Shown one piece after another: positions 1 to 64,000 of a stretch of DNA of 64,000 nucleotides. How positions within the stretch are numbered: the first letter of the stretch is position 1; each line of letters begins with the position of its first letter. This stretch comes from Alphaproteobacteria bacterium (GTDB lineage: Bacteria > Pseudomonadota > Alphaproteobacteria > RF32 > CAG-239). Where the stretch lies: NCBI GenBank assembly GCA_017484225.1, contig JAFUTN010000008.1, positions 7,440 through 71,439 of the forward strand. Reading direction: 5' to 3'. A program made the position numbers and the translations under genes. The notes beneath the pieces were generated by a model. That model made no database searches. It saw only the letters and a program-made list of their open reading frames with translations, and was not told where the DNA came from.

Positions 1-623
1 TTGTCTATATCTTCGTTGAAAGCGGAAATGCGTACATACAAAATATCGTCATTTTTAATTTCACTCTTCACGGCCTGAACTTTTATTTCATCACGCTTTA
101 AGGTTACATCAAACGGCTTTTCATTAATACGGCGAATCGTTATTTTTACTCTTGTGCCGACCTTTCCGCGCAATTTGCTTACAGCTTCGTTTAAGGTTAA
201 CCCGATAACCGATTCTCCGTCAATATCCGTTATGTAATCGCCGGCTTTAATTCCGGCTTTGCTTGCCGGTGTGTCGTCAATCGGAGAAACAACTTTTACA
301 ACTCCGTTTTCCATGGTTACTTCAATTCCTAAACCGCCGAATTTGCCTTTTGTCTGCTCGTTCATATAGCGAAAATCTTCTTCGGTTAAATAGCTGGAAT
401 GAGGGTCAAGCGAAGTCAACATTCCGTTGATTGCTGCTTCTACAAGCTGTTTATCATTAACTTCTTCAACATAAGATGACTTTGTGCGTTCCATAATCTC
501 ACCAAACAGATTAAGCAACTCGTAGGTATTAATCGGTTCTTCTTTCGGGCTTGGTTTGGCATTGGCACACGCAGTGATTAAGCTGATGATTAATGTGTAT
601 GCAACTAAAGTTTTTTTCAACAT
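1..623 (-). CDS. ctpA: S41 C-terminal processing peptidase CtpA, N-terminal part (gene runs off the window start)
   Basis: My own translation from the ATG at 623 gives MLKKTLVAYTLIISLITACANA (signal peptide), then a PDZ-like GGLGIEV...VSPIDDTPASKAGIKAGDYITDIDGESV. It is absent from the ORF track because it is open at the window edge. Position next to the envC-like gene and gpmI is typical. Confidence 0.85.
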   Translation of the reverse strand, partial: MLKKTLVAYTLIISLITACANAKPSPKEEPINTYELLNLFGEIMERTKSSYVEEVNDKQLVEAAINGMLTSLDPHSSYLTEEDFRYMNEQTKGKFGGLGIEVTMENGVVKVVSPIDDTPASKAGIKAGDYITDIDGESVIGLTLNEAVSKLRGKVGTRVKITIRRINEKPFDVTLKRDEIKVQAVKSEIKNDDILYVRISAFNEDID

Positions 624-644
624 ATTTTATTCCTTATCTATTTT

Positions 645-1901
645 TTATTTGGCAATCCATTCGTTAGGATTAAGCGGGTGATTGTTTTTGCGGATTTCCA
701 TGTGCAATTTTGCGGTGTCGCTTGACGGCATGGTTCCGACCGGCTCTCCGGCTAATAGCATTTGTCCTACCTGAGTATTGTTTTCCTTCATTCCGCTCAG
801 CAGAGATGTGTAGCCGTCACCGTGGTCTAAAATGATTAAGTTATCAAAGTTTTTGAACGGACCGGAGAAAATAACCGTTCCGTCATACGGAGCAATAACT
901 TGGGCCTTTGCCGCCGTTTTAATGTCTATACCGTTTGATTGCACACCTTTGGAAAGTTCTTGGTGAAATGTTGTGATAATCGGGCCTCTGGCCGGACGTG
1001 AAAGTTTGCCTTTTGCTTTGGCAAAATTAACGGATACAGGCTCGGCATCTGCCGAATATTCGTCCATGTCATAACCGGTATCTTTTAACTGATGATTATT
1101 GGCAGTGCGGACTTTTTCAATTTCGCGTTCACGTTCCAAACGACGTTTTTCCGCCAGTTGCTTTGCTTCTTGTTTCTGTTTTTCCAATTTTTCCAATAAA
1201 TCGCGCAAACCGCTTGCCTGACCGGCCAAGGCATCTGCCCGTTTTTTGGCTTCGGCGCTTTGGGTTGAAAGTTTGCCATACATTTCACTTTTTTGTTTAG
1301 ACATTTTTTCCATTTCGGCGCGCTGAGTTTCCAAATTTTTATTTTCTTCTTCCAACTCGGCAAGTTGAGATGCAATCATATCTTTTTGCTCGTTGATATC
1401 GTCTATGCCGGCACGAATAATGCCGGCACGTTTTTCCAGGGCGTGAGCGCTGCCGCGGAGCAATAAACTGCTGCGCATAACTTCAACCGGCGAAAGAGGT
1501 TGAACCAAAATTGCCTCAGACGGACGTAAAGCCAAATTTTCTAAGGCTGCCAATGTTTCAACCAACATTGAGTTTTCGGCAGCAAATTTTTTTTCCGACT
1601 CCGCCAGCTTTTTTTGCAAAGATTGCAATTCTTCTTTGCGGCGGCTGACTTCGTCTTCACCGTTTTGAATTTTTTTTGCGGCAGCTATCATTTTTTTATT
1701 TACTTCAGCTAATTCGCTTTTGATTTTGTTCGCCTGCTGCTGAATTTTTTTGTGTTCTTGCGATACTTTTTGCGCCTCGGCTTCGGCTTTTGCCACATCA
1801 TAAGCCGAAACATTTTGAGCGTTTGCAGCTTTGCACGAATCGCTGATACCGATTGTAAGTGCAAAAACAAAAAACAAAAGTGCGCAAGTAATTTTATTCA
1901 T
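645..1901 (-). CDS. M23 peptidase with a long N-terminal coiled coil (EnvC-like murein hydrolase activator)
   Basis: Signal peptide, a K/E/Q-rich coiled-coil region, and a C-terminal M23/LytM-like segment (GIDI...VIAPYDGTVIFSG...GNLIILDHGDGYTSLL...LHMEIR). Confidence 0.8.
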   Translation of the reverse strand: MNKITCALLFFVFALTIGISDSCKAANAQNVSAYDVAKAEAEAQKVSQEHKKIQQQANKIKSELAEVNKKMIAAAKKIQNGEDEVSRRKEELQSLQKKLAESEKKFAAENSMLVETLAALENLALRPSEAILVQPLSPVEVMRSSLLLRGSAHALEKRAGIIRAGIDDINEQKDMIASQLAELEEENKNLETQRAEMEKMSKQKSEMYGKLSTQSAEAKKRADALAGQASGLRDLLEKLEKQKQEAKQLAEKRRLEREREIEKVRTANNHQLKDTGYDMDEYSADAEPVSVNFAKAKGKLSRPARGPIITTFHQELSKGVQSNGIDIKTAAKAQVIAPYDGTVIFSGPFKNFDNLIILDHGDGYTSLLSGMKENNTQVGQMLLAGEPVGTMPSSDTAKLHMEIRKNNHPLNPNEWIAK

Positions 1902-1913
1902 ATTCCAGTCCGT

Positions 1914-3443
1914 TTATTTTTTCAAAAGCGAAGTTCCGGTCATTTCTTTCGGTTTTTCAATGCCGAGCAAATCCAACAGAGTAGGGGAAATGTCCGCCAA
2001 ACGTCCGTCTTTTAATCCCTTTACATTTTCCGGAGCATTATAAATAACGGCGCGAACTTTGCCGACAGTATGAGCGGTATACGGTTCACCTGTTTTTTCA
2101 TCAATCATTTTTTCCACATTTCCGTGGTCGGCTGTTACCAGTAAAACACCGTCAACTTCTTTAATGGCTTCCATTACGCGCCCTAAAGATTTATCAACGG
2201 CGGCAACGGCTTTCAGTGCGGCACTCATAATACCCGTATGTCCCACCATATCACCGTTGGCAAAATTGCAGATTATGGTATCAAATTTGCGGCTTTTGAT
2301 AGCATCAACCAAGGCATCTGTTACCTCGTAAACACTCATTTCCGGTTTCAAATCATAAGTAGCAACTTTCGGACTGTTAATCAAAATGCGCTCTTCTCCT
2401 TTGAACAGGCGTTCTTCTCCGCCGTTAAAGAAGAATGTAACGTGAGCGTATTTTTCCGTTTCGGCAATGCGAAGCTGCGTTAATCCGTGTTCGGCCACGA
2501 TTTCACCGTAAATATTGGTCAGTTCTTCCGGCGGAAATACGGTGTTCATAAAACGACGGTGGTCGGCAGAATATTCAGTCATACCGTTGCAAGACGAGAA
2601 TTTTATTACCTTGCGACGCTCAAATCCGCTAAATTCCGAATCGCCTAAAGCATACAAAATTTCACGAGCGCGATCGGCTCTGAAGTTTGCCATCATAACG
2701 GCATCACCGTCTGAACAACCCTGATAGGTGCCGATAACACAAGGAACCACAAACTCATCATTGACACCGGCGGCATAAGATGCGTCAATGGCCTCATCAA
2801 CGGTTGCATATCTTTTACCATCGGCACTGACAATATTATTATACGCCAATTCAACTCTGTCCCAGCGTTTGTCACGGTCCATGGCATAAAAACGACCGGA
2901 TAAAGTGGCAACGGAAACATTAGGCATATCTTTAAGCGAATCCGCAAATTCGCGAAGAAATCCCTTCGCAGATGTCGGAGGTGTGTCACGGCCGTCCAAA
3001 AAAGCATGAACATAGGTTTTAATTCCGCTGCGATTAAAGATATCGCACAATGCCGCAATATGCTTTTGGTGCGAGTGAACGCCGCCCGGTGACATCAAAC
3101 CCATTAAATGGCATGATTTTCCGCTCTTTTTCAAGTTATCAATTAAGGAAACAATAACCGGATTTTTTTCCAATGTATGGTTCTTTACGGACTCGTCAAT
3201 TTTTGGTAAGTCTTGCATAACAACGCGTCCGGCACCCAAATTCATGTGTCCTACTTCGGAGTTGCCCATTTGTCCTTCCGGCAAACCGACATCCAGTCCG
3301 GAAGTTTCTACAAAACAATGCGGACAGGTGTTTAAAAGCTCGTGCCAATGAGGAGTTTCTCCCTGTTCTATGGCGTTATCCGCCGTGATGTTTTTTCTAT
3401 AGCCCCAGCCGTCCAAAATAAGCAACATAACCGGTTTTTTCAT
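1914..3443 (-). CDS. gpmI: 2,3-bisphosphoglycerate-independent phosphoglycerate mutase
   Basis: Full-length iPGM motifs: LLILDGWG, GNSEVGHMNLGAGR, GGVHSH, ADHGN. Confidence 0.95.
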   Translation of the reverse strand: MKKPVMLLILDGWGYRKNITADNAIEQGETPHWHELLNTCPHCFVETSGLDVGLPEGQMGNSEVGHMNLGAGRVVMQDLPKIDESVKNHTLEKNPVIVSLIDNLKKSGKSCHLMGLMSPGGVHSHQKHIAALCDIFNRSGIKTYVHAFLDGRDTPPTSAKGFLREFADSLKDMPNVSVATLSGRFYAMDRDKRWDRVELAYNNIVSADGKRYATVDEAIDASYAAGVNDEFVVPCVIGTYQGCSDGDAVMMANFRADRAREILYALGDSEFSGFERRKVIKFSSCNGMTEYSADHRRFMNTVFPPEELTNIYGEIVAEHGLTQLRIAETEKYAHVTFFFNGGEERLFKGEERILINSPKVATYDLKPEMSVYEVTDALVDAIKSRKFDTIICNFANGDMVGHTGIMSAALKAVAAVDKSLGRVMEAIKEVDGVLLVTADHGNVEKMIDEKTGEPYTAHTVGKVRAVIYNAPENVKGLKDGRLADISPTLLDLLGIEKPKEMTGTSLLKK

Positions 3444-3565
3444 TATTTTTCCTTCCTTACTAAAACAAAAGTCCGAATTAATTCTACAACATTATATATA
3501 ATAAAACAAAATTAAAAAGCACTATTTATTATTTTATAAACAGGCTTATTATAAACAAATAAAAG

Positions 3566-3594
3566 TTGACATCAAGTGTTTGTATTCATAAATT
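3566..3594 (+). promoter_or_regulatory. Sigma70-like promoter for the porin gene
   Basis: TTGACA (3566..3571), 17-nt spacer, TAAATT (3589..3594), followed by SD AGAGGTGG before the ATG at 3620. Confidence 0.5.
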
Positions 3595-3619
3595 AATATA
3601 AAGTTTTAGAGGTGGTATA

Positions 3620-4726
3620 ATGAAAAAGTTTTTGTATGTTTTGTTGCCTTTTGCGATTGTTTCTCCGGCCGGTGCCGGCGAGTTTGTGTATGACTATTCC
3701 GCAGTCGGAGGGGCTTTTTACGGTTACAGCGAGTTTTCCAAACACATCAGGCATTATAAACATCATAATACTCCGTCTTATTTAGAAGTTTTCAGCAGTG
3801 CGGGGTATGAATTTGATGCCGATACTTCTTTGATGATTAATGCAGATGCTCAGATTGCCGGAGCTAAAGAGGTTGAAGACTATAATCACGGAGATTGGGG
3901 CGAAAATGTGTATGTAACGCTTCAATCGCACTATGGTGATGTCAGTGTCGGCCAAGTTTATAATGCCGCATATCAAATGGCTGTCGGGGCTCCGTCTGTC
4001 GGATATTTTAAGGCAAACAATTCCCCGATTACCGATTTTTTGGCGAATCCGAATTGGCAGCGCAACAGCAAAGTTACTTCTTATCGCACACTTAATTCAA
4101 CATATTTAAATACTGATGCCGATGCCATGAAAATCAGTTATACAACACCGGAGTTTTACGGCACAAAAGCAGCGTTTTCATATACGCCGGACAGCTATTC
4201 CAAAGCCGGATTATTGAATAAGGACAGTGCTTATGAACATAAATCATCTTATGCCGCCGGATTATATAATCTTTCGGATTTCGGTTATTTTGAGGCGGAA
4301 AGTTCACTGGGTTATGCCTATAATCGCAAAAACAATCAGGAAGTTTCGGCCGGATTGAGTCTGTATCGCAAAGGATGGACACTCGGCGGTTCATATCGTA
4401 AGAGTTTTACTTCCGGCAGTGATTATGCTCTGGCCGGCACAAGTGAAAACGGCTTGCCGGCATATTATGACGGCTTCAGAAAAGGTGATGCTTACAATGT
4501 CGGTTTAAGTTATGAAATAGGACCGTTTAAAACCGGAGTAACTTATTTTGCTTCGGCCGCCGATAAAACTGCCGATAAAAATAAGACGGTAACTTTTGCC
4601 AACCGTTTCGCCTTTAATAAATATGCTGCGGTTTATGCCGCTGCCGCTTGGAGTGAATACAAAAGCGAAATTGAGGGCAAAAATAACGGCACTGCGGTTA
4701 TTTGCGGACTTGAATTTAATATTTAG
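3620..4726 (+). CDS. Outer-membrane beta-barrel porin (family not assigned)
   Basis: Signal peptide ending AGAGE. Alternating aromatic/Gly/Ser/Tyr-rich strands throughout, no hydrophobic helices. Size is typical of a 16-strand porin. Confidence 0.55.
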   Translation: MKKFLYVLLPFAIVSPAGAGEFVYDYSAVGGAFYGYSEFSKHIRHYKHHNTPSYLEVFSSAGYEFDADTSLMINADAQIAGAKEVEDYNHGDWGENVYVTLQSHYGDVSVGQVYNAAYQMAVGAPSVGYFKANNSPITDFLANPNWQRNSKVTSYRTLNSTYLNTDADAMKISYTTPEFYGTKAAFSYTPDSYSKAGLLNKDSAYEHKSSYAAGLYNLSDFGYFEAESSLGYAYNRKNNQEVSAGLSLYRKGWTLGGSYRKSFTSGSDYALAGTSENGLPAYYDGFRKGDAYNVGLSYEIGPFKTGVTYFASAADKTADKNKTVTFANRFAFNKYAAVYAAAAWSEYKSEIEGKNNGTAVICGLEFNI

Positions 4727-4734
4727 GAATTGAG

Positions 4735-5346
4735 ATGGCGAGCATTATCATAAAAACGGTGATTCCTGATTTTTCTGCTGATTTATGTGAACAAATCGGA
4801 AGATATTTGCCGGATTTTTGCTTGGTGACGGAAAATGCTGATGTTGCCGTTACGGATGACTATGGTGAATATATAAATCTGCGGGCGGAAAATCAAAAAA
4901 TGCCGATAATATTTTTGTCTTCCGATGCCAAAATTCCGGAAAATGACTTGTTGTGTGTTGTTTTGCGCAAACCGTTTAAATTAACCGAATTGTTTGATGT
5001 GTTGCGTTCGGTGATAACCAAAATGGATAATACCGAAGCCGGATATTTGCACTTTAACGGATATGAGCTGCGTCCCAGCGTTAAAGAATTGTGGGACGAA
5101 CAGAGTCAAATTGTTGTTAAACTGACGGAAAAAGAGGTTAGTATCTTAAAATATTTGTATAAGGCCGGAGATGAGTTTGTCGGCAAAAATGAACTGCAAA
5201 AAAATGTGTGGCAATACAGCGGTGATGTTTCAACGCACACGATAGAAACTCACATATACAGACTTCGGCAGAAAGTAGAACAAAAATGCAAACGTTGCCT
5301 GATAGTTACAAATAAGGGCGGGTATAAATTACAAACGGAATCTTGA
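4735..5346 (+). CDS. OmpR/PhoB-type winged-helix regulator with a degenerate receiver domain
   Basis: The C-terminus has the trans_reg_C pattern (LTEKEVSILKYL...THTIETHIYRLRQKV...GGYKL). The N-terminal receiver keeps the K-P (LRKPF) and an Asp (VTDDYG) but lacks the acidic pair after beta1. Confidence 0.6.
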   Translation: MASIIIKTVIPDFSADLCEQIGRYLPDFCLVTENADVAVTDDYGEYINLRAENQKMPIIFLSSDAKIPENDLLCVVLRKPFKLTELFDVLRSVITKMDNTEAGYLHFNGYELRPSVKELWDEQSQIVVKLTEKEVSILKYLYKAGDEFVGKNELQKNVWQYSGDVSTHTIETHIYRLRQKVEQKCKRCLIVTNKGGYKLQTES

Positions 5347-5347
5347 T

Positions 5348-6121
5348 ATGCCAAAGTTAAAAACAAAGAAAAAATCCGCCGACGAAATTCGCAAAATCAA
5401 TGTGAAAGCATTGCTTAATGATACATTCTCCTATATAAGGGAAAACCCGCAATTTGTTCTTTGTTTGATTGTGGTTAACATGGTGTTTATGCTGTTTTTT
5501 AAGGCAATCGGAGGAATATCTAACCCATTGAGTATTTTGTGGTGTGCGGCATATTACCTTTTTTGGTGCTGGTTTTATCGTTACTACTACCATTTGAAAC
5601 CATATATTTTCAGTAAAACGGTATTTGGAAGTTTGGCCCCGTCAACAAAAGCTTTAGTGCTTATGGGATTGGTTTTTGCCGTTATTCTTGTGACACCGAT
5701 GGTTCCGTTGTTTGTGGGGTTTAATGATGTGTATCTTAACTACTATGAAAATTACATTTCCGCAGTTGAAAGTTTGTCAACGCAAAATGATATAGAGGCA
5801 TCATTTGCCGACATTGCCATAATATACGGTATTTTTGCGTTACTTTCTCCAATGTTGATATGTAAACCGTATATGGCATGGATTTCTTCATTGCGCGGTC
5901 ACAATGCCTCGTTTCGCAAAGCCGGAGACAAAACAAAAGGAAATTATCTTTCTTTTGCCATTATTTCGGCGTTATTGTTATATCCGGAGGCAGTATGTGA
6001 TAAACTTGATGCTATTTTGGGGGCCGATAAGTGGCTTAGTTATGTTTGCAGCACTTTGATTTTTGCCTACACAAACATTATTTTTGCCAAGATGTATGAC
6101 TTTTTCTATCTCAAACATTAG
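5348..6121 (+). CDS. Polytopic membrane protein, unknown function
   Basis: Several hydrophobic helices and a basic N-terminus. The start is 1 nt after the regulator stop, so the two are probably co-transcribed. Confidence 0.5.
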   Translation: MPKLKTKKKSADEIRKINVKALLNDTFSYIRENPQFVLCLIVVNMVFMLFFKAIGGISNPLSILWCAAYYLFWCWFYRYYYHLKPYIFSKTVFGSLAPSTKALVLMGLVFAVILVTPMVPLFVGFNDVYLNYYENYISAVESLSTQNDIEASFADIAIIYGIFALLSPMLICKPYMAWISSLRGHNASFRKAGDKTKGNYLSFAIISALLLYPEAVCDKLDAILGADKWLSYVCSTLIFAYTNIIFAKMYDFFYLKH

Positions 6122-6140
6122 TTGCTTCTACGAAATAATC

Positions 6141-6169
6141 TTTACAATCTCGGTTAGTTTTGTTACTAT
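6141..6169 (+). promoter_or_regulatory. Sigma70-like promoter of leader L1
   Basis: TTTACA (6141..6146), N17, TACTAT (6164..6169). The same architecture and position recur in the paralogous leaders L2 and L3. Confidence 0.6.
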
Positions 6170-6175
6170 TCCGAC

Positions 6176-6397
6176 AGAGTGAGCTAAAAACTCACTTCAG
6201 GGCGTGACAACCCTTTGCAAAAAATCAGTCGTTATAAAACGACTTTTAATTGTATGCCGATTTCGCATGTTGTTGTGTGCGGATGTCGGTGTTATAAGGC
6301 TTAAAGCACGAAATCGCCGAGCCGTTTTGATTTTTTGCACGGTTTGTCAACATCCGCCCACCATTTTAGGTGGCTTTTTTGTTAACTTTTTTAATTA
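6176..6397 (+). promoter_or_regulatory. Structured 5' leader RNA L1 (candidate attenuator / riboswitch-like element) of LRR paralog 1
   Basis: Aligns end to end with the leader of the 15220..15969 paralog, with compensatory stem changes, a 45-nt near-identical core (6279..6323) and a 3' terminator. The start is estimated from the promoter. Confidence 0.55.
6356..6380 (+). terminator. Intrinsic terminator inside leader L1
   Basis: GCCCACC-ATTTTA-GGTGGC followed by TTTTTT, located about 20-35 nt upstream of the candidate start codons. Confidence 0.55.
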
Positions 6398-7396
6398 ATG
6401 AAAAGGATGTTAAACATGAAATTTTTGCATAATAGTATTGTTGTCAGCTGCAGCTTAATGTTTTGTTTTTCGGTCAGGACAGAGGCAAGTATCATAAGTT
6501 GTATAAACGGAACAGATGCTGACGGAAAAGCCTGCGAATCATGCGGGGAAAATTGTAATTGGACTTTTGATACCGAGAGCGGAAAACTCAATATTTCCGG
6601 AAGCGGAAAAATGAATGATTACAACGGTTATTGGGATAAAGAGAACAAAGTTTATGTGTCAGATACTCCTTGGAGCGAATACAAAAGAAAAATAAAATCT
6701 GTAGACGTCCAAGGCGTAAGTAATATAGGAAATATGGCTTTTTTCGGCTCAAACGGCTCTCTTGAATCGTGTAATATCGCCGACACGGTGACAGATATCG
6801 GTAAAGGTGCTTTTTACTCTGCAAATCTGAAAAATATTGTATTACCGGAGTCTTTAGAAAATTTACGGGAATCTGCATTTGAATATTCCGGTTTGATTTC
6901 TGCAATAGTTCCGGATTCCGTGAAAAATATGGATGGAAGAGTTTTTGCTTATAATAAAGGTCTTGTGTCGGTGGTTATTCCCGACACATTAACCGAGATT
7001 AAACCTTGGGGAACACTCGGATTAGACTATAACAATATACAGATTATCTGTAAAGGAACCGAAAGTTCCTGCGCCCGCTTGGCAAGTAAAGTTGAAGGAC
7101 TCGGTTATAATATGGATAATTTCGTTACGGCAGATGCTCAATATTGCACCGGCAGCTACATATATGACGAAAACGGGTGTCACAAACGCAATGAAAATCA
7201 ATGCAATGATACGGAAAATTATTATTACAACGGAAAGACTTGCGTGTATCGTCCGTCAAGTGGCGAAATTAAATGTGAAAACTCCGGTTTTTATGCCGGT
7301 TACGGGTATTGTTACCGTGTTCGCTACACAATGGAAGAAGCAAACTCGGCAACGAGTGATGATACGGAGAATATGATTGAATGGATTTTTGAATAA
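6398..7396 (+). CDS. Secreted BspA-type leucine-rich-repeat / Cys-rich protein, IEWIFE-tail family, paralog 1
   Basis: Signal peptide. Motif CNWTFDTESGKLNISGSGKM. LRR_5-like repeats (IGNMAF, IGKGAF, VLPESL, IPDT). Cys-rich spacer. Shared tail RYTMEEANSATSDDTENMIEWIFE. The start may be the ATG at 6416, which has a better SD. Confidence 0.8.
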   Translation: MKRMLNMKFLHNSIVVSCSLMFCFSVRTEASIISCINGTDADGKACESCGENCNWTFDTESGKLNISGSGKMNDYNGYWDKENKVYVSDTPWSEYKRKIKSVDVQGVSNIGNMAFFGSNGSLESCNIADTVTDIGKGAFYSANLKNIVLPESLENLRESAFEYSGLISAIVPDSVKNMDGRVFAYNKGLVSVVIPDTLTEIKPWGTLGLDYNNIQIICKGTESSCARLASKVEGLGYNMDNFVTADAQYCTGSYIYDENGCHKRNENQCNDTENYYYNGKTCVYRPSSGEIKCENSGFYAGYGYCYRVRYTMEEANSATSDDTENMIEWIFE

Positions 7397-7407
7397 AGGT
7401 TAAGACT

Positions 7408-7443
7408 AAAAAAAGGCGCTCAAATCAGAGCGTCTTTTTTTTA
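7408..7443. terminator. Bidirectional intrinsic terminator between paralog 1 and pal
   Basis: A-run, GGCGCTC-AAATCA-GAGCGTC, then a T-run, between convergent genes. Confidence 0.8.
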
Positions 7444-7469
7444 TTTTAATTCAAACTAATCTGTTCAAA

Positions 7470-7934
7470 TTATTCAGCAGAACTGATAACCGTAACTGCA
7501 CGGCGGTTTTGAGCCCAAGCTGCTTCATTGCTGCCGAGAACAGCCGGTCTTTCTTTACCGTAAGAAATTGTAGAAATTCTGCTTTCATCAATACCGCGAG
7601 ATACTAAGTATTGTTTAACAGCATTGGCACGGCGTTCACCCAAAGCCAAGTTGTATTCACGAGTACCTCTTTCATCGCAGTAACCTTGAACGATGGCATT
7701 AACATTTTCATGCTTGCTCAACCATTCAACTTGAGTGTCCAAAGCAGCAGTAGCTTCAGCAGAAAGTGCAGAACTGTCAAATGCAAAGAATACTGTATCT
7801 GTTGCGTTTTCAGCAAAGTTACGAGCTAATCTTGATTCGCAATCAGCACCACTGAACAAACCACCGTCAGCACCGAACATAGAGCAGCCTGACAAGCAAA
7901 CAATAGCGCAGAATAAACTTAAAAGTTTTTTCAT
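7470..7934 (-). CDS. pal: Peptidoglycan-associated lipoprotein (OmpA family)
   Basis: Lipobox LSGC. The OmpA-like C-terminal domain contains FAFDSSAL...GYCDERGTREYNLALGERRA. Confidence 0.9.
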   Translation of the reverse strand: MKKLLSLFCAIVCLSGCSMFGADGGLFSGADCESRLARNFAENATDTVFFAFDSSALSAEATAALDTQVEWLSKHENVNAIVQGYCDERGTREYNLALGERRANAVKQYLVSRGIDESRISTISYGKERPAVLGSNEAAWAQNRRAVTVISSAE

Positions 7935-8107
7935 TTTATTTTCTCCATATGGTTTTTATATTTATCGCATTTCTGCGAAAGTTAATTTAATTGCATTACA
8001 ACTAATACAGCATTAACTTAAGAAATATTGGTAAATTTTTCAATAACAAAATTAAAAAAATAACAATAAAGTTGAAAATCTGTGCATTATTTTTATAAAT
8101 TTTAGTT

Positions 8108-9886
8108 TTAATCGGCTTTGCTTATCTCTTTTTTGTATGCCGCATCAACAATGCTTTTTTGCTTTTCGGCATCAAAATCGGCACGAACATTCAGCTGAGG
8201 TGCAACGGCGGAGATAATGTTTTTACTGATAGGAACGGCATTCCAACCGGCGGTGGTATAGCCGTATGTTTCTTTACTGGCTTTAGGATTATCAATAACC
8301 ACCAGCAGAGCATAACGCGGGGCCGAAGCCGGAAAACCGGAAATAAATGTAGACATACTTTTTTTGTGGTTGTATCGTCCGTTTTCCAGTTTATCGGCTG
8401 TTCCGGTTTTTCCGATAACTTGGTATCCTTCTACGTTGGCGCGTTTTCCGGTTCCGCGCACAACTACAGCTCTGAGGAAAGTGCGCATGGATTCGGATGT
8501 TTGTTCGGAAACGACTCGTTTGGCTTTGTGTTTTGTGTCATGTAAAAGTGTCGGTTGTCGGTATAATCCACCGTTGATGATAGATGAAAAAGCGGTGATA
8601 ATGTGCAAAGGTGTGGAATTGATGCCGTATCCGTAACTGATTGTTGCCATGGAAACATCTCCCCAACGCTTTTCACTCAAAAAGTGCGGACGTGCGATTT
8701 CCGGCAATTCAAATTCCGAAAGAGCTTTATCCATATTTATGCTTTGTAAAAATTGACGCTGGAATTTTTTCCCCACCCGCAAAATTTCTAATGTGGAGCC
8801 GATATTTGACGATTCCACCAAAATATCTTCCGGTGTTAAAAGGCCGTGTGAACCGTGCGGATCGGTTATTTTTTTGCGTCCGACAACAATGGCGTGCGAA
8901 GTGTCAAATCTGTCTGTAGGCTTTACTTTCCCGCTTTCAAGACTTAACGCGGTGTTAAACACTTTGAATACCGAACCGGCCTCATAAACACCTTTGGTGG
9001 CAAAATTAAACATCTCTCTTTCGCCTATCTTGTCATTTTTGTTAGGGTCATAGTCGGGAACGGAAGCTAATGCCAAAATTTGTCCGGTATTTACATCCAT
9101 TAAAATAGCAGCTGCTCCGTCGGCATGAAATTGTTCAACTCCGGCAATCAATTCGTCGCGAATTGTGTTTTGCACACCTAAATCAAGCGAAAGCTGCACG
9201 GATTTTGAAGAAGTTGTCAGGCGCTCATTCATAAATTTCTCAAAACCGGAAACACCGTTGTTGTCTACGTCCGTATTTCCCAGCACATGTGCGAAAAGAT
9301 TGTGATGCGGATAAACCCGCTTTTCGCAATTTTCAAATTCCAACCACGGAATTCCCAAGGCGTTTACCTGTGATTGCTGTGCCGGCGAGAGATTCCGCTT
9401 CAAATAAACAAAGGCTCTTTTGCGACTAAGTTTTTCTAAAAATTCTTCATAAGTTTTATCCGGAAAAATAGCTGCTAACTTCTCGGCAGTATCTTCAGGA
9501 TTGCGAATCTTCTTCGCATTGGCAAATAAGTGAACCGTAGGAAGAGATGTGGCAATTATTTCACCGTTACGGTCAAGAATATCAGCGCGTTTTACCGGAT
9601 TTTTCAGCTTAATAAACTCATCAACACCAAGATTATTGTCGGCAATAGCCGTATCTATATTGATGCCGTTACCTAAACAAACACAAATTACGCGGCATGC
9701 TAAAATACAAAAAATCACAAAAAAACAGCAAATTGTGAAAATTGTGCGGCTGCGGCATGTTAAAACATTATCACTTTCCGTGGTGTAGTTTTTCTGCGAC
9801 ATTATACCGCGGGATATTTTGATTTCCTGTCCCGGCAAATAAAACCTGTCATGGTTATTTTTAGAAAAACTAACTTTGAAACCCAT
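8108..9886 (-). CDS. ftsI: Peptidoglycan D,D-transpeptidase FtsI (PBP3)
   Basis: N-terminal TM helix and transpeptidase motifs SVFK and KTGT. Sits directly after ftsL in the dcw order. Confidence 0.9.
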   Translation of the reverse strand: MGFKVSFSKNNHDRFYLPGQEIKISRGIMSQKNYTTESDNVLTCRSRTIFTICCFFVIFCILACRVICVCLGNGINIDTAIADNNLGVDEFIKLKNPVKRADILDRNGEIIATSLPTVHLFANAKKIRNPEDTAEKLAAIFPDKTYEEFLEKLSRKRAFVYLKRNLSPAQQSQVNALGIPWLEFENCEKRVYPHHNLFAHVLGNTDVDNNGVSGFEKFMNERLTTSSKSVQLSLDLGVQNTIRDELIAGVEQFHADGAAAILMDVNTGQILALASVPDYDPNKNDKIGEREMFNFATKGVYEAGSVFKVFNTALSLESGKVKPTDRFDTSHAIVVGRKKITDPHGSHGLLTPEDILVESSNIGSTLEILRVGKKFQRQFLQSINMDKALSEFELPEIARPHFLSEKRWGDVSMATISYGYGINSTPLHIITAFSSIINGGLYRQPTLLHDTKHKAKRVVSEQTSESMRTFLRAVVVRGTGKRANVEGYQVIGKTGTADKLENGRYNHKKSMSTFISGFPASAPRYALLVVIDNPKASKETYGYTTAGWNAVPISKNIISAVAPQLNVRADFDAEKQKSIVDAAYKKEISKAD

Positions 9887-9887
9887 T

Positions 9888-10256
9888 TTATTTTCTCTTC
9901 ACTTCTGCCTTAACCAAAGTCGTTAATTTCTTTTTGTCTGATATAACTTTTGCAGTTTCATCATTTTCTTCATAGTTGAAGTGTAGCGCGGAATAGTTAA
10001 TAATTTGTTCAGGTTTTGCCGTATCAAGCGATAATTGGTCCATTGCCAGCTTGCGTAAGCGCTCCGGCGTGTTGTGGTAGCTCCACTCTGCTTTCAGAAC
10101 GTGAATGCTGTGAATGTCTTTTTGGATATTGTCATTAATGGTGACCAAACGGCGCTCCAAAACCTGGACTCTGTTTTTCAAAATTGAGGAGCCTAAAGCT
10201 ACAAAAAGTGTGAGTGTTAACCACAAAACAACCATTGCCGTTTTTATGTTTCCCAT
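9888..10256 (-). CDS. ftsL: Cell division protein FtsL-like
   Basis: Small bitopic protein (one TM helix plus a coiled region) located between rsmH and ftsI. Confidence 0.7.
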   Translation of the reverse strand: MGNIKTAMVVLWLTLTLFVALGSSILKNRVQVLERRLVTINDNIQKDIHSIHVLKAEWSYHNTPERLRKLAMDQLSLDTAKPEQIINYSALHFNYEENDETAKVISDKKKLTTLVKAEVKRK

Positions 10257-10260
10257 ATTT

Positions 10261-11190
10261 TTATCCTTTCACCGCGTATCTCAGTTTAGCCGAGTGAGCG
10301 CGGAAATTTTTGTTACATTCTTCTTTTGTCGGAATTATGACTTTTGAAATTTCACAAAACAGTTTTTTCTCTGCCTGAGGTTTTGTTTCCGCAGAAATCT
10401 CCGCATATTTGGAAACTCGTTCCCTTTTGTTACTGTTTTCTTTAAAAAACAGCTTAACGATTCTGTCTTCCAACGAATGAAAATCTACAACAACCAGACG
10501 TCCGCCGGATTTCAAGCGTAAACTTGCCGCTTTTAACCCTTTTTCCAATTCACCCAGTTCATCATTAACGGCTATCCGTAAGGCCTGAAATGTGCGGGTT
10601 GCCGGATTTAATTCCCCGAATTTAGGACTGCATATATCATAAATGATGTCGGCTAACTCTGTGGTGGTTTCTATTTCTTTTTGTTGGCGATATTCTACGA
10701 TTTTGCGGGCGATAACACGTGATTTACGCTCTTCTCCGTAGTTGTAAATTAAATCCGCCAAATCGTTTTCGCTATAGGTGTTGACAATATCTTTAGCAGA
10801 AATTCCATCGCAGGACATACGCATATCCAGTTTTGCTTCTTTGGAAAAAGAAAACCCGCGTTCCGCATTGTCTATTTGCATTGAAGACACGCCGATATCA
10901 AATACGGCTCCGTCAATTTCTTCCGAGATTATATCGGCGAAATTACCGAAACATCCGGCTCTGAATTCAAAACGCCACGGATATTTTGCCGCCAGTTCTT
11001 CAGCACGTTGACGAACCGTAGGATCTCTGTCTATGGCTATTACCTTGCAATCGGCCGATTTTAGGATTGCTTCACTGTAGCCGCCGTTGCCGAAGGTGGA
11101 ATCTACATACAGTCCGCCGTCATGGGGCTGAAGATATTGCAATACTTCATCAAGCATAACCGGAATATGTTTAACAGACTGTTGTTCCAT
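10261..11190 (-). CDS. rsmH: 16S rRNA m4C1402 methyltransferase RsmH
   Basis: HIPVMLDEVL and DSTFGNGGYS motifs. I trimmed the ORF to the internal ATG at 11190 (MEQQSVKH), which overlaps the mraZ stop by 1 nt (TAATG). Confidence 0.9.
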   Translation of the reverse strand: MEQQSVKHIPVMLDEVLQYLQPHDGGLYVDSTFGNGGYSEAILKSADCKVIAIDRDPTVRQRAEELAAKYPWRFEFRAGCFGNFADIISEEIDGAVFDIGVSSMQIDNAERGFSFSKEAKLDMRMSCDGISAKDIVNTYSENDLADLIYNYGEERKSRVIARKIVEYRQQKEIETTTELADIIYDICSPKFGELNPATRTFQALRIAVNDELGELEKGLKAASLRLKSGGRLVVVDFHSLEDRIVKLFFKENSNKRERVSKYAEISAETKPQAEKKLFCEISKVIIPTKEECNKNFRAHSAKLRYAVKG

Positions 11191-11657
11191 TAATTTTCCT
11201 CTTTCTCTCTTTTTAAAACCGGACGGTTTTGCATTACTTCGGCGCGAATCCGTTGTTCTTCTTTTTCCCAATTTTCCGGACTCCAAATTTGAAATTTGCG
11301 TCCTTTGCCGACAAATACCGCAGTATCGGTTATTCCGGCGTGTTTAAGCAATTTTTCGCTTAAGAGAATCCTTCCCGTGCTGTCAAAGGTGAAGCGGCGG
11401 GCATCACCGAATATCAGGTTAGTTAAATTGTCTTGTGTTTCGGAAAAAAAGTCTGTCGCATCTTCTATTTGTGTGGCAAGCTTATCCAATAAATCTTCCA
11501 AACATCCCTCAATACAAGGGGAGGTGAGACTGCGATAACAAACAATTTCCGTTGATAATTCTTTAACCATGGCGCGGTAATCTGACGGCAAGGAAACGCG
11601 CCCTTTGGCGTCTACCTTGTTTATGATGGTATCCATAAAGAGAAACACTTTTCTCAT
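11190..11657 (-). CDS. mraZ: Transcriptional regulator MraZ
   Basis: Two SpoVT/AbrB-like halves (DAKGRVSLP ... DSTGRILL). First gene of the dcw cluster. Confidence 0.9.
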   Translation of the reverse strand: MRKVFLFMDTIINKVDAKGRVSLPSDYRAMVKELSTEIVCYRSLTSPCIEGCLEDLLDKLATQIEDATDFFSETQDNLTNLIFGDARRFTFDSTGRILLSEKLLKHAGITDTAVFVGKGRKFQIWSPENWEKEEQRIRAEVMQNRPVLKREKEEN

Positions 11658-11695
11658 TGCCAGATTCCTTTAATCGGGTTAACTCACATACTAAA

Positions 11696-11731
11696 TGGTA
11701 TAACATGGTATTTTGTGGGATTCAATGGTAT
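11696..11731 (+). promoter_or_regulatory. Four direct repeats TGG(T/G)AT at an exact 10-bp period (candidate MraZ operator)
   Basis: TGGTAT 11696, TGGTAT 11706, TGGGAT 11716, TGGTAT 11726. They lie 39-74 nt upstream of the mraZ start codon. Confidence 0.5.
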
Positions 11732-11868
11732 TTTTTAGTGTTTCATTAACTGTTCGCCATTTGTTCTGCTTAAAAAAATAAATAGACAAGTAAAATCAAT
11801 AACTTATCGTGCAAAAAAAATTGTGGAAAAATTTTTGCGTAAGGAACTGACCGTTAAATAAGCACAAC

Positions 11869-11899
11869 AAAAAAGCACCGAAAGTTACCTAAGCGGTGC
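11869..11899 (-). terminator. Intrinsic terminator after engB
   Basis: Read on the minus strand: GCACCG-loop-CGGTGC followed by TTTTTT. Confidence 0.7.
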
Positions 11900-11917
11900 A
11901 AACAGTGATGAATAAAA

Positions 11918-12562
11918 TCAAAAAAAGTTACTGAAAATTGAACAGATTTCTGCCTGCAACATTTCCAAACCGGAGCGCTTTTCCGAGCTGGTTGCGAGCA
12001 AATCATTCATTGCCGCCGCATGTTTTTTTATTTCCGCAACGGTTGACTGTATTACCTTCTCTAACTCGGCAGAGTTTATTTTATCGGTTTTAGTCAGAAC
12101 AATTTGATACGGGACTGCCGCTGTATCCAACATTTTCATTATTTCCAAATCTTCTTTTTTTATTCCGTGCCGCGAATCTATCAAAACAAAGACACGGCGC
12201 AGATTCGGACGACCGCGCAAATAGGCTTTGAGAACAGCCTGCCATTTTTTAACCAGTTGCTCCGGAGCTTTTGCGTAGCCGTATCCCGGCAAGTCAACAA
12301 TGTATATTTGATTATCAAAATCAAAGAAATTTAATTGTTGAGTGCGCCCCGGAGTTCCGGAGGTTTTAGCTAATTTTTTTTGCCTGAAAAGGGCATTTAT
12401 CAGGCTGGATTTCCCAACATTGGAACGTCCGGCAAAGGCAATTTCATCTCGGTCTGCTTCCGGCAGTTGATGCAAATCGGCAACGCTGATAACAAAATCG
12501 CAACGGTGTGAGAATTGTTCTGCGGCTCGGTTTAGCTGTTCGGTTGTGTATTTTTCGCTCAT
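11918..12562 (-). CDS. engB: Ribosome biogenesis GTPase YihA/EngB
   Basis: G1 motif GRSNVGKSSLINAL, DLPGYG, TKTDK. Overlaps the yidC stop by 4 nt. Confidence 0.9.
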   Translation of the reverse strand: MSEKYTTEQLNRAAEQFSHRCDFVISVADLHQLPEADRDEIAFAGRSNVGKSSLINALFRQKKLAKTSGTPGRTQQLNFFDFDNQIYIVDLPGYGYAKAPEQLVKKWQAVLKAYLRGRPNLRRVFVLIDSRHGIKKEDLEIMKMLDTAAVPYQIVLTKTDKINSAELEKVIQSTVAEIKKHAAAMNDLLATSSEKRSGLEMLQAEICSIFSNFF

Positions 12563-14271
12563 TTAACCCCGTTTTTGTGCATAATTGCTTTTTGTTGAAT
12601 GATAGATAAAATATTGCTCAGAGTCCAGTAAATAACCAATCCGGAAGCAAAATGCGCAAACATAAGCGTGAAAATTATCGGCATGAGTGCAAACATTCTG
12701 GCTTGGTCTTTATTGGCAGGAGCCGGATTTAATTTTTGTTGCAGATACATTGTTAAGCCGTAAATGATTGGCCATACACCTATATCAAGAGCGGACGGAA
12801 CATAAATATGAGCCCAAGTTGAAATAGTGAGCGGGTCCGGAGCCGATAAGTCTTTTATCCAGCCGATAAACGGTGCATGACGGATTTCTATGGCAATGTT
12901 TAATACCTTATACAACGAAAAGAAAATCGGTATTTGAATAAACATCGGCAGACAACCGGAGGCCGGATTAACCTTTTCTTTGCGATAAAGTTCCATGGTT
13001 GCTTGTTGCAGAGCCATTTTGTTATCTTTGTATATTTGCTGCAAAGCCATAACTTTCGGCTGAATTTTTTTCATTTTAGACATGCTGTCAAACGATTTGT
13101 TGGCAATCGGGAACATCAATAAACGCAAAATCGCCGCAAAAACAATGATGGCCCATCCCATGTTGCCGATTAAATGATACAAAAAGTCTAAAATATAGAA
13201 AAACGGCTTAGTTAAAAAGTAATACCAACCGAAATCAACTGCCAAATCAAATTTATTAATTTTTTCGGCATATTTATCCAGCAATTTGATTTCTTTGGCA
13301 CCGGCAAACATTGCCGACGATATTTCTTTTGTTTCTCCGGCTGCAACGGTTAAGTTTTTACCTTTAAAATCCAACTGATAAATATTTTTGCGCACATTGC
13401 GAACATTTATGTCATACAGTGTTCCCGGATTGAATATAAAAGCCCCGAACCAATATTTATCGGTTAAGGATACCCATCCGTCCGTATCTTCAAACTTTTG
13501 GAAATTTTTATCTTCGGGCATTTGCTCGCCGACTTTGTATTGCTTATCAAACTTTTTTTCGTGCAAGTCACTGAAGTTATATTCTTTCAAATCTCCGTCA
13601 ATAATACCGGTAAACCCTTGGTGAACAATGCTTCTTCCTTCTTTTTGCACATCAAAATGTTTGCTCATAAGACCATACGGAATCAGTGTTACTTCTTTGC
13701 CGGTGTTGTTGGTTACGTGTTGTGTGATGTTGAATAAATAATTTTTATCAAGGGAAATTTGCATATCAAAAATGAGGCCCTCTCCATTGTCCCATGTCAA
13801 TACAACCGGAGAATCCGGCGTTAATTCGGTGCTGTTTGTCTGCCATAGTGTATTTGAATTTGGCAATTTTAATGAATTGTCGGCAGAAAGCCAGCCGTAT
13901 TCGGCATAAAAAGCGGATTCCGTTTTTGCCGGAGCAAATAATTCTACCAACGGACTGTCTTGGGCTATTGTCTGCTTGTATTTTGAAAGTAAAATATCAT
14001 CAAAGCGGGCACCTTTCAGGCGGATGGAACCGCTGATATCGGAGTTTTTAAGAGGAATACGGACATCTTGCAGCACAATTTCGTCTTTGAGAGCAAATTG
14101 TTCTTCACCGTTTTCAATTATAACCGCATCTTGTTCTTCTTGAGTAATTTGAGCTTCAAAATCAGGTTCGGTTTGCTGCGGTTGATTTATCGGGAAAAAA
14201 TAGTTAATGCCGGTAACAGCTATAGCCGACAAAACAATGGCAATACAAAAACTCTTAAAATCATCTTTCAT
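12559..14271 (-). CDS. yidC: Membrane protein insertase YidC
   Basis: Large periplasmic domain plus the conserved C-terminal 5-TM core (GWAIIVFAAILRLLMFP...). Position is downstream of yidD. Confidence 0.95.
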   Translation of the reverse strand: MKDDFKSFCIAIVLSAIAVTGINYFFPINQPQQTEPDFEAQITQEEQDAVIIENGEEQFALKDEIVLQDVRIPLKNSDISGSIRLKGARFDDILLSKYKQTIAQDSPLVELFAPAKTESAFYAEYGWLSADNSLKLPNSNTLWQTNSTELTPDSPVVLTWDNGEGLIFDMQISLDKNYLFNITQHVTNNTGKEVTLIPYGLMSKHFDVQKEGRSIVHQGFTGIIDGDLKEYNFSDLHEKKFDKQYKVGEQMPEDKNFQKFEDTDGWVSLTDKYWFGAFIFNPGTLYDINVRNVRKNIYQLDFKGKNLTVAAGETKEISSAMFAGAKEIKLLDKYAEKINKFDLAVDFGWYYFLTKPFFYILDFLYHLIGNMGWAIIVFAAILRLLMFPIANKSFDSMSKMKKIQPKVMALQQIYKDNKMALQQATMELYRKEKVNPASGCLPMFIQIPIFFSLYKVLNIAIEIRHAPFIGWIKDLSAPDPLTISTWAHIYVPSALDIGVWPIIYGLTMYLQQKLNPAPANKDQARMFALMPIIFTLMFAHFASGLVIYWTLSNILSIIQQKAIMHKNGVK

Positions 14272-14336
14272 TTAATAAACTCCCAAACAAAATTTATTCA
14301 TTCATAAAGCATAAGTTTGCTAAAAGCAACTTTTTA

Positions 14337-14573
14337 TCACAACTTATGCTTTTTTTCTTTTTTCAAAGGGACGGGGTCATATCCGCTTTTTCCCCACGGA
14401 TGACAGCGCAAAATCCGTTTCACTCCCAAATATACTCCTTTGATAATGCCGTGAGTTGTTATGGCTTGAGCCATATATTGAGAACAGGTCGGACGGAACC
14501 TGCATACCCCCGGAAAAAACGGTGAGATAAAAAGTTGATAAAGCCTAATCAGCAACAGCAGAAATTTTTTCAT
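14337..14573 (-). CDS. yidD: Membrane protein insertion efficiency factor YidD
   Basis: [10 protein letters not shown] motif, 78 aa, located between rnpA and yidC. Confidence 0.9.
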
Positions 14574-14946
14574 CTTCCGAACATTTTTCCAATGAACGCT
14601 GCTTGAAAATTTTGTTAATCTTTCGCAAAGCCCAAATTACACTTTTGCGAAGTTCTTCGTAGGAGCAGTCTATGGTGGAGTATCTTCCGATTAAAACATA
14701 ATCAACCCCGTTTACGGTATATTTTTCGGCGACTTCACGCATAACGGCACGCATTCTGCGCTTAACAAAATTGCGAATATGTGCTTTGCCGATTTTTTTT
14801 GTTGCGGTAAAACCGATACGGGCAGGAGATACGGGGACAGAATCGTTTAAAGCCGCCTGAATAACCACATTATGAGTAACCATGGATATATCCTTGGCGG
14901 CTTTTAAAAAATACTTTCTCTTTTTTAAGACAGTAAATTTGCCCAT
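14545..14946 (-). CDS. rnpA: RNase P protein component
   Basis: Small basic protein ([21 protein letters not shown]) immediately downstream of rpmH. Confidence 0.85.
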
Positions 14947-14958
14947 GAGAAAACGCTT

Positions 14959-15093
14959 TTAAGCAGAAAGTCTTTTACGTCCTCTTGCTCTGCGGGCAGC
15001 TAACACTTTGCGTCCGCTTGCGGTAGCCATACGTGTTCTGAAACCGTGGCGACGGGTGCGAACCAATTTACTAGGTTGATAAGTTCTTTTCAT
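14959..15093 (-). CDS. rpmH: 50S ribosomal protein L34
   Basis: My own translation: [44 protein letters not shown]. It is too short to appear in the ORF track. Confidence 0.95.
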
Positions 15094-15169
15094 TTTTAAA
15101 ATCTCCGGTTAGTTATTAGTTATTTAAAACTTGCATTGAAGAGCAAGTTCTCGGTTATTTTCGCTACTC

Positions 15170-15197
15170 TTTATAACAGATAATTTTCGGATGTCAA
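15170..15197 (-). promoter_or_regulatory. Sigma70-like promoter for rpmH-rnpA-yidD-yidC
   Basis: Minus strand: TTGACA (15197..15192), N16, TATAAA (15175..15170). Confidence 0.45.
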
Positions 15198-15219
15198 TAA
15201 AAAGATTTTGCGTTAGTTT

Positions 15220-15927
15220 TTACTCAAAAATCCACTCAATCATGTTTTCGTTATCGTTACTGGTTGCCGCATCCGCTTCCGGTAAAGTGTAACGTGTGCG
15301 CATGCAAAACCCATAATATGAAGTGTATTCTGCATAACAACTACTTATGCAACCAACTCCCGCTTGCACGAATTTTTCTCCGCAATTTCCGCAGTCTCCG
15401 GTTTTTCGGCAGTTTGATAATTTTGAAGCAACAAAAGTATCTCTATTACTGGCTGCAATCGTATCCGGACCATAGATAATACCATCCGGAATACCGACAT
15501 ATTCAAGCTTTGCTGTTTCCCCGAAAGCGATACCGCCTATTTCCTGCACATTAGGTAAATCAATACTTTTAAGGGAACGTGCGGCAAAAAATGCAGCATC
15601 ACCGACACGGGTTATATTTTCCGTTCCCGTTATATCTTGCAATCTGGAGGCATCTTTAAAAGTTCTGGCTCCAATACTGGTAACATTCCCTTCAATAACG
15701 GCATGGACAATGTTTTTGCTTACCCATGGTGCTGTAGATGATACACCGCCATCTAAATAATCGTAATCAGCCATTTCGCCACTACCGGAGATGGTTAAAG
15801 TCTTACTTGTCTCATCATAAACGCATTTTACGTTTTCTCCATAATTTCCGTTTGCATCTTGTTTTCCGCAATTCCATGTTTCGGCTTTTACTTTATCTAA
15901 AGCAGACAGTAAAACCAGAAAAACCAA
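15220..15927 (-). CDS. BspA-type LRR / Cys-rich protein, IEWIFE-tail family, paralog 2. The signal peptide is interrupted by an in-frame TAG, so this may be a pseudogene.
   Basis: LTISGSGEMADYDY, repeats IGARTF/VGDAAF/IGGIAF, tail RYTLPEADAATSNDNENMIEWIFE. The tracked ORF starts at a TTG. In the same frame upstream lies ATGAAAAGGATG... (15969), homologous to the paralog 1 start, then TAG at 15931..15933. Confidence 0.7.
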   Translation of the reverse strand: MVFLVLLSALDKVKAETWNCGKQDANGNYGENVKCVYDETSKTLTISGSGEMADYDYLDGGVSSTAPWVSKNIVHAVIEGNVTSIGARTFKDASRLQDITGTENITRVGDAAFFAARSLKSIDLPNVQEIGGIAFGETAKLEYVGIPDGIIYGPDTIAASNRDTFVASKLSNCRKTGDCGNCGEKFVQAGVGCISSCYAEYTSYYGFCMRTRYTLPEADAATSNDNENMIEWIFE

Positions 15928-15969
15928 GCTCTAGAATCTTAAATGTATCATTTCAAACATCCTTTTCAT

Positions 15970-16183
15970 TAAAATTAAACCAATAAAAAATCCCGTTCAA
16001 AAACGGGCGGATGTTAGTAAACCACAATTAAGCAAATGGCTCGGCGATTTCGTGCTAAAGCCTTATAACACCGACATCCGCTCAACAAAATGAACGAATT
16101 ATCGGTTAAAACCTATAATCGCATAAACTGCGATGCTTAATTGAAGGGTTACTACGCCCTGAAGTGTGTTTTTTCACACTCTA
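15970..16183 (-). promoter_or_regulatory. Structured 5' leader RNA L2 of LRR paralog 2
   Basis: Homologous to L1 over its whole length, including the 44-nt core at 16081..16038. Stems are conserved through compensatory or wholesale stem replacement. Confidence 0.55.
15984..16007 (-). terminator. Intrinsic terminator inside leader L2
   Basis: Minus strand: CCCGTT-TTTG-AACGGG, then A and TTTTTT. Confidence 0.55.
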
Positions 16184-16189
16184 CGGACG

Positions 16190-16218
16190 ATTCTAACAAA
16201 TGCAAATAGGATTGTAAA
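16190..16218 (-). promoter_or_regulatory. Sigma70-like promoter of leader L2
   Basis: Minus strand: TTTACA (16218..16213), N17, TAGAAT (16195..16190). Confidence 0.6.
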
Positions 16219-16235
16219 GGATTAATTTGTTTGGT

Positions 16236-16269
16236 AAAAAAATGGTGTCCGCCTTAGGAGGGGGACACC
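16236..16269 (-). terminator. Intrinsic terminator after the GC-rich lipoprotein gene
   Basis: Minus strand: GGTGTCC-CCCTCCTAAGGC-GGACACC, then A and TTTTTTT. Confidence 0.8.
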
Positions 16270-16278
16270 GAAAATTTG

Positions 16279-16980
16279 TTAATACTTGAGCGGGAATTCT
16301 CCGACAGGAGCATCCGGCTTGCACTTTTTCATAAACAGTTTCAATACTTTTGTCGTCGTCGCCGGCGAGTAATCGGCATTGTCCTGATCAATCAGAGACC
16401 ACTCATTTCCCTTGCAGAGCAAAACATCATACTTCTTGTCGCTCTGCTTGTTGATGATGTAGATACGGTCATACTTTGCCTCAATTAAGTAATTGTAGTC
16501 AAAGTCATACATTCCATAGGCATTCAGCCCCTTGAAGACAATCTTGTCACCCAGCAGATAAATTTCCGCAAACGGACCGAAAATGTAGCCTTTTTCAGGC
16601 ACATAGAGAATCGGCTTGTCAGATTCGTTGGTCAGCCAAACGACATCTCCTTCCGTCCTGATAGACTTGAAGGATGATTCAAAGCGCAGACGGTCACCGT
16701 TAATCTTGTAGAGATCAAATGTGCCGTCATCACGAAACGCCAGAATCAGGCCGGCCTCGCCGACAAACTCAGCACTGGTGTAGACAAAGTCTTCAGCTGC
16801 ACGGAACTTGCCGTCCTCGCCCTTAATCTGCAGGGTAACACCCGGAGTTCCGTCGGGCAGTGCTTCACTGAAAGTGTAAACGTCACCTGCTACCGGTGTT
16901 GCTTCCGGAGTCTTGTTGCCACAACTTGCCATGGTCACAGCTATCGCCACAACCAGACATACATAAATAATCTTTTTCAT
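16279..16980 (-). CDS. Lipoprotein of unknown function, compositionally foreign (GC-rich)
   Basis: Lipobox TMASCGN. Codon choice (CTG, GGC, GCC, ACC, CGT) clearly differs from the neighbouring genes. It has its own promoter and terminator. Confidence 0.7.
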   Translation of the reverse strand: MKKIIYVCLVVAIAVTMASCGNKTPEATPVAGDVYTFSEALPDGTPGVTLQIKGEDGKFRAAEDFVYTSAEFVGEAGLILAFRDDGTFDLYKINGDRLRFESSFKSIRTEGDVVWLTNESDKPILYVPEKGYIFGPFAEIYLLGDKIVFKGLNAYGMYDFDYNYLIEAKYDRIYIINKQSDKKYDVLLCKGNEWSLIDQDNADYSPATTTKVLKLFMKKCKPDAPVGEFPLKY

Positions 16981-17029
16981 GTGGAAAAAATTTAAGTTAA
17001 TAAATAAATAATATCAATCACACCCATAA

Positions 17030-17058
17030 TTTATAGTCCTTTGGGCTGAATTTGTCAA
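17030..17058 (-). promoter_or_regulatory. Sigma70-like promoter for the GC-rich lipoprotein gene
   Basis: Minus strand: TTGACA (17058..17053), N17, TATAAA (17035..17030). Confidence 0.5.
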
Positions 17059-17160
17059 ATATTTTTTGTCAAAAATGAAAAATATTTTAACAACAGATGC
17101 AAAAAATGCTTGATTCTTTGCAAAGTTTATAATATTTGTAAGTAGCTTTTGAAAAAGTGT

Positions 17161-17247
17161 GCGGCCATGGCGGAATTGGTAGACGCGTAACGTTGAGGTC
17201 GTTATGAATGTATGTTCGTGGAAGTTCAAGTCTTCTTGGCCGCACCA
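17161..17247 (+). tRNA. tRNA-Leu (anticodon GAG), type II with a long variable arm, CCA encoded
   Basis: Acceptor GCGGCCA/TGGCCGC; D arm GCG-GAATTGGTAGA-CGC; anticodon stem TAACG/CGTTA with loop TTGAGGT; T arm GGAAG-TTCAAGT-CTTCT; then ACCA. Confidence 0.9.
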
Positions 17248-17290
17248 AAACTTTTCTTTGAGGTAAAGCAAGTCAAAAGGAGAGCTTAAG

Positions 17291-18244
17291 ATGCTGAAAA
17301 TTTATAAAACTCAAGATGACGGCTCGTTGCTTAAGCTCAAAAAATCTCATCTCATCTCTCAAGCGTGGTTCAGTGTTATTAATCCTTCGGCAGAGGAAAT
17401 TAATAAGGTTTCGTCGTTATTAAAGGTTGACTCCGATATTTTGCGTAATTCTTTGGATGCCGACGAGCGTTCCAGAGTAGAACTTGAGGACGGTATTTTT
17501 TCCGTAATTGTTAATTTACCTTTGTTGGATGAAGACGGAAATTTTGATACTTTGCCTTGCGGAATGGTTTTTTCGGAACGGAATTTTCTGACTATTTGTT
17601 CGCGTGATAACCGTATTTTGGGTTCGTTTAACAAAAATTCGGCAAAAACTTTTGATACTCGTGAACGCACAAAATTTTTGCTCAATATCTTGTATAAAAT
17701 TACGCAGTTTTATTTGCGGTATTTGGCGATAATTAATCGCAAAACGGAGCATATTGAAGACCAATTAAGGCAAACAACGAATAATCAGGAGCTTTTTCAA
17801 CTGATAGATATTCAAAAATCATTGGTTTATTTTACAACGGCGTTGCGTGATAATCATTTGGTTTTGGAAAAAATTTTGCGAATGGTTAAATCTCCGGCAA
17901 CTTCAAAAATTTTGGCTTTTACCGAAGATGATGTGGACTTGCTTGAAGATGTGATTGTGGAAAACAAACAGGCTATTGAAATGGTGGATATGCATCGCTC
18001 AATTTTGGAAGGAATGATGGATGGCTTTGCCTCAATCATTAACAACAACGTTAATTTGGTTATGAAGTTTTTGGCGGCTATCACGATTGTTTTATCAATT
18101 CCGACCATGTTAGCCAGTTTTTGGGGGATGAACGTTGCCGTTCCGGCTGCGGGACTGGAATTCGGCTTTTGGATTGTGATTGCGCTTTCGGCTTTGGCTA
18201 CGCTGATGGTTATCATATACTTCCGTAAAAAAGGAATGTTCTGA
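17291..18244 (+). CDS. corA: Magnesium/cobalt transporter CorA
   Basis: C-terminal 2-TM region with the WGMN signature (ASFWGMNV). Confidence 0.9.
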   Translation: MLKIYKTQDDGSLLKLKKSHLISQAWFSVINPSAEEINKVSSLLKVDSDILRNSLDADERSRVELEDGIFSVIVNLPLLDEDGNFDTLPCGMVFSERNFLTICSRDNRILGSFNKNSAKTFDTRERTKFLLNILYKITQFYLRYLAIINRKTEHIEDQLRQTTNNQELFQLIDIQKSLVYFTTALRDNHLVLEKILRMVKSPATSKILAFTEDDVDLLEDVIVENKQAIEMVDMHRSILEGMMDGFASIINNNVNLVMKFLAAITIVLSIPTMLASFWGMNVAVPAAGLEFGFWIVIALSALATLMVIIYFRKKGMF

Positions 18245-18270
18245 CAAAAAAATGTAGAAATATTAAAAAT

Positions 18271-18293
18271 ACGGCTTTATTTGCCGTTTTTTT
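18271..18293 (+). terminator. Intrinsic terminator after corA
   Basis: ACGGC-TTTATTT-GCCGT followed by TTTTTT. Confidence 0.7.
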
Positions 18294-18314
18294 AGTATAT
18301 AATAAGCACCGATT

Positions 18315-18803
18315 GTGTTTTTTCGGAGAAAAAAGTTGCTATTGAGTTTTGTGGTTATAGTTTTAGTTTTTTTGCTGGATCAGGGCAGTAAATATGCCGT
18401 TGATGTGTTAGTTAATTCTCCGATTGAAGTAACGAGTTTTTTCAGAATTGTTAAGGTTTGGAATACCGGTGTCAGTTTTTCTATGTTTAACGATTACGGA
18501 AGTATCGGAAGATATGCACTGATAATTTTTGCATTGGCTGTTGTTTTGTTTTTGCTGCATTGGATGTGGCGCGAAAAGAATACGGCTAAAAGAATTTGTT
18601 TGGCAATGATTGTCGGCGGTGCATTGGGAAATGTTGCCGATCGTGCTTATGTCGGTGCGGTGATGGATTTTTTGGATTTTCATTATCGGGATTTGCATTG
18701 GCCGGCATTTAATGTTGCCGATACCTTTATTTGTTTAGGTGCTTTTTTATTGATATATCTTGAAGTTTTTTACAAAAAAAAGAAAGGATTGAAAAATGCT
18801 TAA
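18315..18803 (+). CDS. lspA: Lipoprotein signal peptidase II
   Basis: Four TM helices with the conserved GGALGNVADR and FNVAD motifs. Confidence 0.9.
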   Translation: MFFRRKKLLLSFVVIVLVFLLDQGSKYAVDVLVNSPIEVTSFFRIVKVWNTGVSFSMFNDYGSIGRYALIIFALAVVLFLLHWMWREKNTAKRICLAMIVGGALGNVADRAYVGAVMDFLDFHYRDLHWPAFNVADTFICLGAFLLIYLEVFYKKKKGLKNA

Positions 18804-19011
18804 TTTGAAAAAAATTTGTTTGATTGGTGTTGCTGCTATGTTAACCGTCGGTTTGAGCAGTTGTGGCTGGACCAAGAAAAAATTGGGTTTAACCAGAGAA
18901 GGACCGGATGAAACAAAAGTTATGGTAAATGAACCGCTGATTTTGCCTCCGGAATACAGTGTTCGTCCTAAAAATTTGGAAGTAAACGAGGAAGAAGAGG
19001 AAAATTGGTAG
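18796..19011 (+). CDS. Small lipoprotein, DUF3035-like (possibly BamF-type)
   Basis: Lipobox LSSCGW and a P/E-rich tail. It overlaps the lspA stop and precedes the M16 pair. The family name is recalled from memory and not verified. Confidence 0.45.
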   Translation: MLNLKKICLIGVAAMLTVGLSSCGWTKKKLGLTREGPDETKVMVNEPLILPPEYSVRPKNLEVNEEEEENW

Positions 19012-19012
19012 T

Positions 19013-20338
19013 ATGAAAAAACTGCTGTTTCTTTCGGCTTTCGTTTGTTCGTTTTATTCATCCGTTTTGCGCGCCGAGTTGTTTAAGGCGGAAGAATTCT
19101 TTTTAAGTAACGGTCTTCATGTTGTAATAGTGGAAAATCATAAAGCGCCGCTGGTTAAGCAAATGCTTGTTTACAAAGTGGGTGCGGTTGATAATCTTTC
19201 CGGAAAAGCCGGCGGCGCTCATTTGCTGGAGCATTTAATGTTTCGCGGCACGTCAAAAGTTAAAGACGGCGAGTTTAATCGCATAATGAAGGATAACGGT
19301 GCAGTCAGCAATGCTTTTACAAGCTATGATATTACGGCTTATCATCAGTTTGCGGATGTGAGCCGTTTAGAAGTTTTAATGGCAATGGAAGCGGACCGAA
19401 TGCAAAATTTAAATTTTGATGAAAAGGCTTATGAAGCCGAACAAAAAATTGTTTTGCAAGAACGTAAACAGGTGGTTGAAAATAATCCGGCATCAGCATA
19501 TTCGGAACGTTTGCGCCGTGTGATGTATAATGATTCGCCCTACGGTTGGCCGATTACCGGAACTGAAGATGAAATAAGAGATTTGTCCTTTGCCGACGCT
19601 ATGGAATTTTACGGTAATTTTTATGCTCCGAATAATGCAATATTGGTTTTGTCAGGTGATATTACCAGAGCGGAAACGCAAGATTTGGTGGAAAAATATT
19701 ACGGCGAAATTCCGGCGAAAAAAATTATTCGTAAACCGGCGAAAACAGTGGATGAAATCTTTTCGGCAAAATTGAAAATGGCATTACCGAATATCAGCTC
19801 AATTACTTTTAACAGGGGATATATGCTGCCGAATTTTCATAATGTAAAGGGTAACGGATACGCATACATTGTTTTGAGTGAGTATTTGGGCGGAGGAAAA
19901 ACATCTGAGTTGTATAAAGAATTGGTTCGTGACAAAAAACTGGCAGTCAGCATTTCTGCCGGATATTCTCGTTTGTTGCGTTCAAACAGTGTGTTTTCCG
20001 TTTCTGCGTCTATGCCGCAAGGAGCTGATACAGAGTTGTTTATTCAAAATCTTGATGAGGCATTGCAGCAGGCAATCAAGTCTTTTGACAATAAAATGCT
20101 TGAAAAAGTGAAAAAGAAAATGCTCGCCGATTTGGTGTATGCAAAAGACAATCCGGCAGATGCCGCAGATTTGCTCGGGTATCTTTTGGGAGTCGGGTTT
20201 GATTTGTCGGAAGTGCAGAGTTATGAAGAAAAAATTATGCAGGTTACCGTAGATGACGTAAAAGCAGCATACAATGAAGTGTTCAAAAATGCCGCAGTTG
20301 TTGAAGGAATACTATTGCCGGAGGAAACTGAAAAATGA
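19013..20338 (+). CDS. M16 family zinc peptidase (active subunit)
   Basis: HxxEH motif HLLEHLMFRGT and a signal peptide. Confidence 0.85.
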   Translation: MKKLLFLSAFVCSFYSSVLRAELFKAEEFFLSNGLHVVIVENHKAPLVKQMLVYKVGAVDNLSGKAGGAHLLEHLMFRGTSKVKDGEFNRIMKDNGAVSNAFTSYDITAYHQFADVSRLEVLMAMEADRMQNLNFDEKAYEAEQKIVLQERKQVVENNPASAYSERLRRVMYNDSPYGWPITGTEDEIRDLSFADAMEFYGNFYAPNNAILVLSGDITRAETQDLVEKYYGEIPAKKIIRKPAKTVDEIFSAKLKMALPNISSITFNRGYMLPNFHNVKGNGYAYIVLSEYLGGGKTSELYKELVRDKKLAVSISAGYSRLLRSNSVFSVSASMPQGADTELFIQNLDEALQQAIKSFDNKMLEKVKKKMLADLVYAKDNPADAADLLGYLLGVGFDLSEVQSYEEKIMQVTVDDVKAAYNEVFKNAAVVEGILLPEETEK

Positions 20339-21741
20339 GACTTTATCGCCGAAAAAAAGGATTTTTCTACTACTTTTCCAGATTGCTACGCTTGAGTGTT
20401 GCGGCAGTTGTTTGTTGGTATGCGGCAGAAACTTTGCTTGAGAAGAAAATTAATACCGAAAAAATTTATCAGGAATCGGCATTTAAAAATAAAAAGATGA
20501 ACGTTCAGGTTAAAGAAATTGAATACAAAAATCTGAAGGCTTATTTGTTTGAAGAACACAGTAATCCCATTATTGCCGTTGATTTTTTGTTTCGGCATAC
20601 CGGATATGCTTATGACAAAAAAGGTAAGTTCGGACTTGCATTGTTGACGGCAAAAATGCTTACCAACGGTGCCGGTGAGTATGATGAAACACAATTTGCT
20701 TCCGTTTTGGAAGAAAACGGAATTAAAATGGGCTTTGATGTAAATGTTGATGATTTCGGCGGCAGTTTGGTTACTACCACGGCGAATGCTGATATGGCAG
20801 TGAATTTGTTGAGAAAAGTGTTGTATGAGCCGAAACCGAGCGAAGATTCTTTATCTCTTCTTAAAGATAAGGCATTGCTGGCATTGCAGCGTCAAAAAGA
20901 CCATCCGCAAGGGGAATTGAATCTGTTATATCAAGAAAAAATTTATCAGGAACATCCGTATTCTCGTAATCCGTTAGGGGAAGCTGAAGATATAAAACGC
21001 ATAACAATCGGTGATATTGAACAGTTTATTGCGGATAATCTGACATCCGACCGTTTGATTGTGGCCATTGCCGGTGATGTTAATGAAAACGAAGCGGTTG
21101 AAATGCTTAAAAATATGTTTGCGGATTTGCCGGAACAAGGTTTACGGCAATCTTTGGAAAAATTTGAAGTGAAAAATGACGGTAATATCGTTAATGCCGA
21201 GCGCAAAATGCCGCAAAGTATTGCTAAAATTGCTGCAAACGGAGTATATCGTGATGATAAAAATTTTTATCCGCTGTATATGGCAAATTATATTTTCGGC
21301 GAATCCGGTTTAACGTCCCGTTTGTCAAAAAATATACGTGAAGAAAAAGGTTTGACCTATGGGGTATATACATACCTGACAATAAAGGATTCCGCAGCTT
21401 TGATAGAGGGCGGTTATTCCGTGGCTCCGGAGCATGCAAAACAAGCGGCCGATTTATTTAAGGCAGAGTGGGTGAAAATGGGCGAAAACGGTGTTACCGA
21501 GGATGAACTGCGCCAAGCAAAAAATTCGCTGATAGCCTCTATTAATTTGCGCTATGCAGATATTGATGCTGTTGCATCTGTTTTGTTGTCAATGCAAAAA
21601 TTTAATTTGGGATTGGATTTTTTGCAGAAAAGAAATGAATATATTGAGAATGTTACGTTAAACGAAGTTAACAATGCGGCAAAAATTTATTACGGTTCTT
21701 TGCCTGATTTTGTGACAATCGGTTCAAGTGAGGAGAAATAA
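20335..21741 (+). CDS. M16 family peptidase-like protein (non-catalytic partner)
   Basis: M16 fold-like sequence without HxxEH. There is a 4-nt overlap with the upstream M16 gene. Confidence 0.75.
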   Translation: MRLYRRKKGFFYYFSRLLRLSVAAVVCWYAAETLLEKKINTEKIYQESAFKNKKMNVQVKEIEYKNLKAYLFEEHSNPIIAVDFLFRHTGYAYDKKGKFGLALLTAKMLTNGAGEYDETQFASVLEENGIKMGFDVNVDDFGGSLVTTTANADMAVNLLRKVLYEPKPSEDSLSLLKDKALLALQRQKDHPQGELNLLYQEKIYQEHPYSRNPLGEAEDIKRITIGDIEQFIADNLTSDRLIVAIAGDVNENEAVEMLKNMFADLPEQGLRQSLEKFEVKNDGNIVNAERKMPQSIAKIAANGVYRDDKNFYPLYMANYIFGESGLTSRLSKNIREEKGLTYGVYTYLTIKDSAALIEGGYSVAPEHAKQAADLFKAEWVKMGENGVTEDELRQAKNSLIASINLRYADIDAVASVLLSMQKFNLGLDFLQKRNEYIENVTLNEVNNAAKIYYGSLPDFVTIGSSEEK

Positions 21742-21745
21742 GATA

Positions 21746-23386
21746 ATGTTCGGAAGTCGTAAAAATAAAGCATGGAATGAACTTGAAAAACTTTACAAAA
21801 AGTATGAACAGGAGCAAATGAAGGATTTGTTTGCCAACGATAAAAAAAGGGCGGAAAAGTATTCCGTCTCTTTGGAAAATATGTTGGTTGATTATTCCAA
21901 AAACAGAATTAATGATGATATTATGAAAGCATTGTTTGCTTTAGCTGATGAATGTAAACTGCACGAAAAAATTGAAGATATGTTCAGCGGTAAAAAAATT
22001 AATAAAACCGAGAACAGAGCTGTTTTGCACACGGCTCTGCGTAATATCCAAAATACACCTGTTTATGTTAACGGGCGTGATGTGATGCCGCAAATTAATG
22101 CCGTTCTGCAAAAAATGCGAGATTTTTCCGAAGCGGTGCGTTTAGGAAAATTTACCGGCCATACCGGTAAAAAGTTGACCAACATTGTTAATATCGGTAT
22201 CGGCGGTTCCGACTTGGGGCCGTTTATGGCAACCGAAGCTCTTAAATCATATTGGGCAAAGGATATCAAATGCTACTTTATTTCCAATATTGACGGAACA
22301 GCTTGCGCCGAAGTTCTGAATCATTTGAATCCGGAAGAAACATTGTTTATTGTTGCCTCCAAAACATTTACAACCATAGAAACTTTGACAAATGCAAAAA
22401 CCTGCCGTAAATGGTTGGTTGATGCGTTGGGCGAACATGCGGTAGCAAAACATTTTATTGCCCTTTCCACCAACAAGGAGGAGGTTGAAAAGTTTGGCAT
22501 AAATCCGGATAATATGTTTGAATTTTGGGATTTTGTCGGCGGCAGATATTCAATGTGGTCTGCCATTGGTATGATTATCTGCATAGCCATCGGTTTTGAT
22601 AATTTTGAAAAAATGCTTGCCGGTGCAAACGCTATGGACAGACATTTTCGCTATACCGATTTTGAGCATAATATACCTGTGATATTGGCCCTTATCGGAT
22701 TGTGGTATAACAACTTTTACAACGTTCACCGTTACTGCGTTATTCCTTATGATCAGTATTTGAAGTATTTGCCTAATTATTTGCAGCAACTTGATATGGA
22801 AAGCAACGGAAAATCCATAACTTTAGATAATAAAAAAGTAAATTGTGCAACGGGGCCGGTTTTGTTCGGCGGTGCGGGAACTGATGTTCAACATTCGTTT
22901 TTCCAACTTTTGCATCAGGGCACGGAGTTTGTGCCGGCAGACTTTGTGATTCCGGCAATTTCACATAACGAAATAGGAAATCATCACCTTATTTTGATGG
23001 CAAATATTTTAGCACAAAGCGAAGCGTTGATGAAAGGTAAAACGGTAGAAGAAAGTGCCGAGGAACTTAAAAAATCCGGAAAATCGGATGAGGAAATTGA
23101 AAAATTGAAATATTATAAGAGCTTCAGCGGTAATCGTCCGTCCAACACCATTATATTGCGCAAAATTGACCCTTACACATTAGGTATGCTGGTGGCAATG
23201 TATGAACATAAGGTTTATGTTCAGGGGGTTATTTGGAATATTAATTCATTTGACCAATTCGGGGTTGAGTTGGGTAAAAAACTGGCTCTGAATATATTGC
23301 CGGAATTGGAAGGACGAGCAGCCGTTGCCGAACATGATTGTTCAACAAAATTGCTGATTAACCACATTAACAAAATCAGAAAATAA
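21746..23386 (+). CDS. pgi: Glucose-6-phosphate isomerase
   Basis: Long-type PGI motifs (GIGGSDLGP, FIVASKTFTT, DQFGVELGK). Trimmed to the ATG at 21746 (MFGSRKNKAW). Confidence 0.95.
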   Translation: MFGSRKNKAWNELEKLYKKYEQEQMKDLFANDKKRAEKYSVSLENMLVDYSKNRINDDIMKALFALADECKLHEKIEDMFSGKKINKTENRAVLHTALRNIQNTPVYVNGRDVMPQINAVLQKMRDFSEAVRLGKFTGHTGKKLTNIVNIGIGGSDLGPFMATEALKSYWAKDIKCYFISNIDGTACAEVLNHLNPEETLFIVASKTFTTIETLTNAKTCRKWLVDALGEHAVAKHFIALSTNKEEVEKFGINPDNMFEFWDFVGGRYSMWSAIGMIICIAIGFDNFEKMLAGANAMDRHFRYTDFEHNIPVILALIGLWYNNFYNVHRYCVIPYDQYLKYLPNYLQQLDMESNGKSITLDNKKVNCATGPVLFGGAGTDVQHSFFQLLHQGTEFVPADFVIPAISHNEIGNHHLILMANILAQSEALMKGKTVEESAEELKKSGKSDEEIEKLKYYKSFSGNRPSNTIILRKIDPYTLGMLVAMYEHKVYVQGVIWNINSFDQFGVELGKKLALNILPELEGRAAVAEHDCSTKLLINHINKIRK

Positions 23387-23397
23387 GGATAAAATAA

Positions 23398-25236
23398 ATG
23401 CCGATACGCGTCCTGCCTTCAAATTTAGTTAACCAAATTGCCGCCGGTGAAGTTATTGAACGACCGGCTTCGGTGCTTAAGGAGCTGGTAGAAAATGCGT
23501 TGGATGCCGGTGCTACCAAAATAGAGGTAAATATAACCGGCGGCGGAAAAAATTTGTTGAGTGTTACCGACAACGGCAAAGGTATTGATAAAGATGAATT
23601 GCCGCTTGCGGTGGAACGCCATGCAACTTCTAAATTGCCGGAAGACGATTTGTTTGAAATTAATTTTCTCGGCTTTCGCGGTGAGGCCTTGCCATCTATC
23701 GCTTCAGTTGCCAAATTGACGATTGTTTCCCGCAAACCGGAAAGTGAAAATGCGTGGCAGATTCAGGTAAACGGCGGTGAAAAAGGAGATGTTGAACCGG
23801 CTTCCGGAACATTCGGGACGAGAGTTGAGGTTCGCGACTTGTTTTATACCACACCGGCGAGATTAAAATTTATGAAAAGCGAAGCAGCGGAAACGGCGCA
23901 ATGTGCCGATATGCTGAGCAGAATTGCTTTGGCTAATCCGGAAGTTTCGTTTTATATGTATGCCGACGGAAAGAAAAAAACAGCACTGAATGCGGGGCAG
24001 GGGGAATTGCTTGATATGCGCATACAGCGCGTTATTGATGTGTTGGGTAAGGATTTTGCCGCGAACAATTTACCGATAATTGCCGAAAATGAATTTTGCA
24101 GCATCAGCGGTTATGTTGGGGTGCCGACTTATAACAAAGCAAATTCTTTATCGGAATTTTTGTTTGTGAACAATCGTCCGGTGCGCGATAAATTGATTTT
24201 GGGTGCCATAAAAGGAGCCTATCAGGATGTTATAACTTCCGGTCGTTATCCGGTTTGTGCGATATTCATTAATGTAAATCCGCGATATGTTGATGTTAAT
24301 GTTCATCCGACAAAGGCAGAAGTTCGTTTTTATGATAACGGAGCAATCCGCAGTATGATTGTCGGAGCCATTCGTTCTGCGCTTAATGCCGGAAGCCGAA
24401 AAAGTGTGGAAAACGGCGGATTGGAACATTTGTTGGAAGACAGCTTGCCTCACTGGCAGTTGCAGATAGGCGAAACGGAAACCATAAAAATGAAAAATGA
24501 AGAAATCAATGAGCCGACACGAGATTTCAGGATTTCTCCGATATATAAAAAAACTTATTCTTCTTCGGATATGCAACGCATAATGCCGGAATTGAAAGAT
24601 GATTATTCCGTAAAAGCGGCTGAAGAACCTTCAGAAAAAACCGTTGACGAAGTCGGGTATTTGGGATTGGCAAAGGCGCAGTTTAACAATACATATATTA
24701 TTTCGCAAACACCGGATAGCATTGTTATTGTGGACCAACATGCTGCCCATGAGCGCATTACCATGGAAAAAATGAAAGCAGCTATGAGTAAAAATGAAAG
24801 AATGCCGGCTCAAATGCTTTTAATTCCGGAGGTTGTTGATTTGACTTTAACGGAAAAAACGGCAATTTTGGATAATGCCGAAGAGCTTATAAAGCTTGGA
24901 TTAGCGGTTGAAGAGTTTGGTTCTACGGCAGTATTGGTGAGAGAAACGCCGGCACTTTTGGGTGAAACGGATGTCAAAAAGTTGGTAACGGATTTGGCGC
25001 AAGAAATTGCCGAATGGGGAGGGCAATATTCTCTGAATGACAAAATACACCATATATGCGCTACAATAGCATGTCACGGTTCGGTGCGAGCCGGACGTTC
25101 TTTGAATGTGGAAGAAATGAATTATCTGCTGCGTGAAATGGAACGAACCGAACACTCCGGACAATGCAATCACGGCCGTCCGACGTATGTGAAAATCAGG
25201 ATTGAGGACATAGAAAAATTGTTTGAGCGCCGCTGA
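23398..25236 (+). CDS. mutL: DNA mismatch repair protein MutL
   Basis: GHKL ATPase N-terminus (IAAGEVIERPASVLKELVENALDAG) and a C-terminal dimerisation domain containing QHAAHER. Confidence 0.95.
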   Translation: MPIRVLPSNLVNQIAAGEVIERPASVLKELVENALDAGATKIEVNITGGGKNLLSVTDNGKGIDKDELPLAVERHATSKLPEDDLFEINFLGFRGEALPSIASVAKLTIVSRKPESENAWQIQVNGGEKGDVEPASGTFGTRVEVRDLFYTTPARLKFMKSEAAETAQCADMLSRIALANPEVSFYMYADGKKKTALNAGQGELLDMRIQRVIDVLGKDFAANNLPIIAENEFCSISGYVGVPTYNKANSLSEFLFVNNRPVRDKLILGAIKGAYQDVITSGRYPVCAIFINVNPRYVDVNVHPTKAEVRFYDNGAIRSMIVGAIRSALNAGSRKSVENGGLEHLLEDSLPHWQLQIGETETIKMKNEEINEPTRDFRISPIYKKTYSSSDMQRIMPELKDDYSVKAAEEPSEKTVDEVGYLGLAKAQFNNTYIISQTPDSIVIVDQHAAHERITMEKMKAAMSKNERMPAQMLLIPEVVDLTLTEKTAILDNAEELIKLGLAVEEFGSTAVLVRETPALLGETDVKKLVTDLAQEIAEWGGQYSLNDKIHHICATIACHGSVRAGRSLNVEEMNYLLREMERTEHSGQCNHGRPTYVKIRIEDIEKLFERR

Positions 25237-25238
25237 TT

Positions 25239-26558
25239 TTATTCTAAGTAGTTTTCTATTTTATCAAGCATTTTTTGAGCTTTGGCTTGGAGATTTTTGT
25301 TTTTTAGCTCCATATAAATATTTTTTGCCGATGAAAAGTAATTTTTTGCTTCGCTCATAAACGTCTCATCATTATTTTTTTTGCCGAGAACATAAAAAAT
25401 TTCGCCTATTTTTTCCTGTATTTGCGCCCATTCCAGCGGATATTTATTTAAAACAAAAGATTTTTGCTGGTTTTTATAGGCATTGATTGCCATCAGCATT
25501 ATTTCGTTGCTGGAAATATTTGTGCCCAGCAAAGTAAGGTAGTATCCGAGAAGCCCCTCAATATGAAACCATGATTGCGGAAATTGAGCCAATGAATAAA
25601 TTTTTTCGGCTTCGCGCAGTTGTGATGTTGCATCACGCAGAGCTTGCAAATCTGATGTATGTTTCCAATATTCAAAATACAGCAACGCTAAGTGATATGA
25701 AATCAGAGAATAGTCGTAAGGATAGTTTTTTGTAATTAATTTTTGTGCCTGATTATAATTATGAATGGCAATTTTTAAGCAACTTTCTATATTTGCGGTG
25801 TCGCAGCCGAGTGCTTTTTCAAATAACAAGCCGATATTTGAATATATGCAGCCGTAATAAATAGGTAAGCGCATATATTGCTTGTTTTTCAGGGCATCAT
25901 TAAACAGTTGATGTATTATTTTGATGTCGTCAGCGGTGATTTTCTCGGATACACAGGACAAATATACTTTTCCGAGCATATTCATTATATAGGGAATAAA
26001 TTCTTTAGACAGGCTTTTAGGGGAATCATCTTTAGCCAAAAAGGAAACAATTTCTTTCAGCAATTCATTTCTGTGTTTTTTTTGCGAGTTGGTTATCGGA
26101 GTAATGGATGATAAAATACATCCCTTAATCAGCATTTGCAACGACGGAGGAATTTCACTCTGAGAACCGAAATAACTTAAAGGAATGAATAAACTGTTAA
26201 GCAAAGAAAAAACATCGGGATTGGGAATTTTGTATTGTGAAGATGTTTGAAAATTAAGACGAATCTTGCCGTCTTCTTCATATCCCCAGATGATTATATC
26301 CGAGCGACATTTTTCCAGTATACGGTTTCCCTTGTCTATAAAGTCAAAGAAATTACGTCCCTGCATATTCAAAAATGTTTTAGAAAATTTTTCATTTAAG
26401 AACAAAACTTCAAAAATATCATTTTTTTGCAATAAATCGGCAAATTTTTTTCCGCAATTTAAGCCGCTGCTGTCTTCAAAGTCAACCACCGTAACTCTGA
26501 ACAGACCGCCTAAATCCTGCTTGTTATGCGAATTTTTGAAATTTTGCAGAAAATCCAT
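25239..26558 (-). CDS. Hypothetical protein: unknown N-terminal alpha/beta domain plus C-terminal TPR-like repeats
   Basis: Repeated TPR-like units (KNYPYDYSLISYHLALLY, AQFPQSWFHIEGLLGYYL, NKYPLEWAQIQEKIGEIF). No signal peptide. Very AT-rich. Confidence 0.5.
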   Translation of the reverse strand: MDFLQNFKNSHNKQDLGGLFRVTVVDFEDSSGLNCGKKFADLLQKNDIFEVLFLNEKFSKTFLNMQGRNFFDFIDKGNRILEKCRSDIIIWGYEEDGKIRLNFQTSSQYKIPNPDVFSLLNSLFIPLSYFGSQSEIPPSLQMLIKGCILSSITPITNSQKKHRNELLKEIVSFLAKDDSPKSLSKEFIPYIMNMLGKVYLSCVSEKITADDIKIIHQLFNDALKNKQYMRLPIYYGCIYSNIGLLFEKALGCDTANIESCLKIAIHNYNQAQKLITKNYPYDYSLISYHLALLYFEYWKHTSDLQALRDATSQLREAEKIYSLAQFPQSWFHIEGLLGYYLTLLGTNISSNEIMLMAINAYKNQQKSFVLNKYPLEWAQIQEKIGEIFYVLGKKNNDETFMSEAKNYFSSAKNIYMELKNKNLQAKAQKMLDKIENYLE

Positions 26559-26562
26559 CAGT

Positions 26563-27639
26563 TTATTTATCCTTTTTTTCGGTTATTTTGTTAATGTTAT
26601 CTTTTGCTTCGTTTATGCTTTGCTTAATGTTGTTAAAAAATTCCTTATTTATGTCGTGAATAGATTGTTTTCCCGTTGAATATATATTGTCAACCGAGCC
26701 GTTGAGCCAAAAAATAATCAGGAAAGAAACTATAATCAGGGAGTATTGGTTAATTGAAAACAGTTGAAACCATCCCAAGAACAGGCAAACACCGCACACC
26801 TTGGCAATGTTTTTTGAAAGAATCGGTAACGGAACATTATTTGCCGCCTTGTAGTAATGGGAATTTTCTTCCAATAAACCGCTTTTGGTGATAAATACTC
26901 TTTTCCATGCCGCACGCAGTAACTCGGTCCAAAAAATAACGGTAAATACTACGCAAGAAGGAAAACTTATTTCTCCGCTGTCTAAAATAAACAGATTGGA
27001 AATCAAAAAAGCAATAACAGAGCAATCAGCACGGCTTAAGCCTATCTTAACTTCGTTAGCGTTGGTGATTAAATAAGAAGACAATATTCCTATCAGTAAG
27101 GCTGCACAAATAGCCAAATAAACCGGAGCAGCTCCCAAAACACCCAATATGGATAAACCAATCATCATGGCTATTGACGGAATTACGGTAGTATGCACAA
27201 CAGCATTTATTGCATGATAGTAGCAACAGAATACAGAAAAGAAGATAGTCAGCGCAATCTTAAACAACCAAATATTGGTATTAAACGGAACGGATTCCGG
27301 AGTAAGCGGATGCAACACCACGCAACCGGCAACACATAGTGTTGTGATAATATTTGCCGGCAAGGTGTTTAAGGTTGTTTGCGCAAAATAAACCGTGCAA
27401 GCCAGAAAAAGCGGCACAACAACATTTTGTATGCCGATATCATTGATAAAATCATTTTGCGGAACAATGAAGTATCCGCCGATTGCCCCAATGGCATAAA
27501 TGAAAAAAATTGAAAAAGAAGCGGCGTGATACGGTTTTATTTCCAATGTTCTGGTATATTTATCGGCTATGGGAGCATAAAGAAAAAACATCCCGAAAAA
27601 GCCCAACAGCATAAATAAAGAAATATAAAGCAATTCCAT
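26563..27639 (-). CDS. Polytopic membrane protein (about 10 TM) with a charged C-terminal tail, unknown function
   Basis: Hydrophobic helices throughout. Sits 4 nt upstream of the TPR-like gene on the same strand. Confidence 0.5.
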   Translation of the reverse strand: MELLYISLFMLLGFFGMFFLYAPIADKYTRTLEIKPYHAASFSIFFIYAIGAIGGYFIVPQNDFINDIGIQNVVVPLFLACTVYFAQTTLNTLPANIITTLCVAGCVVLHPLTPESVPFNTNIWLFKIALTIFFSVFCCYYHAINAVVHTTVIPSIAMMIGLSILGVLGAAPVYLAICAALLIGILSSYLITNANEVKIGLSRADCSVIAFLISNLFILDSGEISFPSCVVFTVIFWTELLRAAWKRVFITKSGLLEENSHYYKAANNVPLPILSKNIAKVCGVCLFLGWFQLFSINQYSLIIVSFLIIFWLNGSVDNIYSTGKQSIHDINKEFFNNIKQSINEAKDNINKITEKKDK

Positions 27640-27687
27640 GACCGAATCCTTTCGTTTTAAAGTTGAGTAATTATAGAATATAATAAG

Positions 27688-28977
27688 TTAATATATTCTT
27701 TGCATCAGTGAAATAAAAAATCCATCCATCCCGCCGCGTTTTTTTTCGTAAAAAGGCATAGTTCTGACAGTGCCGTTTTCCATAATCGGATTATTTTCCC
27801 AACTGCCGTATTGAGATATTGTTTTTGCGGATATCGGCACGATTTTATATTCGGAATGATTTTCCAAAAAAGTTTGGATTTGCCATTCGCCCTCAAATCG
27901 TGAAAGTGAGCAAACGCAATATAATAAAAATCCGCCTTTTTTGACCGCTTCGGCTGCAGAATGCAGCAGTTCTTTTTGCAACAGAGATTGTGCCTTCACG
28001 TCGGCTTGACTTTTGATATGAATAATTTCGGGATGGCGGCGCAAAGTTCCGGTAGCCGAGCATGGTGCATCAAGTAAAACGACGTCAAATTCTTTGGTGT
28101 TGTGCCGCAAAAAATTTTGTGCATCAGCATTGATAATGTTTACGTTATCGTTAAATCCGAGACGTTTCATATTTTCTTCAAGAGTATTCAGTCGGTTTTC
28201 GGAAATATCAAGCGCGGTAACGTCAGCTCCGGCAGCTAAGAGTTGTGCGGTTTTTCCTCCCGGTGCGGCACATAAATCAACAACCGATTTGTTTTTTATC
28301 TCTCCGAGAGTTTGCACGGCTAAACTTGCGGATACGTCTTGTATCCACCATTCTCCCGGCAAATATCCTTCAAGTGTTTCAATTTTTTCCGGAAATTGAA
28401 GGCGTATGCTCCCATTCGGCATTATTTCACCGTGCAATTTTTTGCTCCATTCCGACGGAATACCTTTGATGCTTAAATCTGTCGGGGGAATATCGGTGAG
28501 TGTATCGGAAAGAGCCTGAATTTCTGCTGCGGAATAAGCACTTTCTGTCAAGAGCAATAAAAAATCATCAGGCAATTTGGATGTTTTTTGTAAAAATGTT
28601 TTTTCCGCTTCTGCATTTGCCGAAATTTTTCGCAATACGGCGTTTGCCATGCCGGCCAGAAAACTGTCTGTTTTTAGGCGAATATTCTTAACCGTTTCAT
28701 TAATAACGGCATAAGGAGCTGTGTTCATACATAAAATCTCGTTAATTGCCAACAGCAACAAATATTCGGCGCAAATATGTTTATGCGGAATTTTTTTGCG
28801 AACATACTTTGCCATAATTTTTTTTAAGGCAACAAGATTACGCAAAGAACTTAACACGAGGGCATTAACAAATGCCCGGTGTTCTTCCGGTATTTGTGCT
28901 TTCATGGCACTGAAAAATACCTTTTCTTCTAAAATTGTTTTAACAATTTCAGCGCTGATTATTCGCGGATTGTGCAT
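27688..28977 (-). CDS. rsmB: 16S rRNA m5C967 methyltransferase RsmB/Sun
   Basis: NusB-like N-terminus and SAM-MTase motifs DLCAAPGGKT and DAPCSATG. Confidence 0.85.
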   Translation of the reverse strand: MHNPRIISAEIVKTILEEKVFFSAMKAQIPEEHRAFVNALVLSSLRNLVALKKIMAKYVRKKIPHKHICAEYLLLLAINEILCMNTAPYAVINETVKNIRLKTDSFLAGMANAVLRKISANAEAEKTFLQKTSKLPDDFLLLLTESAYSAAEIQALSDTLTDIPPTDLSIKGIPSEWSKKLHGEIMPNGSIRLQFPEKIETLEGYLPGEWWIQDVSASLAVQTLGEIKNKSVVDLCAAPGGKTAQLLAAGADVTALDISENRLNTLEENMKRLGFNDNVNIINADAQNFLRHNTKEFDVVLLDAPCSATGTLRRHPEIIHIKSQADVKAQSLLQKELLHSAAEAVKKGGFLLYCVCSLSRFEGEWQIQTFLENHSEYKIVPISAKTISQYGSWENNPIMENGTVRTMPFYEKKRGGMDGFFISLMQRIY

Positions 28978-31900
28978 TTTTATCCTTAAATTTATAGTCG
29001 GTTATGGTTTGGATTAAAATATACATCAAAGGAATCAAAACCAAACCGGAAAAAGTTCCTATAATCATGCCTGTGAATACCGGAACACCAACGGCAACAC
29101 GGCTTCCTGCCGAAGCACCGGTTGCCCATACCAATGGTGCCACGCCTAAAATAAAGGTAAAGGCAGTCATTAAAACAGCACGGAAACGTTCGCGTGTTCC
29201 ATACAGTGCCGCCTGCATGATTGAGTGACCTTGCGTATGGGCATCACGAGCAAATTCTACAATCAAAATGGCATTTTTGGCGGCAAGTCCTACCAGCAAT
29301 ACCAAGCCTAATTGAGCATAAATACTTAATGACATTTTGGTTATAAACAAGCCGATTAAAGCTCCAAGCATTGCCGCGGTAACCGAAAGCATAACCGAAA
29401 GAGGAATCATCCAGCTTTCGTATTGTGCTACCATGAATAAATATGCGAATAAAATAGCAAAGGCAATAATGTAGAAAATTTGTCCTTGGTTATTTTTTTC
29501 TTGCAAGCTTGAACCGGACCAAGCATAAGTATAGCCTTTCGGCAAGGTTTTAATCGCCAAATCTTCCAATGCCTGCATGGCTTCGCCTGAACTGAATCCC
29601 GGAGCGGCCAAAGCATTAACGGTTGCGCTCGGATACTGATTGTAGCGTTCAATACCGCGCGGTAAAAGCACAGTGCTGATTTTTATCAGACTGCCTAAAG
29701 GAACCATGGCTCCTTTAGAGCTTGAAACATAAATATTGTTTAAGCTATCTAAATCACGGCGATATTTCCAATCTGCCTGAATTTTAACTTTGTTAACCTG
29801 TGTGCCGATATTAATGTCACTGATATAGCTTGAACCGACGTATGTTTGCAAAGCCGAATAAATTGAGCCTACGGCCACACCCAAACTTTCCGCCTTTTCA
29901 CGGTCAATTTCAATGTAGGCGTGCGGAGTTTTGGCATTATAAGTTGAGTAGGCCAACATAATTTGCGGCAATCCGAAGGCTTGCATCGTAAAAGCATTAA
30001 TAACTTTTTCCAATTCTCGCGGATCTGTGTTTTCTACCGATTGGATTTTCATATCCATGGCATTGGTTGCGCCAAGTCCGGGAAGTGCCGGCAATTCAAA
30101 CATCGTGATTTTGGCTTCGGAAAATGTATCGGTAATTGCCGAAAGTTCGTTTTTCACGGTGGTAGAATAAAGTTTCGGGTCTTTACGCTCTTTCCAATTT
30201 TTGAGAGCTAAAACGCCGAAACCGACATTTTCACCTTGTCCGGCCATAATACTGAAACCGTCCAAGTTCATAACCGACTTAACTGCAGGGTGATCTTTGG
30301 TTGCTTCCAGAATCTTTTTGTTTACTGCTTTGGTTCGCACGTTTGAAGCACCTTCCGGCAGTTGAACGTTAATCATTATCACACCCTGATCCTCATCCGG
30401 TAAAAATGAAGTGGCCGTAAATTTTAAGAAGAAAGCATTGGCAAGCAACAGTGCGCCTAAAATAAAGACAATTACCGCTATTTTGCGTCCCAAATATCCG
30501 ACAGCAACCAAATATTTGTTGGTAGCACCTTTGATAAAGCGGTTAAAGGCACCCAAAAATCCTTTATCGCTCGGCTGAAACGGACGTAAAAACGTTGCTG
30601 AAAGTGCCGGAGAAAGTGTTAATGCGTTGATGGAAGAAAATGTTACGGCAAACGAAATGGCAATCGCAAATTGCTGATAAATTTTACCGGTAATTCCGCC
30701 CATAAAAGCAATCGGCACAAAAATTGCCAACAACACCAGAGTTGTTGCGACAACCGCCGAAGAAACCTGTTCCATCGCTTTGGTTGCCGCCTGCTTTGAA
30801 TTTAAGTTTTCGCTTTGCATCAAGAATAATGTGCGCTCAACCACCACAATAGCATCATCAACCACCAAACCGATGGCTAATACCAATCCGAACAGGGTTA
30901 AGATGTTTAAGTTGAAACCCAGAGCTTTCATCACGGCAAAGGTTGCTAAAATAGATACCGGAATAGCAATGGACGGCACCAAGGTTGCACGCCAGTCCTG
31001 CAAAAAGACATAGCACACAATAACAACCAAAATAAATGTCAAAAAGAGTGTGAAAAAAACTTCTTCTATTGAGGCTAAAATAAAATCGGTAGTATCAACG
31101 AAAATTTTTACCTCAAAATCTTCCGGATAAAAACGCTCAAGTTTTTGTAATTCGGCACGCACTGCCTTCATGGCATTAACGGCATTAGCTCCGGATGATT
31201 TGTTGATAATCATTGCTACAGACGGTCTGCCGTCAACCGTAGAATTGAATAAATAGCTTTCCGAACCGAGTTCAACGCGGGCAATATCTTTAAGGCGAAC
31301 CAACCCGCCTTCTTCGGCCGTGCGCACAATAATGTTTTCAAAATCTTTCGGATCGTTCAAGCGGCCTTGAGTTTCCAAAGAATATACCAAAACCTGATTT
31401 CCGTCTCCCGGAGCCGAACCCACCGAACCGAGCGAAGGTTGCACGTTTTGACTTTGAATAGCTGCTTTTATTGTAGAAATCGGGATATTTAAGGCTGTAA
31501 CCTTATCGGCATCAATCCATACGCGCATTGATGTGGCCGCACCCAAAACATTTACTTCGCCGACACCGTAAGCACGACCTAAAGAAACTTTGATGTTGTT
31601 TTCAACATAGTTGTTCAAAAAATTGCTGTCATAAGTTCCGTTTGGAGAGGTAACCTGCATAAATGCCAAAATATCAGATGAACGGCGACGCACGGTTACA
31701 CCGATATCCTGCACCTCTTTCGGCAAAGTTGCCACAACTTGCTGAATACGGTTTTGCACTTTTACTTGGTCCAAATCCGGATCGGTTCCGGTTTCAAAAA
31801 CCACCGAAAGCTGATATGCACCTGAATTATAAGATGAAGAGGACATATAAAGCATGTTTTCAATACCGTTGATGGCTTTTTCAAGCGGAATACCGACATT

Positions 31901-32080
31901 GTTGGCAACTGTTTCCGCACTGGCACCCGGATATTGAGTCTGAACCATGATTTCCGGCGGAGCAATTTCCGGATACATTCCGATAGGCATACTGATAACC
32001 GAAACTACGCCGGCAAGCGCCATAACAATGGCAATCACTACCGCAAAACGAGGTCTGTCAATAAAAAACTTTGAAAACAT
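28949..32080 (-). CDS. RND (HAE1) multidrug efflux pump, AcrB-like
   Basis: 1043 aa, 12-TM RND architecture, typical start MFSKFFIDRPRFAVVIAIVM. Confidence 0.95.
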   Translation of the reverse strand: MFSKFFIDRPRFAVVIAIVMALAGVVSVISMPIGMYPEIAPPEIMVQTQYPGASAETVANNVGIPLEKAINGIENMLYMSSSSYNSGAYQLSVVFETGTDPDLDQVKVQNRIQQVVATLPKEVQDIGVTVRRRSSDILAFMQVTSPNGTYDSNFLNNYVENNIKVSLGRAYGVGEVNVLGAATSMRVWIDADKVTALNIPISTIKAAIQSQNVQPSLGSVGSAPGDGNQVLVYSLETQGRLNDPKDFENIIVRTAEEGGLVRLKDIARVELGSESYLFNSTVDGRPSVAMIINKSSGANAVNAMKAVRAELQKLERFYPEDFEVKIFVDTTDFILASIEEVFFTLFLTFILVVIVCYVFLQDWRATLVPSIAIPVSILATFAVMKALGFNLNILTLFGLVLAIGLVVDDAIVVVERTLFLMQSENLNSKQAATKAMEQVSSAVVATTLVLLAIFVPIAFMGGITGKIYQQFAIAISFAVTFSSINALTLSPALSATFLRPFQPSDKGFLGAFNRFIKGATNKYLVAVGYLGRKIAVIVFILGALLLANAFFLKFTATSFLPDEDQGVIMINVQLPEGASNVRTKAVNKKILEATKDHPAVKSVMNLDGFSIMAGQGENVGFGVLALKNWKERKDPKLYSTTVKNELSAITDTFSEAKITMFELPALPGLGATNAMDMKIQSVENTDPRELEKVINAFTMQAFGLPQIMLAYSTYNAKTPHAYIEIDREKAESLGVAVGSIYSALQTYVGSSYISDINIGTQVNKVKIQADWKYRRDLDSLNNIYVSSSKGAMVPLGSLIKISTVLLPRGIERYNQYPSATVNALAAPGFSSGEAMQALEDLAIKTLPKGYTYAWSGSSLQEKNNQGQIFYIIAFAILFAYLFMVAQYESWMIPLSVMLSVTAAMLGALIGLFITKMSLSIYAQLGLVLLVGLAAKNAILIVEFARDAHTQGHSIMQAALYGTRERFRAVLMTAFTFILGVAPLVWATGASAGSRVAVGVPVFTGMIIGTFSGLVLIPLMYILIQTITDYKFKDKNAQSANNQR

Positions 32081-32101
32081 TTTTTTGTCCTTTGCTTTAT
32101 T

Positions 32102-33271
32102 TTATTTAATTATGTCTACTTTAACCGGAGAATTGTTTTGGATTTTTACGTTACCCTGAACTATAACAATTTCATTTTCGCTTAAGCCGGAAAGCACAGC
32201 CTGTTGGGTTTCGTTAACAACATTACCGAGTTCAACTCTGCGCTGTTCCGCCGTTCCGTGAATTTCGGTAGCGGTGCTTTTTTCTTTATTAACTTTAACT
32301 ACGTATACAAAAGCACCTTGTCCGTCATAATTAATTGCCGTTTGAGCAATAGTTACGGCCTTTTTGGTTTTACCGGTGATGATTGCCGTCTGCACATAAT
32401 TGCCCGGAACAAGCAATCCGGTTTCATTGTCTACATCAACATAAACCGAAACGGTTGCAGTGGCGGGATTTACTTTGTTATCAATGAAAATATTGACAAT
32501 TTCTTCATCCAGTGTTTTTGATGTCGGAAGTGTTATGCGCGCAGTTAAGTTTTCCGGACTGTAATTTGCTTCGGCAACTTCAACCGCTTCTTTATCAGTC
32601 AGTGAAAAAGAAATTCTCATCGGATTAACCTGCACAATTTTGGCCAGAGGTTGGCTTGAAGCCACTACATAGTTGCCTACTGTAACCAAGGCTTTGCCGA
32701 TTTTTCCCGTAATCGGAGCTTTAACTTTTGTATAATCCAAATCAAGGGTGGCAACATCTAGTCCGGCTTTTGCTTCTTCAACAGCAGCTTTGGCTTGCAA
32801 ATAAGCACTTTCAGCCATATCAAAAGTTGCTTTGGAGGCAAATTTCTGGTCGCTCAATTTCTGTTGACGGTTGTAATCTCGTTCAGCTTTAACAAGGTTG
32901 GCATTTGCGCTGTCAAGTTGAGCTTTTGCCAAATCATAGGCTGCCTGATATTTGTCCGATTCAATTTCAAACAGAACATCTCCGGCATTTACCAAACTTC
33001 CTTCTTTAAACAAAACTTTTTCAACCGTTCCGGTTACTTTAGGCAAAAGGCTGACATCATTTATTGCCTCAACATACGAAATTTTGTTATTGGTTTGCGT
33101 AATATCATTTATGGCTGTTTTTTGCGCCAAAACATACACTTCTCCCCCCATCGGAAAACCTGACCCGCTTGGTGAGAATCTGCCTTTTAAATACCATCCG
33201 GCGGACATGCACACCAAAACAATGGCAATTTTTATACTTATCGTTTTCAAATCGGGATAACTAATTTTCAT
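32102..33271 (-). CDS. RND efflux periplasmic adaptor (MFP), AcrA-like
   Basis: Biotinyl-lipoyl-like and hairpin segments (VTGTVEKVLFKEGSLVNAGDVLFEIE ... APITGKIG). Immediately upstream of the RND pump. Confidence 0.9.
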   Translation of the reverse strand: MKISYPDLKTISIKIAIVLVCMSAGWYLKGRFSPSGSGFPMGGEVYVLAQKTAINDITQTNNKISYVEAINDVSLLPKVTGTVEKVLFKEGSLVNAGDVLFEIESDKYQAAYDLAKAQLDSANANLVKAERDYNRQQKLSDQKFASKATFDMAESAYLQAKAAVEEAKAGLDVATLDLDYTKVKAPITGKIGKALVTVGNYVVASSQPLAKIVQVNPMRISFSLTDKEAVEVAEANYSPENLTARITLPTSKTLDEEIVNIFIDNKVNPATATVSVYVDVDNETGLLVPGNYVQTAIITGKTKKAVTIAQTAINYDGQGAFVYVVKVNKEKSTATEIHGTAEQRRVELGNVVNETQQAVLSGLSENEIVIVQGNVKIQNNSPVKVDIIK

Positions 33272-33908
33272 CTGTTTTACCTTTCTCTTTTATTCCGTCA
33301 TAAATTAAACTAAAGCCTTTTTTTATTACCGTATCAAAATCCACATCAGCGCGCTTGGTTAAAAAAGCCTCCAGTGCGCCGCCATACATTGTTATCAAAA
33401 TTTCATTAATTAATTTGATGTCAACGTCTTTGCGGATTTCGCCTTTTTTTTGCAATACTTCTAAACAATGATAGTAAAGATTACGTGAATATTTTTTTGT
33501 TTCTTCAATTAACGGGCTTATTTTGGTTAAAATGGCTTCGCTCCATTCCATCTGGCAACTTACAAAAAACACAAATTTATATACCTTTTCGTCTTTTTGA
33601 ATCAGTTTGCTGTTGCGCAATACAAATGCCGTAAGGTCGTCAAAGGTCAAATTTTCATCCGAAGGCAATGTTTGCGCCTGTTTTTCCAAAAATTCGCGCA
33701 CATAGCGATTGATGAGAGCGGCAACAATATCCGGTTTGTTGCGGAAATACCAATAAACGGCTCCTTTGGTCAGGTTTATCCGCTTGGCAATTTCATCAAA
33801 AGTTGTTTTTGAATACCCTTTTTCAAAAAACAAATTCATCGCAGAAATCAAAATATTTTCTTTTGTTATTTCTGCATCTTCTTTAGTTCTGCGCATATTT
33901 TTTTCCAC
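33261..33908 (-). CDS. TetR family transcriptional regulator
   Basis: N-terminal HTH (FFEKGYSKTTFDEIAKRINLTKGAVYWYFRNK). First gene of the efflux operon. Confidence 0.9.
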   Translation of the reverse strand: MEKNMRRTKEDAEITKENILISAMNLFFEKGYSKTTFDEIAKRINLTKGAVYWYFRNKPDIVAALINRYVREFLEKQAQTLPSDENLTFDDLTAFVLRNSKLIQKDEKVYKFVFFVSCQMEWSEAILTKISPLIEETKKYSRNLYYHCLEVLQKKGEIRKDVDIKLINEILITMYGGALEAFLTKRADVDFDTVIKKGFSLIYDGIKEKGKTDEN

Positions 33909-33915
33909 AAATATT

Positions 33916-33935
33916 TATACCAAAGAGTATGTATA
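33916..33935. promoter_or_regulatory. Candidate TetR operator, site 1
   Basis: TATACCAAAGAGTATGTATA, an imperfect inverted repeat. It shares TATAC-N7-GTATGTATA with site 2. Confidence 0.4.
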
Positions 33936-33966
33936 AAGCAAAATAAAAACAGTGCAAGTATTTTTT

Positions 33967-33986
33967 TATACATTCGGGTATGTATA
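33967..33986. promoter_or_regulatory. Candidate TetR operator, site 2
   Basis: TATACATTCGGGTATGTATA: inverted repeat TATACAT-N6-ATGTATA. Confidence 0.4.
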
Positions 33987-33988
33987 TT

Positions 33989-35020
33989 TTATTTTTTTGC
34001 CCAAGACGGAAGCACTTTGTTGTTTTGCTGAGCAGCTTCGGTATTTTTAGCCGCCGAATCAGCTGCCGGAGGTGTTGATTTTGTGTTATCTTTGACCAGA
34101 GCTTCGTCATTTTGCGGCTTTTTCTGCAAAGGTGTAATTTTTCGGCCGATTGCTTCTCCGCCGTCTTCGTTTGAACCGTCAAAGTCTTCAGGGTCTAATA
34201 CCGACAACGAATTTACATATAAATTTGACAATGTTTCCAGCTTTTCCATGTTATACAGCTGCAAGCATTTTGACTTTGTGGTTTTGTTTGCACCCCAGCC
34301 TTTTTTATAGGCAAACAGTGTTAAAGTGCACATACGGTTTCGGTAGGCAATCCAACTGTCAAACATATCACGATAGTTACCGTTTGCCAAATCAGGTCCG
34401 TTGTTCCATTTTTGCGTGAATTCTGAAGTATAAAAAGAGTTATATAAGTCTTTAATATCTTTCATTGAGCGTTTTAATTCTTCGTCAATGCACTTGTTTT
34501 CATCCGGTTTTTCTTTTTTCATGCAGGCGGTGTATTCGTCATCATGATTGTCTATAATGATGTAGTCTAAATCTTTTTGATTGCCGTTTTCATCATTAGG
34601 ATTACTATTGAGCATTTTAGCTACTTTCCCAAGGTAGTCGCGGTGATGCATGGCATAATACAAATTGCATGAAAGTTCTTCATCTTGCCAAGATCCGGTA
34701 TAGCGCGTGGCTACGTTAGTTAATGAACACAAACGATTGCGAAATGCAGTCCACATGGAATACATATCGCTCATAAAAGCTACTTTATCGGCGGATATTT
34801 CCGGAGAAGCGTTAAGATTAGGATTGTTTAAAATCTGCTTATATATCGTCTTAACGTCATTTAATACGCGTTTTGTTTCTTCCCTGATGCACCTGTCACG
34901 GTCATCAGTTATTTTTTTGCACTGCTCAAATTCTTCGTCGTCGTCATAAAAAGGCATAGACGCCAGAGAGTTAAAAGAAAAACATAAGCACATAAAGACG
35001 ATAAATAATCCTTTTTTCAT
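33989..35020 (-). CDS. Secreted protein with two DUF1311 (LprI-like) domains and a low-complexity tail
   Basis: Signal peptide. The pattern C..C...E....L...Y......W..(F/Y)RN(R)(L/M)C occurs twice (WTAFRNRLCSL, WIAYRNRMCTL). Confidence 0.6.
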   Translation of the reverse strand: MKKGLFIVFMCLCFSFNSLASMPFYDDDEEFEQCKKITDDRDRCIREETKRVLNDVKTIYKQILNNPNLNASPEISADKVAFMSDMYSMWTAFRNRLCSLTNVATRYTGSWQDEELSCNLYYAMHHRDYLGKVAKMLNSNPNDENGNQKDLDYIIIDNHDDEYTACMKKEKPDENKCIDEELKRSMKDIKDLYNSFYTSEFTQKWNNGPDLANGNYRDMFDSWIAYRNRMCTLTLFAYKKGWGANKTTKSKCLQLYNMEKLETLSNLYVNSLSVLDPEDFDGSNEDGGEAIGRKITPLQKKPQNDEALVKDNTKSTPPAADSAAKNTEAAQQNNKVLPSWAKK

Positions 35021-35089
35021 AAAAAAATTCCTCCTTGTGGAAACATTTTTTTTCAGTCTATATCAAAAAAAATCAAAACTCAACACAAA

Positions 35090-35839
35090 CTATAAAACAG
35101 ATGAAAAATCATCTCCCATTCTCAATATTTTTTCGGCCTTTTCGGTATATTTATCTCCGTCGTGAACAAAAAACGGGGGAAGTATTTTGCAAGGTGATTT
35201 AGAATCTTTTTGCACGGATATAATAATTCGCTTTGCCGATTCATTTTGTTTTGTGTATATGGGCAAAACTTCCATATTTCCGGCTTTTCCGTGGAAAAAG
35301 GTGCAAATTTCGGGCAAGGCTTCTGTGCGGTTAACCATAAATATTCTGCCGAAAGGCTTGGTCATTTTTAAGCAGAACTGCAGCCATTGCGTGAGAGAAA
35401 ATTCATTCATATTGTGAGCGGCTGCTTTGCTTTTGTTCGGTGACGGCATATCGTGGTCGCTATACGGAGGGTTGGATATAACAATATCGTAACTGCAGGG
35501 ATGCAGAATTTTAGATGTTTGTTTGTCTGTGATGTCGGCGTTAATGTAGTTGAGGCCGGAAAAATTATTTTGCAGTGCGCTCATATTTGCCAATTTACAT
35601 AGTTCGGTTTGCAACTCAACACCGGTAATAAAAACATTGTTATTTTGCAAACGAGAGGCTAAGCAAAGGGAAATTGCGCCGGTTCCGGAGCCGACATCAA
35701 GTATTTTGGCATTTTGTGTGTTGTTGCAGACCATAGCGGCAAGCATCACGGCATCACTTGAAGCCCGATATCCGTCAATCGGTTGAAAAATAATGATTTT
35801 TTTGTTTAAAAGGTAATCTTCAGTGTAATTTTTCGGCAT
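35090..35839 (-). CDS. N6-adenine methyltransferase, TrmN6/YfiC-like (tRNA m6A37)
   Basis: IFQPIDGYRASSDAVMLAA, SAM motif ILDVGSGTGAI, catalytic NPPY (ISNPPYS). Confidence 0.7.
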   Translation of the reverse strand: MPKNYTEDYLLNKKIIIFQPIDGYRASSDAVMLAAMVCNNTQNAKILDVGSGTGAISLCLASRLQNNNVFITGVELQTELCKLANMSALQNNFSGLNYINADITDKQTSKILHPCSYDIVISNPPYSDHDMPSPNKSKAAAHNMNEFSLTQWLQFCLKMTKPFGRIFMVNRTEALPEICTFFHGKAGNMEVLPIYTKQNESAKRIIISVQKDSKSPCKILPPFFVHDGDKYTEKAEKILRMGDDFSSVL

Positions 35840-35852
35840 CCCTCAATTCCTC

Positions 35853-35886
35853 AAAATAAAAAACTCAGGACGATTATATCCTGAGT
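35853..35886 (-). terminator. Intrinsic terminator after the ferredoxin gene
   Basis: Minus strand: ACTCAGGA-TATAATCG-TCCTGAGT followed by a T-run. Confidence 0.75.
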
Positions 35887-35910
35887 TTTCAACAAATTCA
35901 ACCAAAGTGA

Positions 35911-36150
35911 TTAATCATTTGCATTCGGGCAAACTTTTGCTTGTTCAGCGTTGAATTTAACCCATTTTTCATCAGCTTCCGCATCATTGCAAATAGCACC
36001 TTGCGGGCATTCGGAAATGCAAACACCGCAATCAATACAAGTATCCGGATCAACAACCATTTGGGTGTCGCATACGTGGAAAGCACTAACCGGACAAACG
36101 CTGGCGCAAGTTCCGCATTTAATGCAAGAATCATTAACAACTGAAGGCAT
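35911..36150 (-). CDS. 2x[4Fe-4S] ferredoxin
   Basis: CIKCGTCASVCP and CIDCGVCISECP cluster motifs, 79 aa. Confidence 0.9.
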   Translation of the reverse strand: MPSVVNDSCIKCGTCASVCPVSAFHVCDTQMVVDPDTCIDCGVCISECPQGAICNDAEADEKWVKFNAEQAKVCPNAND

Positions 36151-36249
36151 ATTAAATCTCCTCTAAAATTAACATCAGTAAGAAAGTAATCTAATCAATT
36201 TGCATAAAAAATCAAGCTTTTTATAAGTCTTATGCAATAGTTTTGTTTT

Positions 36250-36471
36250 TTAATCTTTATGGCGGAAGGTGATTCGTCCTTTGGTTAAGTCATAAGGTGT
36301 CATTTCAATATCAACCGTATCACCAACCATCACACGAATGCGAAATTTACGCATTTTGCCGGCAGTATGTGCCAAAATTTCAACGCCGTTTTCTAAACGA
36401 ACGCGAAACATGGCGTTTGGCAATTTTTCAATTACTTCGCCGCTTAATTCCAACAATTCTTCTTTACTCAT
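36250..36471 (-). CDS. infA: Translation initiation factor IF-1
   Basis: 73 aa S1-like protein: [13 protein letters not shown]...[33 protein letters not shown]. Confidence 0.95.
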
Positions 36472-36575
36472 AAAAACCTCAATTCAATTATTCTGAACAG
36501 TGGTATAAACGCAAATCGCTTAATTTGCAAGATATTTTTTAATTAAAGATAATTTTTGGGCCATAAGCGGCTTAA

Positions 36576-37430
36576 TTATTCAAAAATCCACTCAATCGTG
36601 TTTTCGTTATCGTTGCTTGTGGCTTCATCTGCTTCCGGTATGGTATAGCGAATACGGTTGCACCAACCGCCGGAATTTCTGCAGGTATCACAACATTTGC
36701 GCTTGCTTACATCCGGTTCGCGGACACAATCGGCTCCGTTCCAAAAGTGACTTACGGAAGAATTGCATTGAATATCTGTCGCTTTTTCAACTTTAACATC
36801 CGGCATACACACACGTTCATACATATTTGGGTCACATGTTCCGCCGGCAGCGGTGCTGACGAATCTTTTTATTTTATCTCGGCAAATCGTAACATCTCCC
36901 AAACAACGGAAAATCTCAATTTTATTGCTTCTGTCGTTAAAAGCATCAATGTGCCAATCTTGGATGTTACTTTGGTCAGAAATAATAATTTCTTTTGTTG
37001 CTCCGTGTGTCCGAAAAGCATCTTGCCCTACGTAAGTAACCGTTTCGGGAATATAGACGGATACAAAAGAATCGGTATCAAAGGCTCTGTCTTGTATTGT
37101 GGTGACAGAACTTCCTATATTGATGTCTCTGATTTTTTTGTAGTCTCGGAAAAGTGCATAACTTACGTTGTTAACTCCCTGTATATCCACGGAAGTGATT
37201 TTGTTTTTATAGTCTTTCCATGGTTGGTTTTCCGTCCAAATATTATTATTAACGGTAACATACTTATCTATATTTCCGCTTCCGCTGATACTGAGTTTTC
37301 CTTGTGAATCCACACTCCATAAACACGTTCCGGCCGAATTGCATGTTCCGCTGTCTGCAATATCGGCCCGAGCGATATCGGTAGAATATGAAAACAACAA
37401 TACTATCCCGAACACTAACATTTTTCTCAT
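36576..37430 (-). CDS. Secreted BspA-type LRR / Cys-rich protein, IEWIFE-tail family, paralog 3
   Basis: Trimmed to the ATG at 37430 (MRKMLVFGIVLLF, SD GGAG), because the longer ORF runs through the leader terminator. CLWSVDSQGKLSISGSGN, Cys-rich spacer, tail RYTIPEADEATSNDNENTIEWIFE. Confidence 0.8.
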   Translation of the reverse strand: MRKMLVFGIVLLFSYSTDIARADIADSGTCNSAGTCLWSVDSQGKLSISGSGNIDKYVTVNNNIWTENQPWKDYKNKITSVDIQGVNNVSYALFRDYKKIRDINIGSSVTTIQDRAFDTDSFVSVYIPETVTYVGQDAFRTHGATKEIIISDQSNIQDWHIDAFNDRSNKIEIFRCLGDVTICRDKIKRFVSTAAGGTCDPNMYERVCMPDVKVEKATDIQCNSSVSHFWNGADCVREPDVSKRKCCDTCRNSGGWCNRIRYTIPEADEATSNDNENTIEWIFE

Positions 37431-37688
37431 AATTTTTCTCCACTTTAGTAAATAAAAAAGCCACCGGTTAGGGTGGTCGGGGAGTTGACAAATCATGTTC
37501 AGCATAATGACTATTACGGCCTTTAGCATAACAATGCTTGAACATACGCCGTAATCTCCCCGTCCGAATACGGGGATTTAAAACCAAAAAAGCACCCTGA
37601 AGGGATACCGTTTTGGTATCGCTGAACAAAGAGCCTGTCACAGCCCCGAACCTCTCGGTTCTTCGGATGAAATAAAATTTATCCATCC
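37431..37688 (-). promoter_or_regulatory. Structured 5' leader RNA L3 of LRR paralog 3
   Basis: Shares with L1/L2/L4 the 5' module (hairpin running into TTCGGGGCTGTGACAGGCTCTTTG) and the C-rich box plus terminator at the 3' end. Confidence 0.5.
37454..37476 (-). terminator. Short intrinsic terminator inside leader L3
   Basis: Minus strand: CCACC-CTAACC-GGTGG, then C and TTTTTT. Confidence 0.45.
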
Positions 37689-37694
37689 GCAACA

Positions 37695-37723
37695 AGGTTA
37701 TCACGGAGTATTTGTTTTGTAAA
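37695..37723 (-). promoter_or_regulatory. Sigma70-like promoter of leader L3
   Basis: Minus strand: TTTACA (37723..37718), N17, TAACCT (37700..37695). Confidence 0.5.
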
Positions 37724-37737
37724 GCATAATCCGGAAA

Positions 37738-39957
37738 TTACTTAAAGAATTTATTGTTTTTCGGAAAACCGAACGGAACAAGTTTGCCGATTTGCGCACG
37801 GTGTCCGAGCCATGTTATCAATTCTTTTTCGTTGCCGATACCGCCGGAACGACTGTATGAAAAGCCTTCTTCGCCTTTGAAAATTTGAATATCGGAAATA
37901 TTGCCGTCTTTGTATTTTTGCAACAAGACTCCGTGTCCGCGTGCCATGGTTGGGATTTCTTCGGCCTTAAACACAAGCAACTTACGGTTTTCTCCGACAA
38001 TGGCAACATAATCGCCGGTCATCGGTAAACAAAATACAACATTTTCATTTTCGGCCACGTTCATAATTTTGCGTCCGTTACGAGTTTGTGCCAAAATGTG
38101 ATTTTCATCAACGATAAATCCGTATCCCTTGTCGGAGGCAATCAGATATTGCAGTTCTTTGTTGTATACAAACATTGAAGCAATTTGATCATTGTTGGCC
38201 AAATCAATCATCAGGCGCAAAGGTTGACCGAAACCGCGTCCGCTCGGTATTTCGCTGGCACTGATACTGAAAAATTTGCCTTTGTTGTCTAACAAAACGA
38301 TTTTGTCGGTAGTTTGTGCATGAATTGCGAACAACAAACGATCGTCATCCTTAAATTTGAATTCGTCATTTAAGTCGGCATATCCTTTTAAGCAGCGTAT
38401 CCAGCCTTTTTCCGAAAGAATAACGGTTATCGGTTCCTTTTCTATCATTGCTTCCATCGGAACTTCAATATCTGTCGGAGCTTCGGCAAATTCAGTGCGT
38501 CTTTTCCCCAAGGCTGTTTTTTTGCCGAATTTTTCTTTTGTGGCCTTTATTTCATTTGAAATTGCCAACCAGCGCTTTTGTTCGTCATTAACCAAAACTT
38601 CCAATTCGGCTTTTTCTGCCAGCAACTCATCATGTTCGTTTTTGATTTCGGCTTCATCCAAACGGCGCAAATTTCGGAGTTTCATATTTAAAATGGCTTC
38701 TGCCTGATTCTCGGTTAAGTTGAAGCGTTGCATTAAAGCAGACTTAGGTTCATCTTCTTCTCTGATGATTCTGATTATTTCATCTAAATTGAGGTAGGCT
38801 GCTAAATAGCCCTCCAAAATTTCCAAGCGAGCGGAAATCTTTGCCAAGCGATAATTTGTTTTGCGCAACAATACGGAGTTGCGGTGAACAAGATAGTCGT
38901 GCAGAACCTCTTTTATGCTCATAACGCGGGGAACTCCGTCCAAATCCAAAACATTCATGTTCATGTTGAACCTTGTTTCCATATCGGTTTGACGGTATAG
39001 CTGTTCCATCAGCATGGCAGCATCAACCGTGCGGTTTTTCGGCTCCAAAACAATACGGACATCTTGGGCGGATTCATCTCTGATATCATTTAAGAAAGGT
39101 AATTTTTTATTGAGCAAAAGTTCGGCTATTTTTTCAATCAGCTTTGATTTAATAACCTGATACGGAATTTCGGTTACCACAATTTGATACTGTCCGTGTC
39201 CCAAATCTTCCGTTATCCACTTGGCACGAACACGAAAACTTCCTTTGCCTTGAGTGTAGTTATTTAATATGGTATTAAAGTCGTCAACAATCACACCTCC
39301 GGTAGGAAAATCCGGACCTTTTATTTTGCGCACCAGAGGTTCGTTGTCGCAATCGGGATTTTCAATCAAATAAAGCAGGGCATCACTGATTTCGCTCAAA
39401 TTGTGCGGAGGAATGTTTGTTGCCATACCGACGGCAATTCCCATTGAACCGTTGCAAAGCAAATTGGGAACCATTGCCGGCATTACTACCGGTTCGCTGT
39501 CTTCTCCGTCATAAGTGTCGGCAAAATCAACAGCGTCATCATTCAATCCTTCCATCAGGCTCATGGCAAATTCGGTTAATCTTGCTTCGGTATAACGCAT
39601 GGCGGCAGCGCCGTCACCGTCTATGTTTCCGAAATTTCCCTGTCCGTCAACCAACGGATAGCGCACTGAAAAATCTTGCGCCAGACGCACCATTGCTCCA
39701 TAAACGGCAGAATCGCCGTGCGGATGGTATTTACCGATAACATCACCGACAACGCGGGCGCATTTTTTGAAGCCGTTTTTCGGATCCAAGTGCAGTTGAC
39801 GCATGGCATAAAGCAAACGACGATGCACCGGTTTTAAACCGTCTCTGACATCCGGTAATGAGCGGGAAACGATTGTTGACATGGCATACGACAAATATCG
39901 TTTACTTAACTCTTCTCCTAATTGCACATCTTTTATTTTTGCGTTTTCTTCAGCCAT
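37738..39957 (-). CDS. parC: DNA topoisomerase IV subunit A
   Basis: GyrA/ParC N-terminus ([29 protein letters not shown]). The 739-aa length fits ParC rather than GyrA. Confidence 0.8.
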
Positions 39958-39975
39958 TTGATACCTGTTTTTTTA

Positions 39976-40710
39976 TTAAGATACCTTGCGGTATAATGTA
40001 TTGATTTGCAGCAAATTAGCACGCTTTTGCGGTAATTGCAAGTTATGATTATTCAAAAAATTTTTGCTCAAAAAACTGCCTGTAAGCTTTAATAAATCGG
40101 CAACTTCTGCCGTTGTAGGCATATAGTTTTTATCCACAATATAATGCGGGTAGGCAAACAATTTTTCTTTGTAAGGCGCGCCGATTTCGGCACAAACCGC
40201 ACGTCCGGTTTTGGGGGATATATACTGCAAATCCGTAGTTTTTCCGGTTACTGCGCAAGAATAAATATCCAGCCCGACACCCAAATATTCCAGCAGATAA
40301 AATTCAAAAAATGAATAGTAAACCAGCCAGTTTGAATGTGATATGCCGGAAAAAAAGTCGTTGGTTGCCGTATATAATTTCCCCAAGTTGTCATTTTCGG
40401 GAACACAAATGTCCAAGAGTGTGCATACGGACGAAAGAGCTTCGGTTTTGGCTGTGTCCAGCATAAAGTCAACTGCGTGTGACTTGAGCAATTCCACACC
40501 TTTAAGCGTGAGCATATTTTCTTCTATGCGGGCATAAGCGTTGAAAGAAATATAATTCCCGAGCTGGTAAATTCCCAAATTTTTTTTACTTTTTGCTCCG
40601 TTTACGTAGGCCGTGATTTTTCCGCGTTGAGGGCATATCAACGTAATAATCAGCGACTTTTCGCCGTGATTGCGCAGTTTGATTATATATCCTTCGGAGC
40701 TGAATTGCAT
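39976..40710 (-). CDS. recO: DNA repair protein RecO
   Basis: 244 aa with an OB-fold-like N-terminus (EGYIIKLRNHGEKSLIITL). Size and context are typical, but the sequence is divergent. Confidence 0.65.
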   Translation of the reverse strand: MQFSSEGYIIKLRNHGEKSLIITLICPQRGKITAYVNGAKSKKNLGIYQLGNYISFNAYARIEENMLTLKGVELLKSHAVDFMLDTAKTEALSSVCTLLDICVPENDNLGKLYTATNDFFSGISHSNWLVYYSFFEFYLLEYLGVGLDIYSCAVTGKTTDLQYISPKTGRAVCAEIGAPYKEKLFAYPHYIVDKNYMPTTAEVADLLKLTGSFLSKNFLNNHNLQLPQKRANLLQINTLYRKVS

Positions 40711-40713
40711 GGC

Positions 40714-41559
40714 TTAATACTCGTGAATAATACTTTTGTTTACTTTATCAAAAGCCATTAATTCCGCAATAACTCTTTCCATATCGGCGAGGGCTATTGA
40801 ATTTGGGCCGTCTGATAAGGCTTTGTCCGGATTTTCGTGTGTTTCAATAAATACGGCGGCAACTCCGACAGCTACGGCGGCACGAGCCAAAACCGGAGCA
40901 AATTCGCGTTTTCCGCCGGTAGAGCCTCCAAGCCCTCCCGGTTGCTGAACCGAATGAGTTGCATCAAAAATCAGCGGATATCCGCAGTCTTTTGCCATTT
41001 GCGGAAATGCGCGCATATCTGTCACTAACGTGTTATATCCGAAACTTGTTCCGCGCTCGGTGATACAAATATTGTTATTGCCGGAATCTTCAACTTTTTT
41101 CACAATATTTTTAACATCCCACGGAGCTAAAAATTGACCTTTTTTAATATTGACAACTTTGCCGGTTTTGGCTGCAGCCACAACCAAATCGGTTTGTCGG
41201 CACAAAAATGCCGGAATTTGCAATACATCAACGTAGTTTGCAACAATCGGGCATTGTTCCCGTTCATGAATATCCGTTAAAAGAGGCAAATCCGGATACA
41301 ATTTCCGTAATTCTTCAAAAGTGCGCATACCTTCTTCCAAGCCGACACCTCTGGCACCATTGATTGATGTGCGGTTTGCTTTATCAAAAGAAGCTTTGAA
41401 AATGTAGTTTATGCCAAGCTTTTTGGTAATTTCAACCATTTTTCCGGCAATAAAGATTGCATGCTGGCGGCTTTCTATTTGGCAAGGCCCCGCAATTACG
41501 GCAAGCGGCAACTTGTTACCTATTTTAACTTTTCTGATTTGAATTTCTTTTTGTTCCAT
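40714..41559 (-). CDS. kdsA: 3-deoxy-8-phosphooctulonate (KDO8P) synthase
   Basis: Full-length KdsA: LAVIAGPCQIES, FKASFDKANR, FDATHSVQQPGG. Confidence 0.95.
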   Translation of the reverse strand: MEQKEIQIRKVKIGNKLPLAVIAGPCQIESRQHAIFIAGKMVEITKKLGINYIFKASFDKANRTSINGARGVGLEEGMRTFEELRKLYPDLPLLTDIHEREQCPIVANYVDVLQIPAFLCRQTDLVVAAAKTGKVVNIKKGQFLAPWDVKNIVKKVEDSGNNNICITERGTSFGYNTLVTDMRAFPQMAKDCGYPLIFDATHSVQQPGGLGGSTGGKREFAPVLARAAVAVGVAAVFIETHENPDKALSDGPNSIALADMERVIAELMAFDKVNKSIIHEY

Positions 41560-41571
41560 AACATTAATCCT

Positions 41572-42141
41572 TTATAACTTAAATTGAAAACGGCTGAAAA
41601 TAAACAATACATTGCCGTCATTTTTTATTCCCGGAACGTAGGCGGCTTGTAAATTGAAACCGCGGTATCCGACACCGATAAGCGGCAACGGGAGCGGAAG
41701 CGGGATATAATGGTATTCATGACGTTGAGTTAATCCCAAAGCGTAACCGACACCGGCACGCCATTGATCTTCACTGCCGGCAGTCCAATTCCATTGGCGG
41801 GCATAACCGAAATATGTTTCAAGATACGAATTAGAATCCTTAAACCCCATGGCATACAGTCCGGACCAATTATTATCGCTGTCAAAATGTGAAATTCCCA
41901 AACCTAAACCCCATGCGTGTTCGTTATAACGGTTAAGATGCTCCCTATCATAAGTTAAACGATTATGCCAAGCATGGAACGGCACATAAATATCATAGTC
42001 GTGTTCTTGATACATCTGCGAAATATCATTATGCAAAAAATCTATTCCGCGATTAAATTTTTCACTCCACGTTCCCGCTTTGGCGTGATTGAAAAAGATA
42101 GTCGTGAATAACAGAAGCATAAAGAATATTTTCTTTAACAT
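41572..42141 (-). CDS. pagP: Lipid A palmitoyltransferase PagP
   Basis: Clear match to E. coli PagP blocks recalled from memory: YDIYVPFHAWHNRLTYD..NRYNEHAWGLGLG, GLYAMGFKDS, YIPLPLPLPL, NGNVLFIFSRFQF. Trimmed to the ATG at 42141. Confidence 0.85.
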   Translation of the reverse strand: MLKKIFFMLLLFTTIFFNHAKAGTWSEKFNRGIDFLHNDISQMYQEHDYDIYVPFHAWHNRLTYDREHLNRYNEHAWGLGLGISHFDSDNNWSGLYAMGFKDSNSYLETYFGYARQWNWTAGSEDQWRAGVGYALGLTQRHEYHYIPLPLPLPLIGVGYRGFNLQAAYVPGIKNDGNVLFIFSRFQFKL

Positions 42142-42142
42142 T

Positions 42143-42823
42143 TTATTTTTCCTTTTTTCCTTCTTCAGGAGCAACTATGCCGCACGATATCACATATTTA
42201 ATGCCTTCTTCAACACTCATGTTCAACTTAATCACATCCGAACGCGGAACAAAAATCAAAAATCCTGATGTCGGGTTAGGGGTTGTCGGTACAAATACGC
42301 TGATTGTGTCGGTTTTATTTTTCTTTTGAATTTCTCCTCCGGTTTTGTCTTGGCTGACAAAAGCTAAAGTCCATAATCCTTTTCTCGGATATTCAATCAA
42401 CACAACCTCGCTGAATGAACGCTTTTTTTGCGACAAAAATGTTTCAAAAATTTGTTTTATCAGAGAATAAATGCTGGAAATAATCGGCATCCGGCGAATA
42501 ATTTTTTCGCCCAGACGAACAAAAAATTTTCCGACAAATCCGGTTGTAAACATTCCGATAAAGGTTAAAACAACTATTAACAGAATTAAGCCTAATCCGG
42601 GAACCGCATAAGGAACAAAATCTCCGATTTTCCACTGTTGCGGAATAAGTTTGCTGGTTGAAGCGTTAATCCATACCAACAAGCGGTATGACATATAAAC
42701 GGTGATGGCTACCGGAGCCGCCACAATAATGCCGGTCAGAAAATAGTTTTTCAGTCTTTTAAAAACACTCGGTTTTTCCGTCTTGGCAATATTTTTTACT
42801 TTATGTTTTCTTTTTTTACTCAT
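42143..42823 (-). CDS. DUF502 family membrane protein
   Basis: Basic N-terminus, two TM helices, and conserved PTTPNPTSGFL-type and VEEGIKYVISCG blocks. Confidence 0.7.
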   Translation of the reverse strand: MSKKRKHKVKNIAKTEKPSVFKRLKNYFLTGIIVAAPVAITVYMSYRLLVWINASTSKLIPQQWKIGDFVPYAVPGLGLILLIVVLTFIGMFTTGFVGKFFVRLGEKIIRRMPIISSIYSLIKQIFETFLSQKKRSFSEVVLIEYPRKGLWTLAFVSQDKTGGEIQKKNKTDTISVFVPTTPNPTSGFLIFVPRSDVIKLNMSVEEGIKYVISCGIVAPEEGKKEK

Positions 42824-42825
42824 GA

Positions 42826-44598
42826 TTATTTCCTCATCAAATCTTCAATGATAATTTGCACGTTCTCGCGCCCCATCCAGTTATCGGATTTTATTTTGCC
42901 GACAATATCAAAAATTTCTCCCTTATTATTCAGAATTGCCGAACCTATTTGATTATCGGCGCAGTTAAAACATATTGCTTTAATTTTTCCGCCTCTTTGT
43001 GAAGACACATTGCACTTAACGTGTCCGTTGCCGATTATTTGCGGATAATTCAATATTACATTTTTAATCAAAATTTTCGGCTCCGGATTTCCGGCGCCGT
43101 AAGGCTCCAAAATTTCTAGATTTTTACATAAATCAGTGTTTACGGCACTCAAGTTCAGCGCACAGTCTATATTGATTATCGGTGTTATTTTTTCTTTGCC
43201 GAGTTTGGATATGACGTATTCGCCGACAAATTTTTTGAATTCCGGTATTTGTTCTTCCGTCAACGAAAATCCGGCCGCCATCATGTGTCCTCCGCCGCCG
43301 GTAATCAGGCCTTGTTCTTTAGCCGACATAATTAAAGCCCCTAAGTCTATCCCGTCTACCGAGCGAGCCGAGCCTTTCACTTCATCATTTTCTACAGACA
43401 TCACAAATGCCGGAACATTATAGCGTTCACGCAATTTGCCGGCGGCAATACCGATAACTCCCTGATGCCAATCATGTCCGTAAACAAAAGCTATCGGATA
43501 TTCTTGCGGCTCTTTTTCCAACTGTTCTATGGCTTGCAAAACAACATAATCTTCAATGTCTTTTCTTTGCGTATTGTAAGCATTAAATTTTTCTGCCAGA
43601 GATTTTGCTTCGCTTTCGCTTTCCGTGCATAGTAAAATATTTTCCAAATCGGCATTACCGACACGGCCGCACGCATTAATACGCGGGCCCAACACATATC
43701 CAAGATGATACGAACTCGGAGCAGAAGTAACGCCGGAAATCATCATCAGATTTTTTAACCCGACATTATTCAGCTGAGCCATCACTTTCAGCCCTTGTTT
43801 AACATAAGCGCGGTTTAATCCCAACAACGGAACAACGTCGCAAACGGTTCCTAAAGCCACCAAGTCCAGTAATTGCATTAAATCGGGTTCGTTGCCGTTT
43901 GCAAAAATCCCGCTGGTGCGGAGTTTCCGGTTCAGGGCAACCAAAAACATGAAGCCTACACCCACTGCCGACATAAATTCCAAATATTTGTAAGGATTGT
44001 CTTCATCAACACGTTTTGGGTTAACTACGGCATAAACTTTAGGCAATATATTTTCTGCCTCGTGGTGATCTATGATAATGATGTCAAACCCGTTTTCGGA
44101 AGCTCGGTTTAATACGTCAAAAGCGGTTGTTCCGCAGTCAATGGTGATAACAAGTTCGGCATTTTCTTTTTGAAATTCGGCAAATGCCAAATCGCTCGGA
44201 CCGTATCCCTCTTCGCGGCTTGGGATATGCACGGCCGGAATAACGCCGAGTGCGCCGAAATATCTTTTGAGAATGGATGTTGAAGTGGCTCCGTCAACAT
44301 CATAGTCGCCGATAATGGCGATTTTTTGTTTTTTAATAATTGCTTTGGCAACTCGGTTGACAGCTTTTTCCATATCTTTCAAAACGAACGGCTCCGGCAT
44401 TAAATTGCGCAATTTCGGGTTAATGAAATTTTCTACCTCATCATAACGAATCTTACGGTTGCATATAATTTGCGATAAGTATTCGGGCAAACCGAATCCG
44501 TCGGCAATTCGTGAAACTTCAGCTTCATCAGCAGACATCAAATTCCATAAATTTTCACCGACAGATTTATTTTCCATATTTTTTGTTTCCGTTTCCAT
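42826..44598 (-). CDS. recJ: Single-stranded-DNA-specific exonuclease RecJ
   Basis: DHH motifs (IIGDYDVDGATS, ITIDCG, IIIDHH) and a DHHA1 GGGGH-like motif. Trimmed to the ATG at 44598 (METETKN). Confidence 0.9.
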   Translation of the reverse strand: METETKNMENKSVGENLWNLMSADEAEVSRIADGFGLPEYLSQIICNRKIRYDEVENFINPKLRNLMPEPFVLKDMEKAVNRVAKAIIKKQKIAIIGDYDVDGATSTSILKRYFGALGVIPAVHIPSREEGYGPSDLAFAEFQKENAELVITIDCGTTAFDVLNRASENGFDIIIIDHHEAENILPKVYAVVNPKRVDEDNPYKYLEFMSAVGVGFMFLVALNRKLRTSGIFANGNEPDLMQLLDLVALGTVCDVVPLLGLNRAYVKQGLKVMAQLNNVGLKNLMMISGVTSAPSSYHLGYVLGPRINACGRVGNADLENILLCTESESEAKSLAEKFNAYNTQRKDIEDYVVLQAIEQLEKEPQEYPIAFVYGHDWHQGVIGIAAGKLRERYNVPAFVMSVENDEVKGSARSVDGIDLGALIMSAKEQGLITGGGGHMMAAGFSLTEEQIPEFKKFVGEYVISKLGKEKITPIINIDCALNLSAVNTDLCKNLEILEPYGAGNPEPKILIKNVILNYPQIIGNGHVKCNVSSQRGGKIKAICFNCADNQIGSAILNNKGEIFDIVGKIKSDNWMGRENVQIIIEDLMRK

Positions 44599-44706
44599 AA
44601 ATTTGCATTTTAACGGAACAATAATAACAAACAAGTATTAAAATTTCTTTGCTAACAATATTAATAAAAAACTTGCAATCGGTTAGTATTGTGGTAGCAT
44701 TATAGC

Positions 44707-45273
44707 GTGTTTTTCAAAAATAAATCAGGGAGAAAGACCGTGCGTTTATTAAAAGTATTTGCATTTATGCTGTTGGTGGCCGTTTCGGCGTGTTCTAAAG
44801 AGGAAACGAGTTCCGAACAAGCTAAAAATTTGGAAGTTTTGAGTATATATTCCGAGCAGGACGGAAAATTGATTCGCAGTTACGGAGTTGAAGTTGCCGA
44901 TACCCGAGAGACTTTGTATAAGGGGTTGATGGGGCGTGTTTCGTTGGCAGAAGATTCCGGTATGATTTTTGATGTAAATTTGGTGCCGGCAGATGTGGAT
45001 GTTGCCATGTGGATGAAAGATACTCCGGTTGCTCTTGATATGTTGTTTATTGATGCAAATGCCAAAATTTATTACATCAAAGAAAATGCCGTTCCTTATT
45101 CAACCGAATCCATTATGGCTCCGGCGCGTCCGCGTGCAGTATTGGAAGTTAATGCCGGACAGGTTAAAAAATACGGAATCAGTGTAGGTGATAAGGTGGA
45201 ACACCGTATGCTGAAAAATTTGTTGTTGGAAGACGAAACGGTTGCAGAGCAGGCATCTGAAACAGCCAAATAA
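44707..45273 (+). CDS. DUF192 family protein (probable lipoprotein)
   Basis: Lipobox VSACS and DUF192 blocks (GLMGR..L.EDSGMIFD, MWMKDTPVALDMLFID). Confidence 0.7.
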   Translation: MFFKNKSGRKTVRLLKVFAFMLLVAVSACSKEETSSEQAKNLEVLSIYSEQDGKLIRSYGVEVADTRETLYKGLMGRVSLAEDSGMIFDVNLVPADVDVAMWMKDTPVALDMLFIDANAKIYYIKENAVPYSTESIMAPARPRAVLEVNAGQVKKYGISVGDKVEHRMLKNLLLEDETVAEQASETAK

Positions 45274-45293
45274 GGCAGAATGATATTTTGTAA

Positions 45294-45327
45294 TCAAAAA
45301 AAACTCCGAAAAATCGGAGTTTTTTTG
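45294..45327. terminator. Bidirectional intrinsic terminator
   Basis: A-run, ACTCCGA-AAAA-TCGGAGT, T-run, between convergent genes. Confidence 0.8.
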
Positions 45328-45339
45328 GTTGTGAATAGT

Positions 45340-45549
45340 TTAATCGGCAATACTGCGGTTCATTGATTCCCACGCTGCTTTAGCTGCTTGACGCTTTTCC
45401 ATTTCAGTCATAGGTTTTTCACCATTTTCAATACGCGACTTGTTAGCATATTCTGCTGCATTTCTGGCAACTTGTTCTTGTGAAACCGGTTCAACCTTAC
45501 CCATGGTTTTGTTCATTGCTTCAGCATTTGTTTGTTTTGTATAAGCCAT
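45340..45549 (-). CDS. Small hydrophilic protein (69 aa), unknown function
   Basis: Good SD (AAGGAAAcagaatATG). Own promoter TTAACA-N17-TATAAA upstream and a terminator downstream. Confidence 0.55.
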   Translation of the reverse strand: MAYTKQTNAEAMNKTMGKVEPVSQEQVARNAAEYANKSRIENGEKPMTEMEKRQAAKAAWESMNRSIAD

Positions 45550-45621
45550 ATTCTGTTTCCTTGTATAAAATTAATCTGTTTATCTTTATAACACATAAAA
45601 TTATTTTTGTTAATATTGTTT

Positions 45622-45650
45622 AAAAAAAAGAACCCCGACGGATGTCGGGG
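45622..45650 (-). terminator. Intrinsic terminator of the GC-rich small transcription unit
   Basis: Minus strand: CCCCGAC-ATCC-GTCGGGG, then TTC and TTTTTTTT. Confidence 0.75.
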
Positions 45651-45679
45651 TAGAGAATGGTGGCGATTGGATGGCAACA

Positions 45680-45961
45680 TCAGCATGCCATGTAGCGATC
45701 TCCCATGATTGGTTTTCGCTGGAGATCACCACTGTGCTGAGCACTGGTGTAGCAACGCTTGCTGGTGCCATAGCCATTGTTTTCCATTGTTGTCAGAGCT
45801 TCTATGCGAAGACGCTCCTGTGCTTCTTCACGGGTGTAGCCGACTTTTACCAGTCGCATTATTTCCAGCGCGTTTGTTGCAGCTACTGACTCCAACATGT
45901 TGTTGTGAATGGCTCTCCCAAACTCTAATGCCTTTTTACGGCCTTCAACATAATTCTCCAT
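45680..45961 (-). CDS. Hypothetical 93-aa protein in a GC-rich, compositionally foreign segment
   Basis: The ORF has foreign codon usage (CTG, GGC, ACC, CGT) and is bracketed by a consensus promoter and a terminator. There is no obvious SD, so coding status is uncertain. Confidence 0.4.
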   Translation of the reverse strand: MENYVEGRKKALEFGRAIHNNMLESVAATNALEIMRLVKVGYTREEAQERLRIEALTTMENNGYGTSKRCYTSAQHSGDLQRKPIMGDRYMAC

Positions 45962-45997
45962 AAACTTAAAAAATTAAATGTTAAACTTATGTCTAAA

Positions 45998-46026
45998 CTT
46001 ATAACATATTGTCCAACTTTTGTCAA
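45998..46026 (-). promoter_or_regulatory. Near-consensus sigma70 promoter of the GC-rich unit
   Basis: Minus strand: TTGACA (46026..46021), N17, TATAAG (46003..45998). Confidence 0.55.
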
Positions 46027-46108
46027 TAGGAAAAATAAAAAAATATTGTATTTATGTGCGGTATTGTTTACAATCGTCACTGAATTTAACAATAAAGGAT
46101 AAGCAAAT

Positions 46109-46951
46109 ATGACAGAAAGTCCTAAAAAGCTGGGAATTATTGCCGGCGGCGGGGTATTGCCGCAAATTCTGATTGACCATTGTCTGAATACAAAACGAGA
46201 TTTTTTTGTGTTGGCTGTTGAAGGAAATGCCGATAAAGCATTGTTTTCACCGGCAATCCCGCATAAATGGATACGAATCGGGCAAGCCGGAACCGGTTTT
46301 AAGCTGTTTCATGATGAAAATGTGGCAGAAGTTGTGATGATTGGCACTATTCGCCGTCCGAGCTTGGCGGATTTGGTGCCGGATTTGCGCACGGCGGCGT
46401 TTTTTGCGCGAATCGGTATGAAATCGCTTGGTGATGACGGAATATTGCGCGCACTTATCAAAGAAATAGAATCCGAAAATATGCGTGTTTTGGGAATCCA
46501 TGAAGTATTGCCTGATTTGCTGGTAAAAGAGGGACTGCTCACAAAGCATAAGCCGGATAAGCAGGCCGAAGCAGATATTGCCCGCGGCATAGAGGTTGGA
46601 TTGGCGTTGGGAAAACTTGATGTCGGACAGTCGGTAATTGTGCAGCAAGGTTTGGTCTTAGGGGTTGAAGGCATAGAAGGAACCGATGAACTGATTAAAC
46701 GCTGCGGCACATATAAGCGCAAAGGCGACGGCGGCGTTTTGGTTAAGTTGCGCAAAGTTCAGCAGGATATGCGTATTGATTTGCCGACAATCGGCACGTC
46801 CACGGTGGAAAATCTGCATCAAGCCGGAATGAAAGGAATCGCCGTTCATGCCGGAAATGCTTTGATTGTTGATGAACCTGCGGTGATTGAATTGGCAGAT
46901 AAATACAAAATGTTTATTAAGGGAATTGTTCCGGAGGTGATGAGCAAATGA
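46109..46951 (+). CDS. lpxI: UDP-2,3-diacylglucosamine pyrophosphatase LpxI (DUF1009)
   Basis: LGIIAGGGVLPQ N-terminus, DVGQSVIVQQG..LGVEGIEGTDELI block, directly upstream of lpxB. Confidence 0.85.
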   Translation: MTESPKKLGIIAGGGVLPQILIDHCLNTKRDFFVLAVEGNADKALFSPAIPHKWIRIGQAGTGFKLFHDENVAEVVMIGTIRRPSLADLVPDLRTAAFFARIGMKSLGDDGILRALIKEIESENMRVLGIHEVLPDLLVKEGLLTKHKPDKQAEADIARGIEVGLALGKLDVGQSVIVQQGLVLGVEGIEGTDELIKRCGTYKRKGDGGVLVKLRKVQQDMRIDLPTIGTSTVENLHQAGMKGIAVHAGNALIVDEPAVIELADKYKMFIKGIVPEVMSK

Positions 46952-48096
46952 AGTATTATCTGATTGCCGGAGAACCGTCCGGAGATGCTCTGGGAGCAAA
47001 GCTGATGGAGGCACTGCGGCGCAAAGATAAAAAAGCACGATTTTTCGGTGTCGGCGGAGATAATATGCAGGCCGAAGGTTTAAATTCTTTGTTTGATATC
47101 AAAGATTTGGCGGTAATGGGACTTGCCGAAGTTATACCGAGTATTCCGAAAGTTTTGCGCCGAATCCGTGAAACGGTTGCCGACATAATTAAACAGCAGC
47201 CTGATGTGGTTGTAACTATTGACAGTTGGAGTTTTTGTGTCCGAATCCATAAAAAATTAAGAAAATTGAAACTCGGTATCCCGCAAGTTCATTATGTGGC
47301 ACCGCAAGTTTGGGCATGGAAGAAAAAACGCGCCTATACCATGCACAAATACATTGACCACCTGCTGACTTTGTTTCCGCAAGAGCCGAAATATTTTACT
47401 CCGCACAATCTGGAGGCAACGTTTGTCGGACATCCGGTGATTGAAAGCGATATTGTCAGCCAAAAGGAGAGTGATTTCAAAAAAAGGCATCATGTTTCGG
47501 CGAATAAAAAAATTATCCTGATTTTGCCGGGGTCAAGAAAAAATGAGGTTGAACGATTGTTGCCCGATTTTTTGGATACGGCAAAAATTTTGCAGAGCAA
47601 ACATGATGATTTGCAATTTGTTGTCCCTACGGTCAGCACGGTGGCGGCTTCGGTTAAACAAAAAATAGAAGAATCCGGATTGCAAATGTTGGTAGTGGAA
47701 GGTGCCGAAGAACGGCATGGTGCGTTTAAGGCAGCAGATGCCGCAATGGCAGCCTCGGGAACAGTGGCACTGGAATTGGCGATTGTCGGAGTTCCGCATA
47801 TTATTGCATATAAGGTGCCGAAATTAACCGAATGGGTGGCTCGTCACTTTATCCATATTCAGTTTGTTAATTTGAGCAATATTCTGCTGGGGCGGGAAAT
47901 TGTGCCGGAATTGCTGCAGAATGATTGCAATCCGGAAAATATAGTGTTCTATATGGAGCAATTTTTGCAGCATAACGGAATTTATGCCAAACAAAACGAG
48001 GGATTTGCCAAAGTTCGGAAAATATTGGGAATGGGGGAGCAAACTCCGAGTGATAATGCGGCAAAAACCATTATTGATGTAATTAAAAAAAGATGA
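46948..48096 (+). CDS. lpxB: Lipid-A-disaccharide synthase
   Basis: IAGEPSGDALGAKLM N-terminus, PGSRKNEV, ASGTVALELA. Confidence 0.95.
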   Translation: MKYYLIAGEPSGDALGAKLMEALRRKDKKARFFGVGGDNMQAEGLNSLFDIKDLAVMGLAEVIPSIPKVLRRIRETVADIIKQQPDVVVTIDSWSFCVRIHKKLRKLKLGIPQVHYVAPQVWAWKKKRAYTMHKYIDHLLTLFPQEPKYFTPHNLEATFVGHPVIESDIVSQKESDFKKRHHVSANKKIILILPGSRKNEVERLLPDFLDTAKILQSKHDDLQFVVPTVSTVAASVKQKIEESGLQMLVVEGAEERHGAFKAADAAMAASGTVALELAIVGVPHIIAYKVPKLTEWVARHFIHIQFVNLSNILLGREIVPELLQNDCNPENIVFYMEQFLQHNGIYAKQNEGFAKVRKILGMGEQTPSDNAAKTIIDVIKKR

Positions 48097-50126
48097 TTGA
48101 AAAAATAAAATATCAGCTGTGGAAATTCGGACGGGCAATAAGTGAAAATCTGTCATCGGAACAAAACAGGACGATTGTTTTGGTGCCGGTTTTGTTTGCA
48201 ATCGGGATAGGCATATATTTCGGGTTTGATAACGAGCCGAATTATTGGGTTACTCTCGGATTGTTTGAGGCTTTCCTCGTTTTATTCTTTTTGTTCCGAT
48301 ACAAAGAAAATTTGCACTGGATTTTTATCGGAATTTTAATCATCTTTGCCGGTTTTATTGATGCCCAGATGCAGTCTGTTTATCAAAATAAAAAAGTAGA
48401 AAAAATTGCCGAGACTTCAACATATTTAAAAGGAGAAATTAGCGAATTTTCTCTCAGCACAAAGGGAAAAGTTCGTATTTTGTTGGATAAGGCCGCAGAT
48501 TTTGATAAACCGCTGAACGGCAAATTCCGTATTACGACAATAGCAAAAAACAAGCAGTTTGAAATAGGCGATTGTGTGGAAATGGCGGCAACGATTTTTC
48601 CGGCTTCATTGCCGGCGGTGAAAAACGGGTATCGCCTTGACCGGAAATATTTTTTTGAAGGACTAAGCGCAATCGGCTACGCTAAAAGTGAAATATTTAA
48701 AATATCTTGTGAAAATAAGAGCAGTCTTGCGGCAAAAAGCAAAATTAATTCGGTTCGTCAAAATATTGTGGAGTATGTCAATAAAATGATGCCGGCAGAT
48801 GCGGCCGGTGTGGTAAATGCCGTGTTGGTAGGAGAAAAAACATATATTCCGCAAAAAATAAGTGATAATTACCGCAATTCCGGATTAGCGCACTTTTTGT
48901 CCGTTTCGGGATTGCATTTGGGAACAATTTCTTTGTTGGTGTTTTTTGTTGTTCGTTTTTTGGCGGCGCTGTTTCCCAAGTTTACCGTTATGTATGATAC
49001 CAAAAAATTTGCTGCCGTTGCCGCAATTATTTTCAGTTTTATTTATTTGCTGATTTCCGGCAGGGCAGTTCCGGCCGAACGGGCTTTTATTATGACAGCG
49101 GTGGTATTTATCGGAATTATATATGAAAGGCAGGCAATTTCAATGCGGATGTTGAGTATTGCCGCTTTAGTTGTTTTGGTTTTGCAACCGTATGCTTTGG
49201 TTTCGGTCAGTTTTCAGATGTCTTTTGCGGCAGTAACGGCATTAATTGCTTTTTATGAAAAGTATGCCGGAAAAATTGCGGCAATCAGTGCGCGAAGTTC
49301 TGTTTTCGGCAAGTGCGTTTTGTATTTGGCCGGTATTGTGATTTGCGATTTTGTTGCCAGTGTGGCAACAGCTCCTTTTGCTTTATATCATTTTCATAAA
49401 ACCGCGCTCTATACCGGAATTACCAATTTATTATCCGGCCCGATAATAGCATTTTTTCTGATGCCGGTTATTTTGCTGAGTTTGGTATTGTTACCATTCG
49501 GAATTGGTTTTTATCCGCTTAAACTTTTGGAAAAAGGAGTTGAAGTCTTAAACTTTATCACAGCAAAAATATCATCACTTCCGCACAGTGTGTTGTGTGT
49601 AGACTCATTGAATTTTTGGGGGCTTGTGCTGATTGTTGCCGGCGGTTTGTGGATTTGTATCTGGCAGCAAAAATGGCGTCGGTGGGGAATTTTGCCGATA
49701 ATAATCGGAGTTGTTACAATGTTTTTCCATACTGAGCCGGATATGGTTGTGGCTTATGGCGGGCAAGGAATTACGGCTCGTGACAATAATGGAAAAATGA
49801 TTGAACTTCCCTTGGCAAAAACAGACGGATGGACACGGAAAATATGGCAGGAAAATTTGCAAATGATTGTTCCGTCCGGTCAGCAAAAAAAGCAATTAAA
49901 GGAAATTTGTTCAGGTAGAACTGAGAATAAAAATTGGATAGATTTGCAGTGTGATGCGGAAAAATGCACATATAAAAATGCGGTAGAGTTAAGAAAAAAC
50001 GGAGAAATATTGCTTGATGGCAAAATTCTGGATGTAAAAAAAGGAGCATATATTTACCTTGAGAACGGGAAACATCACTTTGAACCGCTGATTAACGGAA
50101 GCGGAAAAAGAATTTGGGAAAATTAG
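48093..50126 (+). CDS. comEC: ComEC/Rec2 family competence membrane protein
   Basis: Polytopic with the competence-domain block NSGLAHFLSVSGLHLG. ATGA overlap with lpxB. Confidence 0.85.
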   Translation: MIEKIKYQLWKFGRAISENLSSEQNRTIVLVPVLFAIGIGIYFGFDNEPNYWVTLGLFEAFLVLFFLFRYKENLHWIFIGILIIFAGFIDAQMQSVYQNKKVEKIAETSTYLKGEISEFSLSTKGKVRILLDKAADFDKPLNGKFRITTIAKNKQFEIGDCVEMAATIFPASLPAVKNGYRLDRKYFFEGLSAIGYAKSEIFKISCENKSSLAAKSKINSVRQNIVEYVNKMMPADAAGVVNAVLVGEKTYIPQKISDNYRNSGLAHFLSVSGLHLGTISLLVFFVVRFLAALFPKFTVMYDTKKFAAVAAIIFSFIYLLISGRAVPAERAFIMTAVVFIGIIYERQAISMRMLSIAALVVLVLQPYALVSVSFQMSFAAVTALIAFYEKYAGKIAAISARSSVFGKCVLYLAGIVICDFVASVATAPFALYHFHKTALYTGITNLLSGPIIAFFLMPVILLSLVLLPFGIGFYPLKLLEKGVEVLNFITAKISSLPHSVLCVDSLNFWGLVLIVAGGLWICIWQQKWRRWGILPIIIGVVTMFFHTEPDMVVAYGGQGITARDNNGKMIELPLAKTDGWTRKIWQENLQMIVPSGQQKKQLKEICSGRTENKNWIDLQCDAEKCTYKNAVELRKNGEILLDGKILDVKKGAYIYLENGKHHFEPLINGSGKRIWEN

Positions 50127-50174
50127 TCAGATTATCAGCAACACTCCGGCAGTGAGTATCAAATAAAGCAAAAT

Positions 50175-50222
50175 AAAAAAGCACCGAGAAATCGGTGCAA
50201 TACAAAAATGGAGCGGATGAGG
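50175..50222 (-). repeat. Direct repeat copy 1: terminator hairpin plus the last 14 nt of tRNA-Gly
   Basis: 48 nt, identical to 50353..50400 except for one position (A/G at 50202 vs 50380). Contains GCACCG-N6-CGGTGC and TGGAGCGGATGAGG. Confidence 0.9.
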
Positions 50223-50347
50223 GCGCGAACGAGAGAGCAGATACAAATTATCTGCGAACAGTGAGCGGTGCCGAGTTTCCGCAAGCATAAACGCGGGAGC
50301 GTGAAAAGCGCGCGGAGAAAACTCAAACCGGTATTCACCTCATCCAC
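50209..50347 (-). ncRNA. Candidate 139-nt tRNA-like RNA: tRNA-Gly-type acceptor stem and UCCA end, with a GC-rich unrelated core
   Basis: The 5' GTGGATGAGG pairs with the 3' CCTCATCCGC, followed by TCCA. There are internal hairpins (GCAGAT/ATCTGC; GAGTTT/AAACTC) and an intrinsic terminator. No D, anticodon or T arm could be drawn. Confidence 0.35.
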
Positions 50348-50352
50348 AAATA

Positions 50353-50400
50353 AAAAAAGCACCGAGAAATCGGTGCAATGCAAAAATGGAGCGGATGAGG
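50353..50400 (-). repeat. Direct repeat copy 2: terminator of tRNA-Gly plus the tRNA 3' end
   Basis: See copy 1. The repeat period is 178 nt. Confidence 0.9.
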
Positions 50401-50460
50401 GGAATTGAACCCCCGTTATAAGCTTGGGAAGCTTCTATTCTACCATTGAATTACATCCGC
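50387..50460 (-). tRNA. tRNA-Gly (anticodon CCC), CCA encoded
   Basis: Minus strand: GCGGATG TA ATTC-AATGGTAGA-ATAG; anticodon loop TTCCCAA; T arm GGGGG-TTCAATT-CCCCT; CATCCGC TCCA. Confidence 0.9.
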
Positions 50461-50562
50461 AAGTGCCATTACCGGATATATATACCGTTATTCTGTTTTA
50501 GGCAAGAATTTTTTTTGTATCCACAAATACACTTCTGCAATAAAAGTGGAACTAAAAAATAC

Positions 50563-50589
50563 TTGACATTCGCGCGGGGGGGGTAATGT
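50563..50589 (+). promoter_or_regulatory. Candidate promoter with a G8 tract in the spacer
   Basis: TTGACA (50563..50568), spacer TTCGCGC + GGGGGGGG (G8 at 50576..50583), TAATGT (50584..50589). The spacer is currently 15 nt. Confidence 0.45.
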
Positions 50590-50697
50590 AACTTTAGAAA
50601 TAATTTTTAGTTGTATACGCACATCACAATTTTTGATTGAGATTATGATGAGGGTTGCAATGCAGTGTTACTTGCAGTGTTAATCATTGGAAAACAG

Positions 50698-51636
50698 ATG
50701 AAAAGAGACCTTATATCCGTTGTTATCCCTGTGTATGGTGATAAAAAGCTGGTAAAAATATTATACGAAAAACTGGTGTCAGTGTTTTCGCGTATGCCGG
50801 TAGATTATGAAATTATAGAAGTATGTGACGCTTGTCCGTATGGTTCGGCTGACGAAATAAGAAAGTTGGCCAAAAAGGATAAGAGAGTTAAATTTATTAA
50901 TTTAAGCCGTAATTTTGGTCAGCACTTGGCAATTAAAGCCGGATTGGATTATGCCTCGGGAGATTATACCGTAGTAATGGATTGTGATTTGCAGGATAAT
51001 CCGGAAGATATTGTCCGCTTGTATAAAAAAATAAAGACAACAAAAGTTGATGTGGTGTTTGGTGAAAGAGAAAAAAGAGAAGATAGTTTTTTCAAAAAGA
51101 TATGTTCTAAGGCGGCACAATATTTGATTTACGGTTTGAGCGATTTTAGTCACTGTGATGCACGTGACCTGAGTAATTTATCCATTTTTTCAAAGAATGT
51201 ATTGAATGTTTTGAAAGAAGATACTGAGCCGTATTTTGTTTTCACCTACATAATACTGAGTTCGGGATTTGAGGCTGATTATATAACAATTTCGCAGGAA
51301 CAAAGGATGCTCGGTAAAAGCGGGTATAATTTTTTCAAAGGTGCTCGTCTTTTTTGTGAGGCATTAACGAGTAACTCTAATAAGCCGTTGATTTTTGCCG
51401 GAATGTGTTCCTTTTTAATGTTTGTTTTTTGCGGATTGTTTATTTTGAAACTGTTGTTTGATTATTTTGTTTTCGGGCAACGTTTGTTGGGGTGGACAAG
51501 TATTATGATTTCCATATTTTTTATTGCCGCATTGTTGTTTGCATATTTGGGCATATTGGGCGTTTATATCGGACAAATCTTCAAAATGTCACAAGGACGA
51601 AAAATTTATATGATAAAGGAAAAAGCAAATCTATGA
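50698..51636 (+). CDS. GT2 polyprenyl-phosphate glycosyltransferase (ArnC/GtrB/DPM1-like)
   Basis: ISVVIPVYG, DCDLQDNPEDI and two C-terminal TM helices. Trimmed to the ATG at 50698 (MKRDLISVV). Confidence 0.85.
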   Translation: MKRDLISVVIPVYGDKKLVKILYEKLVSVFSRMPVDYEIIEVCDACPYGSADEIRKLAKKDKRVKFINLSRNFGQHLAIKAGLDYASGDYTVVMDCDLQDNPEDIVRLYKKIKTTKVDVVFGEREKREDSFFKKICSKAAQYLIYGLSDFSHCDARDLSNLSIFSKNVLNVLKEDTEPYFVFTYIILSSGFEADYITISQEQRMLGKSGYNFFKGARLFCEALTSNSNKPLIFAGMCSFLMFVFCGLFILKLLFDYFVFGQRLLGWTSIMISIFFIAALLFAYLGILGVYIGQIFKMSQGRKIYMIKEKANL

Positions 51637-52019
51637 TTCAGGTTGGGTACTTATATTTGTTTTTGACCATTATAACAAGTGTCGCCTCGCAGATTATCGT
51701 CAAATGGCGAGTTTCCGGATTTGTGGTTGGTTTGCTGCCTATACCTGAAGGCGTAGTCGGTAAGATTTTGTTCTTATTTAAGGTTGTTTTTGATCCGTTT
51801 ATTTTTCTCGCACTTTGTCTGACTTTTATTTCCGGCTTGTGTTGGATGGCGACCATGGCAAAATTTGATATTAGCTATGCTTATCCTTTTACAATGTTAG
51901 GGTTTGTTGCCGTGCTTTTATTTTCGGCACTTTTGTTCGGTGAAGTTTTTAATGTGTATAAAATAATCGGTTGCGGATTGATTGTGCTCGGTGTTTTGGT
52001 AGTGAGCAAGGGAATGTGA
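51633..52019 (+). CDS. Small 4-TM DMT/SMR-like protein (ArnE/ArnF-like candidate flippase subunit)
   Basis: ATGA overlap with the GT2 stop. 128 aa. SVASQIIVKW and ISYAYPFTMLGFV...GCGLIVLGVLVV resemble ArnE as I recall it. Confidence 0.6.
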   Translation: MIQVGYLYLFLTIITSVASQIIVKWRVSGFVVGLLPIPEGVVGKILFLFKVVFDPFIFLALCLTFISGLCWMATMAKFDISYAYPFTMLGFVAVLLFSALLFGEVFNVYKIIGCGLIVLGVLVVSKGM

Positions 52020-52020
52020 A

Positions 52021-52743
52021 GTGGAAAACAAAGAGATAAAAAAAGTCGCTATACTGCAGTCAAATTATATTCCGTGGAAAGGATATTTTGATATTATTGA
52101 CCAAGTAGATGATTTTATATTTTTTGATAATATGCAGTATACAAAAAATGATTGGCGAAACCGTAATAAAATAAAAACAAAAAGAGGCGCTTTATGGCTT
52201 ACAATTCCTTGTGAAACAAAAGGACATATTATTGAAGGACGAAAAATATCGGAAACAAAAATTACAGATAAAAGATGGGCAAAAAAACATTGGAAAAGTA
52301 TTTGCAATGCTTACGCAAAAGCACCGTATTTCAAGGATTACAAAGCATATTTTGAAAAACTATACAAAGAATGTGAAAGTGAAGATTATTTGTGTCAGGT
52401 CAATTACAAATTTATTATTGCAATTCTGAAGTTGTTAAATATTAAAACCAAATTGCATTATGACAGAGATTATGAATTGATAGACGGTAAAACGGAGAGA
52501 TTAATTGATATGTTGCAAAAGGTTGGAGCCACACATTATTTATCCGGCCCGTCGGCAAAAGATTATATAGACGAAAAATTATTTGAAAAAGCCGGAATAG
52601 AACTATTATGGATGGATTATTCCGGTTATAAAGAATACCCGCAATTATTTCCTCCGTTTGAACATAATGTCAGTATCTTGGATTTAATATTTAATACCGG
52701 AGAAGATGCAATTAAATATATAAGGGAGAAGGATAATGTCTGA
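52021..52743 (+). CDS. WbqC-like family protein
   Basis: N-terminal ILQSNYIPWKGYFDII matches the characteristic WbqC family start (Q.NY.PW.GYFD.I). Confidence 0.7.
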   Translation: MENKEIKKVAILQSNYIPWKGYFDIIDQVDDFIFFDNMQYTKNDWRNRNKIKTKRGALWLTIPCETKGHIIEGRKISETKITDKRWAKKHWKSICNAYAKAPYFKDYKAYFEKLYKECESEDYLCQVNYKFIIAILKLLNIKTKLHYDRDYELIDGKTERLIDMLQKVGATHYLSGPSAKDYIDEKLFEKAGIELLWMDYSGYKEYPQLFPPFEHNVSILDLIFNTGEDAIKYIREKDNV

Positions 52744-53353
52744 TTTGGTAAAATATGCGCATAGGGCAAACATTCTATATGAGGAATTTGAGAAAAAGTA
52801 TAAAGATAATAATGTAGATTTTTTCAGCTGTTATGAGAATAATTTTAAGGATTGCGGTGATTGTGAGACTACATTTGAAGAAACATTTTTAAAAGTGTTA
52901 GGAAAATTGCATATTAAGTCTGATTGGAATTTTATGGATTGTGGGTGCGGATTGGGATTCCCAATGTATTTGGCCTCAAAAAAGTTTAAAAAGGTATATG
53001 GGGTTGAAATTATGCCTGAAATACTTGAAAAGGCAAAAGATAACTTAAATAAAATGAATGTCAAAAATTTTGAAATAATAAATTCAGATATAACGAATGT
53101 TGCTGAAAATATATTGCAAGAAATCAATGTGTTTTATATGTTTAACCCGTTTGTAGGCAATGTTTTTGAAAAATTTATCAGTAACGTCGTAAGGTGTTTG
53201 AATTCTAAAAAACAAAATGAAGTTTGGCTGATTTATGTTAATGCCGTTTGCGAAGACATCATGTTAAAGTATGCAGACGTTTTGCCATTGCAGTTTTGTT
53301 TACACGATTTCAGAAAAATAAATTTTTACCGTTATAAAAATACAGAGAAGTAA
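52736..53353 (+). CDS. Class I SAM-dependent methyltransferase
   Basis: Motif I FMDCGCGLGFP, followed by YGVEI. Confidence 0.7.
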   Translation: MSDLVKYAHRANILYEEFEKKYKDNNVDFFSCYENNFKDCGDCETTFEETFLKVLGKLHIKSDWNFMDCGCGLGFPMYLASKKFKKVYGVEIMPEILEKAKDNLNKMNVKNFEIINSDITNVAENILQEINVFYMFNPFVGNVFEKFISNVVRCLNSKKQNEVWLIYVNAVCEDIMLKYADVLPLQFCLHDFRKINFYRYKNTEK

Positions 53354-53396
53354 GAAATGATAGTAAGCGGGTATAGTAAATAAAGGTTAAAGTCTA

Positions 53397-55160
53397 ATGG
53401 AAAATAATATGATAGCAAAATATTGGAGCTATATGCTCATAGCTTTGTTTTTGGCTGTTTGCGCCGGATATGTTGGGATAAACGGCGAAAATATCGTGAT
53501 TCAAATTTATGATAATTTAAACTCAAATATTGCTTGGCTGAAAATGCTTTCTGACAACAATTTATTTTTTAATTATCATGATAAGGTCCCATTTTTACAC
53601 GGACTTGACCGGATGTATTTGTATTCACCGCTTAAGGCGTATGTATGGCTGTATATGATTTTCCCGACATTTTGGGCGTTTGTTATCGGTTGGTTTTTGA
53701 AAATAATAATATCCGTTGCCGGATTTGTTTATTTAGGTAAGGCATTGAAGGTGGATGCGGATGATTTTAACAAAAACATAATTGCTTTTTGCGGATTTTT
53801 GTATGGTTTGACTCCAACGTTTCCGACCAGTGCATTTTGTTTTGCCTCGTTACCTTTTTTGCTGGGATTCTTAGTGCAGTATTGTAAAACCAAGAAGTTC
53901 AAATATAATTTGTATCTGTTGGCATATCCTATTTTTTCCGATTTTTGCTTTTTCGGAATTTTTGTTATGGGCTACATTGTTTTATTTGTTTTGATTGATT
54001 GGTGGATAAACAAAAAATTTAAGCTATATATGCTGTCTTCACTTGTTTGTTTGACAATAGGGTATGTTATATCGGAGTGGTCGCTGTTTTATGTGATGCT
54101 GTTTGCAGGTGAACCGAGTATCAGAGATGAGATTGCATCACCGATATTTTCTTTTGCCGATTGTGTGAAATATGCTGTATCCGTTTTTATTTACGGACAC
54201 TATCACTCGGCATCAGCCCACACATTTGTGGTGCTTCCCGTTTGTCTTTTATATTGGATTTATTTAATCATTAAAAAACGCACTAAAGTATGGCGTGATT
54301 TTTATTTTTGGATAGTGTTAATGCTATTTGTTAATGCCGCCATGTTTGGATTTAATTATGTTAAACCCGTAAGAGAGGCGTTGGAAGTTTTTGTTCCACC
54401 TCTTAAAGGTTTTGATTTTTCCAGATTTTTGTGGCTGAATGCTTTTTTGTGGTATTTGGCATTTTGCCTTGCTTTGTTGCGCATAAACATAAAATTCAAA
54501 TATATTGCCGATATGAAAATTTGTTTGTGTGTTTATGCCTTTATGGTTCTTGTTTGTGATGATTCTATCTACAATTTTGTGAAATATAACTATGATTATC
54601 AGACTACTAAAAATGAAAGTTTGGCCGTGCGGCAAGGTGTGCGCGGAGGAATAGAATGCTTTGATTATATTGAAACAAATCGCGAAGTTACGTATGCTCA
54701 GTTTTATTCGGAAAAACTTTTTAACCGGATTAAAAAGTCTATAAATTACGATAACGAATGGTCGGTGGCTTACGGGTTTCATCCGGCTGTGTTGCAATAT
54801 AACAATATCAGAACATTAGACGGTATGCTTACGTATTATCCTCTGAGTTATAAAAGAGAGTTTAGAAAAATGATTCGGCCCTTTTTGGAAGAAAATTATG
54901 ACCTCAGGCTTTTTTTTGACACGTGGGGCGGACAGGCGTATGTTTTTTCAAAAGATATACCGTATCAACTTGTAAATACCGATGACACAAAGGAGTCTGA
55001 TTTATTGCTTAATCCGGAAGTGTTTAAACAAATGGGCGGGAAATATATCTTTTCGCGTTTGAAACTGAGTAATGCAGATGAGCTGAAATTGACATTTGTT
55101 GATGTATTCAAAGATAATGAATCTCCGTATACGATTTATGTTTATAAAGCCGGAGATTAG
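53397..55160 (+). CDS. Large polytopic membrane protein (about 11 TM plus a ~190-aa C-terminal soluble domain), unknown family. Candidate GT-C-like transferase.
   Basis: The topology is inferred from hydrophobic stretches up to about residue 390, followed by a hydrophilic C-terminus. Last gene of the low-GC cluster. Confidence 0.5.
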   Translation: MENNMIAKYWSYMLIALFLAVCAGYVGINGENIVIQIYDNLNSNIAWLKMLSDNNLFFNYHDKVPFLHGLDRMYLYSPLKAYVWLYMIFPTFWAFVIGWFLKIIISVAGFVYLGKALKVDADDFNKNIIAFCGFLYGLTPTFPTSAFCFASLPFLLGFLVQYCKTKKFKYNLYLLAYPIFSDFCFFGIFVMGYIVLFVLIDWWINKKFKLYMLSSLVCLTIGYVISEWSLFYVMLFAGEPSIRDEIASPIFSFADCVKYAVSVFIYGHYHSASAHTFVVLPVCLLYWIYLIIKKRTKVWRDFYFWIVLMLFVNAAMFGFNYVKPVREALEVFVPPLKGFDFSRFLWLNAFLWYLAFCLALLRINIKFKYIADMKICLCVYAFMVLVCDDSIYNFVKYNYDYQTTKNESLAVRQGVRGGIECFDYIETNREVTYAQFYSEKLFNRIKKSINYDNEWSVAYGFHPAVLQYNNIRTLDGMLTYYPLSYKREFRKMIRPFLEENYDLRLFFDTWGGQAYVFSKDIPYQLVNTDDTKESDLLLNPEVFKQMGGKYIFSRLKLSNADELKLTFVDVFKDNESPYTIYVYKAGD

Positions 55161-55163
55161 GGA

Positions 55164-55850
55164 TTACAAAGCATCAAGTTTTTGCTGAATCTCTTTTTCA
55201 TTGTCTTCGGTGATATATTCCAAATCTTCCAGAAACCAGTCAATTTCATCATCATTGTCTTGGTGAATCATTTTCTTAAACTTTTCGCGGAAAGAAATCA
55301 ACAAACTGCTTTCGCCGATTTTTAAATCACGCACCAAAATGCGGTCGTTGTTTTTTACAACAGTAAAAATAGTCGGGATACCGCTTTTTTCTTCAACGTT
55401 TTTCGCTGTTTTTTCCGATTTTAAGGTTTGTAATTTTATCAAACAATGAATGTCGGTTGAATTTTTATCCTCTAATATTTTTCCGACGGAAAAATCTATT
55501 GTTCCTTTGGGAATATCTAAAGGATATGATTTGTAGAGGCTGGCAATATAGCGTTTAAACAGCGGAACGTATTTTTCTTTTTGCTCATCTGTCATTGTTT
55601 TCCAGTAGCGTCCCATCACAAATTTTGCCGCGTGTTCCAAATCCACATCATTATATAAGATTAAATCCAATGCCTGATACTTTTCCGCTATATCGCTTTG
55701 CGCCAGAATATCTAAAATTTCTTTGCCTTTGCCCAAAGCCCACTTGTCAGCTTCCTGCTGCGGCACTGTCTCGGCACAAAGACTTCCGGCAAACAGTAAA
55801 CCGAAAAAAAACGCAATAACTTGTAAACAGCATTTTATTTTCATTTGCAA
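55164..55850 (-). CDS. mlaC: Phospholipid-binding periplasmic protein MlaC (Ttg2D family)
   Basis: Signal peptide and the MlaC block AAKFVMGRYWKTMTDEQKEKYVPLFKRYIASLY. Confidence 0.8.
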   Translation of the reverse strand: MQMKIKCCLQVIAFFFGLLFAGSLCAETVPQQEADKWALGKGKEILDILAQSDIAEKYQALDLILYNDVDLEHAAKFVMGRYWKTMTDEQKEKYVPLFKRYIASLYKSYPLDIPKGTIDFSVGKILEDKNSTDIHCLIKLQTLKSEKTAKNVEEKSGIPTIFTVVKNNDRILVRDLKIGESSLLISFREKFKKMIHQDNDDEIDWFLEDLEYITEDNEKEIQQKLDAL

Positions 55851-55907
55851 TCCTCACAAAATCTCATTATATTTTTAATATCACAATAACGTTAATTGGT
55901 CAACAAA

Positions 55908-57020
55908 ATGAAAACAGTTTCTTTTTTTACAGCTTTATTGATTTGTTTCGGTCTTAATGCGGCAAATGCCCAAACATCAGCGTATATTGACGGGTATGCC
56001 TACTCACAACCGCAACAGGCGCAATATTATACTCAGCAGGCAGTCGCATACGCTGCGCCGGCGCAAACTGCGGCAGTGCCGACAACCAAAATATCGGATA
56101 TTGTGTCGCGAGGTGTTTTGCGTTGCGGCAGCGATATGTCGGTTAATACATACGCTCGTTTTGTTGACGGCAAGTGGGAAGGGTTTGATGCTGATTTTTG
56201 CCGCGTGTTGGCGCAAGCTTTGCTCGGAGATTCCGAGAAAATAGAAATGGTTAATGTCGGCACAAATGACGTTGCCGAGGCATTGAACGGAGCTAAAATT
56301 GATATTATGCTCAGTGGTTCTCCGTCTTCTGCCGCGTTGGAGACATCAGGTGAGGCATTGAATGCCGGTGCGCTTTATTATGACTATCAAATGCTGCTGG
56401 CGCGCACGGAAGATCCGAATGATTTGGAAAGTTATCACGGCAAAAAGGTTTGTATGGCCGCCGATTCCGAATATTCTAAAAATTTTGAGGAATATAACAG
56501 CAAATACAATATGGGAATAACGTATTTGACCTTTGCTGATTTTAATGAAGCTAAACGTGCGTTTTTGTTGAAGCGTTGTCAGTTGCTTACGGCCGGAAGC
56601 CTGCTTTTGAAGGGAATTTCCAATTCCGGTGTGAAAAATACTAAAATTTTACCGAATAAAATAGCCATTCATCCGGCGTATGCCTATGTGCAGAAAAATA
56701 ATAATGAACTCCGTCTTGCCGTTAAATGGATTTTGAATGCTCTGTATTTGACGGAAGAATACGACATTAATGCCAAAAACATTAAATTTTATTCCTTTAA
56801 CGACAATATGGAACTCAAAAATCTGATGGGCGAAGATGCAAAACTCTGGAGCAGTTTGAAAGTCCGCCCGCGTTGGTTGGTAGATGCCGTTGCCGCTTTC
56901 GGTAATTATGCCGATATTTATGAACGCAATCTGGGCAAAGATTCGGAATATCAGCTGGAACGTGTTGAAGGAAACTTACTCAAAAACGGCGGCACCATAT
57001 ATCCGATACCGTTTATGTAG
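55908..57020 (+). CDS. Amino-acid ABC transporter substrate-binding protein (AapJ-like)
   Basis: Signal peptide. VSRGVLRCGS...GFDADFCRVLA is typical of family-3 SBPs. Trimmed to the ATG at 55908. Confidence 0.7.
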   Translation: MKTVSFFTALLICFGLNAANAQTSAYIDGYAYSQPQQAQYYTQQAVAYAAPAQTAAVPTTKISDIVSRGVLRCGSDMSVNTYARFVDGKWEGFDADFCRVLAQALLGDSEKIEMVNVGTNDVAEALNGAKIDIMLSGSPSSAALETSGEALNAGALYYDYQMLLARTEDPNDLESYHGKKVCMAADSEYSKNFEEYNSKYNMGITYLTFADFNEAKRAFLLKRCQLLTAGSLLLKGISNSGVKNTKILPNKIAIHPAYAYVQKNNNELRLAVKWILNALYLTEEYDINAKNIKFYSFNDNMELKNLMGEDAKLWSSLKVRPRWLVDAVAAFGNYADIYERNLGKDSEYQLERVEGNLLKNGGTIYPIPFM

Positions 57021-57176
57021 GTATTCAAAAATTTTCGGCCTGTTTGTCGCCGGTTGCCTGCAAATATTTTTCGGTATATAAGTCAGTAAAGATTCCTTTT
57101 AATCCTACGGGATTTACCGAAATGATTTCCGTGTTGGGATAATATTGTTTGGCAAAATATCGGGAGTGTTTTATGA

Positions 57177-57362
57177 TATTGTAATAATAGCGTGTTTGCA
57201 CAGGCCTTAGGTGTTTCGTTGGGAGAATTGACCGGTGAAAAGTGTGAAGAAAAAGAAAAGTTGTCCGAACAGTTACAGAAGATTGTTTCGTTGCTTAAAG
57301 ATGCCGATATGCAAACGTTGAAAATTGTTGAAAAGCTAATACGAGCACTTGTGGAAAAATAG
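57177..57362 (+). pseudogene. Remnant of an XRE-family HTH regulator (only the last HTH helix and C-terminal tail)
   Basis: The frame after the TGA at 57174 reads ...FAQALGVSLGELTGEKCEEKEKLSEQLQKIVSLLKDADMQTLKIVEKLIRALVEK-stop. There is no start codon and no helices 1-4. Confidence 0.4.
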
Positions 57363-57423
57363 ATTGAGTAAAAAAAGTTCTTGATTTAGCGTTTGAAATG
57401 GTTTATATGTTCATCTGGTTGAT

Positions 57424-57499
57424 AGGGGTATAGCTCAGTTGGTAGAGCATCGGTCTCCAAAACCGAGTGTCGAGAGTTCGAATCTTTCTGCCCCTGCCA
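57424..57499 (+). tRNA. tRNA-Trp (anticodon CCA)
   Basis: AGGGGTA TA GCTC-AGTTGGTA-GAGC; anticodon loop CTCCAAA; T arm GAGAG-TTCGAAT-CTTTC; TGCCCCT GCCA. Confidence 0.9.
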
Positions 57500-57511
57500 T
57501 ATTTTACAGAG

Positions 57512-57533
57512 CCTCCTTTTATGGAGGTTTTTT
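57512..57533 (+). terminator. Intrinsic terminator after tRNA-Trp
   Basis: CCTCC-TTTTAT-GGAGG followed by TTTTTT. Confidence 0.65.
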
Positions 57534-57791
57534 GTTTTTGAATGATGCGAAGATTTGAACTTGGTTAGAAAATTTAATGCCAAACGGGAGGTAAAAGGTC
57601 ACGTTCTGCCATGTGTCGGCTAATGAACGCGAAGGAAAAACGGAGCTTCGGCCGCGAAGATAAATCCTTAAAAAGGTTGCCGGTAAAATTTTTTTCACTG
57701 TTGAATAATAACTAAGTCTGTCTGTGTTTTTTTGCTTGACAAAAAAGTGAAAAATTTGCTATTTTAATTTCGTTTTTTTAAGCATTAAGAT

Positions 57792-58622
57792 ATGAAAAAT
57801 TTGCTATTTTTATTCGTCAGCCTGATGCTGATTTGTTGCGGTGCGAACAATAGTAACTCCGCAAGTGAGGACTTCCCGAAATTGGAACCTGATTCAATGC
57901 CTGCCAAAGCAAAGCCTGATACCCCGTTGCAAATAGTGCCGGTCATGACACTTGATGCAGACACGGTGTCTGCCGAAGAAAATGCGGTGGCGACTAAAGT
58001 TGGTGCGATTAAGGCATTTAAGATGGCTCCGGATACGTTCAAAATCTTTAAAAAGGTTGCTTCTAAAGATGTGGTCTTTGACGATTATTCTGTAGAGACA
58101 GATTCGGTTGTAATGTGTGGTGTCGTGTCTCCTTCCGGAAAATATTATGTGCCGGTTAGGTATAATGATGTGCGGCAGATCGGACGCAATCTTTTTGTTG
58201 GTGAGATTAATGTTTGTATAGATGATCCCAAACTTGACATACCAAATTCCGCATCTTTATACCAAGTTGTGTATAACGGAAAGGCTGTCGGCGGGATGTC
58301 TGCCCTTAGCGATATTAAGCCGGTGTATTATCGGGGAAAAGTCGCCGGTTTTTTGAAAACCCTGCATATTGAGGAAGCAGATGAACACTATTTGTTTTTT
58401 ATTGATGTGCGTGGCAAAGGATGGGATATTACCAAAGATATCCGCGGGACGTCTTATCCGAAGTTTGAATATTTCAAGCAGACCGGAAGTGTGTTAACGC
58501 TGTGGGGAGGTGCCAAAAGAGCGGAAGATTTGAAAGCATTTTTTCCGGAAGATCGCTCATTGTATAAGGTTGATTTGAGCAACGGACGCGTATTGGAAAA
58601 TCCGTTTGTTCCTTCAGATTGA
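57792..58622 (+). CDS. Lipoprotein, unknown function
   Basis: Lipobox LICCGA. Promoter TTGACA-N18-TATTTT upstream. Confidence 0.6.
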   Translation: MKNLLFLFVSLMLICCGANNSNSASEDFPKLEPDSMPAKAKPDTPLQIVPVMTLDADTVSAEENAVATKVGAIKAFKMAPDTFKIFKKVASKDVVFDDYSVETDSVVMCGVVSPSGKYYVPVRYNDVRQIGRNLFVGEINVCIDDPKLDIPNSASLYQVVYNGKAVGGMSALSDIKPVYYRGKVAGFLKTLHIEEADEHYLFFIDVRGKGWDITKDIRGTSYPKFEYFKQTGSVLTLWGGAKRAEDLKAFFPEDRSLYKVDLSNGRVLENPFVPSD

Positions 58623-58623
58623 G

Positions 58624-58660
58624 AAAAAGCACTCGGGAGTAATATCCCCGGTGCTTTTTT
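58624..58660. terminator. Bidirectional intrinsic terminator
   Basis: A-run, GCACTCGGG-loop-CCCCGGTGC (one mismatch), T-run, between convergent genes. Confidence 0.7.
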
Positions 58661-58669
58661 AGTTCAAAA

Positions 58670-59674
58670 TTAAGCTTCTTTGCCGTTTTCTTTTATTAAG
58701 AACCATAGAGGTGCATTTTTCACCGGAACAAGAGTTTCGTCTTTTGGCGAAGAACCGCTAATCGGTTCACTGCGGCTTGCGTTGTTTACGGATGGCAGCG
58801 GTAAATCAGGATGTCTGCGTTTTGTTGTCGGGTCATCAATTTCATCATCTTCTTTACGACGGTTGCGCAAATCTCCCATACCGGTAATACCTGCGTGCAG
58901 TTGGTTAACATAAGCCTTAATCGGAGCAGAGAATCCGTTGTCATAACCGGTGATTTTTTCGTTGCTGTTTGTTTCCAGAGTGCGCAAACTTTCTATCACG
59001 TCTGATGACAAGTGTTTGAGAGATTTTGGATTTTCTCCTAAAATATAAGCAAGCGTGTGCATGGTATCTTTGAACAATCCGGCTTGCATTTCGGCTTTTA
59101 TTCCTTCTTTTTCGGCATCAATATCATTCAGCAAATCTTTGTAACAATCGTTCACAATAAAAGCCACCTTGTTATGAATATATTCCGGAACGGTATTACA
59201 TTTTTCTTTTTCCATCTGTTTTTGCAAATTTTCCGAATCCAAAAGAGAGAACATCAAATCCGTGCTTTTGTTATAAATATCAACAACTTCTTTTACTACA
59301 CCGGAAACCGCTCCGATGGCTGCGGCATACAGACCGAGACGCGAAACAATACGTAAGGCATATTCGTGAGCATAGTTGTCGGCATGCGGTTGTTTTTCTA
59401 AGTTTTTGATTTCGCCGCGTTCCATAGCCTTTTTCATTTCGTTGCCTTCGTATAAGATTCTTCCGACTTTGGCGGTTGTGCCGATAATAGGAATTCTTTC
59501 AAAATCTTCATACGAAAATTTTCCGTCGGTGGTGGCAACCATACTGTTCAGGCTGACAAATAAAGTCATTAATTTAACACGGCGGTCAAGGGACAAAACC
59601 GAAGACATTGCTTTTTGAGAATCTAAAGCAAGCTGCTTAACGGTATTTAGGGTTTTATCGGTTTTTTTTCCCAT
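58670..59674 (-). CDS. Hypothetical cytoplasmic or secreted protein, no recognisable domain, with a charged probably disordered C-terminal third
   Basis: Trimmed to the ATG at 59674 (MGKKTDKT, SD GGAG). No signal peptide or TM helix. Confidence 0.5.
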   Translation of the reverse strand: MGKKTDKTLNTVKQLALDSQKAMSSVLSLDRRVKLMTLFVSLNSMVATTDGKFSYEDFERIPIIGTTAKVGRILYEGNEMKKAMERGEIKNLEKQPHADNYAHEYALRIVSRLGLYAAAIGAVSGVVKEVVDIYNKSTDLMFSLLDSENLQKQMEKEKCNTVPEYIHNKVAFIVNDCYKDLLNDIDAEKEGIKAEMQAGLFKDTMHTLAYILGENPKSLKHLSSDVIESLRTLETNSNEKITGYDNGFSAPIKAYVNQLHAGITGMGDLRNRRKEDDEIDDPTTKRRHPDLPLPSVNNASRSEPISGSSPKDETLVPVKNAPLWFLIKENGKEA

Positions 59675-59806
59675 GGTAATCTCCTTTGACTTACTGCCTT
59701 TATTTTGCCATATTTTCGTGACAAAAACAATAAAAAACGGCAAAAAACATTGACATAAGAGGCAACATTTCGGATAATCTGTCGCGAATATCAGAAAGGA
59801 GCTGAA

Positions 59807-60073
59807 ATGAATATAATAGGAGAACTTTTGGGATATGTTGCGGGAATATGCACTGCCGTTGTTTTTTTGCCGCAGACCATTCAGACCATTAAAGAAAAAA
59901 ATGTTGACGGATTGTCGCTTTTGAGCTACGTGATTTATTGCATCGGTATGATTTCTTGGATTTTATACGGGATTTATTTGCATTCGGTGCAGATGATTGT
60001 GTTTAATGCAATTTCCCTGTTTTTTGCCGTAATTGTTTTATATATGATAATTGCGCACAAAAGAAGCAAATAA
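59807..60073 (+). CDS. SemiSWEET (PQ-loop / MtN3) sugar transporter
   Basis: 88 aa, three TM helices, PQ motif (VFLPQTIQ). Promoter TTGACA-N17-GATAAT upstream. Confidence 0.8.
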   Translation: MNIIGELLGYVAGICTAVVFLPQTIQTIKEKNVDGLSLLSYVIYCIGMISWILYGIYLHSVQMIVFNAISLFFAVIVLYMIIAHKRSK

Positions 60074-60162
60074 ATCAAAAGTAATGCTTGACATTTTGCC
60101 GTAAAGTCATTTATATACATCATCATGAAATGTTGCGTAAATTGAATTTATAAGGATTTTAA

Positions 60163-60354
60163 ATGAGTACGAATCCAATACAGTTTTTGAGACAGGTTAA
60201 ACAAGAAGTTAAAAAAGTTACCTGGCCGACAAGAAAGGAAGTTATCCCTACTTGCACAATGGTTATTGCTTTGGTTGCAATCGCTACCGTATTCTTTTTT
60301 GTGGTTGATATGGTGCTCGGTTGGGGTGTAGATAAAATTTTGCAATTAGGTTAG
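60163..60354 (+). CDS. secE: Preprotein translocase subunit SecE
   Basis: FLRQVKQEVKKVTWPTRKEV plus a single TM helix, upstream of nusG. Confidence 0.9.
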   Translation: MSTNPIQFLRQVKQEVKKVTWPTRKEVIPTCTMVIALVAIATVFFFVVDMVLGWGVDKILQLG

Positions 60355-60365
60355 GAGTTTTGGTT

Positions 60366-60896
60366 ATGGCTGCTCGTTGGTATGTTGTTAATGTTTATTC
60401 CGGTTCGGAGAAAAAAGTTGCCGAGTCTATTCGTGAACAGGCAATGCTCAAAAAAATGGATGACAGAATTTTAGAGGTTTTGGTTCCGACCGAAAATGTT
60501 GTTGAAATCCGTAAGGGTGCAAAGGTTAATGCCGAGCGCAAGTTCTTTCCGGGATATATTTTGGTTAAGATGGAAATGTCTGACGAATGTTGGTTGGTTA
60601 TCAAAAACACTCCGCGTGTAAGCGGTTTTTTGGGTAGCCGCAATAAGCCGCAACCGATTAGTGAGGCAGAAGTTCAAAAAATTATGGCTCAAATTACCGA
60701 AGGTATTGAACGTCCGCAAGTTGAAGTCAGCTTTGAAACAGGTGAACAAATTCGTGTTACGGATGGTCCGTTTGCCAGCTTTGTCGGAATTGTTGAAGAT
60801 ATTGATACCGAAAAATCTCGTCTTAAAGTGTCGGTTTCTATTTTCGGCCGCTATACTCCGGTTGAGTTGGAATTTTCGCAAGTAGAAAAGATTTAA
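60366..60896 (+). CDS. nusG: Transcription termination/antitermination protein NusG
   Basis: WYVVNVYSGSEKKV N-terminus and a KOW domain (GEQIRVTDGPFASFVGIVEDID). Trimmed to the ATG at 60366. Confidence 0.95.
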   Translation: MAARWYVVNVYSGSEKKVAESIREQAMLKKMDDRILEVLVPTENVVEIRKGAKVNAERKFFPGYILVKMEMSDECWLVIKNTPRVSGFLGSRNKPQPISEAEVQKIMAQITEGIERPQVEVSFETGEQIRVTDGPFASFVGIVEDIDTEKSRLKVSVSIFGRYTPVELEFSQVEKI

Positions 60897-60922
60897 AAAA
60901 AGTTTTTATCAAACATCCTTGA

Positions 60923-60953
60923 AGAGAACATCATTAAGATGTTCTCTTTTTTT
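60923..60953 (+). terminator. Intrinsic terminator after nusG
   Basis: AGAGAACAT-CATTAAG-ATGTTCTCT followed by TTTTTTT. Confidence 0.8.
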
Positions 60954-60964
60954 GCAATATTTAA

Positions 60965-60992
60965 TTGCAAAACGGATTAAATCTGTTATGAT
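60965..60992 (+). promoter_or_regulatory. Sigma70-like promoter of leader L4
   Basis: TTGCAA (60965..60970), N16, TATGAT (60987..60992). Confidence 0.45.
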
Positions 60993-60999
60993 TGATTCA

Positions 61000-61280
61000 T
61001 GGTGAAAGAAATTTTTACCAAGAACCCGAAAAAGGGGTTCGGAGCTTTGAACGGCTTTTATAGTGAGCTGTATCGTTAATGATACTGTTAAGTCAGTAAG
61101 ATTTGCTGGCATATTCCCTGATTATAGGAAAATCTATGGTCGGGGTGCTTGTGGTGTATGTCTAGGCATAGTAGCTAAAGACCACAGGAGTCATTTCTCA
61201 CTATATGATTGTTCAACTCTCCGACCGTCCTTTTGAGGCGGATTTTTTATTTTTAAAATTTTGCTTTATTGGAGAAAAAG
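61000..61280 (+). promoter_or_regulatory. Structured 5' leader RNA L4 of LRR paralog 4
   Basis: Hairpin GAACCC-GAAAAA-GGGGTTC running into TTCGGAGCTTTGAACGGC (the same 5' module as L3 and L1). C-box CTCCGACC plus terminator at the 3' end. Confidence 0.5.
61225..61248 (+). terminator. Short intrinsic terminator inside leader L4
   Basis: CCGTCC-TTTTGA-GGCGG (one bulge), then A and TTTTTT. Confidence 0.45.
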
Positions 61281-62150
61281 ATGAAAAAAATTGTGCTGAT
61301 GTTGGGGATAGTGTTGTGCTGCAGGGTTGAGTATGTAAAAGCCGCATGTACTGCAAATTCTGATGAATTTGGAAACAAAAAGTGTCTCACATGGAATCCG
61401 GGGGTGGAAAATAATTGCGGCAGAGGTTGCACATATACTTATGAAAACGGAACGGTAAATGTTGTTGCCTCCGGAAGTTCTCCGAAAATTTCCGAAGGAA
61501 TGTTTTCTCCCCTGTATTATGATGGCGGAATGCCGGTAGAAATTGAACATATTGTTGTTGATGGTAATTTTGAAACAATAGGAAAACATGCTTTTGCCGT
61601 GGCTGGGGCAACAATTTCGGGGAAAAACGGCGAGTTGGTGCTGAATAAATCAGGCTGGAATGCATTTGGAAATGAAACAAACGTTTTGCAAGGAGATATT
61701 GTCATATCAGATTCTGCCGGAACTATGGGACATGGTTATTTGGTTAATACGGTTTTGGACGGCACACTCATAATTCCGGAAAATATAACTTTTTCTTCCG
61801 GACCGTTAAGAGATTTGACTGTAACGAAAAACGGAAAAATATATTGTGCCGTAAAAAATTGTGAGGAGAGATTGCTGGAATCTTGTAATTCTCTGCCACA
61901 GGAAAATGCTAATGGTTATGATTTACGTTCCAGATGTAATAATTCAGTTCAAAAAATCATTGATGCCGGAAAGATAGAAGCATTTCCGGATGGATGTATA
62001 CGAATGTCCGGTGTCGGTTGTCAACAATGTGCCAACAAAAATTATGCATTGGAATACGGCACTTGTTACCGCAAACGCTACACTTTACCGGAAGCGGATG
62101 CGGCAACCAGCAACGATAATGAAAACATGATTGAATGGATTTTTGAGTAA
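61281..62150 (+). CDS. Secreted LRR-like / Cys-rich protein, IEWIFE-tail family, paralog 4
   Basis: Trimmed to the ATG at 61281 (MKKIVLMLGIVL, SD GGAGAAAAAG). CTYTYENGTVNVVASGS, Cys-rich spacer, tail RYTLPEADAATSNDNENMIEWIFE. Confidence 0.8.
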   Translation: MKKIVLMLGIVLCCRVEYVKAACTANSDEFGNKKCLTWNPGVENNCGRGCTYTYENGTVNVVASGSSPKISEGMFSPLYYDGGMPVEIEHIVVDGNFETIGKHAFAVAGATISGKNGELVLNKSGWNAFGNETNVLQGDIVISDSAGTMGHGYLVNTVLDGTLIIPENITFSSGPLRDLTVTKNGKIYCAVKNCEERLLESCNSLPQENANGYDLRSRCNNSVQKIIDAGKIEAFPDGCIRMSGVGCQQCANKNYALEYGTCYRKRYTLPEADAATSNDNENMIEWIFE

Positions 62151-62183
62151 TATTGCTTGCTTGGTTTTCGGGTTGATAATGTG

Positions 62184-63116
62184 TTATTTTTCCAACGGAT
62201 GAGCCTTATGGTATTCTTTTTGCATGGTTTGTGTCTGCACGTCGGTATATCTTTGTGTTGTCATTAAAGATGCGTGTCCGAGCAGTTCCTGAATAGAGCG
62301 TAAGTCGGCACCATCGGCCAAAAGCTGAGTGGCAAAAGAATGGCGCAAAGCATGCGGAGTGAAGGTATCCGGCAAACCTAAATACAGGCGGATTTTTTCC
62401 ACCTGCCTTTGCACAACACGTGCGGTTATGCGCTCGCCTCGTGAGCCTAAAAACAGCGGTTCACCGATATTTTGTTTATAAGGGCATTTTTGCAAATATT
62501 CCGCTATGTTTTGCCAGATAATCGGTAACAACGGAACAATTCGCTCTTTATTGCCTTTACCTTTTACGCGCAAAGTTTCACTTTTTTCGTTGATATCGCC
62601 GATATTTAGGGATATTGCCTCGGAAATTCGCAGTCCGCATCCGTATAAAACGGTCAGAATTGCACGGTCACGTAATCCCTGCCATTCGTTTTTTGCCAAA
62701 TTCGGTGCTTCGTCCAAAACACTGAATGAATCGTCAACGTCTAAGGCTTTAGGTAAAACCTTCGGACGCCGCGGAGAAGTTATAACGGTTATGGCCTGAT
62801 TTTTTATGATATTGCTTCTGCTCAACCATTTGAAAAAATTTTTAACGGCGGAGATTTCTCGTCCCAATGATGATTTTTCTACATATTTTGCGGCACGGCG
62901 CGAAGTAAAACGGCGAAAATCGTAGACTTCCAAATTTTGTAAATCGTTCAGGCTTAAAGGTTTTTCGGAAATGGTTTGTAAAAATATGGCCAAATCACGG
63001 GAATAAGCATCTAAAGTATGTTCGGAATACAGCCGCTCTTTTGCAAGCCAATTCTGCCATTGTTTAATGGTTTGTTTGAGTTTTTCATCCGCGTTGAATA
63101 TTATTTCCGACTTCAA
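62184..63116 (-). CDS. Tyrosine recombinase, XerC/XerD family
   Basis: SAM-like N-terminal domain and catalytic residues in the C-terminal blocks (ILTVLYGCGLRISE, HALRHSFATQLL, LGHASLMTTQRYT). Confidence 0.85.
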   Translation of the reverse strand: MKSEIIFNADEKLKQTIKQWQNWLAKERLYSEHTLDAYSRDLAIFLQTISEKPLSLNDLQNLEVYDFRRFTSRRAAKYVEKSSLGREISAVKNFFKWLSRSNIIKNQAITVITSPRRPKVLPKALDVDDSFSVLDEAPNLAKNEWQGLRDRAILTVLYGCGLRISEAISLNIGDINEKSETLRVKGKGNKERIVPLLPIIWQNIAEYLQKCPYKQNIGEPLFLGSRGERITARVVQRQVEKIRLYLGLPDTFTPHALRHSFATQLLADGADLRSIQELLGHASLMTTQRYTDVQTQTMQKEYHKAHPLEK

Positions 63117-63119
63117 CTT

Positions 63120-63644
63120 TTATTTTACAACCTCATTATCATAAATGCCAAATAAAGCACTGCGCGGCATCCAACCTTTTACGGAATCAAATTTAATCAG
63201 GCACATACCGTCTTTGTTCGGACATTTTTCAATTTCGCCAACGGCACCGTCTTCGGCTTTGGCAATGATTTTAGCTCCGTTTTCCGGTTTAGCGTAGATG
63301 TTATTTTCTCCCGGTGTTGTTACTTTTACGAATCGGCGACCGGAAAGCATAGCTTTATGCACCCATGTTTCCGAACCTTCCCAATCACGTATTTTGCGCC
63401 ACAACTCAAATTCGGCAATAATTTCTACCGGCGCACCCTTTTGTTTATATACCCATTCTATCGGATAACGAACACCCGGACCGGAACGCGCATTAATCAG
63501 GCTGGAACGCAAGGACACCATGCGAGGAAGTGCCAAACCTGTTTCGCTTTCGCCGTCATCTGTTTGCGGTTCGGCGGAACACACCGGATTGACACCGCCA
63601 AACATCAGCATAATTGCCGTAAATGTTATAAACAATGCTTTCAT
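63120..63644 (-). CDS. SH3-like domain protein (DUF1058 type)
   Basis: Signal peptide, then LPRMVSLRSSLINARSGPGVRYPIEWVY...WRKIRDWEGSETWVH, typical of the alphaproteobacterial DUF1058 family. Confidence 0.7.
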   Translation of the reverse strand: MKALFITFTAIMLMFGGVNPVCSAEPQTDDGESETGLALPRMVSLRSSLINARSGPGVRYPIEWVYKQKGAPVEIIAEFELWRKIRDWEGSETWVHKAMLSGRRFVKVTTPGENNIYAKPENGAKIIAKAEDGAVGEIEKCPNKDGMCLIKFDSVKGWMPRSALFGIYDNEVVK

Positions 63645-63731
63645 TTTTACTTTCCTTTATATATATTGAGTTTATGATACCGGAGTAATGATAAAAATTT
63701 GGTAAAAATAGCGGAATAAAAGGAGATAAAA

Positions 63732-64000
63732 ATGGATTTGATTGCAACAATAGAAGACTTGATAAAGTTTAGAACTGAAACCGGAAACGAGGCAGAAATT
63801 AAAAAGGCTGCGGAATATATTAAGCAAAAATTTTCCGGAACTTCGGCCAAAGCAGAAATTTTTCAAACCACGGCTTCTCCGGTGATTTTTATCCGCAATA
63901 CCGAAAGTTTGGATTTTGATGCCGTTGTTTTGGGGCATATTGATGTAGTGCCGGCCGCAGATGAAATGTTTGTGCCGAAAACCGAAAACGGAAAAATGTT
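63732..64000 (+). CDS. M20 family metallopeptidase (ArgE/DapE/ACY1-like), N-terminal part; runs off the window end
   Basis: SD AAAGGAG before the ATG at 63732. MDLIATIEDLIKFRTETGNE ... VVLGHIDVVPA matches the M20 metal-binding start. Confidence 0.65.
   Translation, partial: MDLIATIEDLIKFRTETGNEAEIKKAAEYIKQKFSGTSAKAEIFQTTASPVIFIRNTESLDFDAVVLGHIDVVPAADEMFVPKTENGKM

Follow-up and report, generated by a model that had tools for sequence, protein, structure and literature searches.

Predicted structured modules at minor tRNA gene ends of uncultured Alphaproteobacteria from gut and rumen, including a flipped copy next to tRNA-Gly(CCC)

Comparison of the tRNA-Gly(CCC) locus in the window, that is, the whole 64,000-nucleotide stretch of DNA analyzed here, with related genomes revealed an undescribed family of predicted structured modules of ~130-150 nt that adjoin the ends of minor tRNA genes of uncultured Alphaproteobacteria from gut and rumen. 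As judged from sequence comparison, the element next to this tRNA belongs to the family and has its core inverted relative to its tRNA. Read along the tRNA strand, the canonical module consists of a degenerate inverted copy of the tRNA end, a core with the helices P2, P3, and P4, and an exact direct copy of the tRNA end. In Gly-type modules the direct copy is also followed by the tRNA's terminator, and the two tRNA-derived pieces are predicted to pair as P1. What had appeared to be a single odd locus becomes a family of more than 25 loci, with two tRNA contexts and with tandem and mixed arrays. The family is not contained in Rfam 15, and no description of such units was found in literature searches. 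For metatranscriptomics, it offers a well-defined target in those Alphaproteobacteria of the gut and rumen that lack cultured representatives.

The tRNA-Gly(CCC) locus of the window

The window carries an intact tRNA-Gly(CCC) gene on the minus strand (50387..50460), which was called by ARAGORN and matched the Rfam tRNA model (RF00005) with 66 bits. The last 15 nt of this tRNA, its trailer, and terminator 1 make up the proximal copy of a boundary repeat (50347..50401, minus strand), and the distal copy (50169..50223, minus strand) consists of 15 nt of the tRNA 3' end (CCCTCATCCGCTCCA), the trailer, and terminator 2. By repeat search and blastn, the two copies aligned over 55 nt without gaps at 95% identity and a spacing of 178 bp; a 49-nt core of the repeat (50175-50223 and 50353-50401) contains one mismatch (blastn E value of 1.8e-20). 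The terminator scan identified both minus-strand hairpins as intrinsic terminators (terminator 1, 50359..50376; terminator 2, 50181..50198), each with seven pairs and a run of six to seven T residues. Read from 50376 to 50359 and from 50198 to 50181, the hairpins are identical (GCACCGATTTCTCGGTGC plus T-run), and terminator 1 reads GCACCGA-TTTC-TCGGTGC followed by T7. The order proposed by the sequence-only reading, namely tRNA, terminator, a 139-nt segment, and a second terminator copy, was thereby confirmed, as was the duplication of the tRNA 3' end plus terminator with a single mismatch.

The minus-strand insert (50347..50209) starts with GTGGATGAGG and finishes with CCTCATCCGCTCCA. Its first 15 nt (GTGGATGAGGTGAAT, 50347..50333) agree at 13 of 15 positions with the reverse complement of the T-stem/acceptor 3' strand of the tRNA, and a 13-nt inverted repeat at the insert start is 92% complementary to 50393-50405. 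The start of the insert, described previously as a near-copy of the tRNA 5' end, is not merely that; it is also antisense of the tRNA 3' end. According to the inverted repeat and the predicted fold, this degenerate inverted copy (50333..50347, minus strand) forms the 5' strand of the closing stem.

The core of the repeat module (50224..50332) lies on the plus strand, opposite to the tRNA, as delimited by blastn, alignment, and two covariance models, R1, which was built from 10 units, and R2, which was built from 22 sequences excluding the window. On the plus strand the core comprises the P3 hairpin (50237-50255, GCAGAT/ATCTGC), the junction GTGAGCGGTGC, and the long P4 hairpin (50273-50324, GAGTTT/AAACTC) with the apical motif ACGCGGGAGCG..AAGCGCGCGGAGAA. 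Both hairpins had been noticed before and were present in the predicted fold. The GC-rich nature of the interior was likewise borne out, with a GC content of 53.6% compared to 39.7% for the window, which places the interior in the top 0.9% of segments of the same size. The locus is flanked by chromosomal genes: LpxI, LpxB, and ComEC are located to one side, a GT2/WbqC sugar cluster to the other. A 74-aa open reading frame (ORF) spanning the element had no Pfam match.

Units in related species and in strains of the window's species

A scan of one genome per species for the 3' half of tRNA-Gly(CCC) yielded 27 loci, all from uncultured gut or rumen Alphaproteobacteria except for a few metagenome-assembled genomes (MAGs) with evidently wrong labels; the source samples were animal and human gut metagenomes. 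Homologous units of ~150 nt follow tRNA-Gly(CCC) in 16 to 17 of the 27 species. A second tRNA 3' end lies 176 to 331 nt downstream in 17 of the 27, usually with the same terminator, and in many of these loci another unit begins thereafter. For one of them (L035, 331 nt), the match to the model is weak, and two further loci (L026 and L029) hold truncated unit remnants. Six more unit-bearing loci were obtained by a metagenome scan. The units start with decayed antisense of the tRNA 3' end (e.g., GAGGGGAATCGAACCC and TGGAGCAGAATAATATGGAGTGAATCGAACCCC) and end with TTCCCCTCATCYGCTCCA, and the direct tRNA-end copies of the family are 17 to 62 nt long. The antisense copy tracks the acceptor variant of the respective tRNA, with GCGGA in L029 and GCAGA in L031. 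In the first unit of L037 and L049, the copy of the tRNA 3' end reads CATCTGC and the tRNA itself CATCCGC, so the decoy copy is not always homogenized with the tRNA.

Loci with the same flank differ in copy number, with no unit in L006, one in L045, and two in L038. Mixed arrays combine the subtypes A and B, which have terminators of their own, in the order A then B (L021 and L031) or B then A (L039); the two subtypes share only about 18-20 nt. Unit 1 of L038 is a chimera of subtype A and subtype B parts, truncated units occur at array ends, and several contigs end exactly 252 nt past the tRNA. Such arrays break short-read assemblies at tRNA-Gly. A 55-aa ORF in L022-type units is not conserved. 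One unit was found in a 64%-GC organism (L047), where the tRNA end is repeated, the terminator is not, and the two terminators differ; to judge from this sequence, the family may extend beyond Alphaproteobacteria. The L047 unit (2484-2735, minus strand) has a length of 178 nt, follows tRNA-Gly(CCC), and matches the model weakly, with 20-23 bits.

The same core was found in a second tRNA context: in two species (L033 and L019), tandem copies of it separate tRNA-Ala(CGC) from its promoter region. These Ala-type units start with the first 20 nt of the tRNA (GGGGATATAGCTCAGTTGGG) and end with partial antisense of that piece, and the sense and antisense pieces pair as P1 in the predicted folds. R1 scored the Ala-type units at 72.7, 59.8, and 38.9 bits. 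Positions 1810-2222 of L033 and 4560-4923 of L019 contain 1.5 to 2 tandem core copies ahead of tRNA-Ala(CGC). In the structural model, the Ala-type P3, which is bordered by A- and T-runs, looks like a terminator within the tRNA leader. In about 500 kb of related loci, copies of the core were present only at the ends of tRNA-Gly(CCC) and tRNA-Ala(CGC), and the window contains a single one.

Strains of the window's species were collected as contigs carrying ComEC from the same 90% cluster. In the type A arrangement (window and L001), the tRNA strand reads tRNA, terminator, unit, terminator, and ComEC end. Type B (L009, L010, and L011) is like type A with an additional AT-rich module of ~750 bp containing two small ORFs. 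In type C (L013 to L015) the unit is missing and the deletion spans the terminator into the second ORF. Type D (L053 and L054) shows a single terminator followed by the sequence that comes after terminator 2 in type B, which represents a precise empty site. The empty site for which a comparison of relatives had been suggested is thus found in strains of the same species, and units are gained and lost exactly at the tRNA-end repeat. As the unit arrangement is shared by five independent assemblies and recurs in L001, L009, L010, and L011, it is not an assembly artifact; short-k assemblies (L003, L004, and L052) stop inside the repeat. At the contig end of L002 (6230-6315), a unit, a terminator, and the start of another unit are present where the tRNA would be expected, which suggests two tandem units, or else an assembly loop. 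Conspecific strains therefore hold zero, one, or possibly two units. Strains differ as to which copy of the repeat, proximal or distal, carries which form of a G/A variant, and interior polymorphism is restricted to one apical loop.

The AT-rich module of type B (about 4535-5300 in L009, L010, and L011) has its own TTGACA promoter and ORFs of 86 aa and 108 aa; the latter encodes a predicted membrane protein, and neither has a Pfam match. The module is bordered by direct repeats of ~24 nt (TTTTTTATAACAATGCCATCGTTT). It is missing in the window, where a remnant is located at 50127-50168, and was lost differently in types A, C, and D.

Structure, conservation, and orientation of the core

With R1, all Gly-type units were detected, as were the Ala-type units and L047. 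In an alignment of related sequences that was itself fitted to the model, paired cells amounted to 93.4%, compared to 74% for shuffled sequences and 30-52% with slid partners, and compensatory changes were found in 35 of 41 pairs, including all 12 pairs of P3. On the tRNA-sense strand of this model-fitted alignment, 58 G-U pairs stood against 18 A-C mismatches; one weak helix in close relatives accounts for almost half of this G-U excess, which leaves the strand test suggestive only. The minimum free energy of the sense strand was better by only ~4 kcal/mol on average. The core carries conserved unpaired purine motifs beside its hairpins, and the segment formed by tRNA 3' end, terminator, and inverted tRNA 3' end adopts a long hairpin in the predicted fold. 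Rfam returned only tRNAs, both at gathering scores (window and 15 loci) and in E-value mode (the locus, the L038 units, and the L033 leader). A tmRNA-like tag, a T-box, a glycine riboswitch, a hammerhead, a CsrA sponge, and Hfq motifs were considered and dropped on sequence inspection.

Within one genus-level group, identity between species was 91% for the units and 90% for the cores, compared to 79% for the upstream ComEC DNA and 69% for the variable upstream region. Unit identity correlates with host identity (r = 0.64). This tracking of host divergence is more readily reconciled with vertical descent under constraint than with a recent horizontal spread.

When both strands were searched with R2, the window gave a single match at 50202-50342 on the plus strand, with a modest score of 20.7 bits and a roughly calibrated E value of 4.4e-4. 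R1 matched 50211-50346 on the plus strand with 16.9 bits, and in blastn the window interior aligned with units of L019 and L030 in reverse orientation (E value of 0.004). The window core was missed by a sequence-only nhmmer profile from which the window had been left out, so that structure-aware models were needed. As expected of a family member, the window unit is bounded by a direct copy (50209-50223) and an inverted copy (50333-50347) of the tRNA end, which form a 10-bp stem, and it adjoins the tRNA end.

All other members of the family are oriented in the same direction as their tRNA, whereas the window core is on the plus strand and its tRNA on the minus strand. Recombination between the inverted tRNA-end copies likely flipped it. 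Since models that do not include the window find it on the plus strand only, a minus-strand RNA would be antisense of the family sequence. The acceptor-like stem and free UCCA of the minus strand are a by-product of this orientation, and the family-sense sequence is located on the plus strand downstream of ComEC. The flipped copy is probably inactive or differently expressed.

Possible origin and role of the modules

We tentatively favor the view that the units are tRNA-anchored non-coding RNA modules which are amplified, lost, and flipped via the tRNA-end repeats. Recombination between direct copies would add or remove whole units and could thus lead to zero, one, two, or more units and to mixed arrays. 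The canonical core is predicted to be a non-coding RNA from the tRNA's own transcription unit, which at tRNA-Ala would be transcribed within the leader and at tRNA-Gly via terminator read-through. No convincing promoter was seen for the tRNA-Gly units, and as they are located behind a good terminator, their expression would need read-through. The core RNA might be released by tRNA end-processing, as are spacer-derived small RNAs (sRNAs). An example of a regulatory RNA derived from a tRNA spacer is 3'ETS-leuZ of E. coli, which is mentioned in PMC6191717. The likeness lies in a non-coding segment within or just after a tRNA transcription unit, the release of which would need end-processing, and the Ala-type units between promoter and tRNA share it. 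To our knowledge, the known tRNA-spacer RNAs are short, single-copy, and devoid of copies of the tRNA's own end, whereas the family presented here is characterized by a length of 130-150 nt, a predicted multi-helix fold, sense and antisense tRNA-end caps, and a tandem arrangement.

The main rival assumes a DNA cassette, that is, a non-autonomous integrative unit that inserts at the tRNA end and is moved in trans by a recombinase encoded elsewhere; we regard it as possible, though unlikely. The conserved covarying hairpins could equally well serve in single-stranded DNA, as in integron attC. By the same analogy, the palindrome of tRNA end, terminator, and inverted tRNA end may conceivably act as the recombination site, and, with similar reservation, the tRNA end and terminator brought along by the unit might keep the tRNA gene functional after insertion. 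Consistent with a cassette, the unit boundaries lie exactly at CCA, the repeat has its left edge within the T-loop, a classical crossover position, precise empty sites exist, one core is found on two different tRNA ends, and the window core is inverted. The order of the subtypes is swapped between species although so little sequence is shared, and for swapped order together with two tRNA ends site-specific insertion would be a simpler explanation than homologous recombination over 18-20 nt. Moreover, L047 repeats the tRNA 3' end only and has differing terminators, as a foreign insert would.

On the other hand, tblastn with E. coli XerD as the only query, a search of limited sensitivity, yielded no tyrosine recombinase closer than about 4 kb to any array at ~35 loci; about 8 kb were inspected per related locus. 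The only match was 12 kb away from the element in the window. This XerC/XerD-like tyrosine recombinase gene (62196-63068, minus strand; Pfam Phage_integrase, 141 bits) probably encodes the housekeeping Xer enzyme. Clustering of ORFs across loci returned synteny genes and spurious frames only. Viral contigs contained neither arrays nor the module 5' end, and the 14 matches to the apical motif in these contigs were close to the number estimated for chance, with none confirmed by the model. In a blastn search of phage records only the tRNA was matched; the sole match reaching past the tRNA (MT835913) was discarded as an unrelated GC-rich tRNA-Gly locus. Two further points speak against a cassette: unit identity follows host divergence instead of being uniformly high, and a multi-hairpin core with conserved unpaired purines exceeds the needs of a recombination site.

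In integron gene cassettes, the attC boundary consists of an imperfect palindrome, and recombination takes place on its folded single-stranded form. Like these cassettes, the family forms arrays at one fixed site with varying order, a predicted palindromic boundary, and structure conserved beyond sequence, but as far as the search with XerD showed it is without adjacent intI/attI, and it is without ORFs, its palindrome derives from the end of the neighboring tRNA, and its core has several hairpins. With MITEs and REPINs it shares small size, lack of genes, terminal inverted repeats, and a long hairpin-rich fold; however, in the window and the ~500 kb of related loci the family is not dispersed, and its flanking "duplication" is a tRNA end of 17-62 nt rather than a short target-site duplication.

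A bolder proposal, and in our estimation a rather unlikely one, is that of a new genetic unit in which the tRNA-end copy and the inverted copy serve as address and clamp, either in a cassette system or in an RNA controlling maturation. In that case the antisense segment would be guide-like and specify the tRNA-Gly 3' end or the tRNA-Ala 5' end, and the sense copy would restore or mimic the tRNA end. The units would then be guide-directed gene-less cassettes, or their closing helix would compete with the cloverleaf and control the maturation of minor tRNAs.

The units might also be a non-functional, self-perpetuating structured repeat that arose from an old inverted-plus-direct duplication of tRNA ends, which we consider distinctly unlikely; hairpin-bounded DNA of this kind would expand, contract, and homogenize by slippage, unequal crossing-over, and gene conversion. 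Such processes would be in line with the differing copy number between strains, the G/A variant swapped between proximal and distal copies, the chimeric unit 1 of L038, and the truncated units at array ends. They would not account for a core that is better conserved across species than neighboring coding DNA, nor for the finding that, despite their divergence, the Gly-type and Ala-type lineages have both retained these helices by means of compensatory changes.

The sequence-only reading had offered two interpretations. Its view of the insert as structured and tied to the tRNA, and of the duplicated tRNA 3' end as a unit boundary, was retained, whereas neither interpretation was supported. The first of them, a functional tRNA-derived sRNA of 139 nt from the minus strand (50347..50209), with RNase P, the CCA-adding enzyme, or GlyRS acting on its acceptor-like stem, discriminator U, and CCA, is now very unlikely. 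The proposed acceptor-like closing stem is indeed present in the predicted fold of this segment, with 10 bp and UCCA free, and the fold is very stable (-53.7 kcal/mol, z = -5.5). The segment shares the strand of the tRNA, is bordered by two terminators, and is kept in every unit-bearing strain of the species. However, the predicted fold of the plus strand is just as good (-52.4 kcal/mol, z = -5.0), so that the fold cannot indicate the strand, and the family models match the plus strand only. An acceptor-like stem of 7-10 bp with free UCCA is missing from all canonical members, whose 3' tail is single-stranded or paired through CCA. Pair 2:71 of the stem is U-G, whereas the tRNA has C-G, and conspecific strains without the unit exist. 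No D, anticodon, or T arms were found, as had been noted before: ARAGORN and Rfam called only 50387-50460 as tRNA and gave nothing for 50209-50347, neither at the gathering score nor at an E value of ≤10 in Rfam. A tmRNA was rejected, with no call by ARAGORN and an Rfam tmRNA_permuted score of 13.8 bits (gathering score of 47; E value of 1.7). The likeness to tmRNA, including the two-piece alphaproteobacterial form, and to the bacterial Y RNA YrlA is confined to paired ends followed by NCCA on the minus strand of the window; the window element differs by having no T-arm, D-arm, or tag ORF, and such a stem is not characteristic of the family. When a repeat enclosed by tRNA-end copies is flipped, it can thus mimic an acceptor stem, and stability alone cannot assign the strand.

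The second interpretation concerns integrative elements at tRNA genes, which generate attL/attR duplications, undergo tandem accretion, and leave integrase-less CIME-type remnants. The family shares with them a direct repeat of the tRNA 3' end starting from the T-loop, a replacement 3' end, arrays, and empty-site strains, but its units are smaller than 200 bp, gene-less, covarying across species, and also present at the 5' end of another tRNA, and the tblastn search with XerD found no integrase near the arrays of ~35 loci. That the 123 nt between the repeats are a decayed attL/attR remnant of a larger island or prophage once integrated at tRNA-Gly is hardly tenable and already largely refuted: the direct repeat, the seemingly foreign GC content, and the conspecific empty sites would agree with a scar, but no relative carries an island or any larger element between the repeats, the relatives instead have homologous units of similar size (130-331 nt), often in tandem, that covary and are better conserved than flanking genes, tRNA-Ala carries the same core at its 5' end, and no integrase remnants were found among the window genes or, with XerD in tblastn, near the arrays.

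Two observations were made in the vicinity of the units. Downstream of tRNA-Gly in relatives, a segment of ~150 bp bordered by inverted repeats (GTGTGTAAAAATAACGGTCGTTTTTTTTACACAC) is inverted between two Hadza gut contigs (L006, about 6040-6215; L007, about 6020-6195), and from its sequence it looks like an invertible promoter switch ahead of a 780-aa ORF. In the window, a G8 tract lies between TTGACA and TAATGT boxes (50563-50589, plus strand), ~80 nt upstream of the GT2 gene, which starts at 50665. The length of this tract differs between conspecific strains, with G8 in the window, G9 in L001, L010, and L011, G6 in L009, and an interrupted tract in L013 to L015, and by its sequence it looks like the spacer of a phase-variable promoter for the sugar-modification cluster.

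What the first reader, a model, noticed from the sequence alone, without database searches (positions are those of the whole stretch)
50563..50697. G8 homopolymer inside the promoter spacer of the glycan-modification operon: possible slipped-strand phase variation
The candidate promoter reads TTGACA (50563..50568), then TTCGCGC plus GGGGGGGG (50576..50583), then TAATGT (50584..50589). The spacer is 15 nt as sequenced, and gaining one or two G would give the preferred 16-17 nt.

This is the only G/C run of that length I found in this AT-rich window. It sits directly upstream of a surface-glycan modification cluster, the type of locus commonly controlled by poly-G/C length variation in other bacteria.

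The 5' UTR also contains a tandem direct repeat, TGCAGTGTTA-CT-TGCAGTGTTA (50661..50682), just before the SD. This could be a regulator binding site.
Basis: partly seen in the sequence, partly recalled or inferred. Interest (0 to 1): 0.6.

Follow-up and report, generated by a model that had tools for sequence, protein, structure and literature searches.

The report
Slippery poly-G promoter, glycan-modification operon
A run of eight G's sits between the two recognition boxes of the promoter of a surface-sugar modification operon in an uncultured gut or rumen alphaproteobacterium, and because its length differs between otherwise identical strains it is very probably a classical slippage-type expression switch, seen here in a group where it has not been described.

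Summary
TTGACA (50563-68), a 15-nt spacer ending in G8 (50576-83) and TAATGT (50584-89) lie 108 nt upstream of a five-gene operon.

- **Rarity:** the whole 1.48-Mb genome has only four G/C runs of 7 or more, against 26-41 expected. A second run sits in a look-alike promoter.
- **Length variation:** in ten other assemblies of this locus the tract is G9 (seven), G6 (one) or GGGTGGGGG (two). One G9 assembly matches the window over 8.7 kb except for this G and one other indel.
- **Spacing:** promoter-like sites in this genome prefer 17, then 16, then 18 nt; 15 nt is at background. G8 should therefore give a weak or off state, and G9 and G10 an on state.
- **Genus:** about 21 promoters in 15 of 50 species share ACTTGACA-N-G7-11-TAnnnT. 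Poly-C occurs only once in that position.
- **Operon:** it is Arn/Gtr-like, with an ArnC/GtrB-type GT2, an ArnE/F-like flippase, WbqC, a methyltransferase and a DUF6044 protein that I modelled as a GT-C fold.

The mechanism is known (Neisseria porA type), and this scan has met it before on other DNA, so this is a new member of a known kind. The 10-nt direct repeat in the leader is real but unremarkable.

The parts
50548..50562 (+). A-rich stretch (GGAACTAAAAAATAC) directly upstream of the -35 box; UP-element-like
   Evidence: Read from the sequence. The same A-rich stretch followed by ACTTGACA precedes every member of the genus-wide promoter family. Function is inferred.
50563..50568 (+). -35 hexamer TTGACA (perfect consensus)
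   Evidence: It is invariant in all 11 versions of the locus, including those whose GT2 protein is only 84-86% identical.
50569..50583 (+). Promoter spacer, 15 nt: TTCGCGC plus G8
   Evidence: The spacer is 16 nt in the seven G9 assemblies and in the two interrupted-tract assemblies, and 13 nt in the G6 assembly.
50576..50583 (+). G8 homopolymer, the variable element
   Evidence: It is the only G/C run of 7 or more in the window and one of four in the genome. Its length differs between near-identical assemblies.
50584..50589 (+). -10 hexamer TAATGT, directly abutting the G run
   Evidence: It reads TAATGT or TAAGGT in all versions, with T1, A2 and T6 kept. In the genus family the G run is almost always followed directly by TAAACT, TAAAAT or TAGnnT.
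50590..50697 (+). 5' leader of about 100 nt. It holds the conserved motif ATAATTTTTAGTTG (50600-50613) and the direct repeat TGCAGTGTTA-CT-TGCAGTGTTA (50661-50682)
   Evidence: The leader is almost identical in all strain versions. The motif is shared with two G-tract promoters of other genes in a sister species. The fold is not significant, z = -1.07. The repeat is one of four such repeats in the window. The transcription start is not mapped.
50698..51636 (+). Gene 1: GT2 polyprenyl-phosphate glycosyltransferase (ArnC/GtrB/PgfS-like), 312 aa
   Evidence: Pfam PF00535. Full-length matches to NCBIfam PgfS and ArnC. Matches to PDB 5EKP GtrB at 7e-35 and to ArnC 9HWJ at 5e-28.
51633..52019 (+). 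Gene 2: small membrane protein of 128 aa, ArnE/ArnF-like flippase candidate; its start overlaps the GT2 stop (ATGA)
   Evidence: Pfam EamA and SMR. NCBIfam ArnF 1.9e-8 and ArnE 4.8e-5, both below the curated cut-offs. The overlap was confirmed.
52021..52743 (+). Gene 3: WbqC-family protein, 240 aa
   Evidence: Pfam PF08889, 2e-79. Its biochemical role is unknown; a literature search gave nothing useful.
52736..53353 (+). Gene 4: SAM-dependent methyltransferase, 205 aa
   Evidence: Pfam Methyltransf_31/25/11. In other strains this slot holds an NAD-dependent epimerase or a PglD-like acetyltransferase.
53397..55160 (+). Gene 5: DUF6044 membrane protein, 587 aa, predicted GT-C-fold glycosyltransferase (the transferase position of an Arn/Gtr system)
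   Evidence: Pfam PF19510, 7e-139. AlphaFold2 model with pLDDT 92.9 and pTM 0.93. The ten best PDB matches are all GT-C enzymes (STT3, PglB, AftA), with probability 1.00 and TM 0.39-0.47. D39 is invariant in the first periplasmic loop.
50387..50460 (-). tRNA-Gly(CCC), divergent left boundary of the promoter region
   Evidence: ARAGORN and Rfam.

Best explanation
The G run is the length-variable part of the spacer of a sigma-70-type promoter: TTGACA, then TTCGCGC plus Gn, then TAATGT. This promoter drives a five-gene, Arn/Gtr-like operon for periplasmic modification of a surface glycan.

Slipped-strand mispairing during replication adds or removes G's. This changes the -35/-10 distance by one base at a time.

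- G9 (16 nt) and G10 (17 nt) fit the spacing this organism prefers.
- G8 (15 nt, the allele in this window) and G6 (13 nt) do not.

The population should therefore contain cells with high, low or no expression of the operon, and hence with or without the modification. Such variation would be useful against phages, host lectins or antibodies that read the cell surface.

Shown: the anatomy, the rarity of such runs, length polymorphism between near-identical assemblies, the preferred spacing in this genome, the recurrence of the design in the genus, and the nature of the operon.

Inferred: that this is the active promoter, that spacing controls its output, and that switching occurs within a population.
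For: - **Anatomy and rarity:**. There are four G/C runs of 7 or more in 1.48 Mb against 26-41 expected. Three of the four are intergenic and lie upstream of a glycan operon, a lipoprotein gene and a 1,799-aa exoprotein gene. The fourth encodes a Gly-Gly motif.
- **Length polymorphism at this locus:** G9 in L051, L052, L053, L056, L059, L060 and L192; G8 in the window; G6 in L061. L052 differs from the window over 8,723 nt only by this G and one T indel, and L053 by those two plus one substitution.
- **Interrupted tracts:** L057 and L058 carry GGGTGGGGG, the same total length as G9. Two sister-species promoters carry interrupted tracts; the one with a clear -10 (L191, G6AGG then TAGACT) has a 16-nt spacer, and the other (L189) fits 16 nt only with a poor -10 (GAAGGT). 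This points to 16 nt as a working spacing.
- **Spacing preference:** intergenic TTGAC[AT]-Nx-TAnnnT counts are 11 (x=15), 30 (16), 53 (17) and 18 (18). Counts inside coding sequence are flat.
- **Conservation:** the promoter and leader are nearly identical even where the GT2 protein has dropped to 84-86% identity.
- **Genus-wide family:** TTGACA-N3-10-G7 or more occurs at about 21 distinct loci in 15 of 50 species, and the reversed-pattern control gives 0.
- **Orthologous pairs:** tract length differs in 3 of 4 orthologous species pairs. One 2,171-nt alignment has a single gap, and it lies in the tract.
- **Operon function:**
Against: - There are no read-level data.
- Seven of nine uninterrupted alleles are G9, so the tract is not wildly variable at consensus level.
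- The sister promoter on contig C24 is G9 in all three assemblies seen.
- The transcription start is unmapped. A second -10-like AATAAT lies 9 nt downstream, although it becomes AGTAAT in two strains.
- The most common spacer in the genus family is 15 nt. That is odd unless most copies sit in a low state or the optimum for this promoter class is shorter than I infer.
- The G run also supplies a G at -14 (a partial extended -10) whatever its length. This could soften the on/off effect into a modest gradient.
Confidence: 0.72

Rival explanations
1. This is an ordinary fixed promoter that happens to have a G-rich spacer, inherited as part of a promoter family. Length differences between strains are rare, nearly neutral indels with little effect on expression, so there is no biological switch.
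For: G9 dominates, with 7 of 9 pure tracts. The C24 tract is invariant in three assemblies. The family is G-specific, with poly-C once against poly-G at about 21 loci. That fits shared ancestry or a sequence-specific role such as a G at -14. Interrupted tracts persist in some lineages.
Against: G/C runs of 7 or more are otherwise strongly purged from the genome, so their retention in promoters needs a reason. Indels concentrate in the tract while kilobases of flank are identical or free of gaps. The observed lengths span 13-16 nt at this locus and 12-19 nt in the family, a range over which sigma-70 promoters are known to change output strongly (established knowledge, for example the porA promoter).
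Confidence: 0.15
2. The G8 of this window is an assembly or sequencing miscall of a true G9. The tract is then stable in this species, and the apparent polymorphism is technical.
For: Homopolymer G runs are error-prone on short-read platforms. The only other difference from L052 over 8.7 kb is another single-base indel at 50307, which may hint at indel noise in one assembly. Reads could not be inspected.
Against: A G6 allele occurs in another assembly with its own SNPs. Orthologous tracts differ in 3 of 4 species pairs. Lengths from 7 to 11 occur in the family. Seven assemblies from several studies agree on G9, which shows that assemblers resolve this tract reproducibly.
Confidence: 0.08
3. 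The G run does not act through spacer length. It could be part of another signal: a regulator or nucleoid-protein site, a non-B DNA element, or the upstream part of a promoter that uses the downstream AATAAT (50599-50604) as its -10.
For: A conserved ATAATTTTTAGTTG motif lies downstream and is shared with two other G-tract promoters in a sister species. The strict G-strand bias is not required by a pure length switch.
Against: With AATAAT as the -10, the -35 position would fall inside GGGGGG, which is not a sigma-70 -35 box. AATAAT becomes AGTAAT in L057 and L058, losing the essential A at position 2. TTGACA is perfect and invariant, and the G run abuts a TAnnnT hexamer in nearly all family members.
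Confidence: 0.05

Closest known systems
Neisseria meningitidis porA promoter (poly-G between -35 and -10) and opc promoter (poly-C). From my own knowledge: van der Ende et al. 1995; Sarkari et al. 1994.
   Same: A homopolymer lies inside the -35/-10 spacer of a sigma-70 promoter. One-base slippage moves the spacer between about 15 and 17 nt. The target is a surface component. Strains differ in tract length.
   Different: The lineage is different: an uncultured, AT-rich gut or rumen alphaproteobacterium. The target is a five-gene glycan-modification operon, not a porin or adhesin gene. The tract directly abuts the -10 box. Expression levels per tract length are measured for porA but only inferred here.
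Treponema pallidum subfamily II tpr and tp0126 promoters (poly-G of variable length). From my own knowledge: Giacani et al. 2007.
   Same: Several promoters in one genome share a poly-G of about 7-12 nt near the -35/-10 region, and its length modulates transcription. This is a family of look-alike promoters, not a single locus.
   Different: The phylum and the genes controlled are different. The family here spans many species of a genus and drives unrelated genes (ankyrin, LRR, DnaJ-like, lipoprotein, exoprotein and glycan operon).
Phase-variable gtr (O-antigen glucosylation) operons of Salmonella enterica. From my own knowledge: Broadbent, Davies and van der Woude 2010.
   Same: The kind of operon is the same: a GtrB-type polyprenyl-phosphate glycosyltransferase, a flippase and a membrane transferase that modify a surface glycan. 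The outcome is the same: stochastic on/off expression.
   Different: The Salmonella switch is epigenetic (Dam methylation and OxyR binding), not a slippery homopolymer. The transferase here is DUF6044 (GT-C fold), and the operon carries WbqC and a methyltransferase.
ArnBCADTEF lipid A aminoarabinose pathway, and CsbB/GtcA/YfhO glycosylation of teichoic acids
   Same: An ArnC-like GT2, an ArnE/F-like small membrane protein and a GT-C-fold final transferase. Distant orthologous operons begin with a DegT/ArnB-type aminotransferase. NCBI names one DUF6044 homologue 'YfhO family'.
   Different: No ArnA or ArnD is present. There is no sequence match between DUF6044 and ArnT or any solved structure. 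The sugar and the acceptor are unknown. Arn is regulated by PmrAB/PhoPQ, not by phase variation.
Poly-G spacer promoters already reported by this scan on other DNA (e1-4928984, e1-3017212, e1-737985, e1-4570532, and e1-1207943 in a gut alphaproteobacterial prophage)
   Same: The design is the same (TTGACA, a G run, then the -10 box), and the type of evidence is the same (length differs between near-identical assemblies).
   Different: The genomes and target genes are different. This case controls an Arn/Gtr-like operon and belongs to a G-strand-specific promoter family spread across its genus.

Membership tests
Promoter-spacer homopolymer phase variation (porA/opc type) | A homopolymer of about 7 nt or more lies between a recognisable -35 and -10 hexamer | tested here: met
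   TTGACA, TTCGCGC plus G8, TAATGT at 50563-50589.
Promoter-spacer homopolymer phase variation (porA/opc type) | Tract length is polymorphic between otherwise near-identical sequences | tested here: met
   G6, G8 and G9 occur among 11 versions of the locus. The window and L052 differ over 8,723 nt only by the tract and one other indel.
Promoter-spacer homopolymer phase variation (porA/opc type) | The length changes move the spacer across the organism's optimum | tested here: met
   Intergenic promoter-like sites peak at 17 nt, then 16, then 18, and 15 nt is at background. G8 gives 15 nt, G9 gives 16 and G10 gives 17. This is a statistical inference, not a measurement of activity.
Promoter-spacer homopolymer phase variation (porA/opc type) | Mixed tract lengths occur within one population (reversible, high-frequency switching) | not testable with these tools
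Promoter-spacer homopolymer phase variation (porA/opc type) | Transcription starts at this promoter, and output depends on tract length | not testable with these tools
   No RNA data and no reporter assay were available. The promoter is supported only by consensus, conservation and recurrence in the genus.
Three-component periplasmic glycosylation system (Gtr / Arn / CsbB-GtcA-YfhO type) | A GT2 polyprenyl-phosphate glycosyltransferase with a C-terminal membrane anchor | tested here: met
   Full-length matches to GtrB (5EKP, 7e-35), ArnC (9HWJ, 5e-28) and PgfS.
Three-component periplasmic glycosylation system (Gtr / Arn / CsbB-GtcA-YfhO type) | A small membrane flippase for the lipid-linked sugar | tested here: inconclusive
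   The 128-aa protein matches EamA and SMR, and ArnF at 1.9e-8 and ArnE at 4.8e-5, all below the curated cut-offs. Position and translational coupling fit this role.
Three-component periplasmic glycosylation system (Gtr / Arn / CsbB-GtcA-YfhO type) | A polytopic GT-C-fold transferase acting on the outer face of the membrane | tested here: met
   The DUF6044 model has pLDDT 92.9. The ten best PDB matches are all GT-C enzymes, with probability 1.00 and TM 0.39-0.47. There is an invariant Asp in the first loop. No sequence-level match to solved structures was found.
Three-component periplasmic glycosylation system (Gtr / Arn / CsbB-GtcA-YfhO type) | An identified sugar donor and surface acceptor | not testable with these tools
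   Only hints exist: a DegT aminotransferase heads distant orthologous operons, which suggests an amino sugar. The lpxI and lpxB genes lie 2-4 kb upstream.

The most novel reading that the evidence does not exclude
The G8 promoter may be one member of a genus-wide, G-strand-specific promoter cassette (A-tract, ACTTGACA, 5-9 nt, G7-11, TAnnnT) that has spread to unrelated genes. These include ankyrin, LRR, DnaJ-like and coiled-coil effector-like proteins, lipoproteins, giant exoproteins and this glycan operon.

Together these promoters would form a 'phasome' that lets uncultured gut and rumen Alphaproteobacteria shuffle their host- or phage-facing repertoire at random. The G run would also serve as a partial extended -10 (G at -14), which would explain why poly-C is almost never used.
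Probability: 0.4. Interest if true: 0.55.

Novelty: new member of a known kind. Interest (0 to 1): 0.4.

Why it matters
If the switch works as inferred, this uncultured commensal varies a surface-glycan modification at random from cell to cell. That would affect phage adsorption, host immune recognition and strain coexistence in the gut or rumen.

It would also mean that consensus metagenome assemblies hide functionally different subpopulations. The window's G8 allele would be a low or off state of an operon that most sampled strains carry in the G9 state.

The genus-wide family gives a ready list of candidate contingency genes in a lineage with no cultured model. It also extends promoter-spacer slippage, known mainly from pathogens, to commensal Alphaproteobacteria. 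The mechanism itself is not new.

Tried and rejected
- **JGI metagenomes:** a scan with a locus-specific pattern found nothing. I did not use the second scan that was then allowed.
- **Exact-protein look-ups:** the 312-aa GT2 and the C24 lipoprotein were not on record. I reached the loci through WbqC, the 323-aa GT2 version, GT2 relatives and a neighbouring CNNM/CorC gene.
- **Hidden duplicates:** 'similar places not shown' could not be displayed, so the allele tally covers only 11 versions of the locus.
- **Invertible promoter in distant relatives:** a resolvase gene lies upstream of the operon in L185 and L186. I found no convincing flanking inverted repeats, so I dropped this idea.
- **Distant orthologues:** operons whose GT2 is 69-71% identical have a different promoter with no G run. 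The poly-G promoter is therefore lineage-specific, not ancestral to the operon.
- **Structured leader or riboswitch:** rejected. The fold z-score is -1.07, and Rfam found only tRNAs in the window.
- **Leader peptide:** a seven-codon upstream ORF MQCYLQC (50660-50683), built from the direct repeat, has a good Shine-Dalgarno sequence. It is cut to M-stop in L057 and L061, so I rejected it.
- **Direct repeat as an operator:** there is no support. It is one of four such repeats in the window, and its first copy varies between strains.
- **WbqC literature:** the search gave nothing useful. A literature search on homopolymeric promoter-spacer phase variation in metagenomes found no report for this lineage.
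- **Scanner miss:** the simple promoter scan did not list this promoter, because it only accepts 16-18-nt spacers.

Full report
**1. The observation**

The spacer is 15 nt.

G8 is the only G/C run of 7 or more in the 64-kb window; the next longest is one C6. I laid the whole genome (1,483,735 bases, 57 contigs, 39.1% GC) in the Python box. It holds only four G/C runs of 7 or more. An iid model expects about 26 and a first-order Markov model about 41. Long G/C runs are therefore purged from this genome, and the few that remain need an explanation.

The other three runs are these:
- A G7 inside a coding Gly-Gly motif of a tsaD-like gene.
- A G9 (C9 on the gene's sense strand) 77 nt upstream of the start of a 1,799-aa exoprotein gene.
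- A G9 in a promoter of the same build as ours: AATACTTGACA-AAAATCGC-G9-TAAACT, with a 17-nt spacer, 33 nt upstream of a lipoprotein gene.

**2. Is the tract variable?**

Instead I fetched other public assemblies of the same locus through exact-protein look-ups. Eleven versions of the promoter are now in hand:

| Tract | Number | Loci |
|---|---|---|
| G9 | 7 | L051, L052, L053, L056, L059, L060, L192 |
| G8 | 1 | the window |
| G6 | 1 | L061 |
| GGGTGGGGG, with -10 TAAGGT | 2 | L057, L058 |

L052 aligns to the window over 8,723 nt with no mismatch and two single-base indels: the extra G, and a T at 50307. L053 aligns over 6,493 nt with one mismatch and the same two indels. The tract is therefore one of very few differences between near-identical strains.

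The interrupted alleles have the same total length as G9. This is what one expects if a 16-nt spacer works and a point mutation has locked it.

**3. Which length is 'on'?**

I counted TTGAC[A/T]-Nx-TAnnnT sites (at least 4 of 6 matches to TATAAT) in crude intergenic DNA of this genome.

| Spacer x (nt) | Intergenic sites |
|---|---|
| 15 | 11 |
| 16 | 30 |
| 17 | 53 |
| 18 | 18 |

Most other intergenic spacings give 8-20 (x=12 gives 26), and counts inside coding sequence are flat at about 32-52. The organism thus prefers 17, then 16, then 18 nt.

G10 would be optimal and G9 good. G8, the window's allele, falls to background, and G6 is far off. This part is inference from statistics, not a measurement of promoter activity.

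**4. Is it the promoter?**

There is no mapped transcription start. The indirect support is as follows.
- The -35 box is a perfect consensus and is invariant in all versions.
- The -10 box keeps T1, A2 and T6 in all versions.
- The promoter and the roughly 100-nt leader are nearly identical even in strains whose GT2 protein is only 84-86% identical.
- Substitutions cluster just downstream of the -10 box.
- A competing -10-like AATAAT (50599-50604) becomes AGTAAT in two strains, and its -35 position would fall inside the G run. It is therefore unlikely to be the promoter.

The simple promoter scan did not list the site, only because it demands 16-18-nt spacers.

**5. A promoter family in the genus**

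A pattern scan of the 50 species genomes of the genus for TTGACA-N3-10-G7 or more found matches in 15 genomes. The reversed-pattern control gave zero everywhere. De-duplicated, these are about 21 loci with the consensus A-tract, ACTTGACA, AAAAATC, G7-11, TAAACTGAAAG.

Spacers run from 12 to 19 nt, most often 15. The genes behind these promoters are unrelated to each other: ankyrin-repeat, LRR, DnaJ-like and coiled-coil proteins, lipoproteins and large exoproteins.

In 3 of 4 orthologous species pairs (87-98% DNA identity) the tract length differs. In one 2,171-nt alignment the only gap lies in the tract.

The same search with poly-C gave one hit in 50 genomes, so the family is G-specific on the non-template strand. 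That suggests shared ancestry of the cassette, or a role for G itself. For example, the G run always supplies a G at -14, part of an extended -10 element; this is my inference.

Most of the G8-or-longer runs listed for the genus are followed directly by TA and a -10-like hexamer.

Two promoters in a sister species carry interrupted tracts: G5AG4 followed by AAGG (L189), and G6AGG (L191). L191 has a 16-nt spacer before TAGACT; L189 fits 16 nt only if the poor GAAGGT is taken as its -10 box, and otherwise has 21 nt before TAAAAT. Both share the leader motif ATAATTTTTAGTTG with ours.

Matches came from many phyla, including several rumen and gut Alphaproteobacteria MAGs, so the design is widespread.

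**6. The operon**

The five genes are tightly packed, with an ATGA overlap, a 1-nt gap, an 8-nt overlap and a 43-nt gap.

| Gene | Coordinates | Assignment | Evidence |
|---|---|---|---|
| 1 | 50698-51636 | GT2, full-length match to GtrB (5EKP, 7e-35), ArnC (9HWJ, 5e-28) and PgfS | |
| 2 | 51633-52019 | 128-aa EamA/SMR-like protein, weakest-but-best match to ArnF/ArnE | |
| 3 | 52021-52743 | WbqC family | |
| 4 | 52736-53353 | SAM-dependent methyltransferase | |
| 5 | 53397-55160 | DUF6044, 587-aa membrane protein | |

For gene 5 I built a 57-sequence alignment and an AlphaFold2 model with pLDDT 92.9 and pTM 0.93. Its ten best PDB matches are all GT-C glycosyltransferases (STT3, PglB, AftA), with probability 1.00 and TM 0.39-0.47. 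Sequence search against solved structures found nothing.

The operon is therefore an Arn/Gtr/CsbB-YfhO-type system: make a polyprenyl-phosphate sugar, flip it, and transfer it to a surface acceptor outside the membrane.

Other observations on the operon:
- It has 33.8% GC against 40-42% in the flanks.
- Its gene content is mosaic between strains. The methyltransferase slot holds an epimerase or a PglD-like acetyltransferase elsewhere.
- More distant orthologues begin with a DegT/ArnB-type aminotransferase, which hints at an amino sugar.
- Those distant orthologues have a different promoter without a G run, so the poly-G promoter is specific to this lineage.

**7. The direct repeat in the leader**

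TGCAGTGTTA-CT-TGCAGTGTTA (50661-50682) is present as described.
- It is one of four comparable repeats in the window, against about 0.8 in simulations.
- Its first copy varies between strains (TGCGG in L051, TGTAG in L057 and L061), while the second copy is constant.
- It overlaps the alternative GTG start at 50665 that gene callers prefer. It also encodes a seven-codon upstream ORF that is not conserved.
- The leader has no significant fold, z = -1.07, and no Rfam match.

I find no evidence that the repeat is a regulator site.

**8. Comparison with what is known**

Mechanistically this is the porA/opc type of promoter-spacer slippage, also known from Treponema pallidum tpr promoters (my own knowledge). 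Functionally it parallels the phase-variable gtr operons of Salmonella, which use a Dam/OxyR epigenetic switch instead (my own knowledge).

This scan has already reported look-alike poly-G spacer promoters on other DNA, including one on a prophage of a gut alphaproteobacterium. Other notes on this same window describe the operon as Arn/Gtr-like and the repeat beside tRNA-Gly. My tests agree with the first of these. A literature search found no description for this lineage.

**9. Verdict**

Three things are still unproven: population-level switching, the transcription start and the effect on expression.

It is a new member of a known kind. The window's own allele (G8, 15 nt) is predicted to be the weak or off state of an operon that most sampled strains carry as G9.

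| Reading | Confidence |
|---|---|
| Slippage switch or dimmer | about 0.72 |
| Fixed promoter with near-neutral indels | about 0.15 |
| Technical miscall of G8 | about 0.08 |
| Other signal | about 0.05 |

Interest is 0.4.

Noticed in passing
G000:C24:76217-76245 (outside the window; locus L041): A second promoter of the same build: AATACTTGACA-AAAATCGC-G9-TAAACT, with a 17-nt spacer, 33 nt upstream of a 217-aa lipoprotein gene. The tract is G9 in two other assemblies as well (L062, L063).
   Followed up: partly
G000:C2:10903-10911 (outside the window): A G9 (C9 on the gene's sense strand) lies 77 nt upstream of the start of a 1,799-aa exoprotein gene (MKYSKTALGLLNAQYRSVLRKC...). I could not place a clear -35/-10 pair around it. 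Orthologous genes in other species carry TTGACA-N-G9/10 or an interrupted G6AGG promoter (L023, L040, L191).
   Followed up: partly
Genus-wide loci L021-L050: A promoter cassette (A-tract, ACTTGACA, AAAAATC, G7-11, TAAACTGAAAG) stands in front of unrelated genes in 15 of 50 species: ankyrin, LRR, DnaJ-like and coiled-coil proteins, and lipoproteins. Poly-C in the same position occurs only once, so the cassette is strictly G on the non-template strand.
   Followed up: partly
window 50307: This is the only other difference between the window and the assemblies L052 and L053 over 6.5-8.7 kb. The window lacks a single T (GAAAA-GCGCG against GAAAATGCGCG). The site is in the intergenic repeat region left of tRNA-Gly and is not in a homopolymer of T.
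   Followed up: no
window 50127-50460; loci L051 and L056: The 3' end of tRNA-Gly(CCC) and its terminator are partly duplicated (50181-50225 against 50359-50403). L056 loses similarity to the window exactly at the tRNA 3' end (50387). L051 carries about 675 extra bases with two small ORFs between comEC and the tRNA. The tRNA 3' side is thus a variable junction.
   Followed up: no
window 52736-53353; loci L057, L058, L059, L192, L185-L188: The operon is mosaic between strains. The methyltransferase slot is replaced by an NAD-dependent epimerase or a PglD-like acetyltransferase. Distant orthologues start with a DegT aminotransferase, and in L185 and L186 a resolvase gene lies upstream. The operon has 33.8% GC against 40-42% in its flanks.
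   Followed up: partly
window 50660-50683: The direct repeat forms a seven-codon upstream ORF, ATG-CAG-TGT-TAC-TTG-CAG-TGT-TAA (MQCYLQC), with a GAGGG Shine-Dalgarno sequence 5 nt upstream. It is cut to M-stop in L057 and L061, so it is probably not functional.
   Followed up: yes
G000:C2:11040-11300 (outside the window): There are tandem, imperfect repeats of about 55 nt (GTCATTGCGAGGGAGTGAAACGACCGTAAGGTAGGAAAC...) just beyond the C2 G tract. Their nature is unknown.
   Followed up: no

Follow-up and report, generated by a model that had tools for sequence, protein, structure and literature searches.

The 64-kb stretch of alphaproteobacterial DNA analysed here (the window) carries four paralogous genes, each behind a related leader. 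The fourth leader, L4, lies downstream of nusG and ahead of paralog 4, a position that raises two questions: what does the leader RNA do for the gene that follows it, and has the pair been inserted between nusG and rplK? A sequence-only reading of the locus had described a promoter, a hairpin (P1), two G-rich boxes able to pair with the same C-rich box and a terminator overlapped by that box. All of the motifs it listed (the promoter, P1, GGTTCGGAG, GGTCGGGG, CTCCGACC and the terminator) were found in place, and the overlap of the C-box with the terminator was borne out (61217..61226 against 61225..61248). The layout of the region, with the further elements discussed below, is as follows.

60360-60896: nusG, the gene immediately upstream of the L4 region
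60916..60957, + strand: nusG terminator, inverted repeat GAGAACATC..GATGTTCTC and then a T run; seen in the sequence and as a self-complementary blastn match at 60922-60948
60965..60992, + strand: L4 leader promoter, TTGCAA, 16-nt spacer and TG-extended TATGAT; predicted start ~60999
61000..61020, + strand: P0 hairpin, UGGUGAAA / UUUUACCA, from the MFE structure; its sequence differs between copies
61022..61040, + strand: P1 hairpin, GAACCC-GAAAAAG-GGGTTC
61036..61044, + strand: G-box 1, GGTTCGGAG, with core GGAG at 61041-61044; overlaps the P1 3' arm and the P2 5' arm
61041..61058, + strand: P2 hairpin, GGAGC / GCTTT, with address a1 in its loop
61047-61052, + strand: address a1, TTGAAC, in the P2 loop
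61060..61067, + strand: address b1, ATAGTGAG, just 3' of P2; a perfect 8-bp complement of 61197-61204
61068..61115, + strand: variable P3 region, two short hairpins in L4, one of them GTATC/GATAC at 61071-61086
61116..61121, + strand: anti-G-box, CCCTGA, pairing with TCGGGG at 61140-61145 to give hairpin H2 in the MFE structure
61138..61147, + strand: G-box 2, GGTCGGGGTG, the 5' strand of basal stem S1; GGTCGGGG is 61138-61145
61148..61188, + strand: arm S2, CTTGTGG (61148-61154) with CCACAGG (61182-61188)
61189..61210, + strand: hairpin S4, AGTCAT / ATGATT, with address b' in its loop
61197-61204, + strand: address b', CTCACTAT, in the S4 loop
61211..61216, + strand: address a', GTTCAA, just 5' of the C-box
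61217..61226, + strand: C-box, CTCTCCGACC; CTCCGACC is 61219-61226
61225..61248, + strand: intrinsic terminator, CCGTC / GGCGG (61225-61241), 5 bp including one G-T pair, followed by A and six T
61271..62150, + strand: Shine-Dalgarno GGAG and paralog 4; ATG at 61281, 289 aa, signal peptide, many Cys, tail ...RYTLPEADAATSNDNENMIEWIFE

The L4 transcript from 60999 to 61250 has an MFE of -91.3 kcal/mol, as compared with -60.5 ± 4.7 kcal/mol for 200 dinucleotide shuffles (z = -6.6). This fold contains P1, H2, the full terminator hairpin and an extended a/b duplex, the last being closed by pairing of the G-box 1 core GGAG with CUCC at 61219-61222. Arm S2 encloses a conserved internal loop (GTATGT..CTAAAG) and a small hairpin. 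In most copies of the subtype to which L4 belongs (type B, defined below), the variable P3 region is one long hairpin. A second hairpin common to L3 and L4 had been proposed from this region; the hairpin itself exists in L4 (GTATC/GATAC, 61071-61086), but the likeness to L3 is positional only and falls within the variable segment. The product of paralog 4 is an exported, Cys-rich protein ending ...NMIEWIFE.

An nhmmer search of the 1.48-Mb genome, for which the four leaders of the window were the seeds of the profile, recovered 99 leader copies. L4 was returned with an E-value of 2.6e-43, being itself among the four seed sequences. The -35 box and the extended -10 box of the leader promoter are kept across ~90 aligned copies. 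The copies fall into type A, which includes L1 and L2 and has the core GCGGATGTCGG...AACATCCGCC, and type B, which includes L3 and L4 and has the core GGGGAG...AACTC[TC]CCGACC. L4 fits the type B anchor parse and every type B element was located in it; at 60965-61250, this leader is a type B member, if a slightly divergent one, of a multi-copy leader RNA family. The exact type B core pattern was found in 22 of 61 genomes of the same family, representing 14 of 23 genera, with no hit for a reversed-pattern control. It also occurs in at least 107 stretches among 185,579 species genomes, nearly all of those listed being metagenome-assembled genomes (MAGs) of uncultured gut or rumen Alphaproteobacteria. 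Given the 99 copies in this genome and the 22 of 61 family genomes, the resemblance first seen among four leaders is not a one-off. The type B leader is a multi-copy leader RNA family of gut and rumen Alphaproteobacteria that is not in Rfam; a search of the whole 64-kb window at the gathering threshold returned only three tRNAs, and at E <= 10 nothing relevant was found for L4 or L3, with no match to RF02221 or RF01695.

The conserved element within arm S2 could suggest a metabolite or ion riboswitch, in which the non-helical core GUAUGUYCA...CUAAAG would be the aptamer and would set whether G-box 2 is free. The core is kept across at least 14 genera while the surrounding helices vary (the search pattern itself required the core, so that its conservation is partly built in), and the leader has a terminator-based expression platform with alternative pairings. 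However, types A and B place different cores before the same gene family, and ~100 copies per genome before surface-protein genes are unlike any known metabolite regulon. No Rfam riboswitch was matched by the window or by L4. A riboswitch is an improbable reading of this locus.

Leader and gene are tightly coupled. Downstream of 85 of the 89 full-length copies there is a same-strand gene with a Shine-Dalgarno sequence, and the gap from the U run to the gene start has a median of 32 nt in these 85 copies (IQR 29-35, maximum 50). The family C-terminal tail, encoded 92 times in the genome, is present on 79 of the 85 products of genes behind full-length leaders. Thus, these elements are leaders and not free-standing RNA genes, and leader and gene go together. 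With gene starts at a median of 32 nt and at most 50 nt past the U run, there is also no room for a second promoter.

The pairing of the conserved elements was assessed by scripted pair counts and permutation tests, in which the duplex energy of cognate partners was compared with that of 2000 partner permutations. A first set comprised 56 type B copies (26 from the genome itself and 30 from other genera of the family), from which segments were excised by conserved anchors. A second set comprised 63 leaders from the genome-collection scan and had some genomes in common with the first; both sets include paralogous copies, which are not independent. Pairing of G-box 2 with the C-box (S1, up to 10 bp) gave z = -7.0 in the first set and -5.7 in the second, with 0 of 2000 permutations as good. 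The same was true in the first set of H2, the pairing of the upstream CCCC/CCCT box with G-box 2 (z = -6.4), and of arm S2 (z = -12.1), again with none of 2000 permutations as good in either case. For the G-box 1 core, GGAG:CTCC, z was -2.1 and 45 of 2000 permutations were as good (first set). The short lower part of the G-box 1 pairing, GGTTC:GACC, gave no cognate signal when taken alone (z = +1.2), its columns being 83% paired, the same as in shuffles.

A stronger result was obtained with a wide antiterminator, for which a 23-nt segment (P1 loop, P1 3' arm and G-box 1) was set against 30 nt that begin with the C-box and take in the terminator 5' arm and loop. Here, z was -6.8 in the first set and -9.2 in the second, and no permutation of 2000 matched the cognate arrangement. 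The signal persisted when G-box 1 and the C-box were left out (z = -6.1 and -8.5, respectively) and in the other genera alone (z = -5.0). It is seen only once the segments extend to the P1 loop on one side and to the arm and loop of the terminator on the other. The proposed pairing of G-box 1 forms the inner portion of this longer antiterminator, which in L4 joins AAAAGG-GGT(T)CGGAG with CTCCGACC-(GT)-CCTTTT. Both partners that had been proposed for the C-box therefore show copy-specific complementarity, G-box 2 as S1 and the G-box 1 region as part of this longer helix. Three elements in all compete for the C-box: G-box 2, the region of G-box 1 and, for the last 2 nt of the box, the 3' arm of the terminator.

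Joint changes in individual copies follow the same pairings. P1 and the terminator have changed together at L031 (TTAAAGGTG pairs with CACCTTTAA), at L060 (GGGTAC pairs with the terminator arm TACCC) and at C50_18256 (AAAAAGAGG pairs with CCTCTTTTT), and at locus L036 the anti-G-box, G-box 2 and C-box are all altered jointly (CCCAG / CTGGG / CCAG). In type A copies the P1-terminator pairing gave no cognate signal (z = -1); the overlap of S1 with the terminator, which is 2 nt in L4, is hardly present in type A.

Column counts were made on a MAFFT alignment of 54 type B copies with 500 shuffles. For each of the following seven helices, 0 of 500 shuffles reached the observed value.

S2: 98.9% paired observed, 76.6% shuffled; 83 double-change cells
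a1:a': 88.9% paired observed, 59.4% shuffled
b1:b': 87.4% paired observed, 50.4% shuffled
P1: 86.5% paired observed, 75.9% shuffled
H2: 92.2% paired observed, 87.2% shuffled
S1: 93.5% paired observed, 89.9% shuffled
GGAG:CTCC: 94.3% paired observed, 89.9% shuffled

For GGAG:CTCC a shifted register scores almost equally, because both strands are G-rich or C-rich runs. The P2 columns were indistinguishable from their own shuffles in this alignment; P2 stem variants (GGGAT/ATCCT and GGAGT/ACTTT) preserve pairing, and the cognate z for this hairpin is -3.2. The S4 stem never varies and so carries no covariation information.

The sequence-only reading had laid weight on a change from GGGG:CCCC in L3 to GGAG:CTCC in L4, described as compensatory across paralogs. 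The change is compatible with pairing, but the signal is a weak one at a single position and is not the main evidence for the helix. At the third position the first set has A:T 21, G:C 20, A:C 6 and G:T 4 (Fisher p = 1.7e-5, uncorrected for relatedness), and the wider set has A:T 23, G:C 12, A:C 11 and G:T 9, with z = -1.1. G-box 2 is GGGG in both classes, C-to-T being tolerated as a G-U wobble, and within P2 the A/G position stands opposite T in either case.

The strongest covariation in the leader lies in two private address helices, a1:a' and b1:b', which the earlier reading had missed. In L4 both are perfect, a1:a' over 6 bp (TTGAAC:GTTCAA) and b1:b' over 8 bp (ATAGTGAG:CTCACTAT). Among the 83 parsed copies of the genome, a 4-nt core of address a is complementary in all 83, as compared with 10% for non-cognate pairs, and for address b the mean length of the longest Watson-Crick run is 8.9 in cognate and 3.6 in non-cognate pairs. 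The cognate z for b1:b' was -27.9 in the first set and -28.3 in the second. Given that the best non-cognate b run for L4 is 5, and that its combination of a and b has no other occurrence anywhere in the genome, the L4 address is private to this copy.

On the strength of these sequence patterns, L4 is probably a cis-acting transcription-attenuation leader for paralog 4. The gene would be transcribed only by readthrough of the weak terminator that lies ~30 nt before its ribosome-binding site. The a1:a' and b1:b' helices would dock the 5' part of the leader RNA onto its 3' part, and the outcome would then be set by the pairing of the C-box. In a stop fold, P1 and the terminator would both stand as hairpins, with the C-box held by G-box 2 (S1) or, over 4 bp, by GGAG. 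In a go fold, the docked duplex would zip on, so that G-box 1 and the P1 loop and 3' arm pair with the C-box and the terminator 5' arm, and G-box 2 would be parked on the upstream CCCT box (H2). The P1 loop and 3' arm of L4 are complementary to the terminator 5' arm and loop, and P1 would effectively be an anti-antiterminator that acts as a decoy of the terminator hairpin. P1, antiterminator and terminator are mutually exclusive in L4, having nucleotides 61034-61044 and 61219-61234 in common.

In L4, enforcing the antiterminator (GGUUCGGAG:CUCCGACC) gave -89.3 kcal/mol, only 2 kcal/mol above the MFE, with P1 and the terminator dissolved. Enforcing S1 gave -72.7 kcal/mol in an energy model that ignores pseudoknots, so that the a and b contacts are uncounted. 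When L4 was cut at 61236, before the terminator 3' arm, the MFE structure was the antiterminator with P1 open, and among 54 type B leaders there are 42 in which the MFE of such a cut transcript has 3 nt or more of the terminator 5' arm paired with the P1 region. At full length the stop fold is favoured, with a median margin of 7 kcal/mol (54 type B leaders), and given this lead at equilibrium, readthrough needs kinetics or a factor. On these calculations the ground state is the stop fold, and the go fold is plausible as a co-transcriptional intermediate. We infer that the choice made by the C-box is regulated and is made during transcription; elongation speed or pausing, a protein on the conserved core, temperature or ions are candidate triggers, and neither a conserved ligand pocket nor a partner protein was identified.

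A stronger role for a factor would be protein-dependent antitermination, in which a dedicated RNA-binding protein or elongation factor on P1 or on the core switches the whole regulon. The P1, core and H2/S1 sequences are common to all copies and the addresses are private, which would fit one global factor. Against this, the 96%-complete assembly has a single NusG-family gene, the housekeeping nusG, with no RfaH/LoaP/UpxY-type paralogue specialised for processive antitermination, and no candidate binding protein was identified. The loop sequences, as judged by eye and not by a model search, also misfit the ANTAR two-hexaloop signature. Such a factor is rather unlikely. A leader peptide was also sought: a 26-codon ORF is present at the predicted start of L4 (60999), but other copies differ in frame or length or have no ATG, and the conserved short ORF expected of a leader-peptide attenuator is not found among them.

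Cis-acting attenuation by L4 could take a more specific form, which is advanced here as a tentative proposal of low probability, namely a self-addressed strand-exchange attenuator. The P1 decoy, ~200 nt upstream, would be brought to the terminator by the addresses, and its 3' arm would capture the terminator 5' arm. With ~100 addresses per genome that did not cross-react, each surface-protein gene would be able to flip on or off independently.

Comparison with known RNAs places the 3' part of the leader near two antisense RNAs. In the whole genome, RF02221 (sRNA-Xcc1) gave 53 full-length sub-threshold matches (best 35.6 bits, gathering threshold 53) and RF01695 (C4) gave 15 matches (best 29.5 bits, gathering threshold 45). 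Where matches were checked by coordinates, namely for L1 and for several copies of types A and B, they fall on leader 3' modules. For L1 the alignment spans positions 1-87 of either model, and the junction layout agrees. In Xanthomonas campestris, sRNA-Xcc1 is a small RNA of 88 nt (PMC2996969), and Xylella genomes have as many as seven homologues each (PMC12189769); PMC2864571 lists C4 and the c4-a1b1 motif. The leader 3' module has the layout of sRNA-Xcc1: G-box 2 and the C-box form the basal stem, there are two hairpin arms and a joining strand of ~6 nt that is single-stranded, and a C-rich run leads into a U run. By contrast with sRNA-Xcc1, which is described as free-standing and trans-acting, the module here lies within a leader of ~250 nt that also has an upstream address module, an anti-G-box, the P1 decoy and a gene 32 nt downstream. 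Like C4 of phages P1 and P7, the leader has a 3' domain in which a loop and a joining strand each carry a short recognition sequence; the two are complementary to two upstream sequences of the same transcript and differ between otherwise similar copies. In the two phages these recognition sequences reportedly set immunity specificity, a finding attributed to Citron and Schuster in 1990. The C4 antisense RNA of these phages is released from its leader transcript by RNase P. Unlike C4, the leader has no downstream a2/b2 target over the ribosome-binding site (b' scored 5.18 against a copy's own downstream 160 nt and 5.13 against non-cognate ones), it has an intrinsic terminator and a cognate antiterminator, and it serves host surface-protein genes where C4 serves a phage antirepressor.

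These likenesses bear on the possibility that L4 is mainly a small-RNA gene. The ~250-nt product would then be an antisense RNA of the C4/sRNA-Xcc1 type, with a cis decoy (a1b1) and its own terminator, that acts elsewhere, and paralog 4 would be expressed by constitutive leak. An own promoter with an own terminator is indeed the layout of a small-RNA gene, the stop fold is thermodynamically favoured, and type A copies have 3' modules that can be aligned over their whole length with RF02221 and RF01695 and that have the junction architecture of both. However, all of the Rfam scores are sub-threshold and L4 is without a match; b' finds no cognate target downstream of its own copy, as the near-equal scores above indicate, and the L4 address occurs nowhere else in the genome. 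Moreover, a gene follows at a fixed distance of ~32 nt in 85 of the 89 copies, which indicates a leader, and the cognate complementarity between P1 and the terminator has no role in a plain small RNA. A small RNA acting elsewhere is thus an unlikely account of L4, and a leader acting in cis is preferred.

The terminator, antiterminator and anti-antiterminator arrangement is a classical one, known from riboswitch expression platforms and from the pyr/PyrR and trp leaders of B. subtilis. As in those attenuators, four segments of L4 can pair 1:2 (P1), 2:3 (antiterminator) or 3:4 (terminator), the 2:3 pairing being the one that sequesters the terminator 5' arm. The L4 leader differs in the ~180 nt that separate segments 2 and 3, which are joined by private address helices, in that a second competitor (G-box 2, with its own anti-box) bids for segment 3, and in having no conserved leader peptide, known ligand or known protein.

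If the switch works as proposed, ~1.7% of a 1.5-Mb genome would be given to one RNA device, which would gate ~90 proteins of uncultured gut and rumen Alphaproteobacteria, all exported and rich in cysteine and most of them of the LRR type. Few cis-regulatory RNA regulons known from one genome would be as large. In addition, an antisense fold of the phage or integron type (C4/Xcc1) would have been rebuilt as a terminator switch, the partners of which meet through private, fast-evolving addresses. Were the strand-exchange form correct, the cell surface would be varied at the level of transcription without DNA rearrangement.

The remaining question concerns the site itself, which the sequence-only reading had described as a nusG-rplK junction interrupted by the leader and paralog 4. 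The claim is refuted on the ground which that reading had itself laid down, namely absence of rplK from this position in relatives irrespective of the insertion. In all 18 same-genus genomes examined, rplK is missing from within 1.5 kb of nusG, and nusG is followed by neither a leader nor a family gene. In 10 of 10 Alphaproteobacteria of other families, nusG, rplK and rplA are contiguous, one with a gap of ~960 nt. Among 27 genomes of the family outside the genus, rplK lies within 1.5 kb of nusG in 11, most with a gene or genes between, and no leader match was found at the nusG loci of any of the 27. In most of these 11, what lies between nusG and rplK is a presumably mscL-like gene, as recognised from the MscL sequence, or another gene.

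The neighbouring recombinase had been assigned to the XerC/D type. It does belong to the Xer family, but it is the housekeeping XerC (316 bits to XerC; the genome has just two Xer genes) and lies in a conserved M20-SH3-xerC block. Five close relatives keep this block, and in none of them does nusG or a cassette adjoin it. As a candidate integrase of the cassette it was ruled out.

It could still be supposed that leader and paralog 4 are a mobile cassette that split the nusG-rplK junction, perhaps aided by the adjacent recombinase. The pair is present here and absent at the site in all relatives searched, which suggests gain or loss as a unit. In addition, on contig C33, a contig other than that of nusG, rplK-rplA is preceded by an oxidoreductase-like gene and another leader-plus-tail cassette comes directly after rplA, so that both cassettes stand at gene-order breaks. 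However, all 18 same-genus genomes have nusG and rplK unlinked and no cassette there, in other genera they are unlinked or parted by other genes with no leader match at those loci, and the recombinase is the XerC of a conserved block. A splitting of the junction by this cassette is accordingly very improbable. Such cassettes should not be annotated as insertions into a conserved operon, secE-nusG-rplKA being already broken in this lineage. The cassette sits at a gene-order break specific to its own genome and did not split nusG from rplK. What follows nusG varies among the 18 same-genus genomes, with pilin-like genes and others found there.

In the genome to which the window belongs, the rplK-rplA genes lie on a different contig (C33), in the following region.

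C33, 25090-28586: rplK-rplA region (locus L001)

The gene found upstream of rplK-rplA here is oxidoreductase-like and is not nusG. Directly 3' of rplK-rplA, at the site usually occupied by rplJ-rplL, there is a type A leader followed by a gene that encodes the C-terminal tail of the family. The ribosomal-protein cluster of this genome is in pieces, with leader-plus-gene cassettes at the break points.

The region downstream of nusG was also compared among relatives. In four genomes of the same genus (L014, L016, L019 and L021), the 0.3-0.5 kb 3' of nusG, which lies upstream of ileS, contains units repeated in tandem, whose translation yields recurrent strings such as LFCTPRKKGNCVSDSF; judged from their sequence, these units resemble an array of repeats and not a gene. 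At seven loci from other genera (L082, L083, L086, L087, L091, L079 and L093), a gene of ∼160-180 amino acids lies between nusG and rplK. By sequence, its product is a putative fusion of MscL to a C-terminal CxxC...CxxC zinc-ribbon; 3' of this gene are the promoter and leader of rplK, which are conserved (TTGCAAA..GTGGGAG..CCAC).

Of the four paralogues in the window, paralog 4, the gene downstream of nusG (61281-62147), alone lacks a match to Pfam LRR_5; the signal peptide, cysteine pattern and tail are all retained. Its leader, L4, includes a short open reading frame that spans the 5' hairpins P0, P1 and P2 and the b1 element.

Window 60999-61079: 26-codon open reading frame of L4

The start codon of this frame is supplied by the P0 stem and coincides exactly with the predicted transcript start. 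Neither its frame nor its length is conserved in the other leader copies with which it was compared.

In type A leaders, of which L1 (window 6172-6382) is an example, P1 and the terminator showed no complementarity specific to the copy (z = -1), the only complementarity between these elements being an invariant GGGCG:CGCCC. The type A basal stem S1, formed by G-box 2 and the C-box, abuts the terminator without overlapping it, and so the type A and type B leaders may be wired differently.

Among the 83 parsed copies of the own genome, the b address (the b1:b' helix) is essentially identical in 13 leader pairs (runs of 8 or more in both directions), one of which is the following.

C37, 27809-28158: leader, first member of the pair
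C24, 4705-5054: leader, second member of the pair

None of these 13 pairs has the 4-nt core of the a address (the a1:a' helix) in common, with ∼2 expected by chance; therefore, each combination of a and b is unique. By sequence, it is as if the a core had been swapped, or selected for difference, once leaders had duplicated.

Among the matches listed, the type B leader core was also found on contigs labeled [Ruminococcus] gnavus, Eubacteriales, Gastranaerophilales and Bacteroidaceae (L134, L157, L166 and L168). The labels probably reflect mistakes in binning or naming; one of the four contigs is the same contig as that of an Alphaproteobacteria relative (G014:C9, 49,335 bases).
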